Assembly: GCF_003334385.1 (NCBI RefSeq)
Contig: NZ_QOWN01000065.1
Reading direction: 5' to 3' (one strand)
Length of the DNA: 15,823 nucleotides
Source: Escherichia coli
Lineage (GTDB): Bacteria > Pseudomonadota > Gammaproteobacteria > Enterobacterales > Enterobacteriaceae
Shown: one piece after another, positions 1 to 15,823 of the stretch
How the letters are laid out: each line of letters begins with the position of its first letter
How positions within the stretch are numbered: the first letter of the stretch is position 1
Position numbers and translations under genes: made by a program
Notes under the pieces: model-generated
What the model was told of the DNA's origin: nothing
Databases searched by the model: none
What the model saw: the letters and a program-made list of their open reading frames with translations, nothing else

Positions 1-142
1 TAGGCCGGATAAGGCGTTCACGCCGCATCCGGCAGTCGTGCGCAGATGCCTGATGCGACGCTAACGCGTCTTATCAGACCTACAAATTCTCACGCCATCC
101 GTAGGCCGGATAAGGCGTTCACGCCGCATCCGGCAGTCGTGC
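1..142. repeat. REP/BIME cluster: a 41-bp unit (taggccggataaggcgttcacgccgcatccggcagtcgtgc) at 1..41 is repeated exactly at 102..142, with an oppositely oriented REP-like palindromic unit (gcctgatgcgacgctaacgcgtcttatcagacctac) at about 49..84
   Basis: Direct exact repeat and GC-rich imperfect palindromes of the GCCGGATG...CATCCGGC type seen in the sequence; REP elements are well known in E. coli intergenic regions. Lies downstream of the mhpE 3' end. Confidence 0.75.
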
Positions 143-182
143 TGGGATGGGCATACAAAATGCACGTTCTCGGCAGTCATCA

Positions 183-1192
183 TTATTTGTTGTTGCGCAG
201 ATCCAGCGCCACGTCAACGATCATATCCTCCTGGCCGCCAACCATCCGGCGTTTGCCCAGCTCAACGAGAATATCCACCGCACTTAAGCCATAACGCGCC
301 GCCGCCGTTTCACAGTGACGCAGGAAGCTCGAGTAAACACCAGCGTATCCCAGCGCCAGCGTTTCGCGATCGACTCGTACCGGTCGATCCTGCAACGGAC
401 GCACCAGGTCGTCGGCGGCATCCATTAACGCATAGAGATCGGTCCCATGCTGCCAGCCCAGTTTATCCGCGGCGGCAATAAACACTTCCAGCGGTGCGTT
501 ACCTGCGCCCGCGCCCATTCCCGCGAGGCTGGCGTCGATTCGGTCGCAGCCCTCTTCCACCGCCGCGATAGAGTTCGCCACGCCAAGACTCAGGTTATGG
601 TGAGCGTGCATGCCAGTTTGCGTTTCTGGTTTCAGCTCTGCTTTCAGGGCGCGGAAACGGTCACGGATATCGCTCATGTTCATCGCACCGCCAGAATCCA
701 CCACATAAATACAGGTCGCACCGTAGCCTTCCATCAGCTTTGCCTGCTTGGCGAGATTCTCCGGCGTGGTCATATGGCTCATCATCAGAAAACCAACGGT
801 GTCCATTCCGAGCTCGCGGGCATACTGAATATGCTGGGCGGAAACATCAGCTTCGGTACAGTGCGTTGCCACACGAACCACCCGCGCGCCAGCCTGCCAG
901 GCATTTTTCAGATCGTGAATAGTGCCGATTCCTGGCAGCAACAACGTCGCGATTTTGGCGTGCTTCACCACATCCGCCGCCGCTTCAATCCATTCAAGGT
1001 CGCTATGTGCGCCGAAACCATAGTTAAAGCTGGAACCTTGCAAACCGTCGCCGTGGGCCACTTCAATCGAATCCACGCGGGCATCGTCCAGTGCTTTGGC
1101 AATCTGGCGAACGTTTTCCAGCGAATACTGATGACGAATGGCGTGCATACCGTCACGCAATGTGACGTCCGAGATATAAAGTTTTTTACCGT

Positions 1193-1196
<4 letters not shown>
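183..1196 (-). CDS. mhpE: 4-hydroxy-2-oxovalerate aldolase (337 aa)
   Basis: 337-aa ORF; product and length match MhpE as recalled; HMG/pyruvate-aldolase-like sequence; start overlaps the mhpF stop by 4 nt (ATGA), consistent with operon coupling. Confidence 0.93.
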
Positions 1197-2958
<1,762 letters not shown>

Positions 2959-3825
2959 TTAAGGGCGTGCGAGGAAATTCAGCACCAGTTGATTGAAAGC
3001 GTCGGCATGTTCCCACTGCGCCCAGTGACCACAGTCGCGGAAGATATGCAGTTCAGAACCGGCAATGCCGGACAGCAGACGCAGACCCGCATCCATCGGC
3101 ACAAAGCGGTCGTTGCGCCCCCAGACAATCAGGGTTTGCGCTTTGATTTCCGCCAGACGTGGGCCAAAATCCGGGAACTGTTTCGGATTAGCTTCCAGGC
3201 TCTTAACGAAGTTTTCCAGGTGATCGCGGCGCGACAGCATATTATTCAGGCGCGCTTCAAACAGGGCGTCGGTCAAATCGCTGGTATCAAAAACGAAGAT
3301 ATCCATCATCAGCTTCAGGTTTTCGATAGTCGGCTGACGATAAAGCTGATTCAGTCGCTTAATACCTTCGGTTGGCATCGGCGTAAACAAACTCATGCCG
3401 CCCGTACCGCCGCCCATCAGCACCAGTTTGCCGACGCGCTCCGGCCATTTAAGGGTGAACGCCACAGAACTATGGCCCCCCATCGAGTTGCCCAGCAGGT
3501 GGATTTTGGCGATATCCAGTTGATCCACCACGCTTTTCAGGATTCGTGCATTAAGATCCGATCGCGAACCACTATTAACGACCGAATCGCTCTTGCCCCA
3601 ACCCGGACAATCCAGCAGGATCACCCGATAGCCCGCCTCTACCAGCGGATCGATATTGCGGCTGAAGTTCGCCCAGCCAGTAGCACCCGGGCCGGAACCA
3701 TGCAGCAGGACAACGGTTTCGTCGCCTTGTCCGCAGTCATTAAAATGGATGCGCAGCGTTTTACCCGCTTCTTCTACATTCAGAAAACGGCTGGTGGCGG
3801 CTTCGGTTTGTGGCTGATAACTCAT
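2959..3825 (-). CDS. mhpC: 2-hydroxy-6-oxonona-2,4-dienedioate hydrolase (alpha/beta hydrolase, 288 aa)
   Basis: The track ORF 2959..3888 is 309 aa; the recalled MhpC is 288 aa starting [14 protein letters not shown], which puts the start at 3825, preceded by an AGGAGA RBS. GNSMGG nucleophile-elbow motif present. Confidence 0.9.
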
Positions 3826-3842
3826 CATCTTCTCCTGCATAT

Positions 3843-4787
3843 TCAGTTCTCTGTTCTGGCGCTTAACGAGCCAAATCCGGCAATCCACTCCGGGATTGGG
3901 CGGTAATAACGCCCTTCGCTACGCCAGTTGCCAAACGCAGAAATAGCGGCAAAAGCGGCGACCCAGGTTTTGATTTAATGTGTCGACTTTCCGGCAATGG
4001 CGGAAAGCTCTTCGTTACTGACGGCATCCAGTTCCTGTATGCGTCCCTGCTCCAGCAAAGTCATGAACTGGTTATCCCAAATCGGGTTGAGCGGATGCAG
4101 CGTTCTCTGATCCTCAACAAACTTCTCAGCGGCGCTAATCACCCGTTGCTGACGCAATTCGCGCTCACTGGCGGGTAAATCTTTCCCGCTCCCCAACAGA
4201 CGGTCGCGCATATGGGCATCGGCTTTCGCCAGTTCGGGCACCGGCGGCTGATGGGAAAGCCCACCGGAACCCAGGAACAGCACGCGTTTATTGAGAGTGC
4301 TGGTGAAACGTCCAATGGCTTCACCCAACATGCGGGTACGCTGGAAACCGGGCAGCGGCGTGGCGACACCGTTGATGAACACAGGCAGAACTGGCACCTT
4401 ATCCAGCCCACCGAGCAGGAACTCCAGCGGCTGGGCGAACCCGTGGTCCACCTGCATACAGTAAGAAACGGCAAGATCGATCCCGCTCTTCATGACGGCA
4501 TGCGCACAGGCCTCCGCCAGCTCCACAGGCACGGGCAGCTCTCCTGCCGCACTGCCGAAATCACCAATTGCCGTCGCTCCAACGCCTAAACAGAACGGTG
4601 GCATCACGTCATAGAAAAAGCCGTTGTAGTGATCTGGCGCAAACAGCACCACCAGTTCAGGGGAGAATGCCGCAATACGCTCGCGGGCGCTGGCAATCAC
4701 GCCATTGACCTCATCGAGCACCTCTTGCGCCGGGTCGACATACCCCACCAGCGGCGAGTGGGAAAGACAGTGAAGATAAGCGTGCAT
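3843..4787 (-). CDS. mhpB: 3-carboxyethylcatechol 2,3-dioxygenase (extradiol dioxygenase), reading frame interrupted by an in-frame TAA at 3975..3977. The uninterrupted ORF is 3975..4787 (270 aa); the same frame continues for 43 more codons ([43 protein letters not shown]) to the expected stop at 3843..3845
   Basis: The 270-aa ORF matches the MhpB N-terminal 270 residues as recalled (full length 314 aa). Directly after the TAA the frame encodes the recalled MhpB C-terminus. Consistent with a single-nucleotide nonsense change (plus-strand position 3977 A; expected C, giving GAA Glu). Confidence 0.85.
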
Positions 4788-4788
4788 A

Positions 4789-6453
4789 TCAGGCTACCTT
4801 TTCGACAGAAACGTCGGCATCAGGGCGGGTCAGCGTCATCACCGACGCCAGTTTATTCAGGGTCTTGCCCAGGGTTTGCGGAATGGCGGTGGCGGCAACA
4901 AAGCGATCCGGGCGCATCACCACCAGCGAAGCATTGTGTTGCGCGAACCAGCTACGCAGGCGACCTTGCGTATCGCCCACGCGTAGTACGCCGTCGTGGT
5001 TATCCTGTGCGGTATGAATTTGCACTTCCGGCACCACCTGAATGAAGCGTGTGCCCAACGCGCGCCACTGCTGGATTTGCTCGTCGCTCATCCCCCACAG
5101 TGGATTGCATCCCCAGCCAATTACCGCGAAGTTCGCGCCGATCGCGTTATCGAGCAGCGTCACGTCGCCGTTTTCCAGCGTGACTTTCGGCTGAATAAAC
5201 ATCTTGCCGACCGGAGAGTGCTTCGCTTCGCCCTCACGCATCAGCGCACCGCCGTAATATTGCGGCATCGGCTTGAAGCGCATTTCGAGGAAGTAGCGTT
5301 TTACTGGCGGCAGATAATTCAACAGCCAGGAAACGCCGTCACGTAACGTACCCTGCCAGCGTTTCGGCGGAGCCAGCACGTTGCCCGCCGTCACGGACAG
5401 GTCAATCATCGCTTTGGCGTGATCGCGACGTTCTTGTTGATAGGTATCGAGCAGCGCATCGCGGGCTTTCCCCTGGATAACCAACGCCAGTTTCCATGCG
5501 AGGTTAAAGGCGTCGCGCATACCACTGTTATAGCCCTGCCCCTGCCATACCGGCATGATGTGCGCGGCATCGCCCGCCAGCAGTACGCGATCAATACGGA
5601 AACGTTGCGCCAGTCGCGCGTTGTGGGTGTAGACACGCTGGCGAATCAATTCAACATTGTCCGGATTAGGCAGCACTTTGCTTAACAGCTTGCGCATATT
5701 TTGCGGCTCACGCAACTGCTCTTCGGTTTCTCCCGGCATCACCATAAATTCAAAGCGACGTACCGCATGAGGCAGCGCGGCAGAAACATACGGGCGCACC
5801 GGATCGCAACACAAATAGATATGCGGCGTACTTAACGGATCGTTGGCGATATCTACCACAATCCACTGATTTGGCGCAGTTTTACCTTCAAACGGCACAT
5901 TCAGAGTGCGACGGACAAAACTTGCTCCACCGTCACAGGCTACCAGCCACTGGGCTTTGACTATTTCCCGCTGCCCTTCTGCCGTTTTCAGGTGCAAGGT
6001 CACTTCGTCATCTTGCTGACTGAAGGCCTCCAGCTCGCGGGAAAACAAGCAGCGCACATTCGGAAAACGCGACACCCCTTCCAGCATCACCGCATCGACC
6101 TGCGGCTGAATAAAGGCGTTACGGCGCGGCCAGCCAAATTCATCGGTCATTGGCTGAATATCAGCAAAACAGCGGCCTTTCGGGGTGAGAAAACGCATCG
6201 CGTGCCACGGCGTAGTGTGCGGCAGAACATCATCGACCAGGCCGACCGACTGCATGGTGCGCAGCGCCTCGTCATCAATACCAATCGCACGCGGGTAGTC
6301 GATCAACTTATCGAGTTTCTCCACCACCAGCACGTCAATGCCCATCTGGCCGAGATAGTTCGCCATCATCAGCCCAACCGGGCCGGCACCAGCGATCGCC
6401 ACCTGAACGCTATGGTTAACAGCAGGCTGGATGTCAGGGTGTTGTATTGCCAT
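4789..6453 (-). CDS. mhpA: 3-(3-hydroxyphenyl)propionate hydroxylase, FAD-dependent monooxygenase (554 aa)
   Basis: 554-aa ORF with N-terminal FAD-binding GxGxxG motif ([16 protein letters not shown]); length matches MhpA; stop lies 1 nt from the mhpB start. Confidence 0.93.
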
Positions 6454-6594
6454 TTCAGTACCTCACGACTCGGACAAAATGTCGTTGCGCGCACAGTACA
6501 GCGCAACTTATTTTGTTAAAAACATGTAAATGATTTTTTATTGTGCGCTCAGTATAGGAAGGGTGTTTTCGGCTACAATCAAAACATGCCCGAA

Positions 6595-6611
6595 TGTGCA
6601 CCAGGTGCACC
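6595..6611. promoter_or_regulatory. 17-bp imperfect palindrome tgtgcaccaggtgcacc (reverse complement ggtgcacctggtgcaca) in the divergent mhpR–mhpA intergenic region; candidate MhpR operator of the mhp catabolic promoter
   Basis: Palindrome seen in the sequence; assignment to MhpR is from recollection of the published Pa operator and is not verified here. Confidence 0.5.
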
Positions 6612-6643
6612 ACGTTGTTTTAACTATAGAAATGTCAATTAAT

Positions 6644-7477
6644 ATGCAGAACAATGAGCAGACGGAATACAAAACCGTGCGCGGCTTAACCCGCGGTCTA
6701 ATGTTATTAAATATGTTAAATAAACTTGATGGCGGTGCCAGCGTCGGGCTGCTGGCGGAACTCAGCGGCCTGCATCGCACCACTGTGCGGCGACTGCTGG
6801 AGACGCTGCAGGAAGAGGGATATGTCCGCCGTAGCCCCTCCGATGATAGTTTTCGACTGACCATCAAAGTGCGGCAATTAAGCGAAGGATTTCGTGACGA
6901 ACAGTGGATTTCTGCACTGGCGGCCCCACTGCTGGGCGATCTGTTGCGCGAAGTGGTATGGCCGACAGATGTGTCCACGCTGGATGTTGATGCAATGGTG
7001 GTACGCGAAACCACTCACCGTTTCAGCCGCTTATCCTTTCACCGGGCAATGGTCGGGCGACGTTTGCCGCTTCTGAAAACCGCCTCGGGCCTGACCTGGC
7101 TGGCCTTTTGCCCGTAACAAGACCGCAAGGAATTAATCGAAATGTTAGCCTCCCGCCCCGGTGATGACTATCAACTGGCACGGGAACCGTTAAAGCTGGA
7201 AGCCATTCTGGCGCGCGCGCGCAAAGAGGGTTACGGACAGAACTACCGCGGCTGGGATCAGGAGGAGAAGATCGCCTCTATCGCCGTACCGCTGCGCAGT
7301 GAACAACGGGTGATTGGCTGTCTGAATCTGGTGTATATGGCGAGCGCAATGACCATTGAACAGGCAGCGGAAAAGCATCTTCCGGCGCTACAACGGGTAG
7401 CAAAACAGATCGAAGAAGGGGTTGAATCGCAGGCTATTCTGGTGGCCGGAAGGCGAAGCGGCATGCATTTACGTTGA
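6644..7477 (+). CDS. mhpR: IclR-family transcriptional activator of the mhp operon (expected 277 aa), interrupted by an in-frame TAA at 7115..7117. Present as an N-terminal ORF 6644..7117 (157 aa from MQNNEQ; wHTH domain) and a same-frame C-terminal ORF 7142..7477 (111 aa)
   Basis: Track ORFs 6530..7117 and 7142..7477 are in the same frame, separated only by TAA plus 8 sense codons (QDRKELIE). Read-through from ATG 6644 gives exactly 277 codons, the recalled MhpR length. IclR-type HTH (LSGLHRTTVRRLLETL) present in the N-terminal part. Confidence 0.85.
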
Positions 7478-7489
7478 CACCATCGAATG

Positions 7490-7518
7490 GCGCAAAACCT
7501 TTCGCGGTATGGCATGAT
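7490..7518 (+). promoter_or_regulatory. lacI constitutive promoter: -35 GCGCAA (7490..7495) and -10 CATGAT (7513..7518); wild-type, not lacIq
   Basis: Sequence gacaccatcgaatggcgcaaaacctttcgcggtatggcatgatagcgcccgg matches the canonical wild-type lacI promoter as recalled; the lacIq C-to-T at the -35 is absent. Confidence 0.85.
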
Positions 7519-7553
7519 AGCGCCCGGAAGAGAGTCAATTCAGGGTGGTGAAT

Positions 7554-8636
7554 GTGAAACCAGTAACGTTATACGATGTCGCAGAGTATGCCGGTGTCTC
7601 TTATCAGACCGTTTCCCGCGTGGTGAACCAGGCCAGCCACGTTTCTGCGAAAACGCGGGAAAAAGTGGAAGCGGCGATGGCGGAGCTGAATTACATTCCC
7701 AACCGCGTGGCACAACAACTGGCGGGCAAACAGTCGTTGCTGATTGGCGTTGCCACCTCCAGTCTGGCCCTGCACGCGCCGGCGCAAATTGTCGCGGCGA
7801 TTAAATCTCGCGCCGATCAACTGGGTGCCAGCGTGGTGGTGTCGATGGTAGAACGAAGCGGCGTCGAAGCCTGTAAAGCGGCGGTGCACAATCTTCTCGC
7901 GCAACGCGTCAGTGGGCTGATCATTAACTATCCGCTGGATGACCAGGATGCCATTGCTGTGGAAGCTGCCTGCACTAATGTTCCGGCGTTATTTCTTGAT
8001 GTCTCTGACCAGACACCCATCAACAGTATTATTTTCTCCCATGAAGACGGTACGCGACTGGGCGTGGAGCATCTGGTCGCATTGGGTCACCAGCAAATCG
8101 CGCTGTTAGCGGGCCCATTAAGTTCTGTCTCGGCGCGTCTGCGTCTGGCTGGCTGGCATAAATATCTCACTCGCAATCAAATTCAGCCGATAGCGGAACG
8201 GGAAGGCGACTGGAGTGCCATGTCCGGTTTTCAACAAACCATGCAAATGCTGAATGAGGGCATCGTTCCCACTGCGATGCTGGTTGCCAACGATCAGATG
8301 GCGCTGGGCGCAATGCGCGCCATTACCGAGTCCGGGCTGCGCGTTGGTGCGGATATCTCGGTAGTGGGATACGACGATACCGAAGACAGCTCATGTTATA
8401 TCCCGCCGTTAACCACCATCAAACAGGATTTTCGCCTGCTGGGGCAAACCAGCGTGGACCGCTTGCTGCAACTCTCTCAGGGCCAGGCGGTGAAGGGCAA
8501 TCAGCTGTTGCCCGTCTCACTGGTGAAAAGAAAAACCACCCTGGCGCCCAATACGCAAACCGCCTCTCCCCGCGCGTTGGCCGATTCATTAATGCAGCTG
8601 GCACGACAGGTTTCCCGACTGGAAAGCGGGCAGTGA
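7554..8636 (+). CDS. lacI: lactose operon repressor LacI (360 aa), GTG start
   Basis: Begins GTG AAA CCA GTA (MKPVTLYDVAEYAGVSYQTVSRVVNQ); the track ORF starts two codons further upstream on an alternative start. Protein matches LacI throughout as recalled, except codon 77 (GCG Ala here, TCG Ser recalled). Ends ...RLESGQ followed by TGA. Confidence 0.96.
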   Translation: MKPVTLYDVAEYAGVSYQTVSRVVNQASHVSAKTREKVEAAMAELNYIPNRVAQQLAGKQSLLIGVATSSLALHAPAQIVAAIKSRADQLGASVVVSMVERSGVEACKAAVHNLLAQRVSGLIINYPLDDQDAIAVEAACTNVPALFLDVSDQTPINSIIFSHEDGTRLGVEHLVALGHQQIALLAGPLSSVSARLRLAGWHKYLTRNQIQPIAEREGDWSAMSGFQQTMQMLNEGIVPTAMLVANDQMALGAMRAITESGLRVGADISVVGYDDTEDSSCYIPPLTTIKQDFRLLGQTSVDRLLQLSQGQAVKGNQLLPVSLVKRKTTLAPNTQTASPRALADSLMQLARQVSRLESGQ

Positions 8637-8649
8637 GCGCAACGCAATT
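8629..8649 (+). promoter_or_regulatory. lac auxiliary operator O3 (ggcagtgagcgcaacgcaatt), overlapping the lacI 3' end
   Basis: Exact match to the canonical O3 sequence as recalled. Confidence 0.9.
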
Positions 8650-8671
8650 AATGTGAGTTAGCTCACTCATT
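8650..8671 (+). promoter_or_regulatory. CRP (CAP) binding site of the lac promoter (aatgtgagttagctcactcatt)
   Basis: Canonical TGTGA-N6-TCACT lac CAP site, exact as recalled. Confidence 0.92.
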
Positions 8672-8684
8672 AGGCACCCCAGGC

Positions 8685-8714
8685 TTTACACTTTATGCTT
8701 CCGGCTCGTATGTT
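8685..8714 (+). promoter_or_regulatory. lac promoter P1: -35 TTTACA (8685..8690) and -10 TATGTT (8709..8714); wild-type, not lacUV5
   Basis: Hexamers and spacing match wild-type lacP; the -10 is TATGTT rather than the UV5 TATAAT. Confidence 0.92.
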
Positions 8715-8720
8715 GTGTAA

Positions 8721-11833
<3,113 letters not shown>

Positions 11834-11839
11834 TAATAA

Positions 11840-13138
<1,299 letters not shown>

Positions 13139-13147
13139 GCAATCAAT

Positions 13148-13177
13148 GTCGGATGCGGCGCGAGCGCCTTATCCGAC
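13148..13177 (+). repeat. REP-like palindrome gtcggatgcggcgcgagcgccttatccgac in the lacY–lacA intergenic region
   Basis: Near-perfect inverted repeat seen in the sequence, just upstream of the lacA RBS (ggag, 13192..13195). Confidence 0.6.
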
Positions 13178-13203
13178 CAACATATCATAACGGAGTGATC
13201 GCA

Positions 13204-13815
13204 TTGAACATGCCAATGACCGAAAGAATAAGAGCAGGCAAGCTATTTACCGATATGTGCGAAGGCTTACCGGAAAAAAGACTTCGTGGGAAAACGTTAA
13301 TGTATGAGTTTAATCACTCGCATCCATCAGAAGTTGAAAAAAGAGAAAGCCTGATTAAAGAAATGTTTGCCACGGTAGGGGAAAACGCCTGGGTAGAACC
13401 GCCTGTCTATTTCTCTTACGGTTCCAACATCCATATAGGCCGCAATTTTTATGCAAATTTCAATTTAACCATTGTCGATGACTACACGGTAACAATCGGT
13501 GATAACGTACTGATTGCACCCAACGTTACTCTTTCCGTTACGGGACACCCTGTACACCATGAATTGAGAAAAAACGGCGAGATGTACTCTTTTCCGATAA
13601 CGATTGGCAATAACGTCTGGATCGGAAGTCATGTGGTTATTAATCCAGGCGTCACCATCGGGGATAATTCTGTTATTGGCGCGGGTAGTATCGTCACAAA
13701 AGACATTCCACCAAACGTCGTGGCGGCTGGCGTTCCTTGTCGGGTTATTCGCGAAATAAACGACCGGGATAAGCACTATTATTTCAAAGATTATAAAGTT
13801 GAATCGTCAGTTTAA
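13204..13815 (+). CDS. lacA: galactoside O-acetyltransferase LacA (203 aa), TTG start
   Basis: The track ORF 13153..13815 (220 aa) contains ...LNMPMTERIRAGK; the recalled LacA is 203 aa starting MNMPMTERIR on a TTG codon (13204). Hexapeptide-repeat acyltransferase motifs present. Confidence 0.92.
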   Translation: MNMPMTERIRAGKLFTDMCEGLPEKRLRGKTLMYEFNHSHPSEVEKRESLIKEMFATVGENAWVEPPVYFSYGSNIHIGRNFYANFNLTIVDDYTVTIGDNVLIAPNVTLSVTGHPVHHELRKNGEMYSFPITIGNNVWIGSHVVINPGVTIGDNSVIGAGSIVTKDIPPNVVAAGVPCRVIREINDRDKHYYFKDYKVESSV

Positions 13816-13827
13816 ATTATAAAAATT

Positions 13828-13856
13828 GCCTGATACGCTGCGCTTATCAGGCCTAC
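13828..13856 (+). terminator. REP-type palindrome gcctgatacgctgcgcttatcaggcctac downstream of lacA, a likely 3' hairpin and transcript stabiliser for the lac operon, facing the convergent cynX
   Basis: Inverted repeat (gcctgata / tatcaggc) 12 nt after the lacA stop; no U-tract, so this is a REP hairpin rather than a classical intrinsic terminator. Confidence 0.5.
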
Positions 13857-13917
13857 AAGTTCAGCGATCTACATTAGCCGCATCCGGCATGAACAAAGCG
13901 CAGGAACAAGCGTCGCA

Positions 13918-15072
13918 TCATGCCTCTTTGACCCACAGCTGCGGAAAACGTACTGGTGCAAAACGCAGGGTTATGATCATCAGCCCAACGACGCACAGCG
14001 CATGAAATGCCCAGTCCATCAGGTAATTGCCGCTGATACTACGCAGCACGCCAGAAAACCACGGGGCAAGCCCGGCGATGATAAAACCGATTCCCTGCAT
14101 AAACGCCACCAGCTTGCCAGCAATAGCCGGTTGCACAGAGTGATCGAGCGCCAGCAGCAAACAGAGCGGAAACGCGCCGCCCAGACCTAACCCACACACC
14201 ATCGCCCACAATACCGGCAATTGCATCGGCAGCCAGATAAAGCCGCAGAACCCCACCAGTTGTAACACCAGCGCCAGCATTAACAGTTTGCGCCGATCCT
14301 GATGGCGAGCCATAGCAGGCATCAGCAAAGCTCCTGCGGCTTGCCCAAGCGTCATCAATGCCAGTAAGGAACCGCTGTACTGCGCGCTGGCACCAATCTC
14401 AATATAGAAAGCGGGTAACCAGGCAATCAGGCTGGCGTAACCGCCGTTAATCAGACCGAAGTAAACACCCAGCGTCCACGCGCGGGGAGTGAATACCACG
14501 CGAACCGGAGTGGTTGTTGTCTTGTGGGAAGAGGCGACCTCGCGGGCGCTTTGCCACCACCAGGCAAAGAGCGCAACAACGGCAGGCAGCGCCCACCAGG
14601 CGAGTGTTTGATACCAGGTTTCGCTATGTTGAACTAACCAGGGCGTTATGGCGGCACCAAGCCCACCGCCGCCCATCAGAGCCGCGGACCACAGCCCCAT
14701 CACCAGTGGCGTGCGCTGCTGAAACCGCCGTTTAATCACCGAAGGCATCACCGCCTGAATGATGCCGATCCCCACCCCACCAAGCAGTGCGCTGCTAAGC
14801 AGCAGCGCACTTTGCGGGTAAAGCTCACGCATCAATGCACCGACGGCAATCAGCAACAGACTGATGGCGACACTGCGACGTTCGCTGACATGCTGATGAA
14901 GCCAGCTTCCGGCCAGCGCCAGCCCGCCCATGGTAACCACCGGCAGAGCGGTCAACAGGGCAGCCACGCTAAAGCTCATTCCGCTCGCCTGGCGCAATTG
15001 CGGTAGCAGTGGCCCGACGGAGGTGAGCAGTGGTCGCATATTAAGACCAATCAGCACCAGTACCAGCAGCAT
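13918..15072 (-). CDS. cynX: cyanate transporter CynX (MFS family, 384 aa)
   Basis: The track ORF 13918..15099 is 393 aa; the recalled CynX is 384 aa starting MLLVLVLIGLNMRPLL, so the start is placed at Met10 (15072). Highly hydrophobic, multi-TM. Confidence 0.88.
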   Translation of the reverse strand: MLLVLVLIGLNMRPLLTSVGPLLPQLRQASGMSFSVAALLTALPVVTMGGLALAGSWLHQHVSERRSVAISLLLIAVGALMRELYPQSALLLSSALLGGVGIGIIQAVMPSVIKRRFQQRTPLVMGLWSAALMGGGGLGAAITPWLVQHSETWYQTLAWWALPAVVALFAWWWQSAREVASSHKTTTTPVRVVFTPRAWTLGVYFGLINGGYASLIAWLPAFYIEIGASAQYSGSLLALMTLGQAAGALLMPAMARHQDRRKLLMLALVLQLVGFCGFIWLPMQLPVLWAMVCGLGLGGAFPLCLLLALDHSVQPAIAGKLVAFMQGIGFIIAGLAPWFSGVLRSISGNYLMDWAFHALCVVGLMIITLRFAPVRFPQLWVKEA

Positions 15073-15104
15073 CGTGAACGTCTTTTGATGGTTGCGCATG
15101 GCTG

Positions 15105-15593
<489 letters not shown>

Positions 15594-15605
15594 TTAAAAA
15601 TAAGG

Positions 15606-15823
15606 TTACGCTGCGGTCGGTTGGCGTAGCGGTATGGCACAAACGCGAGGATTAGCGGCCAGTGGCACAAACTGGCGGGTTGCGCCGTCAAAAGCTGCGA
15701 TGCTGCCGCTTTCAATGTCGTAGACCCAGCCGTGCAGGGCGATCCGCCCATAAGCGCTAACTTAAGGGTTGTGGTATTACGCCTGATATGATTTAACGTG
15801 CCGATGAATTACTCTCACGATAA
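15606..15823 (-). CDS. cynT: carbonic anhydrase CynT, 3' portion only (gene runs off the window). The last 48 codons (15609..15752) encode [47 protein letters not shown]; upstream of about 15753 the frame is not open
   Basis: Hand translation of the minus strand gives the CynT C-terminus as recalled, with a TAA stop at 15606..15608. An in-frame TAA lies at 15762..15764 and all three minus-strand frames contain stops in 15753..15823. Confidence 0.7.

Follow-up and report, generated by a model that had tools for sequence, protein, structure and literature searches.

Does the in-frame stop codon in mhpB of this Escherichia coli strain reflect a genuine lesion and, if so, what would it mean for the enzyme, for the genes downstream and for the lineage that carries it? 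The window, that is, the whole 15.8-kb stretch of DNA analysed here, corresponds to the E. coli mhp-lac-cyn region (Table 1). Taken together, the evidence set out below makes it very probable that this is a loss-of-function allele of mhpB in a natural lineage, accompanied by a second lesion in mhpR.

Table 1. Features of the window and single-base differences from strain VG48B2; base changes are given for the plus strand unless a codon is shown.
Feature	Position	Strand	Details
mhpE, mhpF, mhpD, mhpC, mhpB, mhpA	183..6453	minus	
mhpR, lacI, lacZ, lacY, lacA	6644..13815	plus	
cynX, cynS, 3' end of cynT	3' of the lac genes in the window	minus	
mhpB, full frame	3843..4787	minus	
Premature ochre stop (TAA), mhpB codon 271	3975..3977	minus	GAA in the wild type, for Glu271, predicted to bind Fe(II) as a ligand
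Truncated mhpB frame, 270 codons	3978..4787	minus	ORF 3975..4787 including the stop; ORF table and translation
Orphaned mhpB 3' remnant	3843..3974	minus	43 sense codons and the native TGA (3843..3845); translation
mhpC, intact, 288 aa	2959..3825	minus	first gene downstream of the premature stop; no internal stops
Ribosome-binding site of mhpC, AGGAG	3832..3836	minus	the ATG at 3825 follows six bases downstream; read from the sequence
mhpA, intact, 554 aa	4789..6453	minus	one synonymous difference at 5715 (L247, CTG>TTG)
mhpR, IclR-type activator gene of the mhp operon	6644..7477	plus	interrupted at codon 158
Second premature ochre stop, GAA>TAA	7115..7117	plus	MhpR E158*
C>A	3977		MhpB E271*
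G>A	5715		mhpA L247L, synonymous
G>T	7115		MhpR E158*, GAA>TAA
T>G	7782	plus	LacI S77A, lacI codon 77 TCG>GCG
G>A	8719	plus	lac promoter -2
G>A	8732	plus	lacO1 +12, adjoining the dyad centre
C>A	8821		lacZ G21G, synonymous
cynT, last 144 bases left	15606..15823		interrupted at 15749/15750, where the end of an IS421/IS186-type element begins

On the minus strand the sequence around the site reads AAG TCG ACA CAT TAA ATC AAA, with the TAA at 3977..3975, and translation of 3843..4787 gives a product of 270 residues that terminates in AIAGKSTH. The 43 codons on the 3' side of the stop encode IKTWVAAF...SARTEN. The original prediction had placed the stop, the 270-residue product and the 43 open codons correctly in all their coordinates and counts. 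It had also ascribed the truncation to a single base, an A at plus-strand position 3977 where a C, giving GAA for Glu, was expected, and this is borne out by K-12 MG1655 (NC_000913.3), VG48B2 and SCU-104, each of which has C at this position; every reference genome that we read base by base has GAA at codon 271. The change is therefore C>A on the plus strand and G>T on the coding strand, GAA>TAA (E271*). Alignment to K-12 MhpB (b0348, 2,3-dihydroxyphenylpropionate 1,2-dioxygenase, PDB 8K04/9KTI) shows a glutamate codon and not a stop at this position in MG1655, in a protein of 314 residues, the length also given for MhpB by RefSeq annotation and by PDB 8K04/9KTI. The 270 residues of the truncated product are identical to K-12 MhpB and to PDB 8K04, and the 43 codons after the stop are identical to the wild-type C-terminus, which confirms that they belong to MhpB. 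The gene order is likewise that of K-12, with mhpR followed by the divergent mhpA-B-C-D-F-E, and the K-12 gene matches ours at 944 of 945 bases. The features by which a nonsense pseudogene is recognised are all present: a sense codon in the orthologues, a homologous downstream frame and an allele that is reproduced in a public contig.

That public contig bears directly on the possibility of a sequencing or assembly error in a strain whose codon is truly GAA. Such an error could be suspected from a one-base deviation in a very conserved sequence: across 4,900 complete E. coli genomes the best match to the mhpB of the window is again 944 of 945 bases, and none of the 4,880 complete genomes that match a 61-mer centred on codon 271 matches the TAA form perfectly. 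However, a look-up of the exact 270-residue product in public assemblies retrieved a Logan contig (L005, run ERR1948963, present in six runs) that is 100% identical to window positions 114..13176 and carries the mhpB stop together with all six other differences from the wild type. The six runs may share one project, and the window itself may derive from one of them; even so, the presence of the same base in an independently assembled public contig from six runs makes a lone read or assembly error very unlikely. In addition, TAA occurs at the same codon in a second lineage, represented by four runs, and position 3977 lies outside any homopolymer. An error is thus highly improbable, and the mhpB stop is genuine. 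L005 ends where REP-like repeats occur in the window, at about 95..125 and 13160..13180; these repeats probably explain the roughly 34 matching places per genome obtained when the whole window was used as the query. Further contigs returned by exact-product look-ups (L006-L009 and L012-L020) were considered as additional carriers of the stops and rejected, being wild type and simply breaking off at the codon in question; since L006-L009 read CAT GA... and end at codon 271, their retrieval is an artefact of searching with the exact product.

The second lineage is represented by contig L004 (Logan SRR29106068), which shows the same GAA>TAA change in mhpB and is about 1.3% divergent from the window. 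Its mhpB with the stop lies at contig positions 10001..10813, and its mhpR is intact. Compared with E. coli B7A, L004 has three differences in 3.5 kb, all of them inside mhpB and the stop among them, and the B7A haplotype flanks the stop on both sides (nucleotide 687 on one side, nucleotides 850 and 852 on the other). The presence of the B7A haplotype on either side points to a nonsense change that arose there on its own. This recurrence comes from a search that covered the exact 270-residue product alone. With 88 ways of reaching a stop codon in a single step open to mhpB, and with so large a number of E. coli genomes sequenced, the recurrence of one given route is unsurprising.

In the same contig, 46 bases (contig 1585..1630) stand in place of the lacA region (window 13158..13904), and lacY is called at 407 aa. 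The idea that L004 could be Shigella sonnei, suggested by PMC12778403 in view of the missing lacA and shortened lacY, was rejected: mhpC, mhpD, mhpF and mhpE are intact, and the closest complete relative is E. coli B7A.

With regard to the enzyme, the loss of the C-terminal 44 residues had been proposed to inactivate ring cleavage, and the comparison with related dioxygenases strengthens this proposal. In the repaired MhpB the Pfam LigB domain (PF02900) spans residues 5-306, covering model positions 2-269 of 269, and the 270-residue frame lacks a complete domain, about 36 of its residues being missing. A confident AlphaFold model of the full protein (pLDDT 96.7) assigns residues 271-314 to the two terminal strands, 288-298 and 303-312, and to the greater part of helix 267-283. 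From a scan of 1.84 billion proteins we took 43 full-length representatives, with identities down to 31%, and their alignment with MhpB, 44 homologues in all, revealed 14 invariant columns: H10, H53, P63, D114, H115, P135, G155, G175, S178, H179, D238, G266, E271 and W275. The truncated product keeps His10, His53, His115 and His179, and the first residue that it loses is the invariant Glu271.

The role of this glutamate is suggested by LigB (protocatechuate 4,5-dioxygenase beta subunit, 1B4U/1BOU) and DesB (gallate dioxygenase, 3WKU), which share the Pfam LigB fold with MhpB although their identity to it is distant and about 44 extra residues are inserted in MhpB between His179 and Trp237. A phmmer search with the C-terminal 81 residues of MhpB against PDB sequences found MhpB itself alone, and a profile of the MhpB family was needed to reach LigB and DesB. 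The profile matches both in two colinear pieces, the second of which carries the motif G-x4-E-x3-W and places Glu271 on LigB Glu242 and DesB Glu239; taken alone, this C-terminal piece is weak (domain E-values 0.13 and 0.013), but it rests on motif positions that are invariant in the family, and the N-terminal match with which it is colinear is highly significant. In DesB, Glu239 binds the catalytic Fe(II), along with His12, Asn57 and His59, and the coordination sphere of LigAB is essentially the same (PMC3962378). The same paper equates DesB His124 and His192 with MhpB His115 and His179, to which, citing Mendel et al. 2004, it ascribes the proposed roles of catalytic acid and base. MhpB His10, His53, Glu271, His115 and His179 therefore align with the metal ligands and catalytic histidines of LigB and DesB. 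Glu271 is predicted from this alignment to serve as the third protein ligand for the catalytic Fe(II): of the His/His/Glu set (His12/His61/Glu242 in LigB, His12/His59/Glu239 in DesB), the truncated MhpB retains His10 and His53 and loses Glu271, with a stop standing in place of the glutamate ligand of its relatives.

Relative to K-12 MhpB, codon 271 is thus TAA and not GAA, and the product has 270 instead of 314 residues, without Glu271 and without the C-terminal helix and hairpin. The G>T change on the coding strand turns the Glu271 codon into an ochre codon, and translation ends after residue 270. According to the mechanism that we propose, the resulting product, devoid of the predicted Fe(II)-ligand glutamate, of most of its helix and of the two closing beta-strands of the LigB fold, would leave 2,3-dihydroxyphenylpropionate uncleaved. 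With the cut falling inside the LigB domain and an invariant residue aligned on the Fe(II) ligand of LigB and DesB, we infer with considerable confidence that the truncated MhpB has lost cleavage of this substrate.

The persistence of MhpB function, either by ochre suppression or readthrough or through activity of the 270-residue fragment itself, has in its favour that the stop spares all the catalytic histidines and two of the predicted metal ligands, which precede it. It is nevertheless most improbable, given that Glu271 is invariant and aligned with a metal ligand, that some 36 LigB-domain residues and two core strands are missing, and that no start codon was found in the mhpB frame after the premature stop from which a complementing fragment could be made. 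Without an in-frame start, the remnant is expected to remain untranslated as a separate piece. TAA is moreover the stop codon that is most efficiently terminated in E. coli, which counts against readthrough, although an ochre suppressor may exist elsewhere in the genome, beyond the 15.8-kb window.

Besides mhpB, the window carries a second premature ochre codon, in mhpR, which had been missed in the original prediction. None of the 4,867 complete genomes that match the 61-mer at mhpR codon 158 is a perfect match to its TAA form. In the identical public contig, mhpR is called as two pieces, one of 195 aa with HTH_IclR only and one of 111 aa with no Pfam hit; intact MhpR in the other loci has HTH_IclR and IclR_C in one polypeptide, and the MhpR of the window lacks the IclR_C effector domain. 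MhpR is annotated as a transcriptional activator, and inducers stimulate its binding at the mhpABCDFE promoter (PMC11237407). Since the activator is truncated, the mhp operon should stay uninduced. The E158* change would remove the effector-binding domain, so that the mhpABCDFE promoter would never be switched on, and, judging from the domain content, the truncation should silence mhpABCDFE whatever the state of mhpB.

This second lesion is also relevant to the question of polarity. It had been suggested that the mhp genes overlap or abut and that the mhpB stop could reduce expression of the genes downstream. The first part does not hold for mhpB and mhpC, as 17 bases separate the native mhpB stop from the mhpC ATG. 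As for the second, the premature stop does leave 149 untranslated bases before the mhpC start, which would suffice in principle for Rho to load, and this much of the suggestion stands. The stretch, however, is not C-rich: its C/G ratio is 0.80, with more G than C, and in 78-nt windows along it C ranges from 23 to 28% and G from 27 to 32%, C exceeding G in a single window (28.2% vs 26.9%) and G being higher elsewhere. Its folding energy is ordinary when compared with shuffled sequence (z -0.67), and no terminator-like site was found on its coding strand. Furthermore, mhpC has its own AGGAG and ATG, allowing ribosomes to reload 149 bases downstream of the stop, and with a truncated MhpR the operon promoter should be off, making polarity moot. 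It is therefore unlikely that Rho-dependent termination lowering mhpC, mhpD, mhpF and mhpE is the main consequence of the stop; some Rho-dependent loss of downstream expression may occur, but we would, tentatively, not predict a strong one.

How the two stops came about may be approached by comparison with VG48B2, which over 15,749 bases is otherwise identical to the window. Seven bases separate the window from VG48B2, and eight separate it from K-12. All seven differences fall in 3977..8821, that is, in 4.8 kb of the 15.7 kb compared, and the other 10.9 kb contain none (range test for clustering, P ~0.004, or 0.012 without position 8732). Their spectrum is mixed, with three G:C>T:A, three G:C>A:T and one A:T>C:G. 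LacI S77A is absent from all complete genomes that match its 61-mer and, among public assemblies, occurs in the same contig family as both stops and nowhere else; a literature search on LacI Ser77 returned nothing specific. The G>A change at lac promoter -2 is absent from six reference genomes read base by base. We considered whether all seven differences could be private to the lineage and rejected this idea, as the G>A change at lacO1 +12 (8732) is a natural polymorphism found in 298 complete genomes, for example in strain 203740. The truncated MhpB, the MhpR stop and LacI S77A co-occur in the ERR1948963-type contig family alone.

The strain background can be read from two other sites. At lac promoter -1 (8720) the window has A, as do VG48B2, SCU-104 and natural isolates, in contrast to the G of K-12, and because of this A the background is best read as that of a natural strain which is K-12-like in the mhp-lac-cyn region. 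In addition, among 5,426 complete genomes the cynT::IS421 junction is shared by SCU-104 alone, a human commensal that carries none of the seven differences (0/7).

These data allow us to weigh two other accounts of the origin of the stops. Laboratory mutagenesis or engineering, as opposed to natural decay, would be in line with the clustering at the lac-mhp junction, where all seven differences are confined to 4.8 kb while the rest of the 15.7 kb is identical to wild-type genomes, with the fact that both knockouts are GAA>TAA, and with the joint occurrence of LacI S77A, the 270-residue MhpB and MhpR E158* in one small contig family alone. We regard it as improbable, since the background is not K-12 (as seen from the A at lac promoter -1 and the cynT junction common to SCU-104), the mixed spectrum fits no single mutagen, scars, cassettes and designed synonymous blocks are absent, and the change at 8732 also occurs naturally in 298 genomes. 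To about the same degree we doubt that the mhpB stop arose in an episode of selection or of local hypermutation rather than by neutral decay, a reading to which the independent origin of an identical E271* at least twice in unrelated backgrounds lends some weight, as do the six or seven substitutions in 4.8 kb that break mhpR and also alter LacI (S77A) as well as the promoter and operator of lac. Under selection, the pressure would have been exerted against production of the toxic catechol intermediate, and mhpB would have gone first, the loss of mhpR then compensating; alternatively, a local mutation shower would have struck around the mhp-lac junction. As to the clustering itself, local mutagenesis, laboratory history, relaxed selection and chance may each be candidates.

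The preferred reading, natural decay of mhpB and mhpR, is in line with other lesions of the mhp genes. In 526 of 5,426 complete genomes mhpB is unmatched. In VG48B2 the 3-hydroxyphenylpropionate transporter gene mhpT is frameshifted by annotation (L002, 1..1105); contigs L008 and L009 have lost, at about 4600..5580, 149 bp of the promoter region between mhpR and mhpA (window 6457..6605), and in L008 mhpR is called in two pieces, an independent route to loss of the mhp pathway; in E. coli BW25113 an IS30 lies inside mhpC. Compared with these lesions, the lineage of the window is distinguished by two nonsense codons, one in an enzyme gene and one in the activator gene, neither of which occurs in the matched complete genomes. 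The allele is a rare case of ordinary decay in a dispensable catabolic cluster.

As mhpB, its enzyme family, the pathway and the regulator are already well characterised, the allele adds nothing new on the enzyme, the pathway or gene decay. For annotation, both mhpB and mhpR are to be flagged as pseudogenes. As regards physiology, both lesions together would abolish growth on 3-hydroxyphenylpropionate and block the lower pathway shared with phenylpropionate; we infer the loss of enzyme activity, the silence of the operon and the growth phenotype alike, and on the strength of the two stop codons 3-hydroxyphenylpropionate, 3-hydroxycinnamate and phenylpropionate should be unusable via the mhp route. 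These substrates are gut metabolites of plant phenolics. In work cited in PMC11237407, as summarised there, an EHEC mhpR mutant was outcompeted in colonisation of the mouse intestine, so that the loss of mhp functions may carry a small colonisation cost. For the family of extradiol enzymes to which MhpB belongs, the allele would represent a natural knockout of the glutamate predicted to bind Fe(II) in MhpB.

Follow-up and report, generated by a model that had tools for sequence, protein, structure and literature searches.

The region between mhpA and mhpR in this contig of Escherichia coli raises the question of whether a palindrome lying between two divergent genes is the operator of the activator MhpR, and what state the operon is in when the activator gene itself carries a stop codon. 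The mhp cluster encodes the 3-(3-hydroxyphenyl)propionate pathway, in which MhpB is the ring-cleavage dioxygenase. For the K-12 cluster a divergent Pa/Pr control region has reportedly been described. A sequence-only reading of the region had assigned a 17-bp palindrome to MhpR, noted a second palindrome in the mhpA leader and predicted that the locus is silent and readily revertible. These points are considered here for the window, by which we mean the whole stretch of 15,823 nucleotides that was analysed.

Gene order and differences from K-12

The ORF map and a comparison with 5,426 complete E. coli genomes identified the window as a K-12-like segment (Table 1). The genes mhpA, mhpR, lacI and their neighbours are the same and stand in the same order as in the K-12 annotation, and the MhpA protein is 100% identical to that of K-12. 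Compared with the closest genomes, the window differs at seven or eight positions only. Between 5715 and 7115 there are zero differences from K-12. Therefore the whole intergenic region (6454-6643), which is the exact gap between the ATG of mhpA (6453, minus strand) and the ATG of mhpR (6644, plus strand), has all of its 190 bp as in K-12, and the cis elements are intact as had been supposed.

Table 1. Features of the window, with positions counted from its first nucleotide.
Feature	Position	Strand	Remarks
mhpE-F-D-C-B-A		-	ORF map and genome comparison
mhpR-lacI-lacZYA		+	ORF map and genome comparison
cynX, cynS	after lacZYA	-	
mhpB premature stop E271* (GAA>TAA)	3975-3977	-	270 of 314 aa remain; difference from closest genomes at 3977
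mhpA CDS	4789-6453	-	554 aa, intact; start codon 6451-6453
mhpA L247L	5715		difference from closest genomes
Shine-Dalgarno-like GTGAGG	6461-6466	-	7 nt before mhpA ATG
Nested hairpin, inferred mhpA leader	6474-6516		about +30 to +72; inverted repeats and RNA folds
A/T-rich leader block ATAAAAAATCATTTACATGTTTTTAAC (mhpA sense)	6517-6543	-	many invariant alignment columns
Inferred Pa transcription start	6544-6545	-	6-7 nt downstream of invariant -10 box
Pa -10 hexamer TATACT	6551-6556	-	invariant in all 21 enterobacterial sequences aligned
Weak -35-like TTGTAG	6573-6578	-	16 nt from -10 box
Conserved block TTTTGATTGTAG	6573-6584	-	invariant or near-invariant in enterobacterial alignment
Conserved TTGTTTTA	6615-6622	+	4 nt from operator, mhpR side
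Weak CRP-like site TGTCAattaatATGCA	6633-6648		centre 6640.5; overlaps mhpR ATG
Truncated mhpR	6644-7117	+	157 codons, then TAA 7115-7117 (E158*, GAA>TAA)
mhpR E158*	7115		difference from closest genomes
In-frame mhpR remainder	7118-7480	+	codons 159-277 and natural stop; not translated from mhpR start
lacI S77A	7782		difference from closest genomes
lac promoter -2/-1 GG>AA	8719-8720		difference from closest genomes
lacO1 +12 G>A	8732		difference from closest genomes
lacZ G21G	8821		difference from closest genomes

Several observations concern the remainder of the window. The change at +12 of lacO1 weakens the dyad symmetry of the lac operator, the A at 8720 is common to some isolates, and the best complete-genome match over 8660-8860 still leaves two mismatches. 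The changes in the lac control region and lacI S77A together could alter lac repression. Homology to cynT stops at 15749 and an IS4-like (IS421-family) element follows from 15750 (window 15750-15823); the 5' part of cynT is missing, just as it is in SCU-104, a strain of E. coli, and the cynT of K-12 is intact at this place. The full window, used as a query, matched a median of 34 places in each genome, and thus some short segment of it must be a dispersed repeat, such as an IS end or a REP-like element. The idea of a synthetic window was rejected, since an identical 6.8 kb occurs in the public run ERR4578729.

The MhpR operator and the Pa promoter

On the plus strand, 6595-6611 reads TGTGCACCAGGTGCACC, and its reverse complement, in the sense of mhpA, is GGTGCACCTGGTGCACA. 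This 17-mer is an imperfect palindrome with the end bases G and A unpaired. Its core at 6596-6610 is perfect (GTGCACC-A-GGTGCAC, with 7-bp arms around one base), and the stretch doubles as a 9-bp-spaced direct repeat of GTGCACC. Within the window it is the sole match to itself, even at up to three mismatches. Table 1 of PMC8222616 gives GGTGCACCTGGTGCACA for MhpR of E. coli (citing Torres et al., 2003), and the reverse complement of 6595-6611 is identical to that motif. The published operator, as tabulated there, is therefore at this position and not elsewhere. Compared with the Pa/Pr region of K-12, the 190-bp sequence, the 17-bp operator and the flanking genes with their order are all identical. 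Very probably, then, 6595-6611 is the known MhpR operator in a canonical divergent Pr/Pa control region, and the sequence-only reading was right both in this assignment and in calling it established biology. The site is like the IclR-family operators of other aromatic-catabolism activators and repressors (PcaU, PobR, HmgR and TphR among others, collected in PMC8222616) in being a short palindrome near the regulator gene in a divergent intergenic region. The mhp core differs from those operators in consisting of two self-palindromic GTGCAC hexamers with a 3-bp spacing.

E. coli is polymorphic (C or A) at 6611, where A makes the 17-bp operator perfectly palindromic. The A, carried by several other E. 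coli lineages, is also the consensus of Citrobacter and Kluyvera; K-12 and the window have the imperfect allele with C. Upstream of its start, the mhpR frame stays open as far as an ATG at 6530, and gene callers accordingly give a product of 195 aa here and of 315 aa in intact strains. Since homologues align from the start at 6644, the upstream extension (6530-6643, across the operator) is almost certainly not translated.

For a phylogenetic footprint, K-12 MhpR was searched in one genome per species, which gave 80 loci with 54-98% protein identity from Escherichia, Citrobacter, Kluyvera, Shimwellia, Edaphovirga, Pluralibacter, Vibrio, Pseudomonas, Azotobacter, Zobellella, Marinobacterium and Nitrincola. 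The gene mhpA is divergent from mhpR in about 65 of the 80, and every such intergenic region contains the motif. GTGCAC-N3-GTGCAC, exact or with one mismatch, is found upstream of mhpR in 78 of the 80 loci. It lies within 120-150 nt upstream of mhpR in exact form in 64 and with one mismatch in nine, and five of the remaining seven loci have it at 200-250 nt upstream. Measured from its centre, the motif precedes the start of mhpR by 29-72 nt (41 and 46 nt being the most frequent distances) and stands 88-430 nt away from that of mhpA. Of 73 sites, 50 have complementary bases at the inner positions 7 and 9 (C..G or T..A), the pattern to be expected where a dimer binds with dyad symmetry. As a 17-mer the consensus is perfectly palindromic (TGTGCACYWRGTGCACA), and the conserved core can be written as GTGCACY-N-RGTGCAC. 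The 438 kb of flanking sequence contain nine further exact copies; of these, five are the operators of loci in which the upstream region is longer, and the other four lie just downstream of mhpR. These downstream second copies belong to Marinobacterium loci and one Pseudomonas locus (L044:2671, L049:3301, L058:3323 and L083:3343), and their placement suggests an additional MhpR-controlled promoter there.

The Pa promoter can be placed relative to this operator. Of 78 loci, 56 have a TAnnnT hexamer at a distance of 45-47 nt from the start of the operator, and in 47 this hexamer is TATACT. A TTTTSATTGTAG-like block in the -35 region likewise stands at a constant distance from the operator in most of these loci. 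The invariant TATACT at 6556-6551 puts +1 of Pa near 6545, and the operator centre at 6603 is then 58 nt from the start (-58). A consensus promoter scan called no promoter in the region because the -35 box is weak, as is expected for an activator-dependent promoter. The 'terminators' that the consensus scan called were rejected; they are the operator palindrome itself, an artefact of its G+C-rich dyad.

A CRP-like site was found as well. TGTCAattaatATGCA has four mismatches in ten to TGTGA-N6-TCACA, its TGACA half is conserved in Escherichia and Citrobacter, and its centre is at -95.5 if +1 is 6545. In K-12 the operator is reportedly centred at -58 and the CRP site at -95.5 relative to the Pa start; given +1 at 6545, 6603 and 6640.5 of the window would coincide with these positions. 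PMC8753852 describes MhpR as a 3HPP-dependent activator of Pa that is essential for CRP binding, and the weakness of the CRP-like site at 6640.5 fits this requirement.

Other blocks in the region are conserved too. TTGTTTTA is found 4 nt past the operator in nearly all loci, out to Pseudomonas; TAAAACA is invariant in the enterobacterial alignment, and the consensus of 79 sequences (the 78 orthologous loci and the K-12 reference) shows TTGtTTTa. TTGTTTTA may contribute to the region contacted by MhpR or to the mhpR promoter. The A/T-rich block, at the 5' end of the inferred mhpA leader, is conserved in Enterobacterales, and it or TTGTTTTA could belong to the mhpR promoter. In the enterobacterial alignment the sequence GTGAGGT before mhpA shows a conservation of 90% or more. 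The mhpR promoter (Pr) is said to have a CRP site at -40.5; an attempt to place Pr and this site gave no convincing candidate.

The second palindrome in the putative mhpA leader

The second palindrome had been given as 6485-6506. It is present, but each arm is one base longer: GTTGCGC (6484-6490) and GCGCAAC (6501-6507) enclose a 10-nt loop. These are the inner arms of a nested hairpin, of which the outer arms, ACAAAAT (6474-6480) and ATTTTGT (6510-6516), form a perfect 7-bp inverted repeat. Its assignment to the mhpA leader fits the invariant -10 box, a +1 near 6545 and a leader of about 92 nt.

The sequence of the hairpin is not conserved. Escherichia, several types of Citrobacter and three of Kluyvera each carry a different hairpin, and the variants occupy one slot between conserved TTAACAA and GTCCGAG. 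Still, each version folds in Escherichia, Citrobacter and Kluyvera: per-sequence folding against dinucleotide shuffles gave z from -1.2 to -7.3 for most versions, and in ten of 15 usable leader sequences at most 5% of the shuffles were as stable. The three E. coli polymorphisms in the stretch (6482, 6500 and 6509) are all at unpaired positions. The hairpin is missing from those taxa whose leaders are short, namely Shimwellia, Edaphovirga, Pluralibacter and the Pseudomonas fluorescens group. RNAalifold found no consensus structure in a MAFFT alignment of the leaders, since the alignment does not bring the stems into register. Rfam 15 gave no family, and its two matches in 6300-6800 (E = 0.2 and 0.3) are far below the gathering scores.

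The fold was compared on both strands. Taken as a whole, the E. coli leader has no exceptional stability (z = -1.5). The plus strand hairpin folds better, at -19 kcal/mol (z = -3.3). Of the 10 nt in its tail 8 are U, and UUAUUUUGUU follows it in Escherichia, Citrobacter and Kluyvera alike. In the mhpA sense the U-tract is short, offset and lost in Kluyvera. The element is like intrinsic (Rho-independent) terminators or leader attenuators in its flanking A-tract and T-tract, with TTATTTTGTT following on the plus strand. It is unlike intrinsic terminators in that it lies between divergent genes instead of at a gene end and has an interrupted stem and a 10-nt loop. The terminator scan, which is limited to loops of 8, did not call it.

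Palindromes are common in this DNA, and this has to be weighed for both elements. The 15.8 kb contain 58 perfect inverted repeats whose arms measure 7 bp or more and whose spacers do not exceed 30, a density of about 0.7 per 190 nt. When the intergenic region is shuffled, 5.5% of the shuffles contain at least three. By inverted-repeat counts against shuffles within the window, the palindromes are thus not significant, the intergenic count being marginally above the shuffles, and the significance of the operator comes from the literature match and from its conservation in 78 of 80 orthologous loci. It could be argued from these counts that the 17-bp palindrome arose by chance, or, as TGTGC resembles a CRP half-site, that it is the site of another factor such as CRP (TGTGC...GCACC). 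Yet the 17-mer equals the MhpR motif as tabulated in PMC8222616, its core travels with mhpR orthologues at fixed spacing through Enterobacterales, Pseudomonas, Zobellella and Nitrincola, its second half TGCAC is poor against TCACA, and the operator is not among the CRP sites with four or fewer mismatches, so that a chance or foreign site is hardly credible. The same question can be asked of 6484-6507, which as a perfect 7-bp inverted repeat downstream of a promoter has a position frequent for repressors and overlaps a three-mismatch CRP-like match at 6480-6495. That a second regulator of Pa uses it as a DNA operator seems improbable, however, since only its folding ability and not its sequence is conserved, even between Escherichia and Citrobacter, and it is wholly absent where leaders are short.

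A fold that is kept while its sequence varies points to structural constraint or to quasi-palindrome turnover, and against a sequence-specific protein site. Among the possible readings an RNA element of the mhpA leader comes first, though at less than even odds; that the hairpin has no function is nearly as likely, a terminator-like insulator for plus strand transcripts appears more doubtful, and a DNA-level site in general is unlikely. The hairpin may conceivably be an undescribed functional element, either an attenuator or determinant of stability for the mhpA mRNA or a terminator against antisense transcription into the mhpR promoter, a proposal that we regard as speculative.

Stop codons in mhpR and mhpB

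The nonsense codon that had been read in mhpR was confirmed: the TAA of codon 158 is a single-base difference from K-12 and other genomes. Intact MhpR contains HTH_IclR at residues 15-64 and IclR_C at 89-256 (Pfam). The stop falls inside IclR_C, so that the effector domain loses 99 of its 168 residues (about 60%) and the DNA-binding domain is kept. The 195-aa product called on an identical contig contains HTH_IclR only; a complete HTH_IclR and IclR_C in one polypeptide, by which a functional IclR-family regulator can be recognised, is not encoded. The mhpB gene, for a LigB-type extradiol dioxygenase, also has a premature stop.

These two stops set the sequence apart from K-12 and from all 5,426 complete E. 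coli genomes, in which both alleles are absent. A Logan contig of run ERR4578729 is 100% identical over window positions 975-7787, including both stops and lacI S77A; this run may be the source sample of the window itself and is not independent proof against a consensus error. The mhpB stop was also found in a different, 99%-identical lineage with intact mhpR (SRR29106068, L092), the contig of which occurs in four samples. Exact-protein look-ups were uninformative on the stops, as ten of 12 places are partial genes at contig ends with the wild-type G, and the match in them breaks off where a third codon position is polymorphic. Among the seven private substitutions there are three G:C>T:A transversions, both nonsense changes being among them, and two of the five coding changes are nonsense. 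This pattern could come from oxidative damage or a mutY-like bias, or from selection for loss of the pathway.

Two readings would change the picture for this strain. If both stops were assembly or sequencing errors, its mhp system would be intact and inducible; the absence of either allele from every complete genome and the unusual occurrence of two nonsense changes among only five coding differences speak for this. The identical assembly from ERR4578729 across both stops, the recurrence of the mhpB stop in the lineage of SRR29106068, the nature of the changes, which are substitutions unlike the homopolymer indels typical of assembly errors, and the coherent mutational signature of the private changes make such an error quite unlikely. 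The domain boundaries, like the two stops, the sequence identity and the conservation, were established from sequence. A 157-aa fragment bearing the winged helix-turn-helix could still bind DNA, or the stop could be suppressed. Because HTH_IclR and the beginning of IclR_C precede the stop, MhpR(1-157) might still occupy the operator, blind to the inducer, and the locus would be actively locked and not merely unactivated. The C-terminal domain of IclR-family proteins mediates tetramerisation and folding, and such fragments are usually unstable. With about 60% of that domain missing, a locked operator is unlikely, and the outcome at Pa would be identical whether the fragment binds or not, namely no activation.

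We return to an operator with an ineffective activator, and propose a model in which binding by MhpR, the position of the transcription start, the part played by CRP and a silent operon are taken from inference or the literature. An IclR-type MhpR would recognise the dyad GTGCACY-N-RGTGCAC about 58 bp upstream of the Pa start and, when bound to inducer, would help CRP onto its weak upstream site and so activate a sigma-70 promoter with a good -10 and a poor -35 box. Pa would then drive mhpABCDFE through the leader with the hairpin. A product that has the winged-helix domain and lacks most of the effector and oligomerisation domain would leave Pa unactivated. PMC10746267 describes MhpR as the specific regulator of mhpABCDFE. 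As this specific, 3HPP-dependent activator of Pa is truncated here, the operon is predicted to be silent, and with both E158* in mhpR and E271* in mhpB the pathway is, to judge from the gene sequences, doubly broken.

The prediction that the locus is readily revertible is valid for mhpR alone. Position 158 is variable among 81 MhpR homologues (E in 34, D in 25, P in 20, A in one and S in one); several single-base changes could therefore restore MhpR, and true reversion or pseudo-reversion is plausible for this gene. It is not valid for the pathway, since a single reversion cannot restore it while mhpB carries its own stop. The mhpR stop may even be a selected silencer that prevents formation of toxic catechol by MhpA once MhpB is lost; we consider this weaker still than the proposed function of the hairpin.

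For the organism this means that the mhp cluster should be annotated as non-functional, with mhpR and mhpB as pseudogenes and an intact control region, and that the strain is predicted neither to grow on 3-hydroxyphenylpropionate nor to regain growth by one reversion. The locus holds little new biology, being a textbook activator-operator pair in a decaying pathway. For the family, the operator consensus is sharpened to the core given above, which keeps a constant distance to the Pa -10 box in taxa ranging from Escherichia to Pseudomonas. The only new lead is the structure-conserved leader hairpin, which, if its function is real, would add a post-initiation layer to the control of mhp.

Follow-up and report, generated by a model that had tools for sequence, protein, structure and literature searches.

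Gene order and the interrupted mhpR frame

The window, meaning the whole 15,823-base stretch of DNA that was analysed, covers the mhp-lac-cyn region of Escherichia coli in reversed orientation relative to MG1655. Its minus strand encodes mhpE, mhpF, mhpD, mhpC, mhpB, and mhpA, and its plus strand carries mhpR, lacI, lacZ, lacY, and lacA; lacA is followed by cynX, cynS, and a truncated cynT, all on the minus strand. A base-by-base comparison of positions 1..15749 with MG1655 shows zero indels and eight substitutions, and the ancestral set of coding sequences translates cleanly.

From position 15750 on, cynT is broken off and the sequence is that of the end of an IS4-family element (15750..15823). 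The junction at cynT is identical in the complete genome of the human isolate SCU-104, where the element is annotated as an IS421-family transposase. Beyond the insertion in its cynT, SCU-104 carries hok/gef and cysH, which implies an IS-associated rearrangement. At the opposite end, window positions 1..142 belong to the mhpE-mhpT intergenic region, of which K-12 holds three further copies at offsets of ~100 bases and with 92-98% identity. The window looks like a whole short-read contig with repeats bounding both ends; a search for tandem repeats within it found none. The features discussed below are the following.

6644..7477, plus strand: mhpR pseudogene (IclR-family activator), 277 codons and the terminal stop, broken at codon 158, colinear with K-12 b0346
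7115..7117, plus strand: premature ochre stop TAA, ancestral codon GAA (Glu158), G>T at 7115
6644..7117, plus strand: N-terminal fragment ORF, 157 aa, with the winged HTH and the first ~41% of the effector domain
7142..7477, plus strand: C-terminal same-frame ORF from the ORF list, 111 aa, starting at Met167
6454..6643, no strand: mhpA-mhpR divergent promoter region, same as in K-12, with no substitution between 5715 and 7115
3843..4787, minus strand: mhpB pseudogene (extradiol dioxygenase gene), GAA>TAA at codon 271 of 314, stop at 3975..3977
183..6453, minus strand: mhpABCDFE catabolic operon, activated by MhpR, with mhpA, mhpC, mhpD, mhpF, and mhpE intact

Translation of 6644..7477 yields 278 codons; besides the normal terminal stop there is one internal stop, located after ...LTWLAFCP. 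The K-12 gene (b0346, NP_414880.2) is one 834-nt CDS encoding 277 aa that maps exactly onto this interval, and the only mismatch in the gene is G>T at 7115. Where the window has T, MG1655, SCU-104, and VG48B2 all have G, so that codon 158 has gone from GAA (Glu) to TAA; Glu158 is also kept in two divergent haplotypes (L021 and L029). Both the mutation and the truncation are thus read directly from the DNA. The two genes share locus and synteny, with mhpR divergent from mhpA and upstream of lacI in the window and in the annotation of K-12, SCU-104, and VG48B2. They differ at codon 158 alone, where the K-12 gene has GAA and the window has TAA, which limits a single chain to residues 1-157. The length of this chain depends on the start codon chosen. 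The ORF list begins the first mhpR piece at 6530 (195 aa), since it takes the first ATG after a stop, and the K-12 start at 6644 gives 157 aa.

These results agree with a preliminary description of the locus, which had identified the gene as mhpR and had placed ORFs 6644..7117 and 7142..7477 in the same frame (both starts leave a remainder of 2 on division by 3). Colinearity with b0346 and the IclR domains that Pfam finds on the repaired protein support the identification. The length of 277 codons on read-through is that of the K-12 protein, and the 157-aa fragment ending in ...LTWLAFCP follows from translation and the K-12 start. The reference codon had been guessed as CAA or GAA, and the alignment to K-12 settles it as GAA. 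The same description had considered that the reference protein might itself be only about 157 aa long, or that the two ORFs might be separate genes; the reference is a single 277-aa gene.

As it stands, the mhpR of the window does not have the uninterrupted 277-codon frame of a functional MhpR orthologue, being interrupted by TAA at codon 158. A premature stop at a position where close relatives have a sense codon marks a unitary pseudogene, and this is what the window contains. Programmed read-through and recoding call for a stop that is conserved across lineages, and the stop at codon 158 is seen in one lineage only.

The truncated activator and the mhp pathway

On the repaired, read-through MhpR, Pfam identifies HTH_IclR (PF09339) at residues 15-64 (E = 4.8e-14) and IclR_C (PF01614) at residues 89-256 (E = 4.5e-12), and IclR regulators in the PDB align with residues 12-251 as one unit. 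The 157-aa product keeps HTH_IclR and ~41% of the effector domain, and residues 158-277, comprising ~59% of IclR_C, are lost. This matches the earlier expectation that the HTH would be kept and most of the effector domain would go. In IclR proteins the C-terminal effector-binding domain also mediates oligomerisation. From what is known of the family, we infer that the truncation takes away an essential part of MhpR.

Published work summed up in PMC11237407 presents MhpR as an inducer-dependent regulator, and 3HPP, PP, and DHPP stimulate its binding to the mhpABCDFE operator. In LB, deletion of mhpR from MG1655 caused no phenotype, no change in the transcriptome, and no effect on survival (PMC11237407), and the gene therefore appears dispensable in many conditions. 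Judging by the domain content of the product and the published biology of MhpR, loss of activator function and a non-inducible mhp operon are expected.

The preliminary description had also pointed to a second nonsense codon in the pathway, and the comparison with K-12 confirms it. In mhpB, GAA>TAA at 3977..3975 on the minus strand introduces a stop at codon 271 of 314 (E271*), and in Logan contigs the gene call is 270 aa long. With mhpR E158* and mhpB E271* combined, the mhp pathway would be expected to be blocked twice. The hca route feeds DHPP into the mhp pathway and would be blocked as well. The lineage should consequently fail to induce or complete the meta-cleavage route for 3-hydroxyphenylpropionate and phenylpropionate, a gut-relevant carbon source. 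Given that the pathway is expected to be dead, mhpR and mhpB should both carry pseudogene annotation.

The same mhpB E271* is found on a different haplotype (L017, Logan SRR29106068), which is present in four samples and has 98.7% identity to the window, with 164 differences over 13 kb. The differences nearest to the mhpB stop lie ~40 bases off, at 3936 and 3938, and this stop would most simply be an independent mutation at the same codon. In L017 mhpR is intact, from which it follows that loss of mhpB alone is viable. Separately, lacY is called as 407 aa in L017 (1650..2873) and the interval from lacY to cynX has no lacA call, which suggests further decay or deletion at the 3' end of its lac operon.

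Occurrence of mhpR and mhpB null alleles in public data

Of 5,426 complete E. coli genomes, none contains the exact 71-base stretch around the mhpR stop; 4,870 hold the stretch, at best with one mismatch. The allele thus looks young and lineage-specific. The exact 71-mer of mhpB E271* is likewise absent from all 5,426 genomes. Among other assemblies, window positions 1..15743 are 100% identical to a contig of NCBI GCA_012738655.1 and positions 37..15743 to a contig of NCBI GCA_012504395.1, and positions 114..13176 are identical to a Logan contig from ERR1948963 that is present in six samples or runs. Neither mhpR nor mhpB has a protein in the annotation of the two NCBI assemblies, which is what one expects when genes are flagged as pseudogenes. 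The stop in mhpR is a genuine feature of a sequenced natural lineage, not an isolated error or an artificial change. A literature search by run and assembly accessions found no paper.

The predicted products were also looked up as exact sequences among ~15 billion public proteins. The 195-aa truncated MhpR (from the upstream ATG preferred by gene callers), the 111-aa C-terminal ORF, the 270-aa MhpB, and LacI S77A were all found. The 195-aa protein appeared widespread, on 18 contigs, and this was rejected. Among the carriers listed, it arises from the true stop only on the contig of this lineage, and the others are wild-type contigs that end at 7114-7116. Most matches to the 270-aa MhpB are likewise wild-type contigs ending at the codon in question. 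The apparent spread of both products is therefore an ascertainment effect of exact-sequence look-up. The exact 360-aa LacI S77A protein occurs on only five NCBI contigs, and the two that were examined both belong to this lineage.

Other natural null alleles of mhpR do exist. W152* (TGG>TGA) is found on two haplotypes with 15 further differences between them (ERZ27279884 and ERZ27307753), W106* in SRR35531966 and GCA_054216005.1, and a 1-bp deletion at nt 420 in GCA_002229535.1. In the contigs that carry these alleles (L029, L030, L021, L022, and L034), the neighbouring genes are intact each time. The exact 71-mer of W152* is again found in 0 of the 5,426 complete genomes. Like E158*, all of them are independent truncations of mhpR within the effector domain; they differ in that they are TGG>TGA changes or a frameshift at other positions, rather than GAA>TAA, and are not seen together with an mhpB stop. 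Recurring but rare nulls of this kind are typical of a dispensable catabolic pathway that null mutations strike again and again. That nulls of mhpR and mhpB arise repeatedly without appreciable frequency in the 5,426 genomes is consistent with long-term purifying selection.

Laboratory disruptions provide a further comparison. In Keio mhpR::kan, MG1655 delta-mhpR, and BW25113 mhpC::IS30, mhp regulation or function is also lost and growth in rich medium is normal (PMC11237407). These disruptions are engineered or IS-mediated, whereas the window has a nonsense point mutation that arose spontaneously in a wild-type background.

Private substitutions and the origin of the stop

Comparison with more relatives separates the eight differences from MG1655 into two natural polymorphisms and six substitutions private to the lineage, which are listed here.

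3977, C>A (plus strand): mhpB E271*
5715, G>A: mhpA L247, synonymous
7115, G>T: mhpR E158*
7782, T>G: lacI codon 77 TCG>GCG, LacI S77A
8719, G>A: falls 2 bases before the first A of AATTGTGAGCG, a lac operator sequence
8821, C>A: lacZ Gly21, synonymous

By type, three of these are G:C>T:A, two G:C>A:T, and one A:T>C:G. All six fall within 4.85 kb (3977..8821) of the 15.7-kb stretch (simulated p ~0.012, post hoc), and outside this patch the stretch has no private differences from its closest relatives. Nonsense changes make up two of the five private coding substitutions against an expectation of 3.3% (p ~0.010, post hoc). The two natural polymorphisms lie close to the private change at 8719. 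Window positions 8719..8732, in the lac promoter/operator O1, read TATGTTGTGTAAAATTGTGAGCGAATAACAATT, and K-12 has ...GTGTGGAATTGTGAGCGGATAACAATT. Both 8720 G>A and 8732 G>A are common to isolates such as USMARC-51408 and N10, and 8732 is base 12 of the 21-bp lac operator O1 AATTGTGAGCGGATAACAATT.

Import of the patch by recombination from a sequenced donor was rejected, as no complete genome has fewer than six mismatches in 3900..8900. None of the six private changes lies in a closely matching tract of any complete genome, which leaves no donor for a recombination patch in that collection. The clustering and the excess of nonsense changes suggest relaxed or positive selection for loss of function, or a local event. 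The cluster itself could be due to chance, to mutagenesis acting locally, or to a recombination donor outside the sampled genomes, and the pattern of private substitutions establishes nothing unusual.

Our preferred reading, with a probability of about 0.87, is that mhpR E158* is a recent lineage-specific loss-of-function mutation in a natural E. coli lineage whose mhp-lac haplotype resembles that of K-12. One G>T transversion turned Glu158 (GAA) into an ochre stop, and translation ends after residue 157. The 157-aa product would be expected to misfold or not respond to 3HPP, PP, or DHPP, failing to activate the mhpABCDFE promoter. After the first hit, a second stop would be neutral; if mhpB was lost first, selection may even have favoured a silent operon. 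The preliminary description had regarded two nonsense codons in one pathway as unexpected under purifying selection. The stops themselves are real, but they do not speak against normal evolution, since relaxed selection after a first inactivating hit gives this outcome. We regard the case as ordinary pseudogenisation of a dispensable catabolic pathway, a kind of event that is already known. It is a clean two-hit example of pathway decay that matters little beyond strain annotation. Plain neutral drift does not predict that the private substitutions should be clustered and rich in nonsense changes, and a modest residual interest attaches to this clustering, to the nonsense enrichment, and to the parallel mhpB stop.

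An adaptive shutdown of the pathway is unlikely. It supposes that once MhpB is lost, MhpA and Hca make a dead-end catechol (DHPP), so that a null allele of the activator is selected, or else that loss of the pathway is favoured in the niche of the lineage. Such selection would account for the finding that both nonsense changes among the five private coding ones lie in the mhp pathway (p ~0.01), for the recurrence of mhpB E271* on an unrelated haplotype, and for the recurrence of mhpR nulls. However, every null allele is rare, and the complete absence of the E158*, mhpB E271*, and W152* 71-mers from the 5,426 genomes fits transient, mildly deleterious or neutral alleles better than sweeps. In addition, PMC11237407 cites work in which an mhpR mutant of EHEC reportedly lost out in competition in the mouse gut. 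A search for an intermediate haplotype of this lineage found none. We are similarly doubtful of a more elaborate version, in which the stops represent a selected two-step shutdown (mhpB first, giving a toxic dead-end catechol, and mhpR second) inside a 4.85-kb mutation patch which reaches into LacI (S77A) and the lac promoter as well. If this were true, a local mutagenic or recombination event could have rewired two adjacent regulons at once, and the recurring mhpB E271* would point to a site under selection or a mutational hot spot.

An origin of the mhp-lac region in laboratory mutagenesis or engineering, in place of natural evolution, is highly improbable. Six private substitutions in 4.85 kb, with two nonsense changes, LacI S77A, and a change beside the lac operator motif among them, might be taken as its trace. 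The background is not that of K-12, however: the IS421/IS186-family insertion in cynT is common to the human isolate SCU-104, the lac-operator variants 8720A and 8732A are common to USMARC-51408 and N10, and the spectrum of private mutations is mixed. The suspicion that the DNA came from a K-12 laboratory strain or an artificially mutated K-12, raised by the clustering of the eight differences around lac, was rejected because of the identical public isolate assemblies, the cynT insertion shared with SCU-104, and the natural origin of 8720A and 8732A. The DAB-prefixed NCBI records are presumably third-party assemblies of surveillance reads.

The chance that T at 7115 is a sequencing or assembly artefact, with GAA in the true genome, is very slight. 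None of the 5,426 complete genomes has the substitution, and several other public assemblies in which mhpR is split are plainly full of errors, mhpA, lacI, and lacZ being fragmented too (e.g., L031-L033 and L035). Against this, the same T is present in the two NCBI assemblies and in the Logan contig of six runs, which are 100% identical over 13-15.7 kb, and the neighbouring genes of the window are intact except for mhpB, with zero indels relative to K-12.

It is just as hard to believe that MhpR still works, whether through an ochre suppressor or read-through or through halves made separately by re-initiation at Met167 and reassembled. The ATG at 7142 comes 24 nt past the stop, and 10 nt upstream of it there is a Shine-Dalgarno-like AAGGA (7127..7131), for which the predicted anti-SD duplex energy is -5.4 kcal/mol, compared with -4.3 kcal/mol for lacZ by the same measure. 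The 111-aa C-terminal ORF is called as a separate protein by gene callers and has no Pfam hit on record. As far as sequence can tell, re-initiation giving this fragment is possible but unproven. Both stops derive from GAA, and one Glu-inserting ochre suppressor would, in principle, restore both proteins. In E. coli, termination is nonetheless most efficient at TAA, the stop is limited to one lineage and is not conserved, and the window, the part of the genome within the scope of the search, contains no tRNA genes. Restoration of function by the C-terminal fragment is unlikely, as the fragment has no DNA-binding domain and the break falls inside IclR_C and not between domains.

Follow-up and report, generated by a model that had tools for sequence, protein, structure and literature searches.

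The lac region and codon 77 of lacI

The window, by which we mean the whole stretch of DNA that was analysed (15,823 nt), carries the genes from mhpE to mhpA on the minus strand, mhpR, lacI and lacZYA on the plus strand, and cynX-cynS-cynT on the minus strand. It is gap-free and collinear with positions 375063-359315 of the MG1655 genome (NC_000913.3), from which it differs at eight positions over 15,749 nt (99.95% identity). The lacI coding sequence (7554-8636, plus strand) starts with GTG and extends over 360 codons to the stop codon at 8634-8636, and its reading frame is intact.

The order mhpR-lacI-lacZYA, with the lac promoter and operator between lacI and lacZ, matches the position of the lac repressor gene in E. 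coli. A product identical to the LacI of the window is assigned to the Pfam families PF00356 (LacI), PF13377, PF00532 and PF13407, which include the Peripla_BP families and agree with a helix-turn-helix LacI domain at the N-terminus and a core resembling periplasmic-binding proteins, and the LacI chains of the PDB entries 3EDC, 1LBG and 1EFA match the window product with E-values of 1e-212 or lower. Judged by gene order, domain content and these matches, the gene is the E. coli lac repressor, a LacI orthologue of the LacI/GalR family. The protein has 359 of its 360 residues in common with wild-type E. coli LacI (b0345; UniProt LACI_ECOLI; PDB 1LBG/1LBI/1EFA/2P9H). Length, GTG start, location upstream of lacZYA and the wild-type lacI promoter are also the same. 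Unlike the wild-type locus, the window has Ala77, and its control region downstream of lacI has -2A, -1A and O1 +12A.

In a base-by-base comparison with K-12 lacI a single mismatch was found in 1,083 nt (99.9% identity), which lies in codon 77 (7782-7784, plus strand) and accounts for the one residue of 360 that differs in the protein. The codon reads GCG (Ala) in the window and TCG (Ser) in K-12, owing to a T>G change of its first base at 7782. At 7776-7787 the window has GCGCCGGCGCAA, whereas MG1655 has GCGCCGTCGCAA; in wider context the two sequences are ...ctgcacgcgccgGcgcaaattgtc... and ...ctgcacgcgccgTcgcaaattgtc..., respectively. This difference had been pointed out in the original prediction, and its coordinates, base change, residue number and reference codon were correct. 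The alignment also agreed with the statement that the rest of LacI matches the reference, and the comparison with MG1655 bore out the description of the change as a T-to-G transversion leading to S77A in the N-subdomain of the core.

Seven other positions differ from MG1655. On the minus strand, the change at 3977 converts codon 271 of mhpB from GAA to TAA (E271*), and the change at 5715 is synonymous (codon 247 of mhpA, CTG>TTG, L247L). On the plus strand, codon 158 of mhpR is changed from GAA to TAA at 7115 (E158*), the lac promoter has a G>A substitution at -2 (8719), and codon 21 of lacZ carries a synonymous change at 8821 (GGC>GGA, G21G). The remaining two are G>A substitutions at -1 of the lac promoter (8720) and at +12 of operator O1 (8732), counted from the lac mRNA +1 at 8721. 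Among complete genomes no exact 61-mer was found for the variants at 3977, 7115, 7782 and 8821 and no exact match for the window's 91-mer spanning 8719, while the 5715 variant had an exact 61-mer in four.

Both nonsense mutations are GAA>TAA changes, which fall at residue 158 of 277 in MhpR and at residue 271 of 314 in MhpB. Matching NCBI contigs list no gene at mhpR 7115 or at mhpB 3977. With its activator (MhpR) and its dioxygenase (MhpB) both truncated, the 3-hydroxyphenylpropionate (mhp) pathway probably does not function in the lineage of the window.

The control region between lacI and lacZ has features of its own. With the -1 G>A change at 8720 the arms flanking O1 (8714-8726 and 8736-8748) become fully complementary over 13 bp (TGTGTGAAATTGT ... 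ACAATTTCACACA). Arms of that length with a spacer of at most 12 nt would be created by only 8.5e-5 of the possible SNVs in the window. In the window the private G>A change at 8719 breaks the 13-bp arm again. The exact 91-mer with -1A and +12A is present in only 23 complete-genome records. A study of natural lac promoter and operator variation (Razo-Mejia et al. 2014, bioRxiv 10.1101/003772) contained nothing specific to 8719, 8720 or 8732.

Occurrence of the allele and strain background

An exact-sequence look-up of the S77A protein returned four NCBI accessions (HAH1515501.1, HAH9032645.1, HAM4715289.1 and RCQ56815.1) on five contigs; in the same look-up the wild-type LacI protein was found on at least 1,000 contigs. 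Two of the five contigs with the S77A protein proved to be 100.000% identical to the window, one over 15,743 nt (GCA_012738655.1, contig DABDAA010000006.1) and the other over 15,707 nt (GCA_012504395.1, contig DABAMG010000066.1). The lineage of the window has thus been sampled several times. A sequencing or assembly error at this one base would belong to the commonest type of error, a single-base difference, but at least two assemblies that were deposited independently carry the change at 7782 together with the seven other differences from MG1655. Given this agreement and the four separate accessions of the exact protein, we do not regard S77A as a sequencing error, an explanation to which we give practically no credence.

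The 61-mer centred on the GCG of codon 77 had no exact match in the 5,386 of 5,426 complete E. coli genomes that carry lacI (megablast and blastn), a count in which a genome with GCG and a second SNP inside the 61-mer is indistinguishable from a TCG genome. Exact matches were likewise absent from 1,310 lacI-bearing plasmids (PLSDB). The allele is marked by the k-mer CACGCGCCGGCGCAAATTG. On these two counts we rejected the idea that GCG is a common natural or vector allele. The change is real, rare and private to the lineage, and the gene that carries it is intact. It is an ordinary case of a rare natural variant that can already be found both in public databases and in a published mutational scan.

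When the whole window was used as a query, wild isolates ranked above every K-12 strain. The fewest differences from the window, six, were in 23CRST038 (human faeces, Ecuador), followed by USMARC-51408 (cattle) and DA33133 (human, Sweden) with seven each; the figure for MG1655 is eight. All three isolates have 8720A and the first two also have 8732A, and two more divergent ETEC strains have both. The window ends within an IS186 element inserted in cynT: its last 74 nt (15750-15823) reproduce exactly the end of this element and match MG1655 IS186B. Among complete genomes this IS186-cynT junction was found in SCU-104 only, isolated by rectal swab from a healthy student. Over the 15,823 nt SCU-104 differs from the window at the six private sites, at 8732 and at one private lacY SNP.

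The lacI genes of 23CRST038, USMARC-51408, DA33133 and SCU-104 are the closest relatives for comparison. They lie on the same haplotype over 15.7 kb and share -1A. Some of the K-12-like isolates have the +12A operator variant, and SCU-104 has IS186 in cynT, as in the window. They differ from the window in having wild-type LacI (WP_000805902.1), intact mhpR and mhpB, and none of the six private substitutions. From this distribution 8720A and 8732A can be read as standing natural polymorphisms, and the other six changes as private to the lineage.

Some further observations concern the window ends. In SCU-104 hok and cysHIJ lie next to IS186, which implies a rearrangement, and the IS186-cynT junction query matches 22 places in this genome, suggesting many IS186 copies. 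Short-read contigs stop at the end of the window because of the IS186 insertion in cynT; the matching public contigs end at window position 15743. The first 142 nt of the window (1-142) also match K-12 at three further, overlapping positions, spaced by about 100 nt and lying a short way upstream (92-98% identity). They belong to an array of tandem repeats that lies between mhpE and mhpT and is probably why several short-read contigs begin at the start of the window.

A laboratory origin of S77A, by mutagenesis or engineering of K-12, would make the gene a classical lacI mutant or a designed variant. The 99.95% identity of the region to MG1655 is in keeping with such an origin, and so are the private changes, which are enriched for disruptive types and clustered around lac. 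However, no K-12 strain is as close to the window as are wild isolates of human, cattle and other origin, and these isolates carry 8720A and 8732A, while the IS186 insertion in cynT is common to the rectal-swab isolate SCU-104. The allele is absent from K-12 laboratory strains among the complete genomes and from the plasmids and vectors in PLSDB, and the searched literature mentions LacI S77A only in the scan dataset discussed below. We consider a laboratory origin very improbable. The notion of a K-12 laboratory derivative with extra mutations was rejected, because wild isolates are closer, two of the eight differences are common to them and SCU-104 has the same IS186 junction, features that K-12 does not have. 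The genomic comparisons indicate that the strain is not a K-12 derivative and is a natural E. coli with a common K-12-like mhp-lac-cyn haplotype. The original prediction had added S77A to a count of non-reference substitutions in the window. As a statement of difference from K-12 this holds, but it is misleading in part, since the background is not K-12 and two of the eight differences are natural polymorphisms.

Residue 77 in the lac repressor

The S77A protein was modelled with AlphaFold2 from an alignment that contained 30 orthologues (mean pLDDT 85). In the model, helices at 6-13, 17-24 and 32-44 are followed by the hinge helix (50-56) and then by a core of alternating strands and helices, among them a strand (63-68) and a helix (75-89) in which residue 77 occupies the third position. 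The placement of residue 77 in the N-subdomain of the core was right, whereas the description of it as near the hinge was loose, the residue lying in helix 75-89 and the hinge helix at 50-56. According to Tack et al. 2021 (PMC8009258), His74 starts helix 5 at the dimer interface, Ala75 is located beside the ligand pocket, and Gln78 makes a cross-dimer contact with Leu71′. Ser77 is flanked by an inducer-pocket residue (Ala75) and by residues of the monomer-monomer interface (His74 and Gln78), and its replacement with Ala removes one hydroxyl group.

Conservation was assessed with 133 cluster representatives of LacI orthologues, which include Citrobacter, Klebsiella, Salmonella, Serratia, Pectobacterium, Tatumella and Shimwellia. 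Ser occupies column 77 in 130 of them, down to 69% identity. Ser is missing only from the query itself, from a garbled sequence and from a chimera, and Ala77 as a tolerated orthologue state was not found among the 133. In a curated alignment of 30 sequences Ser77 is present in all except the query. The surrounding motif (LHAPSQIVAAIKS) is almost invariant, and from the orthologue motif L73-H74-A75-P76-S77-Q78-I79-V80 the window departs at position 77 only. Ala77 is a deviation within the LacI family and does not exclude the protein from it. The near invariance of Ser in the orthologues indicates that residue 77 is under purifying selection in nature.

The functional effect of the same substitution in the same protein can be estimated from the mutational scan of Tack et al. 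2021 (Mol Syst Biol 17:e10179, PMC8009258; Dataset EV1). The wild type has log10 values of 2.868 for G0, 4.386 for Ginf and 2.028 for EC50, and the neural-network estimates for S77A are 3.063, 4.360 and 1.793, each ±0.347. These figures are model estimates based on 15 library variants carrying multiple mutations, S77A never having been measured as a single mutant. They correspond to a basal level about 1.6-fold and an EC50 about 0.58-fold that of the wild type with an unchanged maximal level, all within one SD (0.35 log10). The conditions of the scan also differ from the present case: there the gene was plasmid-borne, the substitution was combined with other mutations and the response was read with IPTG and a reporter, whereas here a wild strain carries the substitution singly, in its own chromosomal lacI. 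A full-text literature search, with a scope that did not extend to the suppressor-substitution papers (Markiewicz 1994; Suckow 1996), yielded nothing on LacI Ser77 or S77A beyond this dataset.

Other substitutions of Ser77 are listed in the same dataset. S77W behaves much like the wild type, Ginf is about 0.2 log10 lower with S77L and S77P, and with S77T the EC50 falls by 0.74 log10. Residue 77 is thus tolerant of substitution in the assay, but the effect of S77T implies that it is not inert.

The expectation that the effect is likely mild agrees with these estimates, which for S77A deviate from the wild type by less than one SD. We infer from the model estimates that the functional effect would be small and in the direction just described. 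The S77A repressor would be a working, inducible protein with at most a small allosteric shift, towards a slightly higher sensitivity to inducer and slightly more leakage. We do not call S77A strictly neutral, mainly because the evolutionary invariance of the residue contrasts with its tolerance in the assay. The IPTG reporter assay may underrate the importance of residue 77.

Origin of the substitution and the cluster of private changes

The T>G change creates a perfect 10-bp palindrome, GCGCCGGCGC, at 7776-7785, where the ancestral sequence GCGCCGTCGC is a quasi-palindrome. Point mutations templated by quasi-palindromes through template switching have reportedly been described in E. coli in the work of Ripley and of Lovett. 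Completion of an imperfect inverted repeat, as by the T>G change, is what this mechanism is expected to produce. The palindrome is, however, only 10 bp long and has no spacer, and about 1% of random SNVs would do likewise. A perfect palindrome of at least 10 bp results from 0.95% of all possible SNVs in the window, which corresponds to a chance of about 7% for at least one among eight sites. The change at 7782 showed no recurrence among the 5,386 complete genomes. The palindrome is a real feature of the sequence, but with a chance of about 7% and no recurrence quasi-palindrome templating is statistically unconvincing as the origin, and we did not adopt it. Template switching as the source of T>G is only a hint.

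The six lineage-private substitutions all lie within 4,845 nt (3977-8821), while the other ~10.9 kb of the window and a further 2.43 kb compared upstream had none. For six random points on ~18.2 kb the probability that all fall in one 4.85-kb span is about 0.006, a post hoc value which we calculated as n·r^(n-1) − (n-1)·r^n with r = 0.266. Transversions make up much of the spectrum (three G:C>T:A, two G:C>A:T and one A:T>C:G). The five private coding changes comprise two nonsense mutations, one missense mutation (S77A) and two synonymous changes. A search for an imported haplotype as the source left five of the six private variants with no exact match in complete genomes. The mhpA 5715 variant is the only one of the cluster that recurs, the four genomes including 90-3040, 2013C-3492 and 2013C-4830; either homoplasy or a common donor would account for its recurrence.

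The cluster is compatible with a short recombination tract whose donor would be an unsampled relative with a decaying mhp cluster, and also with a local burst of error-prone synthesis. A mutator lineage combined with chance may be a further cause. The packing of private, partly disruptive substitutions around lacI is the only aspect of the window that we find mildly unusual.

A more specific proposal is that S77A, instead of being an isolated neutral SNP, is one of the products of a single localized mutational burst, for instance by error-prone repair synthesis or template switching, that extended over ~4.85 kb from mhpB to the start of lacZ; a variant of the proposal adds that S77A, -2A and O1 +12A form a co-adjusted set. 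We regard this proposal as rather unlikely. If it is true, the two nonsense mutations, the promoter change and the substitution of a repressor residue invariant among orthologues would all be products of the burst that still await purging.

The substitution might also be functionally significant and possibly selected, having been fixed together with promoter -2A and O1 +12A; repressor and operator would then form a co-adjusted set that retunes repression or inducibility in the lineage. Of the differences from SCU-104, three (7782, 8719 and 8732) are located in the lac control system, Ser77 is kept in essentially all orthologues, and both S77T and substitutions at neighbouring positions change EC50 strongly. 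The estimated direction of the S77A effect, a lower EC50 with a higher basal level, also accords with this idea. But the estimate is within error of the wild type, and the cluster also contains the two synonymous changes and two nonsense mutations in unrelated mhp genes, thus resembling unselected mutation. Moreover, 8732A is present in 23CRST038, USMARC-51408 and the ETEC strains, which have wild-type LacI. By our own estimate the two of six private changes that fall in the ~1.2-kb lacI and control region, with ~0.46 expected, are not a significant excess (P ~0.08). A functionally significant, possibly selected S77A is in our judgement improbable.

The GCG codon is a genuine, lineage-private S77A missense polymorphism in an otherwise wild-type chromosomal lacI, which is probably recent and mild or near-neutral in its effect. 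On this reading S77A would have arisen with the five other private substitutions within 4.85 kb, through a recombination tract or a local mutation burst and not through selection on LacI.

For the repressor itself the substitution matters little: LacI is among the best-studied proteins, and the data predict near-wild-type behaviour. If S77A alters the response to the natural inducer or the stability of the protein, it would show something that the IPTG reporter scan misses. The tight private cluster around lacI may illustrate how a localized mutation burst or a short recombination tract looks in nature.

Follow-up and report, generated by a model that had tools for sequence, protein, structure and literature searches.

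The window, by which we mean the whole stretch of 15,823 nucleotides of Escherichia coli DNA that was analysed, ends in a copy of the beta-class carbonic anhydrase gene cynT whose reading frame is closed, and we attribute the closure, with a probability of about 0.95, to an insertion of IS186 into cynT at the window edge. In the mechanism that we propose, IS186 (1339 bp, IS4 family, with the DDE transposase InsL) would have transposed into the 3' third of cynT, its transposase having picked the near-consensus site aGGG-CGATCCG-CCCC and duplicated 11-13 bp. The window, ending 75 nt into the element, would show the junction between the 3' part of cynT and the left end of the IS alone. In SCU-104, a commensal of phylogroup A and ST8125 that came from a healthy student, the element would later have recombined with a second, inverted IS186 at the iap-CRISPR locus, inverting about 2.98 Mb and placing the 5' half of cynT, cynR and codA beside iap. 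The features concerned are the following:

13918..15099, minus strand: cynX (cyanate transporter), an intact ORF and the distal gene of the cynTSX operon (from the ORF list; same coordinates in the SCU-104 annotation)
15105..15575, minus strand: cynS (cyanase), an ORF of 156 aa, intact and located downstream of the interrupted cynT (from the ORF list and the SCU-104 annotation)
15606..15749, minus strand: cynT 3' remnant, codons 173-219 plus TAA, with neither start codon nor promoter; its translation matches the C-terminus of intact CynT
15737..15749, no strand assigned: target-site duplication, left copy, inside the native site aGGG(CGATCCG)CCCC; with CA...TG as the IS ends it is GGCGATCCGCC (15738-15748, 11 bp), and with the ambiguous terminal C/G given to the target it is GGGCGATCCGCCC (13 bp)
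15749..15823, plus strand: first 75 nt of IS186 (IS4 family; PGAP name IS421 family), recognized by identity to curated K-12 IS186B and cut by the window edge
15749..15771, plus strand: left terminal inverted repeat of IS186, CATAAGCGCTAACTTAAGGGTTG, 23 bp, identical over its full length to the ends of K-12 IS186A/B/C and of both SCU-104 copies
15804..15823, plus strand: beginning of insL, the transposase gene of IS186, with its ATG and five further codons (MNYSHD); its transcription runs away from cynS and cynX

Direct translation of the minus strand at 15606..15749 gives CynT residues 173-219 and the TAA (15606-15608) that ends the gene. The 47 C-terminal residues (G173-A219) are identical, 47/47, to those of the intact 219-aa CynT of strain E2865, and the gene order (cynS, cynX, lacA, lacY, lacZ) is that of other E. 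coli. The last codon to match is GGG (G173) at 15749; the codon at 15750-15752 encodes Y against E172 in native CynT, and the gene is physically interrupted past codon 172/173. The first-pass annotation had extended the CynT C-terminus from 15606 to 15752: the match to 47 residues stands, and it stops one codon earlier. Its central claim, that the cynT frame is not open over the final ~70 nt, is borne out by direct translation, in which the frame, reading ...YHNP*VSAY ahead of the CynT match, meets an in-frame TAA at 15762-15764 and a second stop farther up. The remaining two minus-strand frames also contain stops within 15753..15823, so that all three are closed. A full-length 219-aa CynT ORF is thus not found upstream of cynS, where only residues 173-219 are encoded before the frame is closed by IS186. 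The closure of three frames is in itself unremarkable, because 71 nt of random sequence with the composition of the window would have stops in all three frames with a probability of ~0.20; what chance does not explain is the abrupt loss of identity.

That loss falls on a single position. Identity to native cynT ends exactly at 15749, with no cynT sequence beyond, and the tail, 15749..15823, is 100% identical to the first 75 nt of K-12 IS186B (75/75). Past the site, native cynT reads ...GATCCGCCCC TCTTCGAG, whereas the window reads ...GATCCGCC CATAAGCGCTAAC. The entry into IS186, with its in-frame minus-strand TAA, is what closes the cynT frame. Comparison with reference cynT, which had been put forward as the check on the translation, finds the stretch not identical and leaves native cynT at 15749. 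Two of the explanations offered at first pass, a junction with non-cynT sequence and a cynT disrupted in this strain, both prove right and describe the same event, the junction partner being the left end of IS186. The reference used for the element is the curated K-12 MG1655 record, in which the copies are entered as 'insertion sequence:IS186A/B/C' and the product as 'IS186/IS421 transposase'.

The window was placed among 5,426 complete E. coli genomes. Positions 15751-15823 have 8,457 perfect or near-perfect places (E = 1e-29) in 2,188 of the 5,426 genomes, with a median of 3 per genome, and all these places are annotated 'IS4-like element IS421 family transposase'. The junction itself behaves differently: a query of 15600-15823 finds some match in 4,419 of the 5,426 genomes, and records with an intact cynT among the matches listed are 100% identical over the first 150 nt, up to 15749 only. 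All 224 nt are matched by one genome of the 5,426, SCU-104 (NZ_CP053284.1). With a chimeric query, made of the last 150 nt of IS186 and the native cynT downstream of the site, the reciprocal junction is likewise found in exactly one genome, SCU-104, at 4.024 Mb. No second independent insertion at the cynT site was found in either orientation among the 5,426 genomes, SCU-104 alone extending past the 150-nt cynT part. The allele is rare, at 1/5,426 complete genomes. RefSeq already holds it for SCU-104, with the pieces of cynT annotated as partial pseudogenes flanking the IS (the 3' stretch is labelled by PGAP 'carbonic anhydrase CynT, incomplete, missing N-terminus'); a search of the literature returned one irrelevant paper and no discussion of an IS186 insertion in cynT.

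The window aligns to SCU-104 end to end in one piece, with 8 differences in 15.8 kb. Seven of the eight are private to the window when it is compared with SCU-104 and with VG48B2, the IS-free genome closest to the window, and one is private to SCU-104. These differences show that the window is not the SCU-104 record; it stems from a close relative or else from an isolate sequenced or derived differently. The copy in SCU-104 is a full IS186 of 1339 bp with zero differences from K-12 IS186A/B/C over 1339/1339 bp, and the K-12 copies (n=3) and SCU-104 copies (n=2) are all identical over this length. Of the terminal inverted repeats with their 5'-CA...TG-3' ends, the left is exact in the window and the right lies outside it; in the SCU-104 element both 23-bp repeats are present and perfectly complementary. 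The full SCU-104 transposase, six codons of which lie inside the window, reaches 133.3 bits with the NCBIfam model NF033592 (IS4 family transposase), whose cut-off is 115, a family-level match to an IS4-family DDE transposase.

The choice of target site also agrees with what is known of the element. IS186 targets 5'-GGGG(N6/N7)CCCC-3', and among 59 new insertions 7 were at sites off by 1-2 bases (Lee et al., 2016; PMC5009759). The native cynT site, aGGG(CGATCCG)CCCC, is of the N7 type and departs from this consensus by one base, a deviation within the published tolerance. In SCU-104, the same 11-13 nt that precede the IS are repeated at its other end beside the 5' half of cynT: the junction on the cynT 3' side reads ...GTGCAG GGCGATCCGCC / IS, as in the window, and that on the cynT 5' side reads IS / GGCGATCCGCC CCTCTTCGAG... 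The window carries the left copy of this direct duplication only. All three K-12 copies occupy GGGG-N6-CCCC sites, with 10-bp duplications and an identical ...CC/IS/GG... geometry. Target choice, duplication and element identity are all concordant, which argues for a bona fide IS186 insertion. Two points count on the other side: it is in SCU-104 alone, a genome 8 positions away from the window, that the whole IS, its second junction and the target duplication are demonstrated, and the G-run of the target lacks one base of the canonical GGGG.

The two halves of cynT lie 2.98 Mb apart in SCU-104. At the locus corresponding to the window the order is lacZ-lacY-lacA-cynX-cynS-cynT'(3')-IS186-hok-cysH-cysI, the IS186 being followed by GGTTTTACCCCC and hok-cysH; at the other locus it is cysN-cysD-iap-(CRISPR repeats)-IS186-'cynT(5')-cynR-codA-codB-prpE. 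In K-12, cysN-cysD-iap-CRISPR-cas-sokX-cysH-cysI are contiguous at 2.87-2.89 Mb, and the mhp-lac-cyn region is near 0.36 Mb in K-12-derived records. The two SCU-104 IS copies are identical and in opposite orientation, and all four IS/flank junctions are kept, as is the case in IS-mediated inversions that arise by homologous recombination between inverted IS copies (PMC5009759). The order of flanks in SCU-104 is exactly that which a single inversion of ~2.98 Mb, by recombination between inverted IS186 copies, would be expected to produce. On K-12 coordinates, with oriC at about 3.93 Mb, the breakpoints would be approximately equidistant from the origin on opposite replichores, and the inversion would keep the replichores balanced. 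In SCU-104, translation of the orphan 5' fragment would run through CynT residues 1-176 and then three IS-encoded residues, HKR, to a stop. At the other end, the SCU-104 counterpart of the window's left edge runs on into mhpT with no IS.

Several further observations concern the second breakpoint. The second SCU-104 copy of IS186 lies directly after the third type I-E CRISPR repeat beside iap (...GGGGAACAC-CCC/IS; L004 3650-3834, L001 5489-5700), and between the iap flank and the hok/cysH flank neither the remaining array nor any of the cas3-cas2 operon (~9.5 kb in K-12) is present. As the flanks of this copy are without a target duplication and the array and cas genes are missing, an additional IS186-associated deletion is implied. 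IS186 repeatedly adjoins hok/sok loci: in K-12 it lies next to hokC (IS186A) and hokE (IS186B; L006, L007), and SCU-104 has an intact hok beside cysH (L001 5510-5662), where K-12 has sokX only. With 22 chromosomal IS186 copies, SCU-104 reaches the maximum for any of the 5,426 genomes (median 3), which suggests an expansion of IS186 in its lineage.

Whether the genome of the window shares the inversion bears on how the insertion is arranged there. The same IS186 insertion may still be simple, with the 5' half of cynT and cynR right after the element, and the window would then represent the state ancestral to the 2.98-Mb inversion. The matching duplication on both halves of cynT shows that a simple insertion must have come first, and the window is not SCU-104, seven of the eight differences being its own. 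The sole genome known to have the junction, however, carries the inversion, and we hold the simple arrangement to be possible and the less probable of the two.

An assembly artefact would also place the end of IS186 at the end of a contig, if the contig end were misjoined to, or collapsed into, a repeated IS186 end while cynT was really intact. The window does stop 75 nt into a multi-copy repeat, as is typical of short-read contig breaks, and the exact 37-nt junction has 0 matches in JGI metagenome contigs. The same junction is, however, present base for base in the finished circular genome of SCU-104, which also has the reciprocal junction and an 11-13-bp duplication at a site that fits the motif; a random misjoin would not yield that, and we consider an artefact very improbable. 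Slighter still is the chance that cynT decayed in place by indels or substitutions, or that the sequence was locally damaged near the edge, since the short CynT-like peptides in other frames (LAL, RE), which the first-pass annotation saw as resembling CynT and as suggesting indels or several substitutions instead of one point change, are chance translations of the IS186 terminal inverted repeat, while the tail is unrelated to the native cynT expected there, no degraded cynT follows 15749 and the change of identity at one base position in the alignments already refutes decay.

With an IS186 insertion as the cause, cynT in the window reads as a pseudogene fragment, and the last 75 nt are to be annotated as IS186 and not as damaged cynT. 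cynT, cynS and cynX form one cyanate-inducible operon, in which CynT regenerates the bicarbonate used by cyanase (PMC7321114). Judged from the sequence, CynT would be truncated, and the truncated protein is probably inactive. cynS and cynX, both intact, would be severed from the cyanate-inducible cynT promoter, and the predicted outcome for the strain is a failure to induce cyanase and the loss of cyanate detoxification and use. Over 15400-15823, a consensus scan for sigma-70 promoters and terminators turned up neither an outward promoter nor a terminator close to the junction, a negative that weighs little in either direction. The cyanate-inducible carbonic anhydrase, and probably cyanase expression, are predicted to be lost, and the finding as a whole matters little beyond annotation.

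The seven changes private to the window all cluster in 3977-8821. Two are nonsense mutations, mhpB E271* (C>A at 3977) and mhpR E158* (G>T at 7115), at codons that are intact in SCU-104 and VG48B2; if they are real, the mhp (3-hydroxyphenylpropionate) pathway and its activator would be knocked out too in the strain of the window. In VG48B2, mhpT is annotated as frameshifted (L005 1-1105), and loss-of-function changes may have arisen more than once in the mhp cluster of this group. Two changes, G>A at 8719 and at 8732 relative to SCU-104 and VG48B2, fall in the lac promoter/operator O1 (lacZ starts at 8759). That at 8732 alters the O1 core from GAGCGGATAAC to GAGCGAATAAC and is common to strain 203740 (one record checked of 25 single-mismatch matches), and that at 8719 adjoins the transcription start and is private to the window; the two occur together in 0 of the 5,426 genomes. 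The lineage of the window reads GTGTGAAATTG at the lac promoter/operator, where K-12 presumably reads GTGTGGAATTG. The remaining private changes are lacI S77A (T>G at 7782) and two synonymous ones, at 5715 (mhpA L247) and 8821 (lacZ G21). The change private to SCU-104, at the equivalent of window position 12798, is lacY G305D.

A broader and rather doubtful reading is that the window comes from a phylogroup A lineage near SCU-104 (ST8125) that is in an IS186 burst with ongoing gene loss. It is prompted by the 22 IS186 copies, the megabase inversion and the IS186-associated loss of type I-E cas genes in SCU-104, and by the private mhpB and mhpR nonsense mutations and the private lac promoter/operator change in the strain of the window. 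If true, the burst would show early IS-driven reductive evolution taking place naturally in a human commensal. The many IS186 copies and the rearrangements of the nearest relative make, in any case, a modest case study in IS-driven genome plasticity.

The event is of a kind already known, the disruption of a gene at a G-run/C-run site being ordinary IS186 behaviour. Compared with IS-mediated inversions described before, SCU-104 likewise has two identical, inverted IS186 copies with one 'foreign' flank each, an arrangement seen in the relative and not in the window; it differs in that its second copy is without a matching duplication and lies at a CRISPR repeat with the cas operon missing. The same element is responsible for the hot spot at the lon promoter (E. 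coli B/BL21 and K-12 mutants; PMC3045373) and for those at menC and fimA in mutation-accumulation lines (PMC5009759). The logic of the GGGG(N6/N7)CCCC target is the same at these hot spots as in cynT, and the gene or operon that is hit is inactivated alike, whereas the cynT site is an N7 site with three G's and is not recurrent in natural genomes. The closest likeness is to IS186A/B/C of K-12 (PGAP 'IS4-like element IS421 family'), to which the 75 nt in the window and the 1339 bp of the SCU-104 copy are identical. The 23-bp inverted repeats, InsL, the G-run/C-run target and the 10-13-bp duplication are all shared; the element is without difference, and only its location in cynT is unusual.
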